52,115 bases of DNA from a virus. Taxonomy: Duplodnaviria > Caudoviricetes. The translations under genes and the position numbers were made by a program. Within the stretch, counting starts at the first letter, position 1. The number at the start of each line of letters is the position of its first letter. Shown piece after piece: positions 1-52,115 of the stretch. The notes below the pieces were generated by a model. That model saw nothing but the letters and a program-made list of their open reading frames with translations. It was not told the DNA's origin and searched no databases. Location: positions 1 through 52,115 of IMG/VR virus record IMGVR_UViG_3300020045_004852. One strand, 5' to 3'.

Positions 1-121
1 ATCTGGGCGGAATCGCCCGAGCTGCCAATCTGGGCGGAATAGCCCGAGCTGCCAATCCGGGCGGAATCGCCCGAGCTGCCAATCCGGGCGGAATAGCCCG
101 AGCTGCCAATCCGGGCGGAAT
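1..121. repeat. Terminal direct repeat (circularisation overlap) identical to 51995-52115
   Basis: The order of variant 27-bp units at 1-121 matches the last units of the window, and joining them restores an 831-nt ORF. Confidence 0.85.
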
Positions 122-148
122 AGCCCGAGCTGCCAATCCGGGCGGAAT
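1..148 (-). repeat. 27-bp tandem repeat (left part), encoding SA(R/Q)IGSSG(D/Y)
   Basis: Unit atc(c/t)gggcggaat(a/c)gcccgagctgcca, seen directly. Confidence 0.97.
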
Positions 149-491
149 ATTCTCCGCCGTCGTTCGTCGCAGACGCGACCTCGGACGGATACTCAAGACT
201 CAAAGACTCAACTTTCAGCACCGTGGTCTCAGCAATGATCTCCAAGGCAGATGCTTTGGAGTCGGCGGTGATGTCGGCCACGGCAGTTGGCGTTTTCATG
301 ATGACGTTAACCCAGACCTTTTCTGTCAGCCAGCGGGCGTCATCAAAGCGCTGATCCTGGCGCAGTGCTTTTTGCACAGTTGTGAACTCAGCGCCCTGAG
401 GGAATTTTGCGATGAACCATTTGTAACCACTGGAGCACGGGCTCCAGGGCTTGAGCAGGTCTTTGGTGATTTTGAGTGGGGTATATGTCAT
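1..491 (-). CDS. 5' part of a 276-aa Gly/Ser-repeat phage protein that wraps the origin (continues to 51655)
   Basis: ATG at 491 after AGGAAG; reads MTYTPLKITKDLLKPWSPCSSGYKWF...GGEYSARIGSSG and is open to the window edge. Not in the ORF track because it is split. Confidence 0.9.
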   Translation of the reverse strand, partial: MTYTPLKITKDLLKPWSPCSSGYKWFIAKFPQGAEFTTVQKALRQDQRFDDARWLTEKVWVNVIMKTPTAVADITADSKASALEIIAETTVLKVESLSLEYPSEVASATNDGGEYSARIGSSGYSARIGSSGYSARIGSSGDSARIGSSGYSAQIGSSGDSAQ

Positions 492-545
492 GCTACTTCC
501 TGTTGATTGAGGTTTAAGTGTACCGCATTCCTTAAATCAGACGTG

Positions 546-570
546 AAAAAGCCCGCACACTGGCGGGCCT
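546..570 (-). terminator. Rho-independent terminator of the leftward early operon
   Basis: gcccgc/gcgggc stem with an A5 run (U-tract on the minus strand) just past the stop at 589. Confidence 0.8.
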
Positions 571-588
571 CGACTACGCGCTGACGGC

Positions 589-1032
589 TCAGACTGTTTT
601 CAGCCAGCGGTCAGGGATCGGCGGCGCGGGGCGTTCATCGGCCAGCTCCAGCACGGTCTCTTGGTAAATCTGCACACTTCCATCATGCTCACCGCTTTCC
701 ACTGCCCAGCCCTTCGGCGTTTTGCTGGTGCTGTACTCGCCGACGATGATCCCATGCCACTCGCTTGCGCCCTTGGTTTTATACACCCGGTCGCCGCGCT
801 TGAACTTTGCGCGACTGGCTGGCGGCTTTGGCGCGGCGGCTATGGCGGCCCCGTACCGCGCATCAAATTCGAGGTCGAACGCAAATTGTTCAGACCTTGG
901 GCATAGGCGCGCTGGAGTACAGCTTTTCCACGTCACACAGCGGCGGGCAAGCATCGTGCCGGGTGTACGTCTCCAGCCCATTATGCACTTGGCCTGTGGC
1001 CACCAGATAAACTGGCGCCACCGTGGGCGCAA
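589..1032 (-). CDS. DfrB / R67-type dihydrofolate reductase-like SH3 domain (true start uncertain; possibly a frameshifted C-terminal domain of 890-1780)
   Basis: FKRGDRVYKTKGASEWHGIIVGEYSTSKTPKGWAVESGEHDGSVQIY closely parallels the R67 DHFR core, including VQIY. Confidence 0.8.
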   Translation of the reverse strand: MRPRWRQFIWWPQAKCIMGWRRTPGTMLARRCVTWKSCTPARLCPRSEQFAFDLEFDARYGAAIAAAPKPPASRAKFKRGDRVYKTKGASEWHGIIVGEYSTSKTPKGWAVESGEHDGSVQIYQETVLELADERPAPPIPDRWLKTV

Positions 1033-1780
1033 TCAGCGCAGACACGCCGCCAACACCCACGGCTTCGAGTTGACAGTCCAATTGTTTTACCTGATTTGTC
1101 AAAATGGAAATCACCTCGATCTGAGTTGCAAGGCGAGACTCCACGAAATCCTGAACTTCGTCGCATGTCGCTGGAACAAAGTCGTACTGCTCTGCGCTGG
1201 CACTCCAAATCACATTACCAACTCGCGGATGCTGACCTTTTGCGTATGGGGATGGTAATTCCTTGGCATACGCAAACACCACCTCCCCTTTGCTTGTCTT
1301 GTCCTTCCATCCGTCGCCATTGATCTTGCCTATGCCCTTTAAAATTTGCGGGCCGATTCCACCCGCGCCCACGGCTTCAAGCTGGCGCTCCAGTTGCTCA
1401 ACCTGCGCCGTCAGCAGTGCGTTTGCAGCGCGCTCTGATTGCAGCGTTACCACAGCTTCATCGCGCAGCTGGTCTATATCAACTTGTCGCGCCTCTCGCC
1501 GCTCTTTCGTGTCCAGCAGCAGCTCGTAAGCGGCAGCCTGGTGCTCCAGCACTGCAATGCGCCCGGTCAGCACCGCATTATCGCCACTGCACGCTTTTAG
1601 CTGTTGCGCGCTCAATCCGCCGATACGCGCCAGCCCTTCTAATTCCTCGATGCGGTCAGACATTGCGCGGGCGTGGGTTTCGAGCGCCAGGCGTCGCACA
1701 GAGAGCGAGTCACACTCAGGCCCGGCGTATTCATCAGCCAGCCGCATCAGCTCAGCCACGGGGTCTTTTTCTTTGGTCAT
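890..1780 (-). CDS. Mosaic coiled-coil early protein (Ead/Ea22-like region)
   Basis: 296-aa ORF, ATGA-coupled to the upstream ORF, with a duplicated QLEAVG.GG module. Confidence 0.8.
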   Translation of the reverse strand: MTKEKDPVAELMRLADEYAGPECDSLSVRRLALETHARAMSDRIEELEGLARIGGLSAQQLKACSGDNAVLTGRIAVLEHQAAAYELLLDTKERREARQVDIDQLRDEAVVTLQSERAANALLTAQVEQLERQLEAVGAGGIGPQILKGIGKINGDGWKDKTSKGEVVFAYAKELPSPYAKGQHPRVGNVIWSASAEQYDFVPATCDEVQDFVESRLATQIEVISILTNQVKQLDCQLEAVGVGGVSALIAPTVAPVYLVATGQVHNGLETYTRHDACPPLCDVEKLYSSAPMPKV

Positions 1781-1962
1781 GGGGTTTCCTTTTTGGCTTG
1801 TTCAGCCTGTTCGGTTTTGAAATTGTTGTGATCGCGCTGCACCAGTTCGGCCAACTCAACCACCGTGCGGGCCTGATCTACAGCATTACGCAGGATTTCC
1901 AGTGCTGCGTTTCTGGTGCAGCCTTTTGAGTACCGCATGGGGTCGTTGTTATCCCACTCCAT
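1777..1962 (-). CDS. Hypothetical protein (MEWDNNDPMRY...)
   Basis: Its stop overlaps the next ATG (ATGA); it also overlaps the end of the upstream ORF. Confidence 0.5.
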   Translation of the reverse strand: MEWDNNDPMRYSKGCTRNAALEILRNAVDQARTVVELAELVQRDHNNFKTEQAEQAKKETP

Positions 1963-2612
1963 GCGCACGGCGCCTGTGCTTCGGGCGGTTGAACGATGGC
2001 GCCGCCGCGCTGGTGAAGCATCATGGCGAAGTTGCCCACATCCACCGGGTCGCCCTTCTCGACGTGCTCGCGCAGCATCCGCGACAGGTCGGCGGCGGTG
2101 CATTGCAGTGGGTCACTCCAGCCGCTGCGGCCTTTAGCGCGGGCACTGGCCATCTTGGCCTTCATGGCGGTTGCGAAGCGGTCAACGGCCGCATCGTCGC
2201 TGTGCTGCTGGGGTAGCGCTTCGCGGTCTTCGATTGCTTTGGGCTGGTATTTGATGGACTCTACCGGCATAGCTGCATCGCCATCCACCACGCCACGCCG
2301 CGCCCGGTCGGCAGCAATCACGGCGCGGGCGAAGTGCAGACCATCATCCTCGAAATAAGCTCCACTCCCGCCATCAATCAAAAATTTACGGGCGACTTCA
2401 GAAATCTGGTTGTCGGTTAACTCGCTGCCCACACCACCCTCGGCAAACACCCGTGGCACACGGCTCACAGCAATCAGCGCCCGCGCCCCGGCATAGACAT
2501 ACGGCTTGAGGTCGTCCATGCCGGGCTTGATCGTATAGCCACAGCCCAGCAGAATGGCGCGTATGTCGGCGTCTGTTAGTTCGCCAGTTGGTGTTTCATT
2601 TTTTTCATTCAT
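1878..2612 (-). CDS. Mosaic early protein with a C-terminal helical domain, possibly MazG-like
   Basis: HSDDAAVDRFATAMKAKM...GRSGW...HVEKGDPVDVGNFAMML is a common phage domain; ATG at 2612 follows a purine-rich RBS. Confidence 0.75.
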   Translation of the reverse strand: MNEKNETPTGELTDADIRAILLGCGYTIKPGMDDLKPYVYAGARALIAVSRVPRVFAEGGVGSELTDNQISEVARKFLIDGGSGAYFEDDGLHFARAVIAADRARRGVVDGDAAMPVESIKYQPKAIEDREALPQQHSDDAAVDRFATAMKAKMASARAKGRSGWSDPLQCTAADLSRMLREHVEKGDPVDVGNFAMMLHQRGGAIVQPPEAQAPCAWSGITTTPCGTQKAAPETQHWKSCVML

Positions 2613-2653
2613 GGTTTTCTCTCTGCCCGCACATGGCGGGCTGGGTTGATTAT

Positions 2654-2944
2654 TTAATCCTGCACAGTCGAATGCGCCCGCGCCCATTCGATCATCATGC
2701 GCCCCGCATCCGCCCGCGTCCGGGCTGTGTTGTTGATGCGCTCGAATGCGTCTCCAGCATCGGCGACCGGCGGCATTGCCTGGGTAGCGCTGTCGCGGAT
2801 GGCCTCTTTGAGCGCAGCGCGCATGGCTGATACGGCGCCACAAAAGTCGCAATGCCTGAGTGCGCTGCCGGATGCCTGCATGATGGCCTCAAGGTGTCGA
2901 TCAAGCACAGCTTCTTCAGCCGTTGGTTTATTTTGCACTTTCAC
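2654..2944 (-). CDS. Hypothetical protein
   Basis: GTG start after AGGAGA; co-oriented in the operon. Confidence 0.65.
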   Translation of the reverse strand: MKVQNKPTAEEAVLDRHLEAIMQASGSALRHCDFCGAVSAMRAALKEAIRDSATQAMPPVADAGDAFERINNTARTRADAGRMMIEWARAHSTVQD

Positions 2945-2974
2945 TTTCTTCTCCTGTCGATGGTTTAAATACGG

Positions 2975-3361
2975 TTACGGGACATAATGCCATTTTACCC
3001 GCTTATCGTCGGCGCAGGTGGAATAATTTTTAACTGGTTTAGCTTTTGGCTCTGCGATTTTTTTCGGCTTTTTCTCGCTGGGCTTTACCGGAACACACAC
3101 ATTCCACGGTTTAGCCTTTTTCTGCTTTTTCGCTTTGACCTCTGGCGGCTGCGCTTTAAACGCATCGGCAGCTGCCTGGCTTGAAAAATACCGACTTGGC
3201 ACTTGTTTATCTCCAGACGGCAGCTTGATGACTTCACCGCTTTTCAGCAGCTTTTGCAGCACCGATCCACCGTTGCTTGATGACATAACAACGCCTTCAG
3301 GACGCTCCGCCAGCTTCAGAATTTCCGCGTATCGTGGTGATTTTTTCACTTCACACTCCAT
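2975..3361 (-). CDS. Hypothetical basic protein, possible winged helix
   Basis: 128-aa ORF in the operon with a Lys-rich C-terminus. Confidence 0.65.
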   Translation of the reverse strand: MECEVKKSPRYAEILKLAERPEGVVMSSSNGGSVLQKLLKSGEVIKLPSGDKQVPSRYFSSQAAADAFKAQPPEVKAKKQKKAKPWNVCVPVKPSEKKPKKIAEPKAKPVKNYSTCADDKRVKWHYVP

Positions 3362-3654
3362 CCGTAAATAAAAGTTAATCCGCCTGTTTTTGAGTTTTTG
3401 AACTCAAATAATTTGTGCCAGCCTGCTTTTTTCAGAACCCGCTGCTGGTGCTCATTTGCACCATCAACTGTGCAAGTCGCAAAGTCGTAGCCCTCGCACT
3501 TCAATTGCCGGTTTTGATCGGCCTTGAGCTGGTGTGCCAGACCTTGCCCGCGCCGGTCGTGTCGAATGAAAAACCCGTGGCAGTGTGCGATCTGCGGCTG
3601 GCCAGGTATTGGGGTTATTTCGTAGGCGCCGTAGCCGGTGGAATAGCGGGTCAT
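3346..3654 (-). CDS. GNAT family N-acetyltransferase
   Basis: FFIRHDRRGQGLA acetyl-CoA motif A and N...QRVLKKAGW motif B. Confidence 0.8.
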   Translation of the reverse strand: MTRYSTGYGAYEITPIPGQPQIAHCHGFFIRHDRRGQGLAHQLKADQNRQLKCEGYDFATCTVDGANEHQQRVLKKAGWHKLFEFKNSKTGGLTFIYGWSVK

Positions 3655-3935
3655 TTTTCAATCGCAGATTCAACAGCCGAAAGCGCAGCCTTGTGCTCGA
3701 CTTGCTCACATAATCCGTCTGGCTCAAATTCATTCATGCACAGCAATGCGTGACGCAGCGCGTCACGACTAACAATGCAAAGTTCGTGGCGGTGCAACAT
3801 GGCTTTGACAGAAATGATGGCGCTGTTAATTGGGGCTGGCAGCTTTTCCAGCTCATCGGCCATGCGCAGGGCTTCTGCGGCCTGGGTTTGCAGCTCTTGC
3901 GCGTGATGGCGCAGTTGGTTTATTGTGATGCTCAT
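3651..3935 (-). CDS. Hypothetical protein
   Basis: GGAGA RBS; ATGA overlap with the next gene. Confidence 0.7.
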   Translation of the reverse strand: MSITINQLRHHAQELQTQAAEALRMADELEKLPAPINSAIISVKAMLHRHELCIVSRDALRHALLCMNEFEPDGLCEQVEHKAALSAVESAIEK

Positions 3936-3977
3936 GATTTCTCCAGTTGGCGCCCGACTGGCGGGCGCTAGGGTTTA

Positions 3978-4697
3978 TTAAAAAGTATGCTCGTCTGCTA
4001 TCTGTTGCATGATGGCTGCAAGGTAATTATTTGCAGCCTCGCATTTGCGTTTGATCTTTTCCTCCAACGCCTTGTCGCGCTGATATTGCACCAGGGTAAT
4101 ACGCAATTCCGGCTGAATATGGCTGACGCTATGCAGTATGGGATCGTCCCACCCAATCAATTCCTCTGGCGTGTCAATGAGGCAGTAAGCCAACTCAGCA
4201 AGATCAACATCCCACAGCATCATATAAGCGCGAAGCTGCCACTCATACCCCTTGTCGCGCCCTTGATTTGCTGTGACCGGGAATGTGGATAGCGACCAAG
4301 CTGCTTTTATGTCTGTTATTTTCTGCGGCGTTGCAATATCACACTCGCCTGTAATCCATTCATTTGTTTTTCGCTCTTTGTTTTTTGAATGGCTTGTAAA
4401 CATCACACTGTTATAAAGCTCTATGGCAGCACCCTCAACCTGAATGCCTTTATCCATGTATTTTCCAGTTACGATCTCTTCGTAACCGTAGATGGTTTGC
4501 TTTGCGATTTTCTCAACGCAAGTTTTTGCACCAGCCGACAGCGACAAATCCCAAAATGGCGCCAACTCCAGTTTATCACTGTCGGTCTTGACCTTCTTTT
4601 TGCTAATAACCAGAAGCTCCGGCGTCAGCAGTGATGCATCGATGCTAACCGGGTCAGTCATGATTTCCGAAAGGGATGATGCGCGAAATTTATGCAT
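3978..4697 (-). CDS. YqaJ / lambda-exonuclease-like recombination nuclease
   Basis: FRASSLSEIM, KGIQVE, ITGECD, DIKAAW and YEWQLRAYM are PD-(D/E)xK viral recombinase-exonuclease motifs. Confidence 0.85.
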   Translation of the reverse strand: MHKFRASSLSEIMTDPVSIDASLLTPELLVISKKKVKTDSDKLELAPFWDLSLSAGAKTCVEKIAKQTIYGYEEIVTGKYMDKGIQVEGAAIELYNSVMFTSHSKNKERKTNEWITGECDIATPQKITDIKAAWSLSTFPVTANQGRDKGYEWQLRAYMMLWDVDLAELAYCLIDTPEELIGWDDPILHSVSHIQPELRITLVQYQRDKALEEKIKRKCEAANNYLAAIMQQIADEHTF

Positions 4698-5271
4698 TTT
4701 GAGTCTCAATTTTCTGGTTTTCTAGGTCGCCATGCGGCCCGATGCCTTCGCACTCTGCCGAGGTACTTTCTTTTGCCTGTAGATCGACCTCAACCTCTTG
4801 CAATGCGTAATCCACAGCCGCATCCTGTTCAGCAGACAGGGAGAAATCTTTGCGCAGTCGCTCTGCTGTAAACGTGCCTGCTTTGATGGATGCAAGCGCC
4901 TTTTTAAATCGGTCTGCGGCTATTTGTGGGGCAACGCGCTTTGCAACTACTGGGCGAATTCGCAGACATTCCACGGTATCTCCAGCTAGGCGCGTTGTTG
5001 TTGCAAACAAAGTAATTGGACATCCCGCCCAGTCCTCGATAAACGGGCCGTACAGCTTGGCGATGGTTTTTGAGTTTGTGGCATTCAAGATGAATGGCTT
5101 TACGCCATTTTTCAGGTGCGCTACGCTGCACTCTTCTTTTTTTCCACCCGTTCCGGTGATTACTTCGCGAACAACGTAATCAATCACGACTGTCACATCT
5201 TGGCCTTGCGGAATGAAATACGCCCCGATGTAATCGGGGTTCATCAGAACTTTCCAGTGTGTTTTGCTCAT
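4690..5271 (-). CDS. Putative recombination partner (ssDNA-binding or annealing protein)
   Basis: THWK...YIGAY...KPFILNATNSKTIAKLYG..IEDWAG..ITL is a phage family I associate with this exonuclease; function inferred from position. Confidence 0.65.
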   Translation of the reverse strand: MSKTHWKVLMNPDYIGAYFIPQGQDVTVVIDYVVREVITGTGGKKEECSVAHLKNGVKPFILNATNSKTIAKLYGPFIEDWAGCPITLFATTTRLAGDTVECLRIRPVVAKRVAPQIAADRFKKALASIKAGTFTAERLRKDFSLSAEQDAAVDYALQEVEVDLQAKESTSAECEGIGPHGDLENQKIETQNA

Positions 5272-5455
5272 GCTTTTTCTCCAGTGGTTAAAAACTAAAC
5301 CAAACCGGCATAACCGGCTTGCTTTATTTCTCAAAAACTCATCGCTTTTAAAATCAGCCGACCGATGAATCGACCGATGCGGCGCGACAGCGTTGGGTGC
5401 TGCGCCGTTAGCAGCAGGGTTTGCAGGCGGGTCATATCGCCGAGGTGATCGTGAT

Positions 5456-5953
5456 TCACGACATCACCTCTTTCAGCGCTTCCTCTTCGATGCAAATCTC
5501 ATGCCCCTTGCCGACCAGCGTATCCAGCACGTTGACGCCGCCGTGATATGCGGCAACCAAAGACACGCTGGCTGGTTCTGCCGGGTCTGTTTCAGTTGCT
5601 GGAAGTGCCGCCGTGTACTCCAGGTGACAAACCAGCCGCGTCGCTGCGCTTGCGCCAGCTTCTGAGCCCCAGGTGCTTGTGCCTGCGCAGTATTCGTATT
5701 CGATCATGCCTGCCGGGCAGCGTGGCGCGTTGAATTTTGCCAGTGCGACTTTGAGCTTCTCAATCTCAGCCATCGCCGTCTTGAGGCTTTCCGACAGCAC
5801 AGCCTCGCGGCTTTCGGCTGGCTTTTCGCACTCAGCGGCAAATGCGTCACGAGCACGCACAAATTGCATGCAATAGCGCGGCGGCGTGTCGTGGATTCCC
5901 ACGTTCAGCAGCGCGTAAATTTCAAGCGCGAGGGTTTCGCTGATGGTTTTCAT
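5456..5953 (-). CDS. Hypothetical protein
   Basis: 165-aa ORF co-oriented with the early operon. Confidence 0.7.
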   Translation of the reverse strand: MKTISETLALEIYALLNVGIHDTPPRYCMQFVRARDAFAAECEKPAESREAVLSESLKTAMAEIEKLKVALAKFNAPRCPAGMIEYEYCAGTSTWGSEAGASAATRLVCHLEYTAALPATETDPAEPASVSLVAAYHGGVNVLDTLVGKGHEICIEEEALKEVMS

Positions 5954-6001
5954 TTTGATTCCAATTTGATTTTTAAAACCCCGCTTGCGCAGGGTTGGCT
6001 A

Positions 6002-6292
6002 CTAGTGAGATGCCCTTTTTCCTTTTTCAAAAAAAATTGATCCGCAGCCGCATGGCGATGGCGGGCGTATTTCGTCAGTGGATTCATGCCTTTTTTTGCA
6101 TGAACTACAAACCCATGCATTACTAATCATCCCTCCGGACGCCAGAATTTTATCTGGTTCGCCAAGTCGAGCTTTTATGTAAAGTTGAGCATTTTCAGTT
6201 TTTAGCTGAGTAAGCTCAGCTTCTATCTGAAGAATGCGCTCATCGCGCCTTTCAAGTTGAGCCTCAAGCTCCTTTTCTCTCAAAATTCCCAT
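6002..6292 (-). CDS. Coiled-coil protein with a C-terminal Cys4 zinc ribbon
   Basis: AGGAGG RBS; CSSC...CGC motifs; first gene after the leftward promoter. Confidence 0.75.
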   Translation of the reverse strand: MGILREKELEAQLERRDERILQIEAELTQLKTENAQLYIKARLGEPDKILASGGMISNAWVCSSCKKRHESTDEIRPPSPCGCGSIFFEKGKRASH

Positions 6293-6339
6293 TTCGACCT
6301 CCTAGTGTTGATGCCGTCTGATTTGTTCGCGGCATGGAT

Positions 6340-6431
6340 GCTAGTGTAAACGATTTTTCGTGCCGCATCAAGATAAATTGAGATTTTTCAAATTTATCTT
6401 GAGTTTTCCGAGAATGCGCTACAATCGCACC
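6340..6431. promoter_or_regulatory. Divergent early promoters around a 12-bp inverted repeat (putative operator)
   Basis: Leftward TTGATG-N17-TACACT; rightward -10 TACAAT at 6420-6425; TCAAGATAAATT-N11-AATTTATCTTGA at 6368-6402. Confidence 0.7.
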
Positions 6432-6698
6432 ATGAAAAACACAAATCAACTCACGAAAAAAGAGGCTTACGCGCTGTTCGGCGGCGCCGAAGCCGTCTCA
6501 GTCGCGCTTGGCTACACGACTGCAGCCACTGCTCACAACTGGCCACCCGTGCTGTCGCTTGGAGTCAGCGACCGCGTGCGTGGCGCGGCGTGGCGACTGG
6601 GACTGATCGCTGACCCGGTGCCGCAGCGGGCGCCAGCACCACGCACCCAGGCGCCGCGCCGTCGGTGGCCGTTGCGCGGCGGCGGGCGGGCGGCATGA
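6432..6698 (+). CDS. Cro-like HTH regulator, probably leaderless
   Basis: LTKKEAYALFGGAEAVSVALGYTTAATAHNWP resembles Cro/YdaS; the ATG lies 7 nt after the -10 box. Confidence 0.75.
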   Translation: MKNTNQLTKKEAYALFGGAEAVSVALGYTTAATAHNWPPVLSLGVSDRVRGAAWRLGLIADPVPQRAPAPRTQAPRRRWPLRGGGRAA

Positions 6699-7942
6699 CA
6701 TGGACATTCATACCATCGAAATTTGCGCCGGCGTCGGAATGCTTGGTGAAGGACTGCGAGCCGGGCTCGATTACATGGGCCACACGAATCGCACCATTGC
6801 ATACCTTGAGCGGGAAGCATACGCAGCCAGCGTCTTGGTTGCGCGCATGGAAGACGGCTCCTTGGATGGTGCGCCTGTCTGGCCCGATTTACTCACCTTC
6901 GACGGTCAACCGTGGCGTGGAGTTGTGGATTGCATCGCTGCGGGATTCCCGTGCCAAGACTTATCACTCGCTGGAAAGCGGGCCGGGCTCGACGGCGCCC
7001 GCTCTGGTCTGTTTTTCAACATCCTCGACATTGCCGACGATTGCGGTGCGCGATACCTCTTTTTGGAGAACGTCGCAGGCATCGCTTCTGCCACCGCCTC
7101 CGTTGTGGACGAAGCCGAAGGCGCTCTCGAAGAACGCGCAGCCGCCCGCGTCCTGGGAGAACTGGCCGACCGGGGGTGGGATGCGGAATGGCTCACTCTT
7201 TCCGCATCCGACGTGGGTGCCAGCCACGGGCGGGCGCGGTGGTTCTGCTGGGCCTGGCGACAACTGGAGAACACCAAAGGCCACGGAAGACCAAAACGAC
7301 AGGATGACGGACGAGGCAATGTTGCGGGAAAGTGTGCGCCCTGGGGCGCAGGTGACGCTGGCAATGAATGCCCGGCTATGGACAACCCCGGACGTGTGCA
7401 GCGGCGCGCGGGACATGAGCAAGATCGATCCAGCATTGCAGAAGCGGGCGAACACAAAGCGCACGACGGGACTACCGACGGAGGTGTTGAACTGGGCGAC
7501 ACCAGACTGCAACACCAGTACCTACAGCAACGGCAAGATGGGGTCGAATATCAGGGAGCAGGCGAGCGCATGGCCGACGCCGAGCGCGTCGGTAGCGAAC
7601 GATGGCGAGACGCCGGAAACGTGGCACGCACGGGCAGCGACATTGAAGGCGAAGCACGGGAATGGCAACGGCGCAGGCCTGCCGCTGACGGTGGCGACTG
7701 CACAATGGGGCTTTTCGCACCAGGCCCAGCAGACAACCGATGGCCCGGAATCCTCGCCAGCCAGCCCCACCTCACCCCAGCACTCAGCAAAGAGGCTGAA
7801 TCCATACTTTGCGGAGCGCCTGATGGGCTGGCCCGAGGACTGGACTTCAGCCACCGAGCGCAGCGCCTCAAATGCGTGGGAAATGGAGTTGTGGCGCTCC
7901 AAGCTGCGACAGCAGTTGTGCAGCTTTTTCGAAGAGCCATGA
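6695..7942 (+). CDS. Alternative-frame C5-methyltransferase subunit (WxTP repeats plus motif IX-like segment), 415 aa
   Basis: ATG overlaps the Cro stop (ATGA); four WxTP modules; RLNPYFAERLMGWPEDWT resembles motif IX. Confidence 0.7.
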   Translation: MTWTFIPSKFAPASECLVKDCEPGSITWATRIAPLHTLSGKHTQPASWLRAWKTAPWMVRLSGPIYSPSTVNRGVELWIASLRDSRAKTYHSLESGPGSTAPALVCFSTSSTLPTIAVRDTSFWRTSQASLLPPPPLWTKPKALSKNAQPPASWENWPTGGGMRNGSLFPHPTWVPATGGRGGSAGPGDNWRTPKATEDQNDRMTDEAMLRESVRPGAQVTLAMNARLWTTPDVCSGARDMSKIDPALQKRANTKRTTGLPTEVLNWATPDCNTSTYSNGKMGSNIREQASAWPTPSASVANDGETPETWHARAATLKAKHGNGNGAGLPLTVATAQWGFSHQAQQTTDGPESSPASPTSPQHSAKRLNPYFAERLMGWPEDWTSATERSASNAWEMELWRSKLRQQLCSFFEEP

Positions 7943-7947
7943 AATGA
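6700..7947 (+). CDS. DNA (cytosine-5)-methyltransferase catalytic polypeptide, 415 aa
   Basis: Motif I ICAGVG, IV GFPCQDLS, VI LENV, VIII HGRARW, X RLKCVGNGVV. Confidence 0.92.
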   Translation: MDIHTIEICAGVGMLGEGLRAGLDYMGHTNRTIAYLEREAYAASVLVARMEDGSLDGAPVWPDLLTFDGQPWRGVVDCIAAGFPCQDLSLAGKRAGLDGARSGLFFNILDIADDCGARYLFLENVAGIASATASVVDEAEGALEERAAARVLGELADRGWDAEWLTLSASDVGASHGRARWFCWAWRQLENTKGHGRPKRQDDGRGNVAGKCAPWGAGDAGNECPAMDNPGRVQRRAGHEQDRSSIAEAGEHKAHDGTTDGGVELGDTRLQHQYLQQRQDGVEYQGAGERMADAERVGSERWRDAGNVARTGSDIEGEAREWQRRRPAADGGDCTMGLFAPGPADNRWPGILASQPHLTPALSKEAESILCGAPDGLARGLDFSHRAQRLKCVGNGVVALQAATAVVQLFRRAMK

Positions 7948-8105
7948 CCAGACCCAAAAAGACCGACGCCGAAAAGCGCGCCGACGCCAAAGCCAAACTG
8001 CTGGAGTCGCTTAATCGCAAGCCCAGCCCGTTCAACATCGAGCTGGCACCGCGTGACACGGCAAAGCAGCACAAATTCACCAGCGGGATTTTCCGCAGCA
8101 ACTGA
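7944..8105 (+). CDS. Small basic protein (MTRPKKTDAEKR...)
   Basis: ATG overlaps the MTase stop (ATGA) and the ORF ends 3 nt before the next gene. Confidence 0.65.
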   Translation: MTRPKKTDAEKRADAKAKLLESLNRKPSPFNIELAPRDTAKQHKFTSGIFRSN

Positions 8106-8108
8106 AAG

Positions 8109-8744
8109 ATGAAAATGGAAACGAAAAAAACACGCGCAAGCTGGCCTATGAAGGACTGGGAAGTCCGGGCGATTCGTGAGGGACGCAAGACGCAATCGCG
8201 GCAGATCGTAAAGCCTCAGCCAACACTGTTCACGCCGTCACCGTCCACCGGATGCGGCCCGTTTTACCAACAGAAAGGCCGTGAGTTTTTCATGGATGGC
8301 GCCAGTGCGGCAATGAATTGCCCCTACGGCCAGCCCGGCGACCGGCTCTGGGTGCGCGAGACATGGAGCAGCGACTTTGCCAAGCACTACCCGCACGACT
8401 GCGTCTGGTATGCAGCCGACGACGACCGGAAAAAAGATATTACAGTGCGCAACGGCGTGCGTGGCATCTTCAGCCCTGAGAATCAAGAGCATGTGCCCTT
8501 CAGGTGGCGCCCCAGCATCCACATGCCGCGCTGGGCCTCCCGCATCACACTGGAAATCGTCAGTGTGCGCGCGGAGCGGTTGCAGGACATCAGCGAGGCG
8601 GATGCGCTGGCCGAGGGAATTACGCACATCACAATGAACGCCCCGCGCATTGAATATCGATGGCTATGGGGAAATATTAAAGGCTCCAACTCATGGGATG
8701 CAAACCCGTGGGTCTGGGTTCCAGAATTTAAAGTCGTGAAATAA
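8109..8744 (+). CDS. ASCH/PUA-like phage protein
   Basis: AIREGRKTQSR, CPYGQPGDRLWVRETW, WRPSIHMPRWASRITLEI and NPWVWV motifs of a widespread phage family. Confidence 0.85.
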   Translation: MKMETKKTRASWPMKDWEVRAIREGRKTQSRQIVKPQPTLFTPSPSTGCGPFYQQKGREFFMDGASAAMNCPYGQPGDRLWVRETWSSDFAKHYPHDCVWYAADDDRKKDITVRNGVRGIFSPENQEHVPFRWRPSIHMPRWASRITLEIVSVRAERLQDISEADALAEGITHITMNAPRIEYRWLWGNIKGSNSWDANPWVWVPEFKVVK

Positions 8745-8758
8745 ACCGAAAGCAGAAA

Positions 8759-8980
8759 ATGAAAATCACAATCGACCAGCTTATCAAAAAACTTGAAGAA
8801 CTGAAGTCCAGTCCTGGTTGTTCTGGAGATACGCCTGTTTTTCTCAAAAAATCGCCATATTGGGCACACGACCTGCACGATATAAAAACTAGGAGCATTT
8901 CAAAAAATGATTTTGAACGCGGGAAAGGAAGTTACGATTTTGTTTCAAATCGCGGCGTCAAAGTCGTGATTATTGAATAG
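8759..8980 (+). CDS. Hypothetical protein
   Basis: AT-rich ORF in operon position. Confidence 0.65.
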   Translation: MKITIDQLIKKLEELKSSPGCSGDTPVFLKKSPYWAHDLHDIKTRSISKNDFERGKGSYDFVSNRGVKVVIIE

Positions 8981-9039
8981 CCTTATCCACAAACAACAAA
9001 GCTTGGTTTATTACACAACAACCGACCAACTGGATAAAA

Positions 9040-9354
9040 ATGGAACTCAAACAAAACGACCGAGAGCGCCTGCAAGACTTGGTTCAGCGCGGGGAAATAA
9101 CCGCCGATCAAGCAAACATCGAAAAGATTCGAATGCAGCGGGTGCAACTTGTCACCGGACGGATTCCTGCGCAGGTGCGTAAAGCGCTTAATGATGCTGT
9201 AAAGCGTGGCGAGCTGAGGCACATGAAGAGGGATGGCCGCAAGCCGGAAGCCTACTATCACCCAACATTTGAGAGTTTCGCTAAGCACGAACGATGCGAG
9301 CATGAGCGCAGCATTATTAAGGCATTGGCCCGCATAGTGGCACCACCCTATTGA
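9040..9354 (+). CDS. Hypothetical protein
   Basis: GGA RBS; followed by a terminator. Confidence 0.7.
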   Translation: MELKQNDRERLQDLVQRGEITADQANIEKIRMQRVQLVTGRIPAQVRKALNDAVKRGELRHMKRDGRKPEAYYHPTFESFAKHERCEHERSIIKALARIVAPPY

Positions 9355-9392
9355 GTTTTGCGAATAGCGGGCGCCTGCCGACCTCAAACAAC

Positions 9393-9418
9393 AAAGCCCG
9401 GCACAGACCGGGCTTTTT
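9393..9418. terminator. Bidirectional terminator between convergent operons
   Basis: aaagcccgg-cacaga-ccgggcttttt. Confidence 0.85.
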
Positions 9419-9432
9419 AATGCGCTCTTGGA

Positions 9433-9759
9433 TCACAGCTTTGCGCGCAATGCAAGCCAGACCCGTCGCCACCACGGCAGCGCATTCAACCGCGTCATCA
9501 GCTCGCCATGATATTGCGCCGCAGCCGCGTAAATCGGCGCCTCAACAGCCTGGCGAATATCCGACGGGAGAACGAAAAAACTGCCGTCGGGCAGCTCGAT
9601 AATTTCATCCATCCGCATTTGCTCGACGCCGATTAGTGCGTCGCCGCTGGGCAAATGGTGTGCAGGCGGCGCGCCCGGCTGGCTGGCCGCAGTCCAGCCG
9701 TCTGCCAACATCACGATCTGGCTTGTGTCGCTGATTCGGCGCAGTGTGACGGGCCTCAT
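9433..9759 (-). CDS. Hypothetical protein
   Basis: ATGA-coupled to the upstream gene; ends in LPWWRRVW. Confidence 0.7.
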   Translation of the reverse strand: MRPVTLRRISDTSQIVMLADGWTAASQPGAPPAHHLPSGDALIGVEQMRMDEIIELPDGSFFVLPSDIRQAVEAPIYAAAAQYHGELMTRLNALPWWRRVWLALRAKL

Positions 9760-10868
9760 GCCCGCACCCAGCCCTTCCCGCTTGCCCGCTTGACGATCAC
9801 ACCATCAGCAGCAAGCTGGGATAGATACCCCTCAGCCGTCTCTTGACCACACCCAGCGAACAACTTGATCGCACCTTGTGATGGTTTGCACTCGCCCGAC
9901 TCAATCGCGGCCCTGAGCCCGGCGGGCACCTGACGCACCTTCGCACTCGCCTCTTTTTGCACTTGCACCCGCTCGGGCACCGAATGCACTTTTTGCACCT
10001 GCGCAGGTGCATCCGCTGGGGCTGGAGGTGTAACTGGCGCTGGCTGGGCAGCGGGGCGCCCAACAAAAGCACGCCCCGACTGCCCAGAAAAACGGCTGCG
10101 CAGGTGTATCCCTGCGAACGTCACGGGTGTGATTTTTCGACGCACTTTTGCTGCTGGCTGGCGCACCTGCGGCGTGTCGGGTGCATCGTCGCCCTGCAAG
10201 CCCAAGCGCACCAGCGCACCACCGGCACCCAGGAACACCACGCCGCCCAGTGCGATTAAGCCACCCCGGACGATCACATAAGCCAGCGCGGCGCGTTCGC
10301 CAAGCATGCCTACCAGCGTGGGGCGCACTGCATTGCGCGCCGCTGAAATTTGAATGTAAAGCGGCGCAGTTTTTGCGCGTTCAGCCGCCGCCAGTGCATC
10401 GAACGGGGCGGCCTTTGTTGGCTTACCGTTCGTCCGCATAACCGCTGCCGTAGCTGCGTAGCTGGCCGCCTGCGCCTCGATTTGAGCGACTTGGTGCTGG
10501 AGGTCAGCCAGATCACCCACGACCGCACCTTGCGCCATGACTGCGCCCGTGGCCATCGCCATCTGCACACTGATAATCGTGGCGATTTCCAGCAGCATGA
10601 CAGCACTGGAAAACGCACCCAGTGCCCATCGGCGCGCCCAGAGCTGGGCTTCGGTCATCAGCGCAGCCAGGCCGAACGCAGCCATGCCAAGCACCACCAA
10701 CAGCATAGCTGCACTGGTAGCCAGCGTGCGGATTGTTGGATCGGTCTCCAGCGCCGCCGCGCCGTGCGCAAAATACTGGAGCGTAATGCTCGACGCCCAC
10801 ACGCCAGCGGCGACGCATGGGACTGATAATGCGAGATATGCCCAGCGGGGCAACTTTTGGTTAATCAT
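9756..10868 (-). CDS. Multi-pass membrane protein with coiled coil and C-terminal HTH-like domain
   Basis: Three N-terminal hydrophobic helices, a coiled coil, a fourth TM, a Pro-rich linker, then KPSQGAIKLFAGCGQETAEGYLSQLAADGVI. Confidence 0.8.
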   Translation of the reverse strand: MINQKLPRWAYLALSVPCVAAGVWASSITLQYFAHGAAALETDPTIRTLATSAAMLLVVLGMAAFGLAALMTEAQLWARRWALGAFSSAVMLLEIATIISVQMAMATGAVMAQGAVVGDLADLQHQVAQIEAQAASYAATAAVMRTNGKPTKAAPFDALAAAERAKTAPLYIQISAARNAVRPTLVGMLGERAALAYVIVRGGLIALGGVVFLGAGGALVRLGLQGDDAPDTPQVRQPAAKVRRKITPVTFAGIHLRSRFSGQSGRAFVGRPAAQPAPVTPPAPADAPAQVQKVHSVPERVQVQKEASAKVRQVPAGLRAAIESGECKPSQGAIKLFAGCGQETAEGYLSQLAADGVIVKRASGKGWVRA

Positions 10869-10894
10869 TTTCAAACCCCCACGGTAAACCTGAT

Positions 10895-11053
10895 TTAATT
10901 CGCGCCAGTGCAAACCATGCGCGTGACATTAATGCCGATAACAACACTGGCGACATAAAACAGCGCGAAGCCTATCTCATAATCTCCAGTGCAGATAAAA
11001 CGAATCCCGCCAATCGCTACGATTAGCAGGATTATGGTAAAGCCTGTTAGCAT
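10895..11053 (-). CDS. 52-aa two-TM membrane peptide
   Basis: Hand-translated MLTGFTIILLIVAIGGIRFICTGDYEIGFALFYVASVVIGINVTRMVCTGAN; AGGA RBS; below the ORF-track cutoff. Confidence 0.65.
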   Translation of the reverse strand: MLTGFTIILLIVAIGGIRFICTGDYEIGFALFYVASVVIGINVTRMVCTGAN

Positions 11054-11057
11054 TTTC

Positions 11058-11213
11058 CTAGATGAACAGGATTATGGCGGCGCATCCGGCCAACATGCAC
11101 AAACTGACAGCGATAAAAAGCGCGCCTAGTTCGTCATTGCCATCGACGCCATCCATCAGCATTGACACCCCGGCAGCAAAAAAGAAAATGGCGGCGGTTA
11201 TCACGGCGATCAT
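11058..11213 (-). CDS. 51-aa two-TM membrane peptide
   Basis: Hand-translated MIAVITAAIFFFAAGVSMLMDGVDGNDELGALFIAVSLCMLAGCAAIILFI; ATGA overlap with the upstream stop. Confidence 0.7.
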   Translation of the reverse strand: MIAVITAAIFFFAAGVSMLMDGVDGNDELGALFIAVSLCMLAGCAAIILFI

Positions 11214-11569
11214 GCTGCACTCCCGGTGGCTTTTGCAATGACGGCACGAACTTTGTCGATTGTCAAATCTTCCCCATCTTCAAGATCTGCCCCGTACCCA
11301 TCAACCCCCAAGTTAAAATTCACCAATTGCAGTACCGCCAACAACTCTGATTTCTCCGATTCAAGCGCATCAATACGAACACCAGCAGCCTTTGCAGTTG
11401 CCCGGCGAATACTTTTAACCACAATTTCTTCGCGCAAAGTCAAAAACTCGTGATTTTTCCCGGCTGGTATCGGGGCGCTACAGCTTACAAGGTGTCGCAT
11501 TTCATCGTCTGGCAGCAATGATTTTGCTAGCGCATCGGCGATGGCCTGATCTTTAAGATAGTTATTCAT
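11210..11569 (-). CDS. Hypothetical protein
   Basis: ATGA-coupled; phage-typical C-terminus VRAVIAKATG. Confidence 0.75.
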   Translation of the reverse strand: MNNYLKDQAIADALAKSLLPDDEMRHLVSCSAPIPAGKNHEFLTLREEIVVKSIRRATAKAAGVRIDALESEKSELLAVLQLVNFNLGVDGYGADLEDGEDLTIDKVRAVIAKATGSAA

Positions 11570-11931
11570 GCCGCACTCCCTTTAGCCGCAGCCAGCGCAA
11601 CTCGGCCAGCCTCGATCTCAACTTGGCCCAGGCGCTGCGCATCATCGGCTTCGATGATTTTTTCAAGCGCATCCATCAGCTCGACGTTGTGATGATTCAG
11701 TGCCCGGATGCGTCGCGCCCGAGTCTTGCCGCGCTCATTGAGCTGGCCGCAGTATTTGTTCATCGAGCGCGACAGGAGCCCTGCCATGCTGCAAATATGC
11801 ATTAGCTGGCCGTGTGTCGGCTTTGGGTTGCGCATCGCCAGCGCGATAGCCTCGGCGACTTCGCCAGCGCGCTGGAGTAGCGCGTCTTTTTCTGCTGGCG
11901 TCAGCAGGAGTGGTTGAGATTCTTGGGTCAC
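11566..11931 (-). CDS. Hypothetical protein
   Basis: Probable GTG start; ELMDALEKI...ALAAAKG C-terminal module. Confidence 0.7.
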   Translation of the reverse strand: MTQESQPLLLTPAEKDALLQRAGEVAEAIALAMRNPKPTHGQLMHICSMAGLLSRSMNKYCGQLNERGKTRARRIRALNHHNVELMDALEKIIEADDAQRLGQVEIEAGRVALAAAKGSAA

Positions 11932-12084
11932 AGCAACTTCTTTCAAAAGTTGCCCGCGCCGGGATTGGGCGGGCGGATGAGAAAGCAGGTGCATGTCCTG
12001 TGCCGGTAGTTACCATCCGGCCATCCGCCCAAAACTGGGTGCCGGTCTGACGTGCCGGTTACGCTTGCAATGCTTTCAAACATC

Positions 12085-12130
12085 GTGACTGGATTATATC
12101 GTGTAAAATTGTGGCTTCGCAAACTTTTTT
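12085..12130. promoter_or_regulatory. Second pair of divergent promoters
   Basis: Leftward TTGCGA-N18-TATAAT and a rightward TAAAAT in an AT-rich gap between divergent operons. Confidence 0.55.
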
Positions 12131-12142
12131 TTGGAAATCATC

Positions 12143-12484
12143 ATGAACTATTCCACCGCAGAATCAAAAACCGTTTCCAGTGCAAAACTTAAGACGCGCC
12201 ATTCCAACGCGCCAGATCAACCTCCTGCACCAGATCAATCGCCAATTTCAAAGCAAATCGACTGCATTCAGCAGCAACTTGACAGCATGGGCCGTCAAAT
12301 CGGCGCGCTGATTGACGCCACACGAAGCGTCCTGTCGTCAGACCCGCGCAACAGCGCGTCAGACACGGCTAGCGAATCGAACCCCGTTTCGTGCGCCCTT
12401 GAGGGAGAGCTGTCGGAGTTTTCCCGAAGGCTGGAAATCCAGATCGAACTCCTGTCGGCGGTGACTCGCAACGTCCAACTTTGA
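12143..12484 (+). CDS. Hypothetical coiled-coil protein
   Basis: GGA RBS; first gene of the putative anti-defence operon. Confidence 0.7.
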   Translation: MNYSTAESKTVSSAKLKTRHSNAPDQPPAPDQSPISKQIDCIQQQLDSMGRQIGALIDATRSVLSSDPRNSASDTASESNPVSCALEGELSEFSRRLEIQIELLSAVTRNVQL

Positions 12485-12499
12485 CTTTTTGGAAATAAA

Positions 12500-12793
12500 A
12501 TGCCAGCCGCTGACAAACAAATCCATCCCAAGGTCTTGGCCGTGCCGCGTGTGACGCCCATCGACATCGAGGGAAATATCGTCCACACCGAAATCGTGAC
12601 GCACGTCACGTCGTCCGGCCAGACCCTGCGTTGGGCCGTGCTGACGCTGCAAAACGGCTATGCTGTCACGGGTGCGCCGTCGTATGAGATCGACGAGGAA
12701 ATCGGCAGAGAATACGCCATCATCAACGCCAAAGAAGCCATGTTTCCGCTAATGGCCTACGCGCTCAAACAGCGCCTGCACGACGCCAAGTAA
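12500..12793 (+). CDS. Gp49-family (Phage_gp49_66-like) protein, copy 1
   Basis: PRVTPIDIE...LTLQNGYAVTG...DEEIGREYA..NA...MFPLMAYALKQRLH. Confidence 0.85.
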   Translation: MPAADKQIHPKVLAVPRVTPIDIEGNIVHTEIVTHVTSSGQTLRWAVLTLQNGYAVTGAPSYEIDEEIGREYAIINAKEAMFPLMAYALKQRLHDAK

Positions 12794-12796
12794 ACC

Positions 12797-13075
12797 ATGA
12801 ACCTGATTCAAGCCCTGCCACCGCCATCACCGCAGAACACGCGGTTTATCGAATCAGAGCGCGACTACGACACCGTTGCGCAAGTCCAAGCGATCTACGA
12901 TGCTGGCGGCCCGCGCTTTCGCGTAACTGAATCCGCGTGCTTTGCTGAGTTGTACGCAATACACCGGCTGCAATTCGGCGGCGCACGATCAGCACTTTTC
13001 CGCGCAGCAGTAGAGCGGTTGAAGCTGGCTATGGCCGAACACCTGGCCATCATCAACCCCATCGACAACGACTGA
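12797..13075 (+). CDS. Hypothetical protein
   Basis: 92-aa ORF starting 3 nt after the previous stop. Confidence 0.65.
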   Translation: MNLIQALPPPSPQNTRFIESERDYDTVAQVQAIYDAGGPRFRVTESACFAELYAIHRLQFGGARSALFRAAVERLKLAMAEHLAIINPIDND

Positions 13076-13113
13076 TACAATTCCGTCTCCACAAACTTTC
13101 TGGAAAAATTTAA

Positions 13114-13560
13114 ATGCAACAGTACATCGGCACCAAAATCATCAAAGCCAAACCCATGACGCGCCAGGCGTACAACGACCTGCGGGGCTGGGCGCTGCCC
13201 GCTGACGAAAACGGGGCTGACGACGGCTACCTGGTCGAGTACACCGACGGCGGAAAAGCCAATCATGACGACTTCGATGGCTACATCAGCTGGTCGCCGA
13301 AAGAGCAGTTTGACAATGCTTACCAAGCCACGGATGGCCTAACCTTTGGCTTGGCCGCAGATGCCACAAAGAAGGGCGCCAAGGTGCAGCGCGCTGGCTG
13401 GAACGGCAAAGGCATGCATGCCGAATATGTCGGCGCCGGGACATTCAATGGCGCACCCATGAACCCCTACTGGGTCATCAAAAACCCGGATGGCAGTTAC
13501 TCGACGTGGGCACCGAGCGGCTCTGACTCGCTGGCCACCGATTACATGATCGTCGCGTAA
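13114..13560 (+). CDS. DUF2829 / Tad2-like protein with an extra N-terminal YIGTK domain
   Basis: C-terminal LTFGLA...KVQRAGWNGKGM...WAPSGSDSLATDY; N-terminal YIGTKIIKAKPM...GYLVEY...SWSPKEQFDNAY. Confidence 0.85.
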   Translation: MQQYIGTKIIKAKPMTRQAYNDLRGWALPADENGADDGYLVEYTDGGKANHDDFDGYISWSPKEQFDNAYQATDGLTFGLAADATKKGAKVQRAGWNGKGMHAEYVGAGTFNGAPMNPYWVIKNPDGSYSTWAPSGSDSLATDYMIVA

Positions 13561-13583
13561 GCAAAAAACCAGGATAAACCAAA

Positions 13584-13956
13584 ATGCCCGACAACGAAAT
13601 TGAAAACGAAATCCAGGCCAAAGGCTTGACCGCGCCGCGTGCTCGCTGCAGATATTGAGGTGAATATCTGCAGCGAGCACTATTTTACAGCCGCCGATGG
13701 TGTTTTTGGCGTCGCCGTGAATGATGGCGGTGTTCCTGCTGGTTACGCGCTCGATGAGCCAGCATCCCTGCACCTCCTGACCTTCTGCGTCCTTGTCCTG
13801 CGCAACGGCTTCACTGTGACCGGCGAGTCGGCTTGCGTCAGCCCGGAAAACTTTGACGCGGAGCTGGTGCGCAAGCGCGCCCGCAAAAATGCCATCGATA
13901 AGTTGCATCCCTTGATGGCCTACGCGCTCAAACAGCGCATGCACGACGCCAAGTAG
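13584..13956 (+). pseudogene. Gp49-family protein, copy 2, frameshifted near 13640 (or expressed from GTG 13639)
   Basis: ATG 13584 gives MPDNEIENEIQAKGLTAPR and then goes out of frame; the +1 frame has ADIEVNI...LRNGFTVTGESACVSPENFDAE. Confidence 0.7.
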
Positions 13957-13975
13957 GTCGCCCGGTGCCCGCAAG

Positions 13976-14000
13976 AGCCGCCCACTGAGGCGGCTTTTTT
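13976..14000 (+). terminator. Rho-independent terminator
   Basis: agccgcc...ggcggct stem plus T-tract. Confidence 0.85.
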
Positions 14001-14111
14001 GCGCCTGTTCGCTTGCAACCCATTGATCCAAAAGCAAAACGCGAATTCGCGCTTTGGCCGCCGCGCACCGCCGGGCCGCCCGCCAATCTGGTGGAATTCC
14101 ACCGAATTAGA

Positions 14112-14178
14112 ACCGGCGTGCTGGCCACCGGCGTGCTGGCCACCGGCGTGCTGGCCACCGGCGTGCTGGCCACCGGCG
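14112..14178. repeat. 15-bp tandem repeat ACCGGCGTGCTGGCC, four full copies plus 7 nt
   Basis: Perfect intergenic copies seen directly. Confidence 0.95.
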
Positions 14179-14229
14179 GGTTTTTCCTGCTTCGCGGAAA
14201 AACCCTTGCTTAGCCTGGTGCGAAACCGC

Positions 14230-14258
14230 TTGCCAGCCGTGAGTGCTGGGGGTAAAAT
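14230..14258 (+). promoter_or_regulatory. Sigma70 promoter for c4-like RNA 1 and the antirepressor operon
   Basis: TTGCCA-N17-TAAAAT. Confidence 0.75.
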
Positions 14259-14263
14259 GTCAT

Positions 14264-14391
14264 CGCTGCAATATTTTTTGCAGCACCGGCTTGGACTCCG
14301 GTTTCACAGCGGGGCTATGCCTGCAACCTGGCGGAATTGTGCCGTTAGTCCAAATCCCGAAAGGGAAGGTTGCAGGTATAGCCTTTTTTTT
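14264..14391 (+). ncRNA. c4-type antisense RNA 1 with upstream a1/b1 target leader
   Basis: 17-bp outer stem 14313-14329/14367-14383, hairpin loop AATTGTG, linker AGTCCAA, GAAA tetraloop hairpin, U8; complementary TTGGACT and CACAG lie upstream. Confidence 0.8.
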
Positions 14392-14399
14392 GGCTAAAT

Positions 14400-14987
14400 A
14401 TGAGCTTCAATCAAATTTTTGGGTTAACTCCAGTTAACCGAACGGCGTCCCTTGTCACTTCTCAGCGCGGCGCTGCACAAGAAGATGGCTCGATGGGCAA
14501 GGACGAGTTAATGGCCATGCTCAAACTCATGGAGCGCAAGAGTCGGCTACTGAAAAGAGTGCTGGCTATCGGCACAAAATCCCAACACAACAACGCAAAA
14601 CGCCGATTTAAAAAAGGCATCAGCAGCAAATTCAGGGATTCGCGGGCACTGGCCGAATACACGCGGCTGGGCGATCAGATGCAAATTTTCTATCGGAGAA
14701 TTGCCGAGATTCAAGCCGCAGCAAACGAGATCATGGCCACGACAAAAGCCCATCGCCGCCTTATCGCCGATCAGCTCCAAACAGCTATTTCAGCCGAAGG
14801 TGTAGAGGGTGATTTGCGTAAGTGGGTGCTAAAGCGTGACGGTTACCAGTGTTTGACCTGTTGCCTGCCGAGAGCGCCAAACCAGAACCTGCTGGCCGCC
14901 CGCATTACCCAATCAGGCGAAGCTGTAGCGGAAAACCTGCAAACAATCTGCCTGGCCTGCTGGGAATCAGCGGCAAGTCAAAAATAA
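14400..14987 (+). CDS. Protein with a degenerate C-terminal HNH-like zinc domain (start 14400 or 14493)
   Basis: RKWVLKRDGYQCLTC...ENLQTICLAC matches the HNH scaffold but lacks the catalytic His. Confidence 0.7.
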   Translation: MSFNQIFGLTPVNRTASLVTSQRGAAQEDGSMGKDELMAMLKLMERKSRLLKRVLAIGTKSQHNNAKRRFKKGISSKFRDSRALAEYTRLGDQMQIFYRRIAEIQAAANEIMATTKAHRRLIADQLQTAISAEGVEGDLRKWVLKRDGYQCLTCCLPRAPNQNLLAARITQSGEAVAENLQTICLACWESAASQK

Positions 14988-15020
14988 AAAGGTGGCGTGG
15001 CCGCACCTTCTATCGGCCAC

Positions 15021-15046
15021 AAAAAAGCCCGCGTGCAAGGCGGGCT
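15021..15046 (-). terminator. Terminator oriented against the local gene direction
   Basis: A6 followed by a gcccgc/gcgggc stem; U-tract only on the minus strand. Confidence 0.6.
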
Positions 15047-15068
15047 GATTTGAAGCAAGGAAACGAAA

Positions 15069-15554
15069 ATGAAGAACCCTATTGTACCTCATGGCGCGAC
15101 AGTCGCAACCATGACCAGCCGAGAAATCGCGGAACTGACGGGAAAGCAACATCAGCACGTCAAACGTGACATTGAAGGCATGCTTGCGGTTACAGAATTT
15201 GCAAGCCATTGCACGCAAGCGCCCTACCAAGACAGCATGAACCGACCGCAGCAGGAATTCATTCTGCATGGTGCGTTTGTTGGCTTGATTCTTGAAAAAT
15301 ACAAGGGTTTGGCGCGAGTCCCGAACCGACTCCAAGAGGATGCCGCACTCAAAACCATTGAGCAACTGCTGGGCATCCAGTTAATCCGGCAGTTTTCCGT
15401 CTTGTCGTATCGAATTGATGGCTATCACGCTGCAACAAATACAGCCTACGAAATTGACGAGCCGGAGCACAAATCCCGAAAAAAACAGGACGCCATCCGT
15501 CAGCGGGAAATTGAGGCGGCCATCGGCTGTACGTTCGTTCGAATCAGCCTGTAA
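15069..15554 (+). CDS. Rha-family N-terminal domain fused to a DUF559/Vsr-like nuclease domain
   Basis: TMTSREIAELTGKQHQHVKRDIE; C-terminal RQFSV..YRIDGY....AYEIDE.EH.....D..RQ..I....C.FVRI. Confidence 0.8.
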   Translation: MKNPIVPHGATVATMTSREIAELTGKQHQHVKRDIEGMLAVTEFASHCTQAPYQDSMNRPQQEFILHGAFVGLILEKYKGLARVPNRLQEDAALKTIEQLLGIQLIRQFSVLSYRIDGYHAATNTAYEIDEPEHKSRKKQDAIRQREIEAAIGCTFVRISL

Positions 15555-15563
15555 GGAGCCATC

Positions 15564-16256
15564 ATGAATCTCACAACCAAATCCCAAGCCGCAACCATGA
15601 CTTCGCGGGAAATCGCAGAGTTGACTGGTAAGCGCCATTTCCATGTCACCGCCGACATTGAAAAGATGCTCCTTGAACTTAGCGAAGATGCCACGGCTTT
15701 TCGTGGCATCTATCTGGACTCCATGAACCGCCAGCAGACCGAATACCACCTTGACCGTGAGCTGACCGAGACCCTGCTGACCGGCTACAGCGCCGTTTTG
15801 CGCCGCAAAGTCATTGCCCGCTGGCGCGAACTGGAAGCTGCGCCTCAGTTCTCCATTCCGCAAACCTATTCGCAGGCCATGCGTTTGGCCGCCGACCAAG
15901 CCGACCAAATCGAAGCGCAACAGGCGCCGCTTGCGCTGGCCGCGCCCAAGGTGGCCTTCGTTGACAAATACGTCGAATCCACGGGGTTAAAAGGATTCCG
16001 CGAAGTCGCCAAGCCGCTGAAGGCCAGTGAGCCGCGATTCCGTGAATTTCTGGTGGCTGAAAAAATCATGTACCGCCTGGGCGGCGAGTGGGCGGCATAC
16101 GCACAACACATTGACATTGGGCGTTTTGAGGTCAAGACTGGCACCAGCGAGGCCAGCCAGCACGCCTTTACACGCACGATGTTCACCGGCAAAGGGGTGG
16201 AGTGGGTTGCGGGCTTGTGGGCTGTGCATTGCTTGCGTGGCGAGGTGGCCGCATGA
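15564..16256 (+). CDS. Phage antirepressor (Rha N-terminus plus KilAC/ANT C-terminus)
   Basis: MTSREIAELTGKRH...IPQTYSQAMRLAAD...APKVAFVDKYV...TMFTGKGVEWV. Confidence 0.9.
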   Translation: MNLTTKSQAATMTSREIAELTGKRHFHVTADIEKMLLELSEDATAFRGIYLDSMNRQQTEYHLDRELTETLLTGYSAVLRRKVIARWRELEAAPQFSIPQTYSQAMRLAADQADQIEAQQAPLALAAPKVAFVDKYVESTGLKGFREVAKPLKASEPRFREFLVAEKIMYRLGGEWAAYAQHIDIGRFEVKTGTSEASQHAFTRTMFTGKGVEWVAGLWAVHCLRGEVAA

Positions 16257-17122
16257 GCTTTCAGGCTATCGCGTGGGCTGTGCGTCAAAAGCTGCCATGC
16301 ACCCAAAAAATCGTCCTGGTCATGCTGGCCGACCGACACAACGGCGACACAGGGCGCTGCGACCCTTCACATGATCGGCTGGCCGATGACTGCGGCCTGA
16401 CGCGCCGATCAGTCATGGATCAGCTTGCCAAACTTGATTCAACCGGATTCATCCGCACACATCACCGCGTTATCGGCAAACTGAAAACATCAAACCAGTA
16501 CACGCTGATGCTGGGTTTTGGCGTTCCTGCCGATGTGAAGGAGTTTCACATCGAAGTGCAACAGGTTCCACAGGTAGTGCAACAGGTTCACCAGGGTAGT
16601 GAACATGTTGCACATAAACCAGGAAAAGAACCAGTAAAAGAACCTATTAAAGAAAAGAAGAGCGCTGACGCGCCAGCGCCACGCCCGGCAAAGGCTGGAT
16701 TTCCAATTCCTGATGGCATCGAATCGCAGGCGTGGGCCGATTGGATGTTGGTGCGCAAGGCCAAGCGCGCACCGATGACGGAAACGGCGTGGAATCGTCA
16801 CGGGCGCGAAGCAGAGAAGGCCGGGATTAGCCCGAACGCCGCCGTTGTGGCTTGCGTCGAGTACAACTGGCAGGGCTTTGATGCTGGCTGGTATGCCGAG
16901 CGCCAAGCCCGTCAAGCGCTGGCAGAGTCCGGCCAGCGGCCAGCTCCACGCAGCACCGCCCCCGCCGAGACTTTCCGCGAACGCGACGCCCGTCTGCAAC
17001 GCGAAGAATGGGAGCGCAGCACGGGCAAGAAGTGGCCTGAACAAGACTTGCCCGCCAGCGCTCGCCGTCAGCCAGCCCCAGCCCCGTACACACTTGAAGC
17101 TGAAACCAGGAGACTCGCATGA
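16253..17122 (+). CDS. Replication initiator (lambda O-like, N-terminal HTH)
   Basis: KIVLVMLAD...CDPSHDRLADDCGLTRRSV HTH; C-terminal WADWMLVRKAKRAPMT...WQGF; internal iterons. Confidence 0.85.
   Translation: MSFQAIAWAVRQKLPCTQKIVLVMLADRHNGDTGRCDPSHDRLADDCGLTRRSVMDQLAKLDSTGFIRTHHRVIGKLKTSNQYTLMLGFGVPADVKEFHIEVQQVPQVVQQVHQGSEHVAHKPGKEPVKEPIKEKKSADAPAPRPAKAGFPIPDGIESQAWADWMLVRKAKRAPMTETAWNRHGREAEKAGISPNAAVVACVEYNWQGFDAGWYAERQARQALAESGQRPAPRSTAPAETFRERDARLQREEWERSTGKKWPEQDLPASARRQPAPAPYTLEAETRRLA
16532..16660. other. Putative replication origin: iterons plus A-rich tract inside the initiator gene
   Basis: AGTGCAACAGGTTC at 16555 and 16576, an inverted copy GTGAACATGTTGCAC at 16599, a palindrome at 16532-16552, then a purine/A-rich run. 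Confidence 0.7.
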
Positions 17123-17622
17123 ACCAAGAAATGATCGTAGAGGTCACGACCTGCCCGAACATGGCCACATTCATCGACTGGCTTTTTGACCGCTTGCACA
17201 CCACATACGGTGCGTCGTGGAAGCGCCAGTTTGATGGCCTGCCCGAGTCCAGTGTGAAAAGCCAGTGGGGCTATGAGCTGGCCTGGGCGTTCGGCAGAAA
17301 AGAAGTGATCCGTTTTGCACTGGAAAACCTGCCCGAGCGCCCGCCGAACGGGATCGAGTTCCGCAACTTGTGCCGAAAAGCCCCGGCCCCGACTGTCGTG
17401 CTACTGCCTGAGCCAAAAGCCGACCCAGCCCGCGTCCGTGCCGCGCTCCAGACGATTCCACCGGCCCCAGTGGTCGGGCGGCTGGACTGGGCGCGGGCAC
17501 TGCAACGGCGCGACGAAGACAATCCTAAAAGCGTGACGCCGACGATTCGGAAAATGTACCGCGACGCGCTGGGGCTGAATAGAGTGATTCCAGTGGCGCA
17601 GGTTGAACCAGAAAATAATTGA
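17119..17622 (+). CDS. Replication protein P-like (helicase loader)
   Basis: LFDRLHTTYGASW...W...L...ERPPNGIEFRNLC; ATGA-coupled after the initiator. Confidence 0.7.
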   Translation: MNQEMIVEVTTCPNMATFIDWLFDRLHTTYGASWKRQFDGLPESSVKSQWGYELAWAFGRKEVIRFALENLPERPPNGIEFRNLCRKAPAPTVVLLPEPKADPARVRAALQTIPPAPVVGRLDWARALQRRDEDNPKSVTPTIRKMYRDALGLNRVIPVAQVEPENN

Positions 17623-17647
17623 AATTTAAAACAAACTGGTGTAAAAT
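17619..17647 (+). promoter_or_regulatory. Sigma70 promoter for c4-like RNA 2
   Basis: TTGAAA-N17-TAAAAT. Confidence 0.8.
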
Positions 17648-17653
17648 ATCAGC

Positions 17654-17776
17654 ACTGCAAATAATTGCAGTACCGGCTTGGCCGCCGGGTTTTAGCAGAG
17701 CTACACATGCGATCTGGCGGGTGCTGACCCGTTCGGCCAACCCCGAAAGGGGAGATCGCAGGTGTAGCTTTTTTTT
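17654..17776 (+). ncRNA. c4-type antisense RNA 2 with upstream a1/b1 target leader
   Basis: Outer stem 17699-17715/17753-17769, hairpin containing TGCTGA, linker CGGCCAA, CCCC-GAAA-GGGG, U8; complementary TTGGCCG and TAGCA lie upstream. Confidence 0.8.
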
Positions 17777-17785
17777 GGGTTCAAA

Positions 17786-18088
17786 ATGAACAAAAACGAA
17801 AATCAGCAAAAGCCACGGCTTCGCTGGAAAAAGAATGAGGCTCTGACGGGTTTGTCGCGAATTGGTGCCGGGCCACGCGGAAGTTTTTTGCATGATGGAG
17901 TGCGCAAATACGCATCCGTCTTGGCTCACTCGGTATTTATCCGAAATGGGAAGATGGGTTGGTATTGGGTTGCATCAAGCGGGACTGGAATCGCTTACAA
18001 AAATACGTGTGACGCTAAAGGGGTGACGGAAGCCGAAGCCAAAAAAGCGGCAATGGAATACGTTAAATGGTGCTTGGCAGGGAATTAA
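17786..18088 (+). CDS. Hypothetical basic protein downstream of c4-like RNA 2
   Basis: 100-aa ORF immediately after the U-tract. Confidence 0.7.
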   Translation: MNKNENQQKPRLRWKKNEALTGLSRIGAGPRGSFLHDGVRKYASVLAHSVFIRNGKMGWYWVASSGTGIAYKNTCDAKGVTEAEAKKAAMEYVKWCLAGN

Positions 18089-18090
18089 AA

Positions 18091-18723
18091 ATGGTAGCCC
18101 CAAGAATAATGGAAATATGCGAACTGGTCGCAAATATCTCGCCGACCGGCACAGTCGTCACTGCTGACGTTGCGGAAGCCGCTGGATGCGCAAGCCGTAA
18201 AGTGTCAAGCCTGCTGTCGCTGGCCGTGGCAAATGGCTTGATGACGGCAAATTATCAGACAACGCCGCTCAACTACACGCTAAAAGAAGACTGGCGGGAA
18301 ATTGCGCGAGTCAGCAACTGCCGACCGCCGACGATCATCGAAACGGTCTGCGCGCTGGCGCAAAAGAGCGGTGAAATCACGCCGATCCAGGCTGCAAATC
18401 AGCTGGACTGCACTGGCAGGCGGGCCTATGCGCGGCTGGCAACCGGCATGCAATACGGCTGGCTTACCCGCAAGCGTGACGGTCACGAAACCGTTTTCCG
18501 TGTCACGCAAGAATGGTTTAGGCATATCAACAACAACCTTGACAACCCCAGAATCATGGAGCTGGTTGCTGGGGCTGATGGCTGCACAGATACCGGCGAT
18601 GAATCTGAACATGGCGAGCCCGTCAAGCTGGTGATCGAATACGCTGGCCTGCCACCGCCCGGCCACCGGCGCCACTTGGGTGGGCATACTGCGCACAATC
18701 CTTGGGGCGGGGTGATGGTATGA
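18091..18723 (+). CDS. Protein with two putative winged-helix domains
   Basis: TADVAEAAGCASRKVSSLLS and TPIQAANQLDCTGRRAYARL are HTH-like segments. Confidence 0.65.
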   Translation: MVAPRIMEICELVANISPTGTVVTADVAEAAGCASRKVSSLLSLAVANGLMTANYQTTPLNYTLKEDWREIARVSNCRPPTIIETVCALAQKSGEITPIQAANQLDCTGRRAYARLATGMQYGWLTRKRDGHETVFRVTQEWFRHINNNLDNPRIMELVAGADGCTDTGDESEHGEPVKLVIEYAGLPPPGHRRHLGGHTAHNPWGGVMV

Positions 18724-18920
18724 GTACACTTATCAAGACAGCAAAAGATGCAAGGGCGGCCATCGGTTATCGCGTTGAATGGTTCGATGAAAATTATTCT
18801 CATCATGCAGGGGTCATCACTGATGCATTCGGATTTGATGTAAAAATTGATTGTGGAGAATGGATTAATCGCAGAAAAATGCTTGGCTTAAAAATCCATC
18901 GGATGTACGATAAATCATGA
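18720..18920 (+). CDS. Hypothetical protein
   Basis: ATGA overlaps at both ends. Confidence 0.65.
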   Translation: MSTLIKTAKDARAAIGYRVEWFDENYSHHAGVITDAFGFDVKIDCGEWINRRKMLGLKIHRMYDKS

Positions 18921-19144
18921 CCGACTGCCCGAAAACCCTGGGCGCGATCATGCGCGACCCAGCAGAGCTGGCACAGGCACAAGCCGACATTGCGACGGCA
19001 TGGTGCGCCTCACTTCACCAGCCAGAGCCTGAGCCGCAGCCGGTGAAGTCGCCAGCCCCGCGCATCGACGTGGCGACGATCAAAGGCATTGAGTGCCCAG
19101 CAGTACGCCGGGTTTTGTTAGTAACCGCAGAAGACTGGAGCTGA
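18917..19144 (+). CDS. Hypothetical protein
   Basis: ATGA-coupled. Confidence 0.6.
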   Translation: MTDCPKTLGAIMRDPAELAQAQADIATAWCASLHQPEPEPQPVKSPAPRIDVATIKGIECPAVRRVLLVTAEDWS

Positions 19145-19146
19145 TT

Positions 19147-19638
19147 ATGCTATTCAAAAGTTTGAAGGTTGTGCCCACCAAGTTTGCTAAAAAGCTGGTG
19201 GAAACTATTGTGCCTGGCGGTTATGAAAACCACTGGCTTGTTCGCAAAAGGATTATGGATCCGTGCATTATCGAGGACGTGGAATCCGGCGAGGCGTATG
19301 TTCATCCCAACCTGCTGTCGCAAATCAAAGCTGACCCGCAGCGCCTGACGATTTTCCTGGTCGGCCCATGCGCTGACCAAAACCCGGATTTTGAGGAAGA
19401 AGCGGCGCGCCTGCGGGCGCTAGGGCACCGCGTCCGGTCGCCTGTCATAGTGACCGGCACGACGCCGCAGCGCCGACGGATTGCGATCACGATGATGGCC
19501 GATAACTGCGACACCGCCGCGCTGCTGCCTGGCTGGACGCGCTCAAAAGACGCGGCGTACTTGCGCGACATTGCCATTTTTTTGGGGCTGGACGTGCGGA
19601 CGGCTGAGGATATTACAGAGTCGGTGGCGGGCGCATGA
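19147..19638 (+). CDS. DUF4406-like (nucleoside deoxyribosyltransferase fold) protein with N-terminal extension
   Basis: IFLVGP...F.EEAARLRALGHRVRSP...CDTAALLPGWTRSKDA. Confidence 0.7.
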   Translation: MLFKSLKVVPTKFAKKLVETIVPGGYENHWLVRKRIMDPCIIEDVESGEAYVHPNLLSQIKADPQRLTIFLVGPCADQNPDFEEEAARLRALGHRVRSPVIVTGTTPQRRRIAITMMADNCDTAALLPGWTRSKDAAYLRDIAIFLGLDVRTAEDITESVAGA

Positions 19639-19853
19639 CCGGCGAACAAGAAATTGCCGAAATCTGGCGCGCCGCAGAGGCCCGGCGCGATTCTGACCAG
19701 CCGCCAATCAGCACTCTAACGCAGCTCACTGAGGCTGAGGTGGATCGGGCGCATGAGCTGGGGTTGGAGATTCAAGCTGGGCGGGCGTGGTCGGCTGAAC
19801 AGGCCCGCGCCAGGCTGCTGAAAAAGCATGCGCTGCGCAGGGCGACGGCATGA
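19635..19853 (+). CDS. Hypothetical protein
   Basis: ATGA overlaps at both ends. Confidence 0.65.
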   Translation: MTGEQEIAEIWRAAEARRDSDQPPISTLTQLTEAEVDRAHELGLEIQAGRAWSAEQARARLLKKHALRRATA

Positions 19854-20401
19854 CGCGCAAATGCAAGGCGTGCCGGGCCACGTTTGTTCCGGCGCGCCCA
19901 ATGCAAGTGGCATGCTGCCCAGAATGCGCGATAGCTATTGCCGCCGCTGGGCGGGCGAAGCGTGAAAAATCCGCCGCCGTCGCTGACCGGCGCGAGACAA
20001 AGGCGAAGCTGGAAAATCTCAAATCTCGGGCGCAGTGGGCGAAAGAGGCGCAAGCCGCATTCAATTCATTTATCCGCGTCCGCGATGCTGACCAGCCCTG
20101 TATATCGTGCGGGCGCCATCACAATGGACAGTACCACGCTGGGCATTATCTGAGCGTCGGCGCCCGGCCAGAGTTGAGATTTGAGCCACTCAACGTCCAC
20201 AAGCAGTGCGCCCCATGCAACACCCACTTGTCGGGCAATGTCGTGCAATACCGCAAGGCGCTGATTGTCAAAATAGGGGTCGATCTGGTTGAGTGGATGG
20301 AAGGCCCGCACCCAGTGCGTCACTATGCGACACAAGAGCTGGCTGAAATAAAAAAGCTGTATGTGACAGCAAAACGTGAACTTTTGAAGGCTAGGGCATG
20401 A
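19850..20401 (+). CDS. ninG: NinG/Rap recombination endonuclease
   Basis: KCKAC...CCPEC, AQAAFNSFIRVRD...CISCG...HAGHYLSVGARPELRF...NVHKQCAPCNTHLSGN. Confidence 0.92.
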   Translation: MTRKCKACRATFVPARPMQVACCPECAIAIAAAGRAKREKSAAVADRRETKAKLENLKSRAQWAKEAQAAFNSFIRVRDADQPCISCGRHHNGQYHAGHYLSVGARPELRFEPLNVHKQCAPCNTHLSGNVVQYRKALIVKIGVDLVEWMEGPHPVRHYATQELAEIKKLYVTAKRELLKARA

Positions 20402-20619
20402 TTCAATTTTTGATGGCAGCCTGCGGGCTAACCTCGATTTACTGCGCAATGGGCGACAATCCGCGTCTGCGCAAGTTTGCGCCGATTATCGGCCTGGCCG
20501 GACAGCCTGCATGGGCGTGGTTTGCATGGCAGTCGCAGGCATGGGGCATGGGTCTGCTGGTGGCGGCCTACACGCTGGTTTACATCCGGGGTATCTGGGT
20601 GCAATGGAGTAAAAAATGA
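20398..20619 (+). CDS. Small three-TM membrane protein
   Basis: Hydrophobic, with GLAGQPAWAWF; ATGA-coupled. Confidence 0.7.
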   Translation: MIQFLMAACGLTSIYCAMGDNPRLRKFAPIIGLAGQPAWAWFAWQSQAWGMGLLVAAYTLVYIRGIWVQWSKK

Positions 20620-20801
20620 CAGCTCGGCCGATTATCTTGTGCGATGACTACAGCTACCCGCTGCACTTGCAGGGCCACGTCAGCACACTGCCTGCCGACG
20701 ACTCCTATGACGTGGTGGCCGCGCTGCATGCCGTGGTGCTGGAAGTGACAGGCAAGCCCGTCGATGTGGCGCCCAAGCCGCGCATGGGGTTTCTGCCGTG
20801 A
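20616..20801 (+). CDS. Hypothetical protein
   Basis: ATGA-coupled; ends in RMGFLP. Confidence 0.65.
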   Translation: MTARPIILCDDYSYPLHLQGHVSTLPADDSYDVVAALHAVVLEVTGKPVDVAPKPRMGFLP

Positions 20802-20965
20802 CCGCGCCACGCGCCCTCACGCCCACACAGCACGCACTGGCCACGGCCTACCACTTACACCACTTCGCATGCCGCCAGTGCATTGCCGCCGGGCGTGGTG
20901 CTGGCTATGGCCTGCGCTGCGGCGTCGGCGCGGCGCTGTGGACAAACTATCAGGATGCACCGTGA
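20798..20965 (+). CDS. 55-aa His/Cys (probably zinc-binding) protein
   Basis: Hand-translated from a GTGA overlap: ...AYHLHHFACRQCIAAGRGAGYGLRCGVGAALWTNY... Confidence 0.65.
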   Translation: MTAPRALTPTQHALATAYHLHHFACRQCIAAGRGAGYGLRCGVGAALWTNYQDAP

Positions 20966-21048
20966 TCCGGGTGGCCGCCATTTAAGCCAAAAAATGGCAA
21001 GTTGAGCAGCACGGAATCAGTGCAAAAAACTAATGGAGTCAACGACTT

Positions 21049-21285
21049 ATGGAAAAATCAGGCGGATTTTATGGTGTTCGAGCAGCACCGCAAGCGCGGG
21101 ATCTGGTGGCCGTCGAATACTCGCCAGTATGGCCATATCACATCCCCAGAGGTAGCATGTGTATGTCATGCCAGCATGCGCTGCGCGACTGCGGAAATCT
21201 GGATTTTCCTGGCATGCCGGTGATAACCAAAGGCATCGACTGGGCTGTCGTGCGCTGCACTGAGTTCACAAAGGCAGCGCCATGA
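21049..21285 (+). CDS. Small Cys-rich phage protein
   Basis: PRGSMCMSC...C..LDF..MPVI...VRCTEF. Confidence 0.65.
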   Translation: MEKSGGFYGVRAAPQARDLVAVEYSPVWPYHIPRGSMCMSCQHALRDCGNLDFPGMPVITKGIDWAVVRCTEFTKAAP

Positions 21286-21508
21286 AATACAACTACCCCG
21301 GCGCAGGCGGCCTACCCGCGCCAACCGGCTGCCAGCTCGTCCTGCTGACCGCTGGCGGGGCGCACGTCCTGGGCCGCTGGCGCGACGATGGCGATTTTTG
21401 GCGTGGTGCTGGCCGCCTGAGCGCAGTCAGAGCGCGGAAGACAGAGTTAGGGCGGCTAAGATTGAGCGGGTGGCGAAATTAGCTAAAAATCATTGCGAGA
21501 TTGAATAA
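21282..21508 (+). pseudogene. Small phage protein, probably frameshifted at the T5 run 21395-21399 (frame-0 stop at 21482)
   Basis: QLVLLTAGG..VLGRW...F continues naturally as LAWCWPPER... only in the -1 frame. Confidence 0.45.
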
Positions 21509-21521
21509 AGCATGGCATAAT
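21493..21521 (+). promoter_or_regulatory. Cassette promoter A
   Basis: TTGCGA-N17-CATAAT with a TG extension. Confidence 0.7.
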
Positions 21522-21551
21522 TCAATCATCAACAACGCAATGGAGAAGAAA

Positions 21552-21845
21552 ATGAAAATCGACGGAACCGCATTCAGGGTCACAGGCAGCACTGATTACC
21601 CAGTCTGCGACTGCTGCGGCAAAACAAACCTGACCCGCGCTGTGGCGGTCGCCAACGAATTCGGCGAAGAATTCAATGTCGGCTGCATCTGTGCATCGAA
21701 GCTGCTGCGCCAGGTGTATCAAGGTAAAAAAGTCAAGATTTCCGCTGACGCCGTGATGTCAATCGGAAAGGCTGCAAAGGCCAGCCCGGAATGGCAAGCG
21801 CGCAACAATTACTGGGCTCACAGCTTCGCGCTGGTGGCCGCATGA
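21552..21845 (+). CDS. Zinc-finger-like hypothetical protein
   Basis: CDCCGKTNL...VGCICA; GGAG RBS. Confidence 0.75.
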   Translation: MKIDGTAFRVTGSTDYPVCDCCGKTNLTRAVAVANEFGEEFNVGCICASKLLRQVYQGKKVKISADAVMSIGKAAKASPEWQARNNYWAHSFALVAA

Positions 21846-21909
21846 AGGCCGCCAAGACCATCCACCAATGCCCCGCGTGCGAGCGTAGTTACGCGACGCG
21901 GCGCTACCA

Positions 21910-22191
21910 ATGAAGCCAGACGCACGCAAAGACAACGGCGGCGCCCGCCCTGGCGCTGGCCGCAAGCCGACACTGACGCAAAAGCGCACCTACCGGCTGA
22001 CGGATGAGCAGGACGCGATGGCGCAAGAACTGGGAGGCTCGCCCTGGCTGCAAGGCGTCCTCAATCTGCTGCTGGCCGACCGCCCCGACGCGCTGATCAT
22101 GCTGCTGCTGGACAGGCTGGAGAAAAAGCACGGGCGCGAGTGGCTGGCTGGGCTGGTCGTAAAAATCAATGAGAGGGTTGAAAATGGCTGA
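21910..22191 (+). CDS. Small DNA-binding protein (GGARPGAGRK arm plus ribbon-helix-helix-like region)
   Basis: GGARPGAGRKP...TYRLTDEQ...LGGSPWLQGVL. Confidence 0.75.
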   Translation: MKPDARKDNGGARPGAGRKPTLTQKRTYRLTDEQDAMAQELGGSPWLQGVLNLLLADRPDALIMLLLDRLEKKHGREWLAGLVVKINERVENG

Positions 22192-22510
22192 AAGTGCAAT
22201 GTCAGTGCAGAGGCGTCACCCCTTGTATTTCAAGGCGCGTGCTGAGTGCGACAGGCTGAATCTTGTCGGCGAGGATGATTTTCTGCGCGTGCTTGGATCG
22301 CTGTCGCGGGATCAATTCTTGCGCGAGTCCGAGCCATGGAGTCATCGGCGCGCAACTTTCTACGCCTTCAAATCACCCATGTACACAATGAGTGGTGAAG
22401 TGATTTTCAGTGAGCCTCACTTCTCGGAGTCGGAAAAAGAGTCTTTGCGAATTATTGACGAGGCAATTGCCGAAATCGCCAAAAAGTACAGCATCGGGGA
22501 TGGGTCTTGA
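22184..22510 (+). CDS. Hypothetical protein
   Basis: ORF overlapping its neighbours at both ends. Confidence 0.65.
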   Translation: MAESAMSVQRRHPLYFKARAECDRLNLVGEDDFLRVLGSLSRDQFLRESEPWSHRRATFYAFKSPMYTMSGEVIFSEPHFSESEKESLRIIDEAIAEIAKKYSIGDGS

Positions 22511-22917
22511 AGAAGACAATTTTCTGCCGCGAGCCAAAGCAAGCACACCAAGTGCTGACCGCCGTGCTGTGGCCGCTCATCAAGGGTTGGTTGATCTGCG
22601 GCGGCGGCGCGCTGGCGGTGACGGTCAAGCCCGAGACGCGGAGCCTTGAGCAAAACGCCCGGCTATGGGCGATGCTCGCAGACGTGTCGCGTCAGGTGGT
22701 CTGGCATGGCCGCAAGCTGTCACCCGAAGAATGGAAGCACGTCTTCACCGCTGCACTCAAAAAGCAGGATGTAGTGCCCAGCCTGGACGGCGGGTTTGTC
22801 GTGCTGGGCCAGTCCACCAGCAGCATGACCAAGCGCGAAATGTCGGACATGCAGACGCTGATGGAGGCATTCGGCGCGGAGCAGGGTGTGGCGTTTTACG
22901 ACCTGGAGCCAGGGTAA
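22507..22917 (+). CDS. ninB: NinB/Orf recombination protein
   Basis: TRSLEQNARLWAMLADVSRQVVWHGRKLSPEEWKHVFTAAL...VVLGQSTSSMTKREMSD. Confidence 0.92.
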   Translation: MKKTIFCREPKQAHQVLTAVLWPLIKGWLICGGGALAVTVKPETRSLEQNARLWAMLADVSRQVVWHGRKLSPEEWKHVFTAALKKQDVVPSLDGGFVVLGQSTSSMTKREMSDMQTLMEAFGAEQGVAFYDLEPG

Positions 22918-23198
22918 TGCACTGCCATGCCTGCGGGCGAAAACTGCTGCTGCCAGCCTACCGGGCGCCCGTCAGCGCTGGCGGATGGGCTCTCGGGCCG
23001 GTGTGCGTGCAAAAGACCGACCTGCCGGCTCACATCATGCGCGTTCTGTACAAGGACCGCACCGCGTGGGTGATGATGCTGGGCACTGGGGACGCACCCA
23101 GGCGCAAGCGCATTGCTGGAGGCGTGCCGGTGACGCGCTTGCGAAAAATGCAGGCCGGGCAAATGGAGTTGGGGCTCGAAGACGTTTCAGGCCCGTGA
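22917..23198 (+). CDS. Hypothetical zinc-finger protein
   Basis: MHCHACGRKL...LGPVC; TAATG overlap with ninB. Confidence 0.65.
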   Translation: MHCHACGRKLLLPAYRAPVSAGGWALGPVCVQKTDLPAHIMRVLYKDRTAWVMMLGTGDAPRRKRIAGGVPVTRLRKMQAGQMELGLEDVSGP

Positions 23199-23411
23199 CT
23201 GTGTGCGCCCCAGCTTGCGCCGCGCATCGAGCAAGGCCATGGAGATAGCTGCCACCGCGCCATCGGCATAGCCAGCTGCCACCAAATCGGCCAGAGCTTG
23301 CGCCGCGTCGGGCTGAAGGTGGCCGCCGGGCATGCGCCTGCCGCCCCTGGCGATGAGTGCTGCATTAGCGCGCAGTGTGCGCTGGGATGGGGTGAGATTT
23401 TTTGTTTCCAT
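23187..23411 (-). CDS. Small putative DNA-binding regulator, leaderless and divergent
   Basis: TPSQRT...LIARGGRRMPGGHLQPDAAQAL; ATG 7 nt after a TACAAT -10 box. Confidence 0.65.
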   Translation of the reverse strand: METKNLTPSQRTLRANAALIARGGRRMPGGHLQPDAAQALADLVAAGYADGAVAAISMALLDARRKLGRTQSRA

Positions 23412-23417
23412 TCCTGA

Positions 23418-23490
23418 ATTGTAAACGCTTAACAAATAGTTCAAAAAGTATTGCTTGGCCTATTGCGTTAAGCGTTTAACGTGGCATAAT
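23418..23490. promoter_or_regulatory. Divergent promoters (cassette B) with two inverted operator copies
   Basis: GTAAACGCTTAAC at 23421-23433 and GTTAAGCGTTTAAC at 23467-23480, each in a promoter spacer; rightward TTGCGT-N16-CATAAT with TG extension. Confidence 0.75.
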
Positions 23491-23534
23491 TCAGTCATGC
23501 ACCGGATTGGCTGGTGCGACACAGAAAGAAAACC

Positions 23535-23747
23535 ATGAAAACAGCAGCAGACTACCGCATTGAAAACATCAAAAAAATCATCGTCAACGGCAAGCCAAAG
23601 AAAGCCTTTCACGCCTACATCCGCAAAGCTGGCGCCTTGGGCAACGATGAATTCGTTTTTGATGGCGCTTACATAGCGCCCATCAAGACCGCAAACAAGA
23701 ATCTTTGGCTCATTCCGAACGAGAGCGATACTGGAAACGTGGATTGA
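23535..23747 (+). CDS. Hypothetical protein
   Basis: First ORF after cassette promoter B. Confidence 0.7.
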   Translation: MKTAADYRIENIKKIIVNGKPKKAFHAYIRKAGALGNDEFVFDGAYIAPIKTANKNLWLIPNESDTGNVD

Positions 23748-23835
23748 GTCGCACACCTTGGAGCCTGTCGCAGCAGGCTCTGGAGTGGTGATTTGCCACA
23801 GCGTCCCCGGCGCACCGGGAATTTTTGGAGGAAGC

Positions 23836-24024
23836 ATGAACATCAACTATCAAGATTTGCCGGTCGAGCGCCGTTACCGCGCCCTCTGGGATCGCCGGGA
23901 AATTGGCCGCGTCAGCGAAACCAGCCCAGAGCTGGCCGCCCGCAAGATTTTGAAAATCTGCGGCGAGACAATGGCAATTGACATCAAGAGCCCGCGCCTT
24001 GAGATCGAGGTGCTGCCGTGCTGA
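23836..24024 (+). CDS. Hypothetical protein
   Basis: GGAGG RBS. Confidence 0.65.
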   Translation: MNINYQDLPVERRYRALWDRREIGRVSETSPELAARKILKICGETMAIDIKSPRLEIEVLPC

Positions 24025-24177
24025 CCAAAAAGCCAAAAGCCGCCAGCCCAGAGCCCTTGGCCATTCCCGCCACGGGGCGGCCCGGTGCCGTGGACGGCCA
24101 AGCAAGTGCAAGAGCATGCGCGCTCAGAGCTGGCGAAAGTGCCGGACGCGCCGTTTTAAACAACCCAAGGAGCTGAA

Positions 24178-24513
24178 GTGGAAAATGATCGTGAATTGCT
24201 GGAGCTGGCTGCAAAGGCTGCTGGACACACGCTTTACCCCGAATGGGATTGTGCCGAATCAGGTATCTTCATTGGGTGCGGTGTTGATGGAGACCTACAG
24301 CGCGTCTGGAATCCGCTCGCAGACGATGGCGACGCGCTGCGGCTGGCGGTGAAACTGGGCATTGTCATAGATACAACTGATGGCGTTCATGTGATGTACA
24401 GAATATCGGGCTGCGCTCACCCAATCACGGAATATGAGTTTGATGACATTCAAGCAGCGACCCGCCGGGCCATCGTCCGCGCCGCTGCTGAAATCGGCAA
24501 GCAAATGCCGTAA
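24178..24513 (+). CDS. Conserved phage hypothetical protein
   Basis: DRELLELAAKAAG...WNPLADDGDALRLAVKL...ATRRAIVRAAAEIG; AGGAG RBS. Confidence 0.8.
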   Translation: MENDRELLELAAKAAGHTLYPEWDCAESGIFIGCGVDGDLQRVWNPLADDGDALRLAVKLGIVIDTTDGVHVMYRISGCAHPITEYEFDDIQAATRRAIVRAAAEIGKQMP

Positions 24514-24537
24514 CCCAACAAAGCGCAAATAATCACC

Positions 24538-24562
24538 AAGCCCGAACAAATCGGGCTTTTTT
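24538..24562 (+). terminator. Rho-independent terminator
   Basis: aagcccga...tcgggctt plus T-tract. Confidence 0.8.
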
Positions 24563-24597
24563 CATTTATACCAGGCACTTCACAAACTGGAGATTGT

Positions 24598-25194
24598 ATG
24601 AGCGCCGAATACCCCGAAAATCAAACCGAACTTCCGCTGGATGAAGAAGAATCCATGCTGCAACTGCGCCTGGCCGAAATCGCTGAAATCAAGAAGGCCA
24701 ATGCTATCAAGGCCCGTGCCGATGCGCTGGTGCCCGTTTTGGCCGCGATCAAAGAGCACGGATTTACCGCTGCTGAGCTGGGTTTCAAAAAATCAGCGCT
24801 GGCAGCCGCCGAAAAGAAGGCACCTGAAGTCGTCGGCGACGATGGCCGCAAAAAAGTTGCGCCGCTTTACCGCGACCCGGAAAGTGGTGCAACTTGGACG
24901 GGACGCGGCAAGACGCCGGGCTGGATGCAGCGCAAAATCGCTGCGGGCAAAATCCGTGATGATTTTCTGATCGACAAGCCGACTGCGCCGCCAGAATCCG
25001 GCCAGATTCTCCAAGGGCCAGAAACTGCTGGGCTGGACGTGGTTGCTTCGCCGGGCTTGCTGGGAGACCTGCCGAAAATCGACGAGCCGACCGCAGGTTG
25101 CATCAATGATCCGCAGCATAATGACGAGACTGGCTACGTTTACAGAACTGGGTCAAAAGCAGCCGACGGCGCCGACCCGTTCACGACCGCGTAA
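24598..25194 (+). CDS. hns: H-NS family (Bv3F-like) nucleoid/silencer protein with acidic extensions
   Basis: IKEHGFTAAELG...KVAPLYRDPESGATWTGRGKTPGWM DNA-binding motif. Confidence 0.9.
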   Translation: MSAEYPENQTELPLDEEESMLQLRLAEIAEIKKANAIKARADALVPVLAAIKEHGFTAAELGFKKSALAAAEKKAPEVVGDDGRKKVAPLYRDPESGATWTGRGKTPGWMQRKIAAGKIRDDFLIDKPTAPPESGQILQGPETAGLDVVASPGLLGDLPKIDEPTAGCINDPQHNDETGYVYRTGSKAADGADPFTTA

Positions 25195-25208
25195 CACTTG
25201 GGGGAAAA

Positions 25209-25406
25209 ATGGCAAAAGAACTGAAAACCCTGAAGGCTTTGCTTAAAGCGAAGGAAGAAGGAAAATTCACCGGGAAAATCGTCATCGACAATGATGAAGT
25301 TCTGGCTGTGCAGGGGGATGACGTTTTTGCACGACTTGATGGCCCCGATCAACTGATTTTCGAAGCGCTAAAGCTGCTTGGGTTTGAAAAAGTCGCACGC
25401 TGCTGA
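25209..25406 (+). CDS. Hypothetical protein
   Basis: GGGG RBS; followed by a terminator. Confidence 0.7.
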   Translation: MAKELKTLKALLKAKEEGKFTGKIVIDNDEVLAVQGDDVFARLDGPDQLIFEALKLLGFEKVARC

Positions 25407-25429
25407 GTAGTTTCGCCAGTACCCAGCAC

Positions 25430-25454
25430 AAGCCCGCCCCGTGCGGGCTTTTTT
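25430..25454 (+). terminator. Rho-independent terminator
   Basis: aagcccgc...gcgggctt plus T-tract. Confidence 0.85.
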
Positions 25455-25557
25455 ACGCCTGAAAAAAGATTGAAAAATAGTTGCTTGATGCTGTGATTGT
25501 GTGGGACAATATCATTCATGGGCAGGCAATAACGCAGGCTCAAAAAAGGAGATAGAA

Positions 25558-26013
25558 ATGAATGCAGCATACTGGAATGCAGTCAACGAAGGTGGTGAAG
25601 GTTATGTCAAGCACGCGCCGACACCGCGCAGCAGCAATGAGGTTGAGTTTGATCTGCGTGACGCAGAGCGCGATCTGGCAAGCGCCAAGGTCAATGCCGC
25701 GTACAAGGGCGGCGAAGACGGTACGGCTTACAAAGTCGAGCGGCTCGAGGCAAAAATTACAAAACTGCGCGCAGAGCTGGGCCTGCCAGCCACGCCAGTT
25801 GCCGCAGTTGCCGACCTGTCAGCCCCGGCCCAGGCTTCAGGGTCAGCAGCAACGCCTCAGCAAAAAGCTGCCGCCCAAACGCAAGCCCGCATGATTGCGG
25901 GCAAGCGCCGCACCCATGCGGACGCAGTGCGCTTTGCCAAGGCCGCGCTCAGTGGTGGCGACAAAGTTAACTTTTTGGCCGCCGTTAAGGCTGCATTCCC
26001 CGAGTTGTATTAA
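25558..26013 (+). CDS. Hypothetical protein (cassette C)
   Basis: AGGAG RBS; starts with YWNAVNEGGEGY; promoter-like TTGCTT...GACAAT upstream. Confidence 0.8.
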   Translation: MNAAYWNAVNEGGEGYVKHAPTPRSSNEVEFDLRDAERDLASAKVNAAYKGGEDGTAYKVERLEAKITKLRAELGLPATPVAAVADLSAPAQASGSAATPQQKAAAQTQARMIAGKRRTHADAVRFAKAALSGGDKVNFLAAVKAAFPELY

Positions 26014-26024
26014 GGAGCGCAAAA

Positions 26025-26255
26025 ATGTATTTACTCAAAAATGGCAACGAGGTCACAAAAGAGAAAATCAGCGAGGCATTTTCCGCTGGCCTTGCTGTGC
26101 TGTCGCACCAAAACGCAGAGGGATTCACCGATACCAGCCTGATGCTCGACGGCGAACACTACGACACCCGCGGCGAGTGCTACAGCGTCTGGGATGAGTG
26201 CTGGACTACAAAGCCAAAATCACTGGCTCAGTGCTATGGGGTGGCTCGCTGGTGA
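26025..26255 (+). CDS. Hypothetical protein (cassette C)
   Basis: AAGGAG RBS. Confidence 0.75.
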   Translation: MYLLKNGNEVTKEKISEAFSAGLAVLSHQNAEGFTDTSLMLDGEHYDTRGECYSVWDECWTTKPKSLAQCYGVARW

Positions 26256-26431
26256 CTACTCAACCCAAGCGTCCACCAGCCGAGCGCGGACAGGGGCGCA
26301 AAAGCCTACAAGGCGCCGGTAAGTCGCCAGTCCTGCGAACCCGCATGACGCCAGAGCTTAAAGCGCGCGCAGAGCGCAACGGCCCGCAGTGGGTGCGCGA
26401 CACGCTGGCAGCAGCGCCAGACCCGCAGTAG
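26252..26431 (+). CDS. Small ribbon-helix-helix-like regulator
   Basis: GTGA overlap; RGQGRKS...VLRTRMTPELK....G.QWVRDTL. Confidence 0.7.
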   Translation: MTTQPKRPPAERGQGRKSLQGAGKSPVLRTRMTPELKARAERNGPQWVRDTLAAAPDPQ

Positions 26432-26446
26432 GCTATCCCAACACAG

Positions 26447-26471
26447 AGCCCGCACATCGCGGGCTTTTTTT
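26447..26471 (+). terminator. Rho-independent terminator
   Basis: agcccgc...gcgggct plus T-tract. Confidence 0.85.
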
Positions 26472-26497
26472 GCGCCCGCCAGTGTACAATGCAACAA

Positions 26498-26682
26498 ACT
26501 GGGGTCTGCAACCTCCAGCCGGGCCAATCCTGCCGGGCACACTGCTGACAATGCCTCCCGCCGCGTCCCACACTTACAGCGCGGCGTTCAAGGTCAACTG
26601 GCGCAGACTTAAACGGCGAGCCGGAAATTGTCGGAATGGATCGGGAAGGCTGGCTACGCGCTGGCCTTTCCGTTTTCTGCGC
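26498..26682 (+). ncRNA. Probable third, divergent c4-type RNA with leader
   Basis: Outer stem 26601-26616/26670-26682 encloses two hairpins; loop ATTGTC is complementary to upstream GACAAT; linker GGATCGG pairs 6/7 with upstream CCAATCC; TACAAT -10 at 26485. Confidence 0.5.
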
Positions 26683-26706
26683 TCGGTAAAAATTTCAGGA
26701 AAAATC

Positions 26707-26967
26707 ATGAATCTCAGTTTTGACGATCAAGTGGCACTCAAATCAATGTTAGTGATTGAAAAGTGGTGCGAAAAAATGAAGACAGAAGTCACGCCGGTCA
26801 CGGTGGGCGTGGTGATGAAATACAAAAGCATGATTCCAAAAAAGACGCCTGACGAAATTTTGGAAAGCGAGTCGAGCCCGTACTGGTTCGGGTACGCTGA
26901 GGCGCTTAAAGAGTACCTGCAAGTTTTCACGAGGCTCGAAGTTGGCGGCGGTAAAATCGCAAAATGA
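26707..26967 (+). CDS. Hypothetical protein
   Basis: AGGA RBS; ATGA-coupled to the Q-like gene. Confidence 0.7.
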   Translation: MNLSFDDQVALKSMLVIEKWCEKMKTEVTPVTVGVVMKYKSMIPKKTPDEILESESSPYWFGYAEALKEYLQVFTRLEVGGGKIAK

Positions 26968-27494
26968 GCACAACAATCGAAGAACGCTACGGAGCAGCAG
27001 CACACACCGGGAGCCTGAAAATCGGCGAGCACGGGAGGTCGGGCGCAGTTGAGGTGCTGATGGCTGCTGGAATGTCACCGCAGCGACTGGGCGCCGCGTT
27101 GATCCGCCTGCACTCGGAATATGACGGCTCAGGCTTTCGGCGCGGCGTCGGCGGCGCAGTTGACTTGATGCTGTTGCGCGGGCAGCTCAGGAGCCTGGAT
27201 AGCGTCATCCGGGCGGCGACGGATTGGGCTGAAAGGTCTGGGATTGAGAATGCCGCGAAGGTCGTGCCCGCTGCGCTGAGCTGGTGGATCAACAATGCCT
27301 GCCACGCCTGCGCTGGACACGGGAAACAGAAAATCAAGGACTCGCCCGCGCTGTCAAACATCCGGTGCCGGGCGTGCAATGGCACTGGCCAGCAGAAGCT
27401 GCTGTACGGCGAGGCCGGTCGGCGTGTCGCGGCTTACCTGGATGACTGCAAATCAAGGGCAGCTCATTCAATCTCGAAAAGGCTTCGCGGGTAA
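26964..27494 (+). CDS. Late antitermination protein Q-like
   Basis: WW....CHACAGHG...CRACNGTG zinc finger; last gene before a promoter-terminator unit and the terminase. Confidence 0.75.
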   Translation: MSTTIEERYGAAAHTGSLKIGEHGRSGAVEVLMAAGMSPQRLGAALIRLHSEYDGSGFRRGVGGAVDLMLLRGQLRSLDSVIRAATDWAERSGIENAAKVVPAALSWWINNACHACAGHGKQKIKDSPALSNIRCRACNGTGQQKLLYGEAGRRVAAYLDDCKSRAAHSISKRLRG

Positions 27495-27650
27495 ATCGTG
27501 TCATAATGGCGGCAGGAGGGCACACGCTGCTGAGCGTGTCGCGCCTGTGGTCTGTTGAATGCCTCACGCGGTCAGTCCGACGTGAGTAGCCTTAGATGGA
27601 TTTTTTCGTCCTAAATTTTCCAGCCCTGCCGAAACCGTCAGGGCTTTTTT
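27495..27650 (+). promoter_or_regulatory. pR'-like late promoter, structured leader and tR'-like terminator
   Basis: TGtCATAAT extended -10 near 27500; hairpins; agccctg...cagggct plus T-tract at 27622-27650. Confidence 0.65.
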
Positions 27651-27669
27651 ATTGCCCTGGAGGGCTAAA

Positions 27670-28119
27670 GTGGCCCTAACAGCAAAACAAGAGCGATTTG
27701 TCGCAGAGTATTTAATCGATTTGAACGCAACGCAGGCGGCTATTCGGGCTGGGTATAGCGCAAAGACGGCGAATGTCATAGGCCCGGAAAACCTTGTAAA
27801 ACCTTGCGTTGCAGAGGCCATTACTGCTGCGACAAAGGCCCGCAGCGAGCGCACAGAAATCACACAGGATTACGTGCTGAGCACGATCAAAGACACAATC
27901 GAACGCTGCCGACAGGCAAAGCCGGTGTTGCAACGCAATGGAGAGCCCGTGATGGTTGAGACGCCCGATGGCGGCATCGCACCGGCCTACGACTTTGATT
28001 CGATGGCCGTGCTTAAGGGGGCCGAGCTGCTGGGTAAGCACCTGAAAATGTTTACGGACAAGGTGGAGCTGGGTGGCAAAGTCACAGTCGTGGCCTCGCC
28101 GCTTGACGAGCTTTTGTAA
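27670..28119 (+). CDS. terS: Terminase small subunit
   Basis: LTAKQERFVAEYLIDLNATQAAIRAGYSAKTA...ELLGKHLKMFTDKVE; GTG after GGAGG. Confidence 0.95.
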   Translation: MALTAKQERFVAEYLIDLNATQAAIRAGYSAKTANVIGPENLVKPCVAEAITAATKARSERTEITQDYVLSTIKDTIERCRQAKPVLQRNGEPVMVETPDGGIAPAYDFDSMAVLKGAELLGKHLKMFTDKVELGGKVTVVASPLDELL

Positions 28120-28179
28120 CAGTGGCGTGGTCAAAGTCTCAAAAAAAGCGGCGTTTGACCAAAAATCTGTAACAAATCC

Positions 28180-29523
28180 ATGAAATTGACTGAACGACAA
28201 CTGATGGCACAGCAAGTGCTGGCCAGCAGCGCGACGCATATCATGTTGTTCGGTGGAAGTCGAAGTGGCAAAACTTTTCTGCTGGTGCGCAATGTCTGCA
28301 TGCGGGCCATCAAGGCGCCAGGCAGTCGCCATGCTATCCTGCGGTTTCGCTTCAACGCGGTCAAAGCTGCTGTGATGTTGGACACGTTCCCAAAGGTCAT
28401 GCGACTGGCGTTCCCCGGCGTCAAAGTCACGCCGCACGCGCAAGAGGGTTATGTCGAGTTCGAGAACGGCTCGCAAATATGGTTCGGCGGCTTGGATGAC
28501 AAAGAGCGGGTGGAGAAGATTCTGGGTATGGAGTTTGCCACCATCTACTTGAACGAATCCAGCCAGATACCGCAATCGTCGCGTGACGTTGCGGTGACCC
28601 GGCTGGCGCAGCAAGTGGCGCAAGAGATTGACGGCAGGCCGTCACAGCTTTTGAAGCCGCGCATGTATTACGACTGCAACCCGCCGTCAAAGGTGCATTG
28701 GACGTATCGCCTATTTGTTGAAAAGCGCGACCCAGACACAAAAAAGCCGCTACCGCATCCTGATGATTACGCCTATTTCCAGATTAACCCGCAGGACAAC
28801 GCTGCCAACGTCAGCGCGGGCTACCTGGACACACTCAAGGGTCTGAGCGCAAGGCTGCAAAAGCGGTTCCTGAAAGGTGAGTTTGCCGACGCCACGCCGA
28901 ACGCACTGTTTACCGACGAGGTGATTGATAAATGGCGCGTGGTTGATGGCGTGCTGCCGGATTTTGTGCGAGTCGTGGTCGGGGTTGATCCGTCGGGCTC
29001 TGATGACGTTGACAACGCTGACAATGACGCCATCGGCATTTGCGTCGGCGCGCTGGGTGTTGATGGCAACGCCTACTTGCTGGAAGACTGCACGGTAAAG
29101 GCTGGCCCTGCGACTTGGGGCCGCGTGGCCGCTAGCGCATACGACCGGCATGAGGCTGACGTGATTGTGGGTGAGCAAAACTACGGTGGTGCAATGGTCA
29201 GGGCCACGATCCAGACGGCGCGCCCAAGAACGCCCTACAAGGCCGTGAATGCCGCCCGTGGCAAGCACGTCCGGGCTGAACCTTTCAGCGCGCTTTACGA
29301 AAACGGGAAGGTGCGCCACGTTGGCGACTTCCCAGAACTCGAGGATGAACTGGTGGCTTTTTCAACGACTGGCTATGTTGGCGAGCGCAGCCCGAACCGG
29401 GCAGACGCATGGATATGGGTGCTTGCCGAGTTGTTCCCTGGCATGGTCAAGGGTGAGAAAAAGAAAAAAGAACCAACAGAGCCGCGTGGCTACCACGGAG
29501 GCGCCCAATCATGGATGGGATGA
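28180..29523 (+). CDS. terL: Terminase large subunit
   Basis: Walker A GGSRSGKT, Walker B-like IYLNES, coupling motif CNP, nuclease VGVDPS...SPNRADA. Confidence 0.95.
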   Translation: MKLTERQLMAQQVLASSATHIMLFGGSRSGKTFLLVRNVCMRAIKAPGSRHAILRFRFNAVKAAVMLDTFPKVMRLAFPGVKVTPHAQEGYVEFENGSQIWFGGLDDKERVEKILGMEFATIYLNESSQIPQSSRDVAVTRLAQQVAQEIDGRPSQLLKPRMYYDCNPPSKVHWTYRLFVEKRDPDTKKPLPHPDDYAYFQINPQDNAANVSAGYLDTLKGLSARLQKRFLKGEFADATPNALFTDEVIDKWRVVDGVLPDFVRVVVGVDPSGSDDVDNADNDAIGICVGALGVDGNAYLLEDCTVKAGPATWGRVAASAYDRHEADVIVGEQNYGGAMVRATIQTARPRTPYKAVNAARGKHVRAEPFSALYENGKVRHVGDFPELEDELVAFSTTGYVGERSPNRADAWIWVLAELFPGMVKGEKKKKEPTEPRGYHGGAQSWMG

Positions 29524-29870
29524 AAATGAAACCAGGTAAGCGCACAAGCGGCCCGGCCAGCTTGCTGTTGACGTACTGCCCGTCGTTGCCGTCGCCGGTT
29601 CGCGGGCGCGCTCTTGAGGTAACGCACGTCGTGACCCCGGTGGCTGACCGCCGAAAAGGCCATGCAAGTGCGCTGCTGAAATCCGTGTGCGCAGAAGCTG
29701 ATGCCGCTGGCAAGCTGCTACTGCTGTTTCCAAAGCCATTTGATGTACCAGAGCTTACCGGCGAACAGCTCGCGTCGTGGTACGGGAGGTTCGGGTTTTC
29801 CGCGATCCAAGTTGAGCCTGTGGTGATGATGGTGCGCCAGGCTGTTGGTGGCACAAAAGAGGAATCCTGA
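29520..29870 (+). CDS. GNAT family acetyltransferase between terL and portal
   Basis: VVTPVADRRKGHASALL...WYGRFGF; overlaps both neighbours. Confidence 0.8.
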   Translation: MKMKPGKRTSGPASLLLTYCPSLPSPVRGRALEVTHVVTPVADRRKGHASALLKSVCAEADAAGKLLLLFPKPFDVPELTGEQLASWYGRFGFSAIQVEPVVMMVRQAVGGTKEES

Positions 29871-32110
29871 TGGCGAAAAAGAAAGCCCCAGAGCGCGACG
29901 GCGACGCCCCGGACATTGTTGCTGAGGCCAAAATTCGTTTTGAGCGCGCAAAGAAGGCGCTGGAGAAAAATCGCACGCTGGCCGTGGCTGACACCAGGTT
30001 CGTCATGGGTGACAGCGACAACGGATGGCAGTGGCCCGATCAACTCTACCGCGCTCGCACGGTCACGGAAAAGCGTCCATGCCTGACGGTCAACGTGACG
30101 GCCCAGCACTGCAACCAGATCATCAACAACATCCGGCAAAACCGCCCGCAATGCCGCGTGCTGCCCGCTGACTCGCATGCCGACAAAAAGACGGCCGAGA
30201 TTTTCGGTGGTATGGTGCGCAACATCCAAACCGCAAGCAATGCCGACTTGGCGCACGATACAGCGTCAGAGCACGCGATCTACGGCGGCGAGGGTTATTG
30301 GCGCGTTGTCACGGATTATGAGACGCCAAAATCGTTCGATCAGATTATCAAAATCAAGCCCGTTGAAAATCCGCAGCTTGTGATGATTGACCCGTTTTGT
30401 GGTGCAGAAAGAATAAATGCGCAGTGGGGTTTTGTATTTGAAGATATTCCAAAAGAAGAATGCAGGCGGCGTTATGGTGTAGAGCCTGAAAGCTGGAAGG
30501 TTGACGCAAAAACAAATTGGGTTTCTGATGTAACCGTCAGAATCGCGGATTATTATTATTGCGTGAATGAGGCTGACACGCTTTACATGCTGCTGGATGG
30601 CTCAACGGCGCTCGAATCCGAGTTGATGCGGCAAGGCGGCGCCGAACTGGTGGCGCTGGTTAAAGCTGGTGCGCAGGACATTGAAAGCGAGACGGGTGGG
30701 AAGGCCAGCCGCAAGACATTCACGCCAAAATGGAAATTTTGCAAGTTGATCGGCGGTCACGATAAGCCAGTTGATGAACAGGAATGGGCTGGCAGTTACC
30801 TGCCGATAATTGCGGTAATCGGCAAAGAGCTGAACGTCGATGGCGAGTTAATCCGCAAGGGTGTTGTCCGGGATTTAAAAGATCCGGCGCGCATGGTGAA
30901 CTATTCATACAGCGGTGCGATTGAAACCGTCTCCCTGCAAAACAAAATACCGTATATTGCCGCAGCAGAAGCGATTGAGGGTTATGAGGATGAATGGGGC
31001 TCTGCAAATCAAAGCAGTGCCAGCTATCTGCCCTACAACGCTTTTGATGAAAACGGCAACGTCATCCCGAAACCAGAGCGCCAGCAGCCTGCCGTCATGC
31101 CAGCGGCGCAGGTCAGCATGCTCCAGTTGTCGGTCGAGCAAATGCGCGCTGCCAGTGGTCAACAGAACGCGAATTTCGGCATTCGGTCGGAGGCGGCAAG
31201 CGGCGTGGGTATTCAGCGGCTCAAAGCCCAGGGCGAAGTAGCCACGTTCCACTTCCCCGACAACCTGAGCCGCGCTCTGCACGATGAAGCCGTCATCCTG
31301 ATTGACCTGATTCCAAAAATCTACGACACGCGGCGTATTGTTCGCATACTTGGGATCGACGGCAAGGAAAGCAATGTGCTGCTTGACCCTGAGCATCCGC
31401 AGGCCCACGACGAACTGACCGAGGGTGACGTGAAAGAGGTTTTTAACCCCAGTGTGGGCCGCTACGACGTGGTAATCGACACCGGCCCAAGCTATCAAAC
31501 ACAGCGGCAAGAAGCCGCCGCAGCACTGACTGAGCTATCGTCGCGCAACCCGCAAATCATGCAAGTCGCAGGCGATATTGTGATGAAGTCGTTTGATTTT
31601 CCGTTTGCCGACCAGCTTTCTGAGCGTCTGAAAAAGTCGTTGCCGCCACAATTTCAAGACGATGACGAAAGGGAAAAAATCCCGCCCGCCGCGCAAGCTC
31701 AAATGCAGCAAATGCAGGAGCAAATCAAGCAGCTGTCTGACGCGCTGGGCAGGGCCGGGGATCACGTCGAGCAATTGGAAAGCGAAAAAGATATTGAGCT
31801 GAAAAAGCTGATGATTGACGCCTACGGCAAAGAGACAGACCGGCTGAAGGTCATCGGCACCGCAATGACGCCCGAACAAGTGCAGGCGCTGGTAATGCAG
31901 ACCCTGCAAGACGCATTAAGCGCCAGCGCGCCGCAGCAGCATATCCAGGAGGATATTGCAGAGTATGAGGCTGGCGAGGTGCATGAACAAGGCGAACAGG
32001 AAGACCAGTTTCCCCAGATCGGCTATCCGGCTCCTGACGATCAAGTCATGGCGCCAGACCAGCAATTTACCGACATCATGAACCAGCAAGGCCAGGAATT
32101 CCCAGAATGA
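29870..32110 (+). CDS. Portal protein (P22 gp1-like)
   Basis: WQWP...RPCLTVN...QNRP, GVVRDLKDPARMVNY, GRYDVVIDTGPSYQTQRQEA; 746 aa with a Q-rich helical tail. Confidence 0.93.
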   Translation: MAKKKAPERDGDAPDIVAEAKIRFERAKKALEKNRTLAVADTRFVMGDSDNGWQWPDQLYRARTVTEKRPCLTVNVTAQHCNQIINNIRQNRPQCRVLPADSHADKKTAEIFGGMVRNIQTASNADLAHDTASEHAIYGGEGYWRVVTDYETPKSFDQIIKIKPVENPQLVMIDPFCGAERINAQWGFVFEDIPKEECRRRYGVEPESWKVDAKTNWVSDVTVRIADYYYCVNEADTLYMLLDGSTALESELMRQGGAELVALVKAGAQDIESETGGKASRKTFTPKWKFCKLIGGHDKPVDEQEWAGSYLPIIAVIGKELNVDGELIRKGVVRDLKDPARMVNYSYSGAIETVSLQNKIPYIAAAEAIEGYEDEWGSANQSSASYLPYNAFDENGNVIPKPERQQPAVMPAAQVSMLQLSVEQMRAASGQQNANFGIRSEAASGVGIQRLKAQGEVATFHFPDNLSRALHDEAVILIDLIPKIYDTRRIVRILGIDGKESNVLLDPEHPQAHDELTEGDVKEVFNPSVGRYDVVIDTGPSYQTQRQEAAAALTELSSRNPQIMQVAGDIVMKSFDFPFADQLSERLKKSLPPQFQDDDEREKIPPAAQAQMQQMQEQIKQLSDALGRAGDHVEQLESEKDIELKKLMIDAYGKETDRLKVIGTAMTPEQVQALVMQTLQDALSASAPQQHIQEDIAEYEAGEVHEQGEQEDQFPQIGYPAPDDQVMAPDQQFTDIMNQQGQEFPE

Positions 32111-32400
32111 ACACCATCACAATCTCCACAGGCGGAACATCCCAGGTTGTCGAGGTCGGCGCCGTCAGCACGGCATCTACAGCCGTCAAGATTCCAGGTT
32201 CTGGCATCATCACGCCGACCATCAATGTTTACTGCCGCCGTGGCCCTGATAGCCCCGTTGCCCTTGCTGATGGAACCGACCAAATGATGGAGGGCGGAAA
32301 ATCGCACCGCGTTGGCGGCCTGCAATATGGCGACAAAATCGCGTTTATTGCAGCATCCCCCGGCGCTGAGGGATTTGTTTATATCACTGAAGGCGCGTAA
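32107..32400 (+). CDS. Hypothetical beta-rich virion-region protein
   Basis: ATGA-coupled to the portal. Confidence 0.75.
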   Translation: MNTITISTGGTSQVVEVGAVSTASTAVKIPGSGIITPTINVYCRRGPDSPVALADGTDQMMEGGKSHRVGGLQYGDKIAFIAASPGAEGFVYITEGA

Positions 32401-32418
32401 GCCGTCGCCAAAACAGTA

Positions 32419-32442
32419 AGGCGCCAACTGAGGCGCTTTTTT
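32419..32442 (+). terminator. Probable terminator
   Basis: aggcgcc...ggcgctt plus T-tract. Confidence 0.6.
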
Positions 32443-32543
32443 CACGCCTGCCACCGGGCCAAGCAGTTACCGCCAGTAATGGCCGCTACCGGCGCGAAGC
32501 CGGGCCTTGACTTAAAAGTCAATCCCTCAGAAGGAACAAAAAA

Positions 32544-33353
32544 ATGTCTGAAAATTTGACAGGGCCAGACGTGCCTGCTGTGCCCAGCGAAACGCCGACC
32601 GCTGAACCTGCGCAGCTCAATGCAGACACGACCGCGGCGCAGACGGATGGCGCAGGCGGTGGCGAGGAAGTTCCAGCGCCAGAACCCGAAAAGACGTTTA
32701 CCCAGGCAGAACTGGACGCGATCATCAGCAGGGAAAAGGCGAAGTCAGAGTCCAAGGCCGAACGCCGCGTGTTGAAGCAACTGGAGCGCATTGCGCCACC
32801 ATCCCAGCCTCAGCCGCAGCAGCGCCAGCAGGCCGCCCCCAGCGAAGCGCCGCGCCGCGACAGCTTTGATGATGACGAAAAGTGGCTTGATGCGCGTGAC
32901 GCATGGCGTGACCAGCAGCGTGACGCACGGGCCGCGCAAGAGCGTCAGCAGCAGCAGACAGCCGAAACGCTGCGCACGACGGAAAAGATTTACGCAGAAG
33001 CCGCGAAACTGCCGGGCTTTGATCGTGAAGACTTTGACGCATTGCCGCTGACGAAGCCAATCGTGAAAGCGATTATCGAATCTGACTTGGCGCCAAAGCT
33101 GATGGCACACCTGTCGGCAAACCCTGATGAAATCACGCGCATTGCTGCACTCAGCGAAACGCGCCAGATTATCGAGCTGGGCAAGATCGAAACCAAGCTG
33201 TCAGAAAAGCCAGCTATCAAAGCATCAAAAGCCCCGCCACCCATCAGCACCGTCGGCGGCAATGGCGGCCCGGTCATCAAAGACCTGAATACCGCAAGCA
33301 TGGAAGATTATCGCGCCATGCGGGCGAAGCAGGGCGCACGCTGGGCGAAGTAA
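32544..33353 (+). CDS. Capsid scaffolding protein
   Basis: Acidic helical protein (KTFTQAELDAII...SKAPPPI...SMEDYRAMR) directly before the coat gene. Confidence 0.85.
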   Translation: MSENLTGPDVPAVPSETPTAEPAQLNADTTAAQTDGAGGGEEVPAPEPEKTFTQAELDAIISREKAKSESKAERRVLKQLERIAPPSQPQPQQRQQAAPSEAPRRDSFDDDEKWLDARDAWRDQQRDARAAQERQQQQTAETLRTTEKIYAEAAKLPGFDREDFDALPLTKPIVKAIIESDLAPKLMAHLSANPDEITRIAALSETRQIIELGKIETKLSEKPAIKASKAPPPISTVGGNGGPVIKDLNTASMEDYRAMRAKQGARWAK

Positions 33354-33382
33354 GTGAAATCAAATCAACAGAAGGTATTTAA

Positions 33383-34612
33383 ATGACAAACGTGTTTGCA
33401 ACGTGCAATATCATTGCCAAAGAGTCCCTGGCTATTCTCCAGAATATGCTGGGATTTTCCGCCAATGTGAACCGCGACTTTGAAAGCGAGTTCACTGGCA
33501 ACATGAATCGTGGCTATGCCCCCGGCACCACGATCAACATCAAGCGCCCGCCGCGCTACACGTACCGCGCTGGCCGCGTTGCTGTGCCGCAGGCTACCGT
33601 CGAAAACACGGTGCCGCTGACGCTTTCGCAGGGCGGCTGTGACCTGAACTTCACCAGCGCCGAACGCACGCTGTCGTTGACGAATCTGGAGGCCAAGCTG
33701 GCTGCCGCGATGGCCCCGGTGTGCAATGAGATTGACCGGCAGGGTCTGGCGCTGGCGCACTACGCGACCTACAACGCCGTGGGCACCGTCGGCACGCGTC
33801 CAACGACTCAAGACGCAGCTTTTGACGCCATCACTGCCGTCAATCAGCGCCTCGATGAAATGGCCGCCCCGTCGGTCAAGGATCGCCAACGCAACCTCAT
33901 CATGAACCCAGCCATGAACGGTGCGTTGATTCGTGGTTTTGGCGGCCTGTTCAACAACAGCGCGAAAATCGGCAAGCAGTACGACAGCGGCATGATGGTC
34001 GATTCTCTGGGCCTGGCCTATGGCATGGATCAGAACGTTGACACACACACGAATGGCACCCAGCCGACCGGCCCGACCGCCAACGCGGTGAATGGCGCCA
34101 GCCAGACTGGCTCCACGATTGCAGTCAACGGCGCCGCAATCACCGGCACGATCACCCGTGGCTCAATCATCACGTTCGGCGGCGTCAACGCTGTCAACCC
34201 GCAAAGCCGTGTCTCGACCGGATCTCCCGCGCAATTCGTGGTGACTGCCGACGTGGCTGCTGGCGCGACAAGCATCCCGGTCAGCCCCGCCATCGTCTCG
34301 TCTGGCGCATTCCAGAACGTCACCGCCTCGCCTGCGAACAATGCCACGCTGTCGGTGCTGGGTGCTGCCAGTGCCAGCTACGCATGCAACATCGGCTACC
34401 ACAAGGACGCTTTCACGCTGGCGATGGTGCCGATGTGGATGCCGCCCGGCGGAAAAGGCGTGATCGAAGTTCATCAGGAAACCGACAACGGCTTTACTGT
34501 CAAGGCCACCGAGTTTTACGATGGCCGCGAAGACATGAGCTACATCCGTCTGGACGTGCTGTTCGGGTGGGCGGCCACCTATCCCGAGCTCAGCGTCAAG
34601 CTGGTGGCCTAA
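33383..34612 (+). CDS. Major capsid protein (P22 gp5 family)
   Basis: IIAKESLAILQN...NVNRDF...GTTINIKRP...RLDVLFGW....PE. Confidence 0.92.
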   Translation: MTNVFATCNIIAKESLAILQNMLGFSANVNRDFESEFTGNMNRGYAPGTTINIKRPPRYTYRAGRVAVPQATVENTVPLTLSQGGCDLNFTSAERTLSLTNLEAKLAAAMAPVCNEIDRQGLALAHYATYNAVGTVGTRPTTQDAAFDAITAVNQRLDEMAAPSVKDRQRNLIMNPAMNGALIRGFGGLFNNSAKIGKQYDSGMMVDSLGLAYGMDQNVDTHTNGTQPTGPTANAVNGASQTGSTIAVNGAAITGTITRGSIITFGGVNAVNPQSRVSTGSPAQFVVTADVAAGATSIPVSPAIVSSGAFQNVTASPANNATLSVLGAASASYACNIGYHKDAFTLAMVPMWMPPGGKGVIEVHQETDNGFTVKATEFYDGREDMSYIRLDVLFGWAATYPELSVKLVA

Positions 34613-34665
34613 ATTTAAACCGCGCCGGGGAAATCCGGCGCATCAATTTTCAGATTGGATAAAAA

Positions 34666-35361
34666 ATGACAGTCACACTTTCGCGGGCGTACGGCACTTT
34701 TGCTGCTGGCGCCGTCGTCACGCTTCCCAATTCCACCGAAACTGCCTTGATTGCGCAAGGTCTGGCCACGCTGGCGCGCTCTAGCGATTTCAATACCAAC
34801 GACCGCCTGTACCAATTGACTCAAGGCGGCAACACCGCAGAGGCCTTGCCGTCCGGCGCATCGTCCGTGTCTGCGCCGGCAGGCCCAAGCATGATCCCTG
34901 TGATTCCGCTGACGGCTTTTGCGTCGGCGGGCACGTCCAGCGTTCATGTTGCGGGCACCATGAACCTGGCCGAGGTCTATGTGCCAGCACGGGGCACCTT
35001 CGCCGGTATCGCGGTTTTGAATGGCGCGACCGTCGGCACCGACAACCTGCTGGTGGCCCTGTACGACTCCAATGGCGGCTTGGTGGCGAACTCTGCCGTG
35101 GCTGGCGCACTGTCTGCGGGCGCCAACGCGTTCCAGAAAATCGCGTTTCTGACTGCGCCGACGGTTGAGCGCGGGCGCTACTTCCTGGGCGTTCAGTGCA
35201 ACGGCGCCACGGCGACTACTCGCAAGCTCAAGGCTGCTGACAGCCCCAACGTATTGACGGCTTCGCAGGTCGGCACGTTTGGCACGATCCCGGCTACCGT
35301 CACCGTGCCCACGACGTTCACCGATGTAGTTGGCGTCATCACGCAACTCTATGTGAGCTGA
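34666..35361 (+). CDS. Putative capsid decoration or virion protein
   Basis: Ala/Thr/Gly beta-rich protein after the coat gene. Confidence 0.65.
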   Translation: MTVTLSRAYGTFAAGAVVTLPNSTETALIAQGLATLARSSDFNTNDRLYQLTQGGNTAEALPSGASSVSAPAGPSMIPVIPLTAFASAGTSSVHVAGTMNLAEVYVPARGTFAGIAVLNGATVGTDNLLVALYDSNGGLVANSAVAGALSAGANAFQKIAFLTAPTVERGRYFLGVQCNGATATTRKLKAADSPNVLTASQVGTFGTIPATVTVPTTFTDVVGVITQLYVS

Positions 35362-35408
35362 CAGCGCGCCGATCAAGCAAAAGGGGCTTTGCCCCTGTTT
35401 TTTGAAGG

Positions 35409-35675
35409 ATGGCCATGCCTCAAGAATTTCCCAAATGGGTTTACCCCGACGGCACTGCGGCCAGCGGCGTATTGGTGCGCGACGCGGCGCAAGAGATCGC
35501 CGCCATGCCGCGCACCCCGAGTCCACAAGCTGACGCACGCCAGGATGACCAGGGCGCGGGCATTGCGTGGCGCTCCGATGGCTACGCACCCATCCGTATC
35601 AGTACTTACGCAGACACGCCAGAGCCCGCTGACGCACCCAAGCGCCGGGGGCGCCCACCAAAAGCATACCCATGA
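35409..35675 (+). CDS. Small protein with an AT-hook-like C-terminus and an inserted gp10-like peptide
   Basis: QEFPKWVY...PKRRGRPPK; AAGGA RBS; ATGA overlap with the next gene. Confidence 0.75.
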   Translation: MAMPQEFPKWVYPDGTAASGVLVRDAAQEIAAMPRTPSPQADARQDDQGAGIAWRSDGYAPIRISTYADTPEPADAPKRRGRPPKAYP

Positions 35676-36358
35676 CAACAGCAAACCAGTTGATTGAGCG
35701 CGCCTATGAGATCATCGGGTTTAAAGACCCGGACGAGCCATTGAGCGGCTCGATGGCGACAAAGGCGCTGGCGGTGCTGAATGATATGGTGGATAGCTGG
35801 AATACCCAGCGCCTTTATATCGTATCTGTCGATGAAATCGTGACAACTGTCAGCGGCCTGCCAATTACCATCGGCCCCGGCATGATGATTGATGTTGCCC
35901 GCCCCATAAAGGTGGAAGACGGTTCATTCACCAGAATATCAGGCGTCGATTATCAAATAAAGTGGGTTGACCGCGAAGAATATAACAGCATTGCGTTTAA
36001 AAGCGTGGCCGGTCAAATATCGCTTATCGGCTACTACGATGCAAACATGCCAACTGGGAATATTTTCCTGTGGCCGTACCCGGTGACTGGAGCTGAGCTC
36101 CACTTGCAGCTCCAAAAACAGCTTTCTGAGTTTTCCGACTTGGCCACGGATTACAGCCTAGCACCAGGCTACCGCAAGGCCATCAGCTACAGCCTGGCTG
36201 AAGAACTGGCGCCGGGCCTGAAAGAGTTGTCGGGCACGGTCGTCAAGGCCGCAGCATTGGCCCGTAAAGCAATTCGCCGAACCAACGCGGTGATTCCGCA
36301 GCTCAACACCGGATCGTCAGCCGGGTCGCCATTGGCGCAGTTTCTGGCTGGGATGTAA
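35672..36358 (+). CDS. Head-tail adaptor (P22 gp4-like)
   Basis: TTANQLIERA..IIG...ALAVLNDMVDSW...PGYRKAISYSLAEELAP. Confidence 0.8.
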   Translation: MTTANQLIERAYEIIGFKDPDEPLSGSMATKALAVLNDMVDSWNTQRLYIVSVDEIVTTVSGLPITIGPGMMIDVARPIKVEDGSFTRISGVDYQIKWVDREEYNSIAFKSVAGQISLIGYYDANMPTGNIFLWPYPVTGAELHLQLQKQLSEFSDLATDYSLAPGYRKAISYSLAEELAPGLKELSGTVVKAAALARKAIRRTNAVIPQLNTGSSAGSPLAQFLAGM

Positions 36359-36363
36359 AAATC

Positions 36364-37800
36364 ATGGTCAGAAGAAAACTCCCATTTGTTGGCCCGTCAT
36401 ACCAGAGCCGCAGCATCAACGCCAACGCCCAGCAGACGCTAAACGCCTATCTGGAGCTGGACAACTCCAGCCCACGCGCCCCGCTTGCTCTGTACGGCAC
36501 GCCCGGCACAGTGCGCAAGCTCACACTGCCGACCGGCCCAGTTCGCGGCGCCGTTGCCGAAAAAGGATGGTGCTGGATCGTGGCGGGTAGCGGCGTCTAT
36601 CGTGTGGCGCCCGACTGGACATTTTCGCTCTGCGGCAACATCGGCACGTCAACCGGCGAGGTCGGCATTGCCAGCAATGGCACCCAGGTTTTGATCGTCG
36701 ATGGCGCGGATGGCTGGCTTGTCAACATCAGTGCAAACACATTGGCAAAAATCACGTCCGGTGGATTCCCGAATGGCGTCACACGGGCCACGTTTCAAGA
36801 CGGGTATTTTGCCGTGACGGGGCTGGCGAACAGTCAAAGTTTTTGGATCAACCAGACTGCATACGACGGGGCGACGTGGGACGCGCTGGATTTTGCCAGC
36901 GCAGAGGGCGCGCCCGACAACACTGTTGGCATAATTTCCGATCACCGCGAGCTGTGGCTTTTCGGTGCAAAAAGTGCTGAAGTTTGGGTCAACACGGGAT
37001 CGGCAGACTTCCCGTTTTCGCGGTCTGGCAACGCATTTATTGAGCACGGCTGCGCGGCGGCTGGGACTATCGCAAAGGCCGACAATACCGTTTTTTGGCT
37101 GGGCTCTGATGACCGTGGCGCCGGTATCGTGTGGCGCGCCGACGGCTACACGCCAATCCGTATCAGCACCCATGCGATTGAGCACGCACTGGCTGGGTAC
37201 ACGCTGGGCAATGCCGTGGCAATGACGTATCAGCAAGAAGGCCACGTCTTTTACGTGCTGACGTTCCCGACTGACGGTAAAACGTGGGTGTACGACGCAT
37301 CAACCCAGCAGTGGCATGAGCGCGCTTGGATGCACCCCAGCACCGGGGCGCTGAGCCGGTGGCGCGCAAGCTGTGCGGTATTTTTTGGCGGCGAGCACCT
37401 GGTCGGCGATTTTGAGACGGGTGCTGTGTACGCGCTTGACCTTGACACATACACCGACGATGGCGGCCCGATTCTGCGCAGACGACGCACTGCGACGGCG
37501 GAAAGTCTCCAGCAGCGCATGTTTTTCACGTCGTTGCAAGTGGATATGGAGACCGGCGTCGGCACCGGCAACGGCCAGGCATCGAACCCGCAGCTCATGT
37601 TGCGCTATTCAAATGATGGCGGCCACACTTGGAGCAACGAAAAGACGGCCAGTGCCGGGCGCGTCGGCGAGTACGGCGCTCGCGCCAGATTCCAGCGGCT
37701 GGGGGCCGGGCGCAACCGGTTGTGGGAGTTGAGTATGACCGACCCCGTGAAGTTTGCAATTTTTGGCGCTGTGGTCGAAGGCGAGGCGGGGACAAGCTGA
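36364..37800 (+). CDS. Tail hub / DNA stabilisation protein (P22 gp10-like)
   Basis: 478-aa beta-propeller-like protein: DFASAEGAPD, ELWLFG..SAEVW, YQQEGHVFYVL, SNDGGHTWS. Confidence 0.9.
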   Translation: MVRRKLPFVGPSYQSRSINANAQQTLNAYLELDNSSPRAPLALYGTPGTVRKLTLPTGPVRGAVAEKGWCWIVAGSGVYRVAPDWTFSLCGNIGTSTGEVGIASNGTQVLIVDGADGWLVNISANTLAKITSGGFPNGVTRATFQDGYFAVTGLANSQSFWINQTAYDGATWDALDFASAEGAPDNTVGIISDHRELWLFGAKSAEVWVNTGSADFPFSRSGNAFIEHGCAAAGTIAKADNTVFWLGSDDRGAGIVWRADGYTPIRISTHAIEHALAGYTLGNAVAMTYQQEGHVFYVLTFPTDGKTWVYDASTQQWHERAWMHPSTGALSRWRASCAVFFGGEHLVGDFETGAVYALDLDTYTDDGGPILRRRRTATAESLQQRMFFTSLQVDMETGVGTGNGQASNPQLMLRYSNDGGHTWSNEKTASAGRVGEYGARARFQRLGAGRNRLWELSMTDPVKFAIFGAVVEGEAGTS

Positions 37801-38300
37801 TGGCGCAAATCCTTTCCCTTTTCCCGGCCCGCATCCGCTTTGTAAACAACGACGGCACGCTGACGCCCGAGGCTTACCGCGCCCTGCAAAGCCTGCTGGA
37901 GCGCGTCGGCGGCCCACTGGGTGACAACGGCGTGGACGTTTTCAGCGACCTGTCAAGCGGCGGGTCTGAGTCAGAGTCAATGGGCGATATGATTTTTCAG
38001 CCAGCCGCTCAAAATGCGCCAGCGGTCAAAGTGACGGCGGTCAGTGGTCAGCTTGGCGGCCAGGCCAGGACGATTGTCGTGACCGCATCCGGCACGACGC
38101 AAACCCTGCCAGCCGCGTCAAACTCGCAAGTGGGCGACGAATACACGATTATTTTTGCGGCGGTCGGATTCGTCGATATTGCGCGGTCTGGTGCTGACAC
38201 GCTTAATCTGCCAGTGGCCGATACGGTCATCCGGCTAAACCAAAAAGGCGCAAGCGTGACACTTCGCTGCCTGACAAATACAAGCTGGGGTATCGTATGA
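37800..38300 (+). CDS. Tail-associated protein (gp26 needle position)
   Basis: TGATG overlap; PARIRFV...LTPEAYRAL N-terminus. Confidence 0.65.
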   Translation: MAQILSLFPARIRFVNNDGTLTPEAYRALQSLLERVGGPLGDNGVDVFSDLSSGGSESESMGDMIFQPAAQNAPAVKVTAVSGQLGGQARTIVVTASGTTQTLPAASNSQVGDEYTIIFAAVGFVDIARSGADTLNLPVADTVIRLNQKGASVTLRCLTNTSWGIV

Positions 38301-39562
38301 CGTGGTTCGGCAATGAAGTGACAATGGCCGATGGCCCTCAGCTTGATGCATTCGGTAATATCCGCACCAGCTCAGCTATCCAGCTTTTCGGCGCAACGCA
38401 AGAATATAATTTCGGCCCGCTGCTGTTTGACCATTACACAGCGTCGGGCGGCACGGCCACGCATTCGACGCTGACAAACAGCACCATCCTTAGCACTGCC
38501 GGGGCGACATCCGGGGCGCGGGCGCTGCGGCAGACAAAGCTTTATCTGCGCTACACGCCAGGCAAATCGCACCTGATTAAAAACACAGGCACGCTTCGTA
38601 AGGGCAGCGCGCCGACTGGCGCCGCTACGACGGCCACGGGCTATGCCGATGACCGCAACGGCGTGTTTTTTCAGGACACGGCATCCGGCGTCCGGCTGGT
38701 AATCCAATCTGATACGACCGGCATCGTTGTTCGCAGCACTGCAAATCAGGCGTCTTGGAATCTGGACAAAATGGATGGCACTGGCGCATCCGGTGTCGTG
38801 ATCGACTGGACGAAAGAGCAGATTTTCGTTTTTGATTTGCAATGGCTTGGCGTGGGCCGTGTGCGCTGCGGCGTGTCTATTCGTGGGAGGGTGATTTATG
38901 TGCATGAGTTTAATCACGCAAATTCGGCCACGGCGGTTTATATGCGAACTGGCTGCCTCCCGGTTCGATATGAGGCGTTCAATGACGGCGGCGCAGGCTC
39001 AAATGTGGCGATTGAAGCCATTTGCACTTCAGTGGACTCTGAGGGCGGCGTGAATGAGGATTCATTTTATTCATTTGCATATTCTGCGTATGTCGGCGCA
39101 GCAATGACACTCGATACGATATTTCGCCCTGTTGTGACGCGGCGCCTGCGTGACTCATTTAATGGGCTTACGGTCAGAGGGCATGCCCACTTGCGCGGAT
39201 TTGATTTGCTTGTGGGTACTGGTGATATTGCTTGGCAGATTATCTATAACGCGCCCATTGTAATTGGCGGTGGCGGATCAACGACAACGCAAAACGTCAA
39301 TGCAACCCACTCAATCAGCGAGTACGACACGTACACCGGGGCAGCAAATACCATTGGAGCCGGTGGGTTGGTAATCGCCGCAGGTTTTGCCGTTACCGGC
39401 AGTGGTGTCACGCGGCAAACGTCATCATTTTCAGACCCAGGGGCGCGGCCATTATTGGGGCGCACTTATGCGGGCGTGCGTGACAGCTACACGTTGGCGG
39501 CGCGCTCAATTTCTGGTGCTGCAAATATCCAAGTCAACGTCAGCCTAAAAGAGCAATACTAA
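38297..39562 (+). CDS. Beta-sandwich (lectin-like) virion protein
   Basis: DAFG..R.S, RQT....Y.PGKS, WN.DK.DGTG.SG and D.QWLGVGRVR.G motifs. Confidence 0.7.
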   Translation: MTWFGNEVTMADGPQLDAFGNIRTSSAIQLFGATQEYNFGPLLFDHYTASGGTATHSTLTNSTILSTAGATSGARALRQTKLYLRYTPGKSHLIKNTGTLRKGSAPTGAATTATGYADDRNGVFFQDTASGVRLVIQSDTTGIVVRSTANQASWNLDKMDGTGASGVVIDWTKEQIFVFDLQWLGVGRVRCGVSIRGRVIYVHEFNHANSATAVYMRTGCLPVRYEAFNDGGAGSNVAIEAICTSVDSEGGVNEDSFYSFAYSAYVGAAMTLDTIFRPVVTRRLRDSFNGLTVRGHAHLRGFDLLVGTGDIAWQIIYNAPIVIGGGGSTTTQNVNATHSISEYDTYTGAANTIGAGGLVIAAGFAVTGSGVTRQTSSFSDPGARPLLGRTYAGVRDSYTLAARSISGAANIQVNVSLKEQY

Positions 39563-39904
39563 ATGCAAAGACTTCCAAAACGGCTTATTGACGGCGCGGT
39601 GCTGACGGCCAGCGCAGCGGTGTATTTCACAGTCCCGCCGAACAGCATGGTGACAATCAGCGCATGCAGCGTGACCAACACGACGGCCATACCCCAGACG
39701 CTGACAATGCACCTTGTCCCATCGGGCGGCACAGCGGGCGCGTCGAACGTGGTTTGCTCTGGACGCACCGTGGCGCCCGGTGAGACTTTCAATCCTCCCG
39801 GCGCGATCGCCCAGACGTTGCACGCTGGCGGAACAATCCAGGCGCTCAGTGATGCGGCAAGTGCGCTCACGTTGGTGGCTTCTGGCTACACTACCACGGT
39901 ATGA
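39563..39904 (+). CDS. Small beta-rich virion protein
   Basis: Adjacent to and coupled with its neighbours. Confidence 0.7.
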   Translation: MQRLPKRLIDGAVLTASAAVYFTVPPNSMVTISACSVTNTTAIPQTLTMHLVPSGGTAGASNVVCSGRTVAPGETFNPPGAIAQTLHAGGTIQALSDAASALTLVASGYTTTV

Positions 39905-40248
39905 CCGGCGCCGACGCGGCCCGCATGATGGGTGTGCCATCATTCCCGACCGGCTGGCAGTTCCATGAGGTTCATCGGAGAGGCGCTCTGGCTGGATTTT
40001 TTTGCACCAAGGCCAATGAAATACACGCCTTCCGCCTGCCTGAGTTCGATGGCTGGTGGCTGACGCGGCAAGCCATTGAGCGCGTGATTGCCCCGATTCT
40101 GGCTGAGTTCGGCGAGATCAAGACGGCGGTGCGAATTGAGAACTTGGCGGGCCATGCATTCGTGACTCGACTGGGGTTCGCGGCTATTGGCCGGGATGAC
40201 AAAAACATCAACTACATGACAAAAAAGGTAAACCATGCGCGACTTTGA
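39901..40248 (+). CDS. GNAT-fold assembly protein (P22 gp14 / T7 gp13 position)
   Basis: EIH....PEF...WL...N..G..FVTRLGF, just before the ejection proteins. Confidence 0.7.
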   Translation: MTGADAARMMGVPSFPTGWQFHEVHRRGALAGFFCTKANEIHAFRLPEFDGWWLTRQAIERVIAPILAEFGEIKTAVRIENLAGHAFVTRLGFAAIGRDDKNINYMTKKVNHARL

Positions 40249-41305
40249 TCCATGCGCCAGCGAATTTATCAGCAGCGGCTATGTGGCGCGTAGTCGGCCC
40301 GGCGGGGTGCTGTACGACCCAGGCGTAATCATGGCCGGGGCAAATATCGTCGGCGGCATTATGAGCTCGGACGCGGCTGGTGACGCTGCTGACGCTCAGG
40401 CCCGCGCCGCCGAACAATCTGACGCCACCCAGCGGTATTTTTACGACACGACCCGTGCTGACAATGAGCCGTTTCGTCAGACCGGCGTCAGTGCCAGCAA
40501 TCGACTGGCGCAGCTCATGGGCCTGCAAAGCGGCGCATCGGCGGCGACGCCCGATCAACTGCGGGCGCAGCTTATCGGTCAGTACACCAGCACCACGCAA
40601 GCGCCTGTTTTCCAGCAGCTTTTGGGCAGCAGCTACGACGGCGAAACCTACCAGCCGCCGCAGTATCAAAGCCAGTCCACGGTTGATGAAGCCGGTTTGC
40701 AGGCCGCTATCAATGAGCGACTGGCCAAGCAAAAAGCAGACGCGGCGGCGCAGCGCAAAGACCCCAGCTTCGGCATGCTGGCACGCGACTTTTCAGCCGC
40801 TGATATGCAAAAAGACCCGGTTTATCAGTCGGGCCTCCAGTTCGGCCTCGATCAAGGCACGCAGGGGCTGAACCGGCAGGCGGCGGCTGGCGGCAACTTT
40901 TTGTCCGGCGCGGCGCTGAAGGCGCTGGCGCGGTTCGGGAATGACTATGGCAGCACCAAGGCAAATGAGTCCTACAATCGCTTTAACAACAATCAAACTC
41001 AGCAGTACAACCGCCTGGCTGGGCTGGCAGGCTCTGGGCAGCAGGCCACGAATCAAGTCAGTGCCGCCGGTCAGAGCGTGGCGAACAACATCAGCCAGAG
41101 CCAGCAGGGCGTCGGCAATGCGCGGGCGTCGGGCTATGTCGGCAGCGCGAATTCGTGGAACAATGCGATTGGTCAGGGCGTGAATGCTTACCAACAAAAC
41201 CGCCTCATGAGTCAGCTTTTCCCGCAAAAACCGACCGGCGGCGCGGGCATGACTGGATCGGGCACAATGAATGAACTTGCAAGCTACGGGGTATTTGATG
41301 ATTGA
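40235..41305 (+). CDS. DNA ejection protein (P22 gp7-like)
   Basis: Ala/Gly/Gln-rich; DPVYQ..L..G...LNRQAAAGG..LSGAALKAL.RFG.DY. Confidence 0.8.
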   Translation: MRDFDPCASEFISSGYVARSRPGGVLYDPGVIMAGANIVGGIMSSDAAGDAADAQARAAEQSDATQRYFYDTTRADNEPFRQTGVSASNRLAQLMGLQSGASAATPDQLRAQLIGQYTSTTQAPVFQQLLGSSYDGETYQPPQYQSQSTVDEAGLQAAINERLAKQKADAAAQRKDPSFGMLARDFSAADMQKDPVYQSGLQFGLDQGTQGLNRQAAAGGNFLSGAALKALARFGNDYGSTKANESYNRFNNNQTQQYNRLAGLAGSGQQATNQVSAAGQSVANNISQSQQGVGNARASGYVGSANSWNNAIGQGVNAYQQNRLMSQLFPQKPTGGAGMTGSGTMNELASYGVFDD

Positions 41306-42416
41306 CGCACAAATCCCACTCATGGTCAGGCCGCCGGAAATTGACCAGCCGGTTAACGCAATGGCGAAAATCTTGCAGCTCAAGCAAGTGCAGCAAGACG
41401 GCCAGCTCGGCGCCGCTAAACTTGCAGAGCACCAGCGCGGTCTGGAAGAAACTAACCGCCTGAACCAGATTTACTCTGAGGCCATGAGCCCGGACGGCAC
41501 GCTGGATCGTCAGAAAATCTACAGCGGCGCAGCGGCGCAACAACTTGGCTCAAAAATTCCTGGCTTGCAAAAAGGCTTCGCGGAATCCGATAAAGCGCAG
41601 GCTGACGCTGACAAAGAGCGCATTGCTGGCGCCATGCAAAAGCTGGCTTTCGGGGCGCAGTTGCTTGGGGGTGTCCGTGACCAACCCAGTTACGACGCGG
41701 CGCGACAGACGGCACAAGCAAATAAGCTCGATGTTTCACGAATGCCTGCTGCTTACGACCCTGCATTTGTACAACAGAAAATCCAAGAGGGGCGCACTGT
41801 TGCGCAGCAGCTTGACCAATACTGGAAGCAGAAGGGGTATGACACGCCGGACGCGAATGCGCGACTGTCTGACGCCCGCGCCCGTGAGTTCAATGCCACG
41901 AAGGTTGAGGAAAACCGCATCAAGCGAGAGCAAGGCAAGCCGCTGAACGAAGGGCAAGGCAAGGCGCTGTTGTTTGGGTCGCGCATGCGCGAAGCTGACA
42001 AAATCATCGAGCAACTGACTTCCGAGGGTTCTGGAACGTCGGTAATCGGGTCACGCGCCCCAATTATCGGCGGCATCATCAATTCGCTATCATCGGGAAA
42101 CCAACAAATGCTCGACCAGGCCAAGCGCGACTTTATGAGCGCAGTGCTGCGCAGGGAATCTGGTGCCGCGATCTCGGACGGCGAGTACAGCAATGCCGAC
42201 AAGCAGTATTTCCCGCAAATTGGAGACGGGGAAGGCGTGATTGCGCAGAAGGCCAAGAACCGAAAGCTGGCACTTGAAGGGGTTTTGCTTGAAGTGCCAG
42301 CGCAACATCGCGACACGCTGCAACCTTCCGAGCGTCAGCCAGCAGCGCCGCAAGTTGGCCAGCCGGTAGCCGCTGGCATTGAAGCTGAAATGCGCCGTCG
42401 GGGGTTGCTCAAATGA
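41298..42416 (+). CDS. DNA ejection protein (gp20 position)
   Basis: Helical; AVLRRESGAAIS..EY....KQYFPQ.GD motif. Confidence 0.75.
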   Translation: MIDAQIPLMVRPPEIDQPVNAMAKILQLKQVQQDGQLGAAKLAEHQRGLEETNRLNQIYSEAMSPDGTLDRQKIYSGAAAQQLGSKIPGLQKGFAESDKAQADADKERIAGAMQKLAFGAQLLGGVRDQPSYDAARQTAQANKLDVSRMPAAYDPAFVQQKIQEGRTVAQQLDQYWKQKGYDTPDANARLSDARAREFNATKVEENRIKREQGKPLNEGQGKALLFGSRMREADKIIEQLTSEGSGTSVIGSRAPIIGGIINSLSSGNQQMLDQAKRDFMSAVLRRESGAAISDGEYSNADKQYFPQIGDGEGVIAQKAKNRKLALEGVLLEVPAQHRDTLQPSERQPAAPQVGQPVAAGIEAEMRRRGLLK

Positions 42417-45043
42417 CCGACTACACCGCAATGACCGACGCTGACCTGATGGCGGCTTACAAGCGCGTCAAGCAACCATTTGAAGCGGCGCTTGAGGCTG
42501 AAGGCGTCACCGGCAAGCTGGCCGACGTGGCGCGCTCAATCTACCGACAGGAAAGCGGCGGCGGCAAAAACACCAAGACCTCGAATGCTGGAGCCGTGGG
42601 CGGCATGCAAATCATCCCGGACACGTTCGCCAGCGTTGCCGATAAGGGTTGGGATATTGCCGATCCGCACCTGAACGCCCGCGCCGGAATCCGTTATCTC
42701 AAGCAGCTTGACAAGCAGTCAGGCGGCGATCCCGCGCTGACGGCGGCGGGCTACTACGGCGGGCCGGGCGGTCTTGAAAAGGCGCGCCGTGGTATTGCCG
42801 TGTCCGACCCGCGCAACCCCAGCGCTCCGAACACGCTTGAATATGGGCAGCAGGTTGCAAGCCGCCTGTCGACCACGAAACCAGAAAGCCGCCCCGTGGT
42901 TGACGCCCTGAATGCCGTGGCCGGTGCGATCATGCCATCGGCAAATTCTGGCCAAGTTGACTATCGAACGATGACCGACGCTGAGTTGATGGCTGAGTAC
43001 AAAAAATTTCAGCCAGCAGCCGCGCCAACAGCAACACCAAGACCCGGAACGCCAGCGGCGCGGCGTGTGGCCCTGAAAACCAACCCCGATTACCAGGCTG
43101 GCAAGAACGCGAACAGCTCTTTGCAGGGCGCGTTGTCTGTCATCAATGGCCCGCTGATGGGGTTCGGCGACGAGGTGCTGGGCGCGGTCGGTGGCGCTTA
43201 CGACGCGCTGACGAAAGGCAAGAACCTCAAAGACGCCTATCTTGAAAACCGCGATTTCGCACGCGGCGCGCAAGAGACATTCCGCGATGAACGCCCGTGG
43301 ACAAGCGGGGTTACGCAAGCAATGGCATCCGCCCCGCTCGGCGCACTCAAGATTTTTGCGGCTCCAGCGGCTGGGCAGAAGCTCGGAATCCTGTCGCAGA
43401 TCAAGCAGTCAGCAGCAACTGGCGCTGGCTACGGCGCTGCGGCTGGGGCTGGAAACTCACGCGCTGAAGATACGACTGGCGTATTGAGGGATTCGGCGTC
43501 CGGTCTGGCGCTTGGCGCAGTCACGAGCGGCGGCTCGATTGGACTTGCGCAGGCAATTCGTGGCGGCGCCCGCAACCTCAGAGCGCGGGTTGATCCGCGT
43601 GCTGCCGCGAAGTACGCACGCGAAAAAGTGGCAGAAGCGATTGTGCGTGACGCCAGCGGCACTCTTGCGCAAAGCGCCGCCATCAACCCGGCAACCCAGA
43701 CGGCGGCGCGACTGGAGCGCCTTGGGCCAAATGCCGTCATTGCAGACTCTGCCGGTCAGAACACACGGGCGCTGCTGGACATCCAGGCGTCACTGCCGGG
43801 CCGCACAAAACAGGCTGCGGCAAACTTTTTGCACAGTCGCAAAGTCGGCGAAGCAAAGAATTTGATTTCTGCTGCTGAGAGTGCGTTGGGCGCGGGTGGG
43901 CAGCGGCTGGCACCGACGCTGGAGGGTTTGACCGCAGCGCAGAAGGCAGCCAGCGCGCCGCTCTATAACCAAGTCCGGCAAATCACAATATCCCCATCCG
44001 ACAACCTGCAAAAAATAGTCACGGCAATTGACAAAGAGGGTGGCGTTACGCTTGGCAGAAAACTTGCCAATTCCGATTTACAGCCATTTACTCTGAATCT
44101 TGGCGCGGCGCCGCTTAACCCGCTCGGCCAGCCCACTTTAAAACAGTGGTCGATGCGTGACTTGGATCACGTAAAAAATGGCCTTGATGATTTGATCGAG
44201 AAGCAGTGGAATACGGCTACCGGGAAATACTCGAAGCTTGGCGAGACATATATCGGGTTAAAGCAAAAACTGCTTTCTGAACTTGATGCAGCCACGATTG
44301 ACCCGGCGACCGGCGCCAGCCTGTACCAATCGGCCCGCAACGCTTTTGCAGGCCCGGCAGCATTGATGGACGCGGCGCGACTTGGCCAGCGGTCAATCAC
44401 CCAAAGCGAGACGGCTATCTCGCAAAACCTGAAAAGTCTGACGCTCAGCGAACAAGAAGCGTACCGCGTCGGCGCATTTGAGGCCTTGCGCGACAAGATC
44501 GGGCGCAGCCAGGGCGGTCGCACCGAGTTGCTGGGTATGACCGAAAATCCGGCCATCGCCGAAAAGCTGAAGGCTATTTTTGGCAGCACGCGGGCGTATC
44601 GGGAGTTTGCGATGGAGGCCGCGAAGACCAAGGTGCTGCGCAAATTACAGGGCACGGCGCAGGGGTCGAAGTCGTTTGAGCGCATGTACGGGGCTGGAGA
44701 CCTCGATGTAAGCGCGCTCAAAGACGCCAGCGGCGCAGTCACCAGCGCGGCCAGTGGGAACCTGGCCCAGGCCGCTGGGTATGCCACGGGCGTTTGGAAC
44801 CGCGTCAGCACCCCGGAAACCGTGCGCAATGAAATGGGGCGCATCCTGCTGACCGGCAACAAACCCATGCTTGACAGTGCTGGCAACATCATGCGAGACA
44901 GCAGCGGCAAAATCATCACCGTCGGGCAAAACGAGCTGGAGCGCATGATGAAGCTCACGCAACAAATCAACCAGGGCCGCGCTGCTGCGGCAACCGCTGC
45001 GGGTACTGGCGCAGGCGTCGGCTTAAACGCATTCCTCAGATAA
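42413..45043 (+). CDS. Large ejection protein with an N-terminal lytic transglycosylase domain
   Basis: QESGG...AGAVGGMQIIPDT...N..AGIRYL...AGYYGG SLT-like motifs, then an Ala-rich helical body. Confidence 0.85.
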   Translation: MTDYTAMTDADLMAAYKRVKQPFEAALEAEGVTGKLADVARSIYRQESGGGKNTKTSNAGAVGGMQIIPDTFASVADKGWDIADPHLNARAGIRYLKQLDKQSGGDPALTAAGYYGGPGGLEKARRGIAVSDPRNPSAPNTLEYGQQVASRLSTTKPESRPVVDALNAVAGAIMPSANSGQVDYRTMTDAELMAEYKKFQPAAAPTATPRPGTPAARRVALKTNPDYQAGKNANSSLQGALSVINGPLMGFGDEVLGAVGGAYDALTKGKNLKDAYLENRDFARGAQETFRDERPWTSGVTQAMASAPLGALKIFAAPAAGQKLGILSQIKQSAATGAGYGAAAGAGNSRAEDTTGVLRDSASGLALGAVTSGGSIGLAQAIRGGARNLRARVDPRAAAKYAREKVAEAIVRDASGTLAQSAAINPATQTAARLERLGPNAVIADSAGQNTRALLDIQASLPGRTKQAAANFLHSRKVGEAKNLISAAESALGAGGQRLAPTLEGLTAAQKAASAPLYNQVRQITISPSDNLQKIVTAIDKEGGVTLGRKLANSDLQPFTLNLGAAPLNPLGQPTLKQWSMRDLDHVKNGLDDLIEKQWNTATGKYSKLGETYIGLKQKLLSELDAATIDPATGASLYQSARNAFAGPAALMDAARLGQRSITQSETAISQNLKSLTLSEQEAYRVGAFEALRDKIGRSQGGRTELLGMTENPAIAEKLKAIFGSTRAYREFAMEAAKTKVLRKLQGTAQGSKSFERMYGAGDLDVSALKDASGAVTSAASGNLAQAAGYATGVWNRVSTPETVRNEMGRILLTGNKPMLDSAGNIMRDSSGKIITVGQNELERMMKLTQQINQGRAAAATAAGTGAGVGLNAFLR

Positions 45044-45051
45044 AGGCACCC

Positions 45052-48009
45052 ATGACCGGCGTAATCGCACAAATCCCAAAATTTCAGTTTTCCAGCGCAT
45101 CGGGCGCGCCGCTTGTCGGTGGCACGCTCACTGTGTACCTGGCTGGCACCACGACGCCGACGGACACCTGGCAGGATGCTGCTCTGACCATCGCAAACAC
45201 CAACCCCGTTGTGCTCGACTCACGCGGCGAGTGCGTGCTGTGGCTTGACGGCACCAAGTCCTATAAATTTGTCCTGCGCAATGCGGGTGGCACGGTGCAA
45301 TGGACTCAAGACAACATCGCCAGCATCGCCGGTTTGCTGGCCGGCCCAAACGGCCCCGGTTTTATCGGCGCGACTGACTTTTCGGTCAATTACGCAGTGG
45401 GCACGCTGGGCTGGATTGACAAGCTCGATACAGTCAACCCCTGCACCCCGCCGTGGTTTTGCGTGGCTGATGGCGACATTGTGGCGGGCACTGGCACGAT
45501 CAACAACACCGGCATGCTGGCCTGTTTGCGCTATTGCGAGGACAACAACAAGTCGATGTTCCTGCCTGGCGTGTTTCGCATGGATGGCGCTGATGGCGAG
45601 CTGGCCATTCGCAAGTCGATTCGCATTTGCGGCATCGGCGCGGGCGACGGCTATGCCAGTCTGCTGAAATACACGGCGCACTCGGGATTTTTATACACCG
45701 GCACCGGCACGCGGCGCATCCGCACGCGGTCGCTGTACCGCGCCAGCGCCATTGACCCGCAGGATGCGCCATTGTCGTGCGCCCTGAATGTTCAGGCGGA
45801 AAACGTCACGCTCAAAGATTTTGCGGTTTACCTGCACTTCACACGGCCTGCCGATGGATTTGACCCGGCGACCGAAAAAACGAATTACGGCGCCGACTGG
45901 GACGTGGCGATTTTCAACGGTTGCCGCATCAAGCTGCATTTGAGCGGCATTCACACGGTCGGCTACTGGCGCGAAGCTGGCCTGTGGCAAGACGTGACCC
46001 GCAGCACAAATTTGCCAGAATTCAGTGATCCCGCTGGTGTGCCATTTGAGACCGGCTCAATCACCAACGGCGCCGACGGCCTGACGATGGAATCGTGGTA
46101 CTCCTATGGCCCAAAGACTGGCCTGAAAATTCAGGGTAGCCAGCCCAAAGCCGGGCTTGATTTTCTCGGTTATCGCTACACCGTCGGCGGGCACCTTGAA
46201 GTTTTAAGTATTCCACCTGCGGGCGCAACGATAACGCTTGCGGGCGTAGTTTTCACGTTTGCAACTGTTGGGGTTTTATCTACAGAAATTCGCATCGGCG
46301 CCACCGTCCAAGAAACTGCAATTAATATCGCCGATGTTGTTGAAGCGTATATTGATAGTGTTATGGGTTCGTCGCTTGCTGTTGCGCCGATCAAAAAAGC
46401 GACATACAGCGCAGAAGACGACACGGTATTTATTTTGCAGCGACTTGATTATACTTTGACGCTGGATTACACACTTGCGTCAAGTGATGCGTCGGTTGCA
46501 GTGAGTGGCGCCACGGTTGCCGCAATTGCCGACCCGGCGCTTTATTACGATCAAGTGCTGGGTGCTGCCGTCACTGATGGTCGCGGCGCGTTTGGTTGCA
46601 GCGACGTGACCGGCACAGCTTTGACGCTGTACGCGACCGACCATCACAGTCGCTACCGACGCAACGACGCCACGGGCGACCCGACAACCGACCCAGCTGG
46701 GGCCGCAATGAGTATCAGCGGCATGAACGCTGCTGGACGCATCCAGGGCATGCGCTTTTTCTCGTGCCGCTTTGCGACTTGGGAGCCATTCCGCATCAAG
46801 CTGGGGCGCGTCAACCGGCTCCAGCTCTACGGCTGTCATATCGAGAGCCGGGGCGCCTGCTTGTCCACGACCGGCACCGACGTAAACCCCAACGACTTTA
46901 CGACGCCACAGGCTTACGGGCAGATCTATGCATCGGACAAAACGCGCCTGACGCTGCTGGCGGGCACCAGTGGCACGGTCAATAAAACGTGGTTTCACCC
47001 GACCGCTCAGCTTTCGCTGACTGAGTTCGGGCAGGCCGGTTCAGTGCCGCGCAACCGCTTCAATGGCCGGATGCTTGTCAACAGCGTGCTGGCAAATTCC
47101 GGCGAGCTGGGGCTGGCGTCGGCGTCTGCGACTGACAACATCCGGTTTCGCGCTGGCAGCACCACGCTTGCGACTTTGGGCTCGACGGGTTTGCTGTTGT
47201 CATCGAATATCACAGACCCGGTGATTTCCGCTGGCGCTGGAGAAATGGACTTGCGGTCGGCGTCGGGATCGCTTTTGCGGCTGCGCAACGGCTCGACAAC
47301 GGTGGCGACAATCGACACGACAACGGCGATCTTGCAAGTCTCTACCGTCGTTCGGCCAGGCACGACAAACACCGTCAAATTAGGCCAACTCGGTTCGCTG
47401 TGGTCTGAAGTCTTCGCAGGAAATAACACCATTAACATTTCTGATGGCCGGGAAAAAATCCAGCGCGGCGAACTGACGGATGCTGAACTGCGGGCATGGG
47501 AGCGCGTCCGGCCCGTCGTGTTTCAATGGTCTGACGCTGTGGCAAAAAAAGGCGCAGACGTGGCGCGGCTCAGTGTCGGCTACATCGCCCAGGATGTGGC
47601 CGCCGCGTTTGCGGCTGAAGGGCTGGACGCCAGCCGCTACGCTCTGTGGTGTGAAGACAAGCTGCTGACAAAGCGCACAGCAACCCGCGCTATCAAGCGC
47701 CCGCGCATGCAAACCGTCGTCGAAAATGTTGAGCGCGTGGAGATTGTTGATGGGGTGGCCGTGCTGGCGCTGGACACGATCACCCGCGAAGCGCCAGTCA
47801 TTGCCGCAGCCCCACTGATGACCGCCGACGGCGACCGGATACTCGATGAAGACGGCGTGCCGCGAATCCATTACTATCAGGTCACCGACGATGTTGAAGA
47901 AGAATTCGAGGAAGAAGTGGACTTGGGTGAAACGCGCATGGGGCTGCGTTACGAGCAGTGCCTTGTTTTCGAGTGCGCTTATTTGCGCAGTAAATTAATT
48001 TCAGTTTAA
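45052..48009 (+). CDS. Tailspike / receptor-binding protein with a C-terminal intramolecular chaperone (S74-like)
   Basis: N-terminal head-binding G.PLVGG.L..Y.AGT.TP...NPVVLDSRG; beta-helix-like body; ISDGREK...GYIAQDV...GLRYEQ. Confidence 0.88.
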   Translation: MTGVIAQIPKFQFSSASGAPLVGGTLTVYLAGTTTPTDTWQDAALTIANTNPVVLDSRGECVLWLDGTKSYKFVLRNAGGTVQWTQDNIASIAGLLAGPNGPGFIGATDFSVNYAVGTLGWIDKLDTVNPCTPPWFCVADGDIVAGTGTINNTGMLACLRYCEDNNKSMFLPGVFRMDGADGELAIRKSIRICGIGAGDGYASLLKYTAHSGFLYTGTGTRRIRTRSLYRASAIDPQDAPLSCALNVQAENVTLKDFAVYLHFTRPADGFDPATEKTNYGADWDVAIFNGCRIKLHLSGIHTVGYWREAGLWQDVTRSTNLPEFSDPAGVPFETGSITNGADGLTMESWYSYGPKTGLKIQGSQPKAGLDFLGYRYTVGGHLEVLSIPPAGATITLAGVVFTFATVGVLSTEIRIGATVQETAINIADVVEAYIDSVMGSSLAVAPIKKATYSAEDDTVFILQRLDYTLTLDYTLASSDASVAVSGATVAAIADPALYYDQVLGAAVTDGRGAFGCSDVTGTALTLYATDHHSRYRRNDATGDPTTDPAGAAMSISGMNAAGRIQGMRFFSCRFATWEPFRIKLGRVNRLQLYGCHIESRGACLSTTGTDVNPNDFTTPQAYGQIYASDKTRLTLLAGTSGTVNKTWFHPTAQLSLTEFGQAGSVPRNRFNGRMLVNSVLANSGELGLASASATDNIRFRAGSTTLATLGSTGLLLSSNITDPVISAGAGEMDLRSASGSLLRLRNGSTTVATIDTTTAILQVSTVVRPGTTNTVKLGQLGSLWSEVFAGNNTINISDGREKIQRGELTDAELRAWERVRPVVFQWSDAVAKKGADVARLSVGYIAQDVAAAFAAEGLDASRYALWCEDKLLTKRTATRAIKRPRMQTVVENVERVEIVDGVAVLALDTITREAPVIAAAPLMTADGDRILDEDGVPRIHYYQVTDDVEEEFEEEVDLGETRMGLRYEQCLVFECAYLRSKLISV

Positions 48010-48022
48010 ACAAAAGATAATC

Positions 48023-48466
48023 ATGATCGCTCAAGACGAAAATAATTTTCCACGCGATTTGCGCACCGATACACAGGGTAATTTAAGAGTTATCCCTAAT
48101 AGCGGCGCCGCATTTCCGGTTTCCGCCGGTCAAATCACGACAACGACAGCGACCATTGCCATCAACCAAAGCGTCAGCGACGATATTGACCTGGGCTTGA
48201 TGCGCCTGGGGCGAATCGTCATACCAGCCGCATGGGACGCCGCGAACATCACGCTGCAAACCAGCCATGACGGCGTGACGTGGAGCACCGGGCTTTATGA
48301 CGCGACCGGCACCGAATACACGATCACCGCAGCCGCCAGCCGCTCTATCATCGTCCCGCTGGTCGATATGCTGTCAGTGCGCTACCTGCGCCTGCGCAGC
48401 GGGACGATTGCAACGCCAGTCGCACAAACCGCCGCCCGCTCGATTATTTTGGTCTTGGTGCCGTAA
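48023..48466 (+). CDS. Small beta-sandwich tail-associated protein
   Basis: PAAWDAANITLQTS.DG..W...RYLRLRSG. Confidence 0.7.
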   Translation: MIAQDENNFPRDLRTDTQGNLRVIPNSGAAFPVSAGQITTTTATIAINQSVSDDIDLGLMRLGRIVIPAAWDAANITLQTSHDGVTWSTGLYDATGTEYTITAAASRSIIVPLVDMLSVRYLRLRSGTIATPVAQTAARSIILVLVP

Positions 48467-50247
48467 TGCTCAGGATCGGCGCACGACTTTCGCTACTTGC
48501 GCGGCGCGTTTCCGCTGCGCTGACGCCGTATGCCACGGCCCCGCTGTTTTCAATTAACAGCTACGACGTTTCAGCCGACCGCCAGCGCATTAAAAATGCA
48601 AGCGCGGCGACTGAGCCGACAAGAAACATTATCAGCCTCAACACTGGCGATATTCGCAATGCCACGTCATCGACCGGAATTACGCTGACGAAAAATTATA
48701 CCGCTGGCCCGTCGGGCGTCGGAACTACAGCGGTCAGGCTGGAATTTGCAGCGGTCACGAACTCGTTTTCGATTTACAGCGCAACGCCGCCTGCTGGCAA
48801 TTATCGGATGGCACTAAAGGTCAAGCTCAACGCCGGGCAGGGCACGAAAGATATTCGATACGGAAACCTGACGGCGGGCCTGCAAACTCTGTCAATTGAT
48901 GATGCGGCGTGGTGGACGATAACCCATGACTTTACCGCCAGCGGCGCAAACTTCACGTCATTTGCCATTTATCCTGGATTATTGGCCACAGTCCCGTTTG
49001 ATTTGCTGATTGATGAGGTTCAGTTTTACGACTTGGCTGACCCGATCCCCGCATTTTCCGAAGAAGCCACCGCAAGAAACTGGCACTTCAAAAACACCAC
49101 GGCTGCATTTAAAAACCGAATTGTTATGTCAGGTCAAGCAATTGACACGACAGCGGCAGGTTCGCATGGGCAGGTAATCGCGCCAGAGTTTCCAGGCACT
49201 CGCACATTTACCGAGTTTACGGTTTTTGCTGCATTTAAAAATGACGTGGCCGGGGCTGGTCAGGTTGTCGTCACTGAAACCGACGCCGCCCTTGGCACGA
49301 CTGCGAACTCTCTGAGTATCGGCGTGTCAGCGACTGGTGCGCTGCTGACAAATCCGGCGAATGCTGGTACGACGAACATCAATGTACTTAATCAAGGATG
49401 GCAAATCGTCGGCGTTCGGGTTAAATCCAATTCTCGTCAAGCATTTTTGCAAGAGATTGAAATTAGCACCGCCACAACCGCATTCACCAGTATTGTAGCA
49501 AGACTGCTGCGCATCAACGGGCAAACATCAACGTCTCCAGTCAAGGGGAAAATGTGCTTCGTTGATTTCTGGCCCACGTATATGTCGGACGCGGAAATTG
49601 CGCAAATGGTCATCACGATGCGCCAGAAAGTCGCGCTAATCGGCGAGACGATGGGCACATTTGATAATTTTTATATCGCAGAGGGCGACAGCAGAACGGC
49701 ACTGACTACATCAAGCTATGCGTTTTTGATGGGAAATGCTGGCGAGTTCACTCCAAACTTGTTCATGCGAAACTTCGCGGTTTCTGGGTCAACGATTTCC
49801 AGTCTCAATACCCGTCTTGCAAATGTGCAGCGGATTGCCGCTCAAGCTCAGTTAAACGGGCGCCGTGCGATTATATCTGTTTTGATTGGCGTTAATGATT
49901 CTGCTGCAATTGCGGCAAATGCAACCGATTATTACAATAATCAGCTTAAACCGATTTGGGCTGCTTATCGTGCGACGGGTGCGAAGCTGATTGTTTGCAC
50001 TGAGATTTCAGCGCAGACGGGCAACGCGGGTTATGAGGCGCAACGCCAGGTTCTGAACGGCCTGATTCGCGGCGACACGTCGCTTTATGATGCGCTCTGC
50101 GATTTTGATTCCGACGTTGAAATGGGCGATCCGAACAGCTTGACGAATTACCCGGCGAACTGGACGGATAGTTTGCACCCGAATGCCACGGGTCACTTGA
50201 GGCTCAAGCCTTATATGAGGGCTGCTATTGCGTCGGTGATGGCCTGA
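48466..50247 (+). CDS. LamG/carbohydrate-binding plus SGNH/GDSL esterase protein
   Basis: GDSRT (block I), NFAVSG (II), IGVND (III), DSLHPN..GH (V). Confidence 0.85.
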   Translation: MLRIGARLSLLARRVSAALTPYATAPLFSINSYDVSADRQRIKNASAATEPTRNIISLNTGDIRNATSSTGITLTKNYTAGPSGVGTTAVRLEFAAVTNSFSIYSATPPAGNYRMALKVKLNAGQGTKDIRYGNLTAGLQTLSIDDAAWWTITHDFTASGANFTSFAIYPGLLATVPFDLLIDEVQFYDLADPIPAFSEEATARNWHFKNTTAAFKNRIVMSGQAIDTTAAGSHGQVIAPEFPGTRTFTEFTVFAAFKNDVAGAGQVVVTETDAALGTTANSLSIGVSATGALLTNPANAGTTNINVLNQGWQIVGVRVKSNSRQAFLQEIEISTATTAFTSIVARLLRINGQTSTSPVKGKMCFVDFWPTYMSDAEIAQMVITMRQKVALIGETMGTFDNFYIAEGDSRTALTTSSYAFLMGNAGEFTPNLFMRNFAVSGSTISSLNTRLANVQRIAAQAQLNGRRAIISVLIGVNDSAAIAANATDYYNNQLKPIWAAYRATGAKLIVCTEISAQTGNAGYEAQRQVLNGLIRGDTSLYDALCDFDSDVEMGDPNSLTNYPANWTDSLHPNATGHLRLKPYMRAAIASVMA

Positions 50248-50284
50248 TACTCTATTTGCAATAAATACAACGCTATTTCACAGG

Positions 50285-50506
50285 ATGATAATGACAGACC
50301 AAGAAATAAAAAAAGAAACTCAGGATCACGCCATCCGAATTGCCCTTCTTGAACAATCAATGAAGGGGATCAAAGAGGAATTACACCAGATTAACGGGAG
50401 TGTTGAAAAAATAAATAGCAGCGTTGGCAAACTGGTGTGGGTGATTATTTCAGCCATCCTTCTCGCCGCCATGCAATTTATCCTGAAAGGCGGACTTCAT
50501 GCGTGA
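50285..50506 (+). CDS. Coiled-coil plus C-terminal TM protein (XhlA-like / holin-associated)
   Basis: RIALLEQ...KLVWVIISAILLAAMQFILKGG. Confidence 0.75.
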   Translation: MIMTDQEIKKETQDHAIRIALLEQSMKGIKEELHQINGSVEKINSSVGKLVWVIISAILLAAMQFILKGGLHA

Positions 50507-50579
50507 CATTGCTTGGGTTTTGCTTTTTGGCGCGCTTGCTGTTTTTGCAGTCGTGACCGTGATGGGGATTTTCAAATGA
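50499..50579 (+). CDS. 26-aa single-TM peptide in the lysis cassette
   Basis: Hand-translated MRDIAWVLLFGALAVFAVVTVMGIFK; overlaps the upstream stop and is ATGA-coupled to the holin. Confidence 0.6.
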   Translation: MRDIAWVLLFGALAVFAVVTVMGIFK

Positions 50580-50800
50580 AACTGATTCCAAACTGGCGAC
50601 AGCTCTGGAAAGCATGGTCAGTGCAAGCCGCAGCCGTGGGCCTCGCGCTGCCTGGCGTGTTGCAAATCGTGGCTGATAATGCCGTGGCGCTGCCGTGGCT
50701 CGACGACGAAACAAAGAGCGCCATCCGACTGGGCAGCTTGGCCGCCATTCCAATCCTGCGGGCGCTGCAACAGCATGGGGCCGCCGATGTTGACCGCTGA
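50576..50800 (+). CDS. Holin
   Basis: MKLIPNWRQLWKAWSVQ... two hydrophobic segments ending RALQQ; directly precedes the endolysin. Confidence 0.8.
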   Translation: MKLIPNWRQLWKAWSVQAAAVGLALPGVLQIVADNAVALPWLDDETKSAIRLGSLAAIPILRALQQHGAADVDR

Positions 50801-51419
50801 CATTCTGGCTACGGCCACGGGCGCAACCCTGCCCCGCGCCCGCGCCTGGCTTGACCCGATCACCGCCGCCTGCGCCGTGTTCGGCATCGGCACGCCGCAG
50901 CGCCTGGCCGCGTTTTTGGCGCAGGTTGGACACGAATCAGCATGCCTGTCTGCCGTGGTCGAAAACCTGAACTATTCGGCGGCGGGACTGCTGGCGACAT
51001 GGCCCACGCGCTTTGACCGTGCTGCTGCTGCAAGCTACGCCAGACAGCCAGAGCACATTGCCAACAAGGTTTACGCCAACCGCATGGGCAACGGCAACGA
51101 AGCCAGTGGCGACGGCTGGCGGTATCGCGGGCGCGGCTTGATACAGTTGACCGGGCGCGACAACTACCGCGCCGTGACCGCTGGCCTGCGCAGCCTGCCG
51201 TGCGGCGACAGGTTCCCGGATTTTGAGCTGGCGCCTGAGTTGCTGGAGCTGCCAGAGTGGGCTGCAATGTCAGCAGCTTGGTACTGGCACCAGCGCGGGC
51301 TCAATGAACTGGCCGACGCTGGCGACATTGACGCGATCACGCGGCGCATCAACGGCGGCATGACCGGGGCGGCGGCGCGGCGGGCGTTGTACGTGAAGGC
51401 GTTGGCGGCGCTGACGTGA
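50787..51419 (+). CDS. Endolysin, glycoside hydrolase family 19
   Basis: FLAQVGHES...ENLNYS...GDGWRYRGRGLIQLTGRDNY...TRRINGG. Confidence 0.95.
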   Translation: MLTADILATATGATLPRARAWLDPITAACAVFGIGTPQRLAAFLAQVGHESACLSAVVENLNYSAAGLLATWPTRFDRAAAASYARQPEHIANKVYANRMGNGNEASGDGWRYRGRGLIQLTGRDNYRAVTAGLRSLPCGDRFPDFELAPELLELPEWAAMSAAWYWHQRGLNELADAGDIDAITRRINGGMTGAAARRALYVKALAALT

Positions 51420-51449
51420 AAAAGCCCGGCGCTTTTAGCTGCCGGGCTT
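51419..51449. terminator. Terminator between convergent late and early transcription
   Basis: aaaaagcccggc...gccgggctt. Confidence 0.8.
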
Positions 51450-51463
51450 GGGTTTGGTGATGT

Positions 51464-51655
51464 TCAGTTTTTCGCGGATTCGCGGGCCTTGATTTGCAGG
51501 TTGAGCTGACCTTACAGCCAACCTGAGCCGCCCAGTGCCACGAACTGCGCCCACTGCGCAGGCGTCAGGCGGATGACGTGGCGCGCCGTGTGTAGCCTTG
51601 GGCGGCCAGAATTGGGCTGTGGGCCACCGAATCCCTTGCGGGGGCCGCCTCTCAT
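51464..51655 (-). pseudogene. Small GGxR-arm/RHH-like regulator with an internal TAA at 51512-51514
   Basis: MRGGPRKGFGGPQPNSGRP...IRLTPAQW...LGGSGWL*GQLNLQIK...; paralog 21910 reads LGGSPWLQGVLNL; TAATG-coupled. Confidence 0.65.
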
Positions 51656-52115
51656 TACTGCGGCACCTCGACAAACTCACCTTCCTCAATTTCGTACCAA
51701 GTGTCCGGCTTGAGGTCTTCGCCAACATAGCCGACAGCGATGCGCATGCGCCCTGCTGCTTTGTCAAGCCACGCAAGAGCGATGACGCCATTTGCACCAG
51801 CAAGAGCTTTTCCGTTTTGACCGGCGCAGGCAATTACCGCGTTTTCACCCGTTGCTCCAATCTGGGCGGAATAGCCCGAGCTGCCAATCCGGGCGGAATC
51901 GCCCGAGCTGCCAATCCGGGCGGAATCGCCCGAGCTGCCAATCCGGGCGGAATCGCCCGAGCTGCCAATCTGGGCGGAATCGCCCGAGCTGCCAATCTGG
52001 GCGGAATCGCCCGAGCTGCCAATCTGGGCGGAATAGCCCGAGCTGCCAATCCGGGCGGAATCGCCCGAGCTGCCAATCCGGGCGGAATAGCCCGAGCTGC
52101 CAATCCGGGCGGAAT
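51655..52115 (-). CDS. 3' part of the origin-spanning repeat protein
   Basis: ...SAQIGATGENAVIACAG...GYVGEDLKPDTWYEIEEGEFVEVPQ*, a C-terminus typical of phage Gly/Ser-repeat proteins. Confidence 0.9.
   Translation of the reverse strand, partial: SARIGSSGYSARIGSSGDSARIGSSGYSAQIGSSGDSAQIGSSGDSAQIGSSGDSARIGSSGDSARIGSSGDSARIGSSGYSAQIGATGENAVIACAGQNGKALAGANGVIALAWLDKAAGRMRIAVGYVGEDLKPDTWYEIEEGEFVEVPQ
51858..52115 (-). repeat. 27-bp tandem repeat (right part)
   Basis: About 9.5 units seen directly. Confidence 0.97.

What the first reader, a model, noticed from the sequence alone, without database searches (positions are those of the whole stretch)
14230..17776. Two paralogous c4-type antisense RNA switches with different, co-varying seed/target codes
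Seen: 14230-14391 and 17619-17776 share one architecture. Each has a sigma70 promoter, a CTGCAA..TTGCAG hairpin, a CCGG hairpin displaying site a1, site b1, then a three-way junction (17-bp stem, hairpin, linker, GAAA tetraloop hairpin) and U8. The stems differ in sequence but keep pairing. Seeds co-vary with their own leaders: copy 1 AGTCCAA/TTGGACT and TTGTG/CACAG; copy 2 CGGCCAA/TTGGCCG and TGCTG/TAGCA. Known: P1/P7 C4, P4 CI and N15 CA RNAs are processed from a leader and repress their own operon by bipartite pairing, controlling antirepressor or immunity functions. Inference: this phage runs orthogonal RNA switches, one gating the HNH-Rha-Ant-replication operon and one gating the nin region. 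With no visible CI, they may be the main regulatory or immunity layer.
Basis: partly seen in the sequence, partly recalled or inferred. Interest (0 to 1): 0.8.

Follow-up and report, generated by a model that had tools for sequence, protein, structure and literature searches.

The report
Self-targeting c4-like terminator RNAs in phage
Two related small RNA genes in this phage each carry a promoter, two short "address" sequences, the matching "reader" sequences inside a branched hairpin, and a transcription stop signal, and they belong to a widespread but uncatalogued relative of the c4 RNAs that control phages P1 and P4.

Summary
Windows 14230-14391 and 17619-17776 are paralogs with one architecture: a promoter-like site, hairpin, a1 hairpin, b1, a 16-18-bp stem enclosing a b' hairpin, an a' linker and a GAAA hairpin, then U8.

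They belong to a real RNA family. 72 of 87 pattern-fetched viral loci match my covariance model, giving 60 distinct sequences. The family also occurs in Ralstonia Gervaisevirus phages.

The a1:a' pairing holds in 60 of 60 sequences across 10 codes. The b1:b' pairing holds in 49 of 50. G-U pairs place the structure on the + strand RNA.

No Rfam model (C4, c4-a1b1, isrK) matches, although all three detect P1 and P4 controls. The hairpin order is permuted relative to C4, the closing stem plus U-run is an intrinsic terminator, b1 abuts that stem in 50 of 50, and there is no a2/b2 site.

My reading is a compact c4-type unit that targets only its own leader. I infer that cis a1b1:b'a' pairing in the nascent RNA delays terminator closure, and that the terminated RNA acting in trans restores termination, much as in P4 CI. 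This mechanism is untested.

The "main immunity layer" idea is not supported. Cultured carriers are described as lytic, and the strict pattern found only 3 hits in bacterial genomes. I rate this a new variant of a known kind.

The parts
14230..14258 (+). Copy 1 promoter-like site (-35 TTGCCA, 17-nt spacer, -10 TAAAAT)
   Evidence: 10 of 12 consensus matches. In relatives, a -10 hexamer with at least 5 of 6 matches starts 15-17 nt before a1 in 29 of 60 sequences.
14265..14284 (+). Copy 1 first hairpin (GCTGCAA / TTGCAGC). It is not conserved in most relatives.
   Evidence: Most relatives have the -10 element directly before the a1 hairpin instead.
14285..14302 (+). Copy 1 hairpin P2, with target site a1 (TTGGACT, 14291-14297) in its loop
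   Evidence: P2 pairs covary at 4 of 4 positions.
14305..14309 (+). Copy 1 target site b1 (CACAG), ending 2 nt from the long stem
   Evidence: The b1 site ends -1 to +2 nt from the stem in 50 of 50 sequences.
14311..14384 (+). Copy 1 c4-like three-way junction: long stem P3 (14311-14328 with 14368-14384), hairpin P4 (14330-14346, loop b' TTGTG 14337-14341), linker a' AGTCCAA (14347-14353), and GAAA hairpin P5 (14355-14366)
   Evidence: MFE fold, model R1 at 93.7 bits, and covariation.
14384..14391 (+). Copy 1 U8 tract. Together with P3 it forms an intrinsic-terminator shape.
   Evidence: 56 of 60 distinct relatives have a run of at least 5 T after the stem.
14400..14987 (+). First ORF after copy 1 (195 aa, no family hit). 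A GG-rich Shine-Dalgarno-like stretch lies directly after the U tract.
17619..17647 (+). Copy 2 promoter-like site (-35 TTGAAA, 17-nt spacer, -10 TAAAAT). The -35 overlaps the stop codon of ORF 17119-17622.
   Evidence: 10 of 12 consensus matches.
17654..17671 (+). Copy 2 first hairpin (ACTGCAA / TTGCAGT)
17673..17688 (+). Copy 2 hairpin P2, with a1 (TTGGCCG, 17678-17684) in its loop
17693..17697 (+). Copy 2 target site b1 (TAGCA; 6 bp if the preceding T is counted), abutting the long stem
17697..17769 (+). Copy 2 three-way junction: P3 (17697-17714 with 17754-17769, including the family's conserved A.G mismatch), P4 (17716-17733, loop b' TGCTG 17722-17726), a' CGGCCAA (17734-17740), and P5 CCCC-GAAA-GGGG (17741-17752)
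   Evidence: R1 at 113.4 bits.
17769..17776 (+). Copy 2 U8 tract
17786..18088 (+). First ORF after copy 2 (100 aa, no family hit). It opens a run of small ORFs that includes NinG (19850-20401).

Best explanation
Each locus is a complete small transcription unit with a sigma70-type promoter, a structured RNA of about 110-125 nt, and an intrinsic terminator. It belongs to an uncatalogued branch of the c4 / c4-a1b1 / isrK group of phage leader RNAs.

The 5' part carries two target sites: a1 in a YUNR-type hairpin loop, and b1 as a single strand. The 3' part is a c4-like three-way junction. It displays the complementary b' in a hairpin loop and a' in the adjoining linker. Its 16-18-bp closing stem, followed by U8, also serves as the terminator placed directly in front of the next gene's ribosome site.

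Shown here:
- The family exists and its helices covary.
- a1:a' and b1:b' covary as matched codes.
- b1 always abuts the terminator stem.
- There is no second (a2/b2) target.
- Paralogs within one genome carry different codes.

Inferred mechanism:
1. While the RNA is being made, a1/b1 pair in cis with b'/a' before the 3' strand of the closing stem exists.
2. This pairing traps the 5' strand of the stem in a closed loop. The b1:b' helix and a complete stem cannot coexist in one molecule, because b1 sits at the base of the stem and b' lies beyond its top.
3. Terminator closure is therefore delayed, and some polymerases read through into the operon.
4. Terminated transcripts have the stem closed, so their a'/b' and a1/b1 are free. 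They may also be trimmed to the junction, as C4 is.
5. These RNAs pair in trans with the a1/b1 of new nascent leaders. That blocks the cis helix, so the terminator forms and transcription stops.

The unit would thus shut its own operon down as its RNA, and the phage copy number, rises. The a/b code makes each unit answer only to its own RNA. In this genome, unit 1 gates the Rha/Ant/replication genes and unit 2 gates the nin-like region. These are the positions that tR1 and tR2 hold in lambda.
For: Family and structure:
- A pattern scan of viral contigs returned 92 stretches.
- 72 of the 87 stretches searched with model R1 scored 73.9-122.7 bits, and 15 did not match.
- On 50 sequences, 95.9% of cells pair, 19 of 37 pairs change on both sides, and 0 of 500 shuffles reach this. 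Slid controls pair at 38-43%.
- The invariant G-U pairs in P4 (50 of 50, two positions) fit only the + strand RNA.

Codes:
- The reverse complement of a' lies in the upstream hairpin loop in 60 of 60 distinct sequences. It is exact in 56 and has one mismatch in 4. There are 10 different a' codes.
- The a1:a' helix is 99.4% paired, with 4 of 7 pairs covarying.
- b1:b' scores at least 5 in 49 of 50 cognate pairs, against 25% of 2,366 non-cognate pairs.

Geometry and transcription signals:
- The 3' end of b1 lies -1 to +2 nt from the stem in 50 of 50.
- A run of at least 5 T follows the stem in 56 of 60.
- A -10 hexamer sits at a fixed spacing in 29 of 60, with 32 of 60 at any spacing against 12.6 in shuffles.

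Nascent-RNA folding:
- With the 3' stem strand removed, the RNAalifold consensus is the a1:a' helix.
- The MFE of that truncated RNA contains a1:a' in 32 of 50 sequences.
- Folds containing a1:a' beat folds with a1 blocked in 45 of 50, by a mean of -4.4 kcal/mol.
- In the full-length RNA the terminator fold wins by about 18 kcal/mol.

Targets and specificity:
- No bipartite a2/b2 site occurs elsewhere in the window. None occurs at a consistent place downstream in 57 relatives.
- Cognate duplex energies are -12.9 and -18.3 kcal/mol, against -10.5 and -6.3 for cross pairs.
- All three two-copy genomes carry different codes: the window, L062 and G004.

Precedents:
- P4 CI RNA is an Rfam C4 member with an isrK-type a1b1-plus-terminator leader. 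That it acts by premature termination is recalled, not read here.
- The terminated IsrK isoform acts in trans on its own read-through isoform (PMC4825925, passages).
Against: - No expression data exist. No RNA run holds the region, so the RNA ends, any processing and the termination efficiency are all unobserved.
- The direction of control is inference only.
- The full stem is about 18 kcal/mol more stable than the cis a1:a' fold. Zippering of the stem may therefore simply strip off the 5-7-bp b1:b' helix too fast to matter. The claimed steric exclusion rests on helix geometry, not on a pseudoknot-capable calculation.
- In the window's own two copies, the truncated-RNA MFE does not contain a1:a'. 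It is 2.6 and 0.1 kcal/mol less stable than the MFE.
- The copy-1 b pairing is weak (5 bp with one G-U, -3.5 kcal/mol). The copy-2 seed pairs better with the copy-1 b1 region (-6.3 kcal/mol), so the two units are separated mainly by the a site.
- Different codes in 3 of 3 two-copy genomes is expected by chance for diverged paralogs.
- The alignment is ascertained by a pattern that fixes TGGCGG, CCGTT, GCAGGT and AGC. Conservation of those letters therefore says nothing.
- No homology to C4 could be shown by covariance models in either direction.
Confidence: 0.5

Rival explanations
1. Classical c4 mode. The three-way junction is cut out of the leader, for example by RNase P. It then represses a separate target by pairing a'/b' with a2/b2 sites at a ribosome binding site, in the phage or in the host. 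The a1/b1 sites are only a decoy or a processing aid.
For: - The architecture parallels P1, where a1, b1, C4, a2 and b2 are annotated in that order.
- The junction (about 73 nt plus U's) is close in size to the 77-nt C4.
- A review passage describes c4 as blocking the ant ribosome site (PMC12197685).
Against: - Outside the two units, the 7-nt a sites occur at 4 (copy 1) and 12 (copy 2) other places in the window, and none has the matching b site nearby.
- In 57 relatives, the 300 nt downstream show only scattered matches with up to one mismatch, at no consistent position.
- Host genomes could not be searched for targets, because the host is unknown.
Confidence: 0.12
2. IsrK-like activation. 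Read-through transcripts fold into a form that hides the ribosome site lying directly after the U tract. The short terminated RNA pairs in trans with the long form and opens it, switching translation of the first gene on rather than switching transcription off.
For: - IsrK is a short terminated isoform that activates its own read-through isoform (PMC4825925, passages).
- The isrK Rfam model is an a1b1-type double hairpin plus terminator, and it matches the P1 and P4 leaders.
- In the family, the Shine-Dalgarno-like GGGG or GGAG begins 0-3 nt after the U tract, and the ATG follows about 8-10 nt later.
Against: - I found no conserved pairing partner for the ribosome site.
- The a and b sites do not overlap the ribosome site.
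- The isrK model itself does not match the window.
Confidence: 0.15
3. A cis-only element. The unit is a strong, unusually structured terminator and stable RNA. Its a1:a' and b1:b' contacts are folding intermediates or tertiary contacts, and read-through is set by a protein antiterminator of the N, Q or other type, with no RNA acting in trans.
For: - The units sit where lambda has tR1 and tR2, before the replication genes and before the nin region. The lambda map itself is recalled.
- Covariation alone cannot distinguish cis pairing from trans pairing.
- The conserved junction letters and the A.G mismatch in the stem (49 of 50) could be a protein-binding site.
Against: - b1:b' cannot be a tertiary contact of the folded terminator form, because b1 is at the base of a 16-18-bp stem and b' lies beyond its top (geometric inference).
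- The a1 loop keeps the YUNR-type CUUGG in 49 of 50 sequences. That motif is linked to fast bimolecular antisense pairing (recalled).
- No antiterminator protein was recognised among the ORFs scanned, though most have no family hit.
Confidence: 0.18
4. Chance similarity, or a DNA-level repeat with no RNA function.
For: Promoter-like and terminator-like matches are common in this region: 8 promoter-like sites against 5.5 expected, and 25 terminator-like sites against 19.1 expected.
Against: - 19 base pairs carry compensatory changes, and 0 of 500 shuffles reach this.
- Strand-specific G-U pairs are present.
- R1 E-values are 7e-26 and 5e-21.
- There are 60 distinct relatives.
Confidence: 0.01

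Closest known systems
C4 antisense RNA of phages P1/P7 with its a1/b1 and a2/b2 sites (Rfam RF01695 and RF03163)
   Same: - Both lie in a promoter-proximal leader.
- a1 sits in the loop of the second of two hairpins and b1 lies just after it.
- Both have a three-way junction with a closing stem of about 17 bp.
- b' is in a hairpin loop and is followed directly by the a' linker, which ends in CCAA(C). The C4 consensus reads CCGGUuUgCcAACCC; here it reads CCGUUCGNCCAACCCC.
- The a sites begin with UUGG.
- P1 and P7 differ in their codes and are heteroimmune (review passage).
   Different: - There is no covariance-model match in either direction.
- Hairpin order is permuted. C4 runs stem, tetraloop hairpin, b' hairpin, a', stem. 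Here it runs stem, b' hairpin, a', tetraloop hairpin, stem.
- Here the closing stem is followed by U8 and acts as a terminator shape.
- b1 abuts the stem here, whereas in P1 it lies 66 nt upstream.
- There is no a2/b2 site.
- The downstream genes are mostly replication-module genes, not icd-ant.
P4 CI RNA (immunity by premature transcription termination)
   Same: - It is an RNA from the leader of the operon that it controls.
- It is complementary to a site upstream of itself in the same transcript.
- P4's CI scores 74.9 bits with Rfam C4. Its leader carries an isrK-type a1b1-plus-terminator module at 60.8 bits.
- The proposed outcome, in which trans RNA causes termination, is the one reported for P4 (recalled, not read here).
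   Different: - P4 keeps the leader terminator and the C4 domain as separate elements about 100 nt apart, and it also has a downstream site (seqC, recalled).
- Here the two are fused into one element.
- R1 does not match P4; the best hit is 8.6 bits.
- P4 is a temperate satellite, whereas carriers of this family look lytic.
IsrK of the Gifsy-1 prophage (Rfam RF01394)
   Same: - It is a double hairpin with an a1-like loop, followed by an intrinsic terminator.
- One promoter gives both a short terminated RNA and a read-through mRNA.
- The short form acts in trans on the long form by competing with a cis structure (PMC4825925, passages).
   Different: - IsrK has no c4-like junction inside its terminator.
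- It activates translation.
- The model does not match the window.
N15 CA RNA (anti-immunity locus)
   Same: It is a small RNA processed from the leader of an antirepressor operon, and it controls that operon. I saw only the title of Ravin et al. 1999 in a reference list; the mechanism is recalled.
   Different: I did not fetch or compare it here. N15 is a temperate phage-plasmid.
Antisense-RNA-driven transcription attenuation of plasmid replication genes (pT181, pIP501; recalled)
   Same: A small RNA pairs with a nascent leader and decides between a read-through fold and a terminator fold. The result is control that senses copy number.
   Different: In those plasmids the regulator is a counter-transcript from the opposite strand. 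Here the regulator and the target lie on the same strand and in the same transcript.

Membership tests
Rfam C4 antisense RNA (RF01695) | Covariance-model score at or above the gathering score (45 bits) | tested here: not met
   - No hit at gathering on the whole window.
- No hit at E<=10 on 14000-18100.
- No hit at E<=10 on 14255-14400.
- No hit at gathering in 15 relatives totalling 147,497 bases.
- Positive controls: P1 at 68.8 bits and P4 at 74.9 bits.
Rfam C4 antisense RNA (RF01695) | Three-way junction in the order: closing stem, tetraloop hairpin, b' hairpin, a' linker, closing stem | tested here: not met
   The same parts are present, but in the order closing stem, b' hairpin, a' linker, tetraloop hairpin, closing stem.
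Rfam c4-a1b1 (RF03163) | Covariance-model score at or above the gathering score (46.7 bits) | tested here: not met
   No hit at E<=10. The control P1 scores 51 bits.
Rfam c4-a1b1 (RF03163) | Two adjacent hairpins, the second showing a1 (UUGGnnn) in its loop, with b1 following | tested here: met
   Both window copies have this arrangement. Across the family the second hairpin and b1 are universal, but the first hairpin is mostly absent.
Rfam isrK (RF01394) | Covariance-model score at or above the gathering score (50 bits) | tested here: not met
   No hit at E<=10. The control P4 scores 60.8 bits.
c4-type antisense system (functional definition) | Seeds a' and b' are complementary to sites a1 and b1 in the unit's own leader, and they co-vary | tested here: met
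   - a1:a' holds in 60 of 60 sequences, with 10 codes.
- b1:b' holds in 49 of 50 cognate pairs, against 25% of non-cognate pairs.
- 4 of 7 a pairs covary, and 99.4% of cells pair.
c4-type antisense system (functional definition) | A second target (a2/b2) at the ribosome site of the controlled gene | tested here: not met
   No bipartite site is present in the window. None lies at a consistent place within 300 nt downstream in 57 relatives.
c4-type antisense system (functional definition) | A mature RNA of about 77 nt released from the leader by processing (RNase P) | not testable with these tools
   No RNA run holds the region.
c4-type antisense system (functional definition) | Control of an antirepressor or immunity operon in a temperate phage | tested here: inconclusive
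   - A Rha+ANT ORF lies 1.2 kb after copy 1.
- In relatives the first downstream genes are DUF1376 (a cluster of 19 of 56), Rha, KilA-N, AP2, DnaT and a helicase.
- No integrase or CI was found among the ORFs scanned.
- There are only 3 hits in bacterial genomes.
Intrinsic (Rho-independent) terminator | A G+C-rich stem whose base is followed at once by a U tract | tested here: met
   A GC-rich base of the stem followed by U8 is present in both copies. 56 of 60 relatives have a run of at least 5 T. The actual activity was not tested. The branched 45-nt insertion is unusual for a terminator.

The most novel reading that the evidence does not exclude
These units form an RNA-only, self-timed attenuation cascade in a lytic phage. 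Each unit's own terminated leader RNA flips later copies of the same leader from a cis anti-terminator fold to a three-way-junction terminator. Mutually orthogonal a/b codes let several such timers run side by side. Together they would do the job that protein antiterminators and their terminators (tR1, tR2) do in lambda, and would work as counters of phage genome copy number.
Probability: 0.3. Interest if true: 0.8.

Novelty: new variant of a known kind. Interest (0 to 1): 0.62.

Why it matters
c4-type RNAs are the textbook case of RNA-based phage immunity, but they are known almost only from temperate enterobacterial elements such as P1, P7, P4 and N15.

This family shows that the same address-and-reader logic exists in a compact form, in which the regulator is also the terminator and the only target is its own leader. 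It is spread through many uncultured phages and through one cultured group, the Ralstonia Gervaisevirus phages. It occurs in apparently lytic genomes and often in two differently coded copies.

If the proposed mechanism holds, three things follow:
- It is a natural, programmable and orthogonal RNA-only transcription switch of about 100 nt.
- It suggests a role for the long-unexplained a1/b1 sites of P1 and P4.
- It explains how some phages time their early operons without a recognised repressor or antiterminator.

At the least, it is a well-supported candidate for a new Rfam family in the C4 clan.

Tried and rejected
Searches and checks that gave nothing:
- Rfam at gathering and at E<=10 gave only chance-level hits (Trp_leader, BcKCsr7, Plastid-ycf2 and others, all far below their cut-offs).
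- I guessed RF03162 as the accession for c4-2; it is TD-2 and gave no match. I could not confirm whether c4-2 is in this Rfam copy. Its description is in supplements of PMC5737381, which are closed. The same applies to the c4 and c4-a1b1 text in the supplement of PMC2864571. Those supplements may describe variants close to this one.
- Model R1 does not recognise P1 C4 or P4 CI. On P1 it gave a 6.3-bit local alignment of the b'/a' module at E=0.85, and on P4 the best hit was 8.6 bits. Common descent with C4 therefore remains unproven.
- blastn of copy 1 against the phage collection gave no match. An AT-rich relative also gave none.
- The look-up of sequencing runs listed no RNA holder. It listed three DNA runs with small shares of 0.10-0.16, which I did not lay.
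- I looked for a2/b2 sites and found none. I also considered the UUGG or AUGG just after the U tract as a half a2 site, and rejected it because it gives only 3-5 bp.
- I considered the minus-strand ORFs 12895-13326 and 13339-14037 as a possible divergent repressor. I rejected this because the + strand there encodes a Tad2-like protein and two gp49/66-family proteins.
- I considered a leader peptide. ORFs 13999-14397 and 14243-14437 overlap the RNA and have no support.
- Literature searches gave no paper describing a terminator-fused c4 variant: 'c4-a1b1' and 'c4-2', 'c4 antisense RNA' with phage and antirepressor, isrK/anrP, N15/CA RNA, '224 candidate structured RNAs', Ralstonia phage GP4/Gervaisevirus, and 'c4-like' with antisense RNA. 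The library lacks most subscription journals.

Full report
**What is in the window.**

In order, each stretch has:
- a promoter-like site with 10 of 12 consensus matches (14230-14258 and 17619-17647);
- a CTGCAA/TTGCAG hairpin;
- a CCGG hairpin whose loop carries a1 (TTGGACT or TTGGCCG);
- a short single strand carrying b1 (CACAG or TAGCA);
- a 16-18-bp stem enclosing a hairpin whose loop carries b' (TTGTG or TGCTG);
- a linker carrying a' (AGTCCAA or CGGCCAA);
- a GAAA-tetraloop hairpin;
- eight T residues.

An ATG follows 9 nt after the T tract in copy 1 and 10 nt after it in copy 2. The two stretches align at 78% mean column identity. Each folds to -61.8 kcal/mol, with z-scores of -5.9 and -5.3, and 0 of 200 shuffles fold as well.

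**It is a family, not a coincidence.**
- blastn of copy 2 found an 80%-identical stretch in 18 Ralstonia phage records of the genus Gervaisevirus, in an unannotated gap between hypothetical genes.
- Three short conserved blocks served as a pattern for a scan of viral contigs, which returned 92 stretches.
- A covariance model (R1) built from 50 of them was run on 87 of the 92 loci. The other five are IMG/VR loci whose element, as printed, matches that of phages GP4 and Alix. 72 loci scored 73.9-122.7 bits. The 15 that did not match also lack the upstream hairpin and the T tract by eye.
- After removing duplicates there are 60 distinct sequences, the two window copies included.
- In the window, R1 finds only the two copies, at 113.4 and 93.7 bits, plus their weak antisense echoes.

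**Covariation.** Counts were made on the 50-sequence alignment.
- 95.9% of 1,847 cells form standard pairs.
- 19 of 37 pairs change on both sides.
- No shuffle out of 500 reaches any of the five measures.
- Sliding the 3' partners by 1-3 columns drops pairing to 38-43%.
- Two invariant G-U pairs in the inner hairpin, and 13 U-G pairs in the long stem, would be C.A mismatches on the other strand. The structure therefore belongs to the + strand RNA.
- The pattern itself fixes TGGCGG, CCGTT, GCAGGT and AGC, so conservation of those letters is not evidence. The covarying positions lie outside them.
- An A.G mismatch in the middle of the long stem is present in 49 of 50 sequences. Copy 1 is the exception, with C-G.

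**The seed and target codes.**
- The exact reverse complement of the 7-nt a' linker lies in the loop of the upstream hairpin in 56 of 60 sequences. The other 4 have one mismatch. There are ten different a' words.
- In the alignment this helix is 99.4% paired, and 4 of its 7 pairs covary.
- For b, I scored the best contiguous duplex between the 13 nt before the long stem and the inner hairpin loop. 49 of 50 cognate pairs score at least 5 (mean 6.2). Only 25% of 2,366 non-cognate pairs do so (mean 4.1). There are 36 different loop sequences.
- The 3' end of b1 lies -1 to +2 nt from the first base of the long stem in 50 of 50.
- The a1 loop reads CUUGG in 49 of 50. This fits the YUNR U-turn motif of fast-pairing antisense loops; the motif and its role are recalled, not tested.

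**Transcription signals.**
- Without any filter on the tail, 56 of 60 distinct family sequences have a run of at least 5 T within 14 nt after the stem.
- A -10 hexamer with at least 5 of 6 matches lies upstream in 32 of 60, against 12.6 in shuffles. In 29 of these it starts 15-17 nt before a1, so the RNA should begin at the base of the a1 hairpin.
- The window copies and the Ralstonia phage element carry one extra hairpin between the -10 and that point.
- In 57 relatives with enough flank, 56 have an ORF of at least 40 aa starting within 90 nt. Most start about 19-21 nt after the stem, preceded by GGGG or GGAG directly after the U tract.

**Comparison with known families.** Rfam release 15 gives nothing for these RNAs:
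- 0 matches at gathering on the whole window;
- no c4-clan or isrK match at E<=10 on 4.1 kb;
- no such match at E<=10 on the 146 nt of copy 1;
- only a tRNA in 15 relatives.

The same tool finds the controls. On P1 it scores C4 at 68.8 bits, c4-a1b1 at 51 bits and isrK at 35 bits. On P4 it scores C4 at 74.9, isrK at 60.8 and c4-a1b1 at 44.1 bits. In the reverse direction, R1 does not find P1 or P4.

The printed C4 consensus nevertheless shows the same parts:
- a closing stem of about 17 bp;
- a tetraloop hairpin;
- a hairpin with b' in its loop, followed at once by the a' linker (CCGGUuUgCcAACCC, against CCGUUCGNCCAACCCC here);
- upstream, two hairpins, the second showing a1 (UUUGGCAG).

The differences are:
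- the order of the two inner hairpins;
- the U tract after the closing stem;
- the position of b1, which abuts the stem here but lies 66 nt upstream in P1;
- the absence of a2/b2.

In P1 and P4, an isrK-type terminator hairpin stands between b1 and C4. Here the C4-like junction takes that place. A more divergent copy in locus L062 has an inner hairpin CUGGU...CCAGC, closer to the P1 C4 sequence than the main family is.

**No second target.** Outside the two units, the a-site words occur 4 times (copy 1) and 12 times (copy 2) in the window, and none has the matching b word nearby. Downstream of 57 relatives there are only scattered matches with up to one mismatch, at no consistent position.

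**Context.**
- The + strand is the coding strand from about 12131 onward. Upstream of copy 1 lie a Tad2-like ORF and two gp49/66-family ORFs. Copy 1 is therefore not at a divergent repressor-operator region.
- After copy 1 come a 195-aa ORF with no family hit, a terminator-like hairpin, a Rha+DUF559 ORF, a Rha+ANT ORF, an O-like replication initiator and a 167-aa ORF.
- Copy 2 follows, and after it come small ORFs including NinG.
- The virion genes are P22-like.
- In relatives, the first downstream gene falls into a DUF1376-type cluster in 19 of 56. The others are Rha, KilA-N, AP2, Lin1244_N+DnaT, helicase or DUF559 proteins, or small unknowns.
- The stricter pattern matches 74 of the 92 viral loci, but only 3 contigs, all from MAGs, in 185,579 species-representative genomes.
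- In the phage collection, only the Ralstonia phages and two metagenomic records carry the element. One of those phages is used in a 'lytic Ralstonia phage cocktail'; I saw only the title and the start of the abstract.

**Several copies per genome.**
- I searched five further records in full. Four have one copy. G004 has two, about 8 kb apart, with codes TTGGCCG/CACGGA and TTGGAGG/ATCTA.
- Locus L062 has two copies 300 nt apart, separated by one small ORF, with codes TTGGCGG/TAGGCA and TTGGTCG/GGTGGT.
- With the window, that makes 3 of 3 two-copy genomes with different codes. Given ten codes in the family, this is not significant on its own.
- In the window, cognate a+b duplex energies are -12.9 and -18.3 kcal/mol. 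Cross pairs give -10.5 and -6.3, so discrimination rests mainly on the a site.

**How it most likely works.** Two things follow from the anatomy.
1. b1 sits at the base of a 16-18-bp stem, and b' lies beyond its top on a 5-6-bp hairpin. One molecule therefore cannot have both the full stem and the b1:b' helix. The pairing is either an alternative fold or it is intermolecular. This is geometric inference, not a computation.
2. The a1/b1 and b'/a' segments are all transcribed before the 3' strand of the stem.
   - With that strand removed, the consensus fold is the a1:a' helix.
   - The MFE then contains a1:a' in 32 of 50 sequences.
   - Folds with a1:a' beat folds with a1 blocked in 45 of 50, by a mean of -4.4 kcal/mol.
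   - The full-length terminator fold is about 18 kcal/mol better still.

I therefore propose a kinetic switch. The cis helix holds the 5' stem strand in a closed loop and delays terminator completion, which allows read-through. A terminated RNA has its stem closed and its seeds free. It pairs in trans with a1/b1 of later nascent leaders and so restores termination.

This is the outcome reported for P4 CI (recalled). It uses the same short-isoform-on-long-isoform logic shown for IsrK (passages). It also resembles plasmid attenuation by countertranscripts (recalled). It would make each unit a self-limiting, dose-sensing gate.

The weak points are:
- there are no expression data;
- the large energy advantage of the stem may let it displace the cis helix at once;
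- in the two window copies, the a1:a' fold is not the truncated MFE.

I put 0.5 on this mechanism. The rest is split between an IsrK-like activator, a cis-only terminator read through with protein help, and a classical c4 mode with an unseen target.

**Novelty.** The logic is that of c4-type RNAs. The form is not in Rfam, and I found it in none of the papers I could search. What is new is the permuted junction fused to the terminator, the restriction to a self target, and the occurrence in apparently lytic phages. I rate it a new variant of a known kind.

Noticed in passing
window 14112-14178: There are 4.5 perfect tandem copies of a 15-bp unit (ACCGGCGTGCTGGCC). The array ends about 50 nt upstream of the copy-1 -35 hexamer. 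It could be an array of binding sites for a regulator, or a set of origin iterons.
   Followed up: partly
window 13114-13560 (+), 12500-12793 (+), 13639-13956 (+): A Tad2-like (Thoeris anti-defence 2) domain ORF, Pfam E=1.2e-18, is flanked by two N4 gp49 / Sf6 gp66-family ORFs. They lie on the + strand just upstream of copy 1. The longer minus-strand ORFs in this region are therefore spurious.
   Followed up: partly
window 15026-15046: A GC-rich hairpin with T runs on both strands, a bidirectional terminator shape, lies between the 195-aa ORF and the Rha+DUF559 ORF. The first ORF after copy 1 may therefore be a separate short transcription unit.
   Followed up: no
window 24598-25194 (+): A phage-encoded protein with an H-NS C-terminal DNA-binding domain (Pfam E=1.1e-14).
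   Followed up: no
alignment A3 columns 50 and 114 (window 17705 with 17761): An A.G mismatch in the middle of the long stem is conserved in 49 of 50 family members. Copy 1 has C-G at this position, and the second copy in G004 has C.C there. It could be a protein-recognition site or a way to avoid RNase III.
   Followed up: partly
L062 7956-8068 (-) and 7543-7658 (-); G004:C1 7929-8054 and 54360-54479: Two other viral genomes also carry two units with different a/b codes. In L062 the units are in tandem, separated by one small Cys/His-rich ORF.
   Followed up: yes
L109 (phage P4) 8615-8692 (-); L096 (phage P1) 3231-3312 (+): The Rfam isrK model (a1b1-type double hairpin plus terminator) matches the leaders upstream of P4 CI (60.8 bits, above its cut-off of 50) and of P1 C4 (35 bits). 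Classical c4 systems therefore also have a terminator just after b1.
   Followed up: partly
window 13639-13680: A perfect 18-bp inverted repeat with a 6-nt loop lies at the start of the second gp49/66-family ORF.
   Followed up: no
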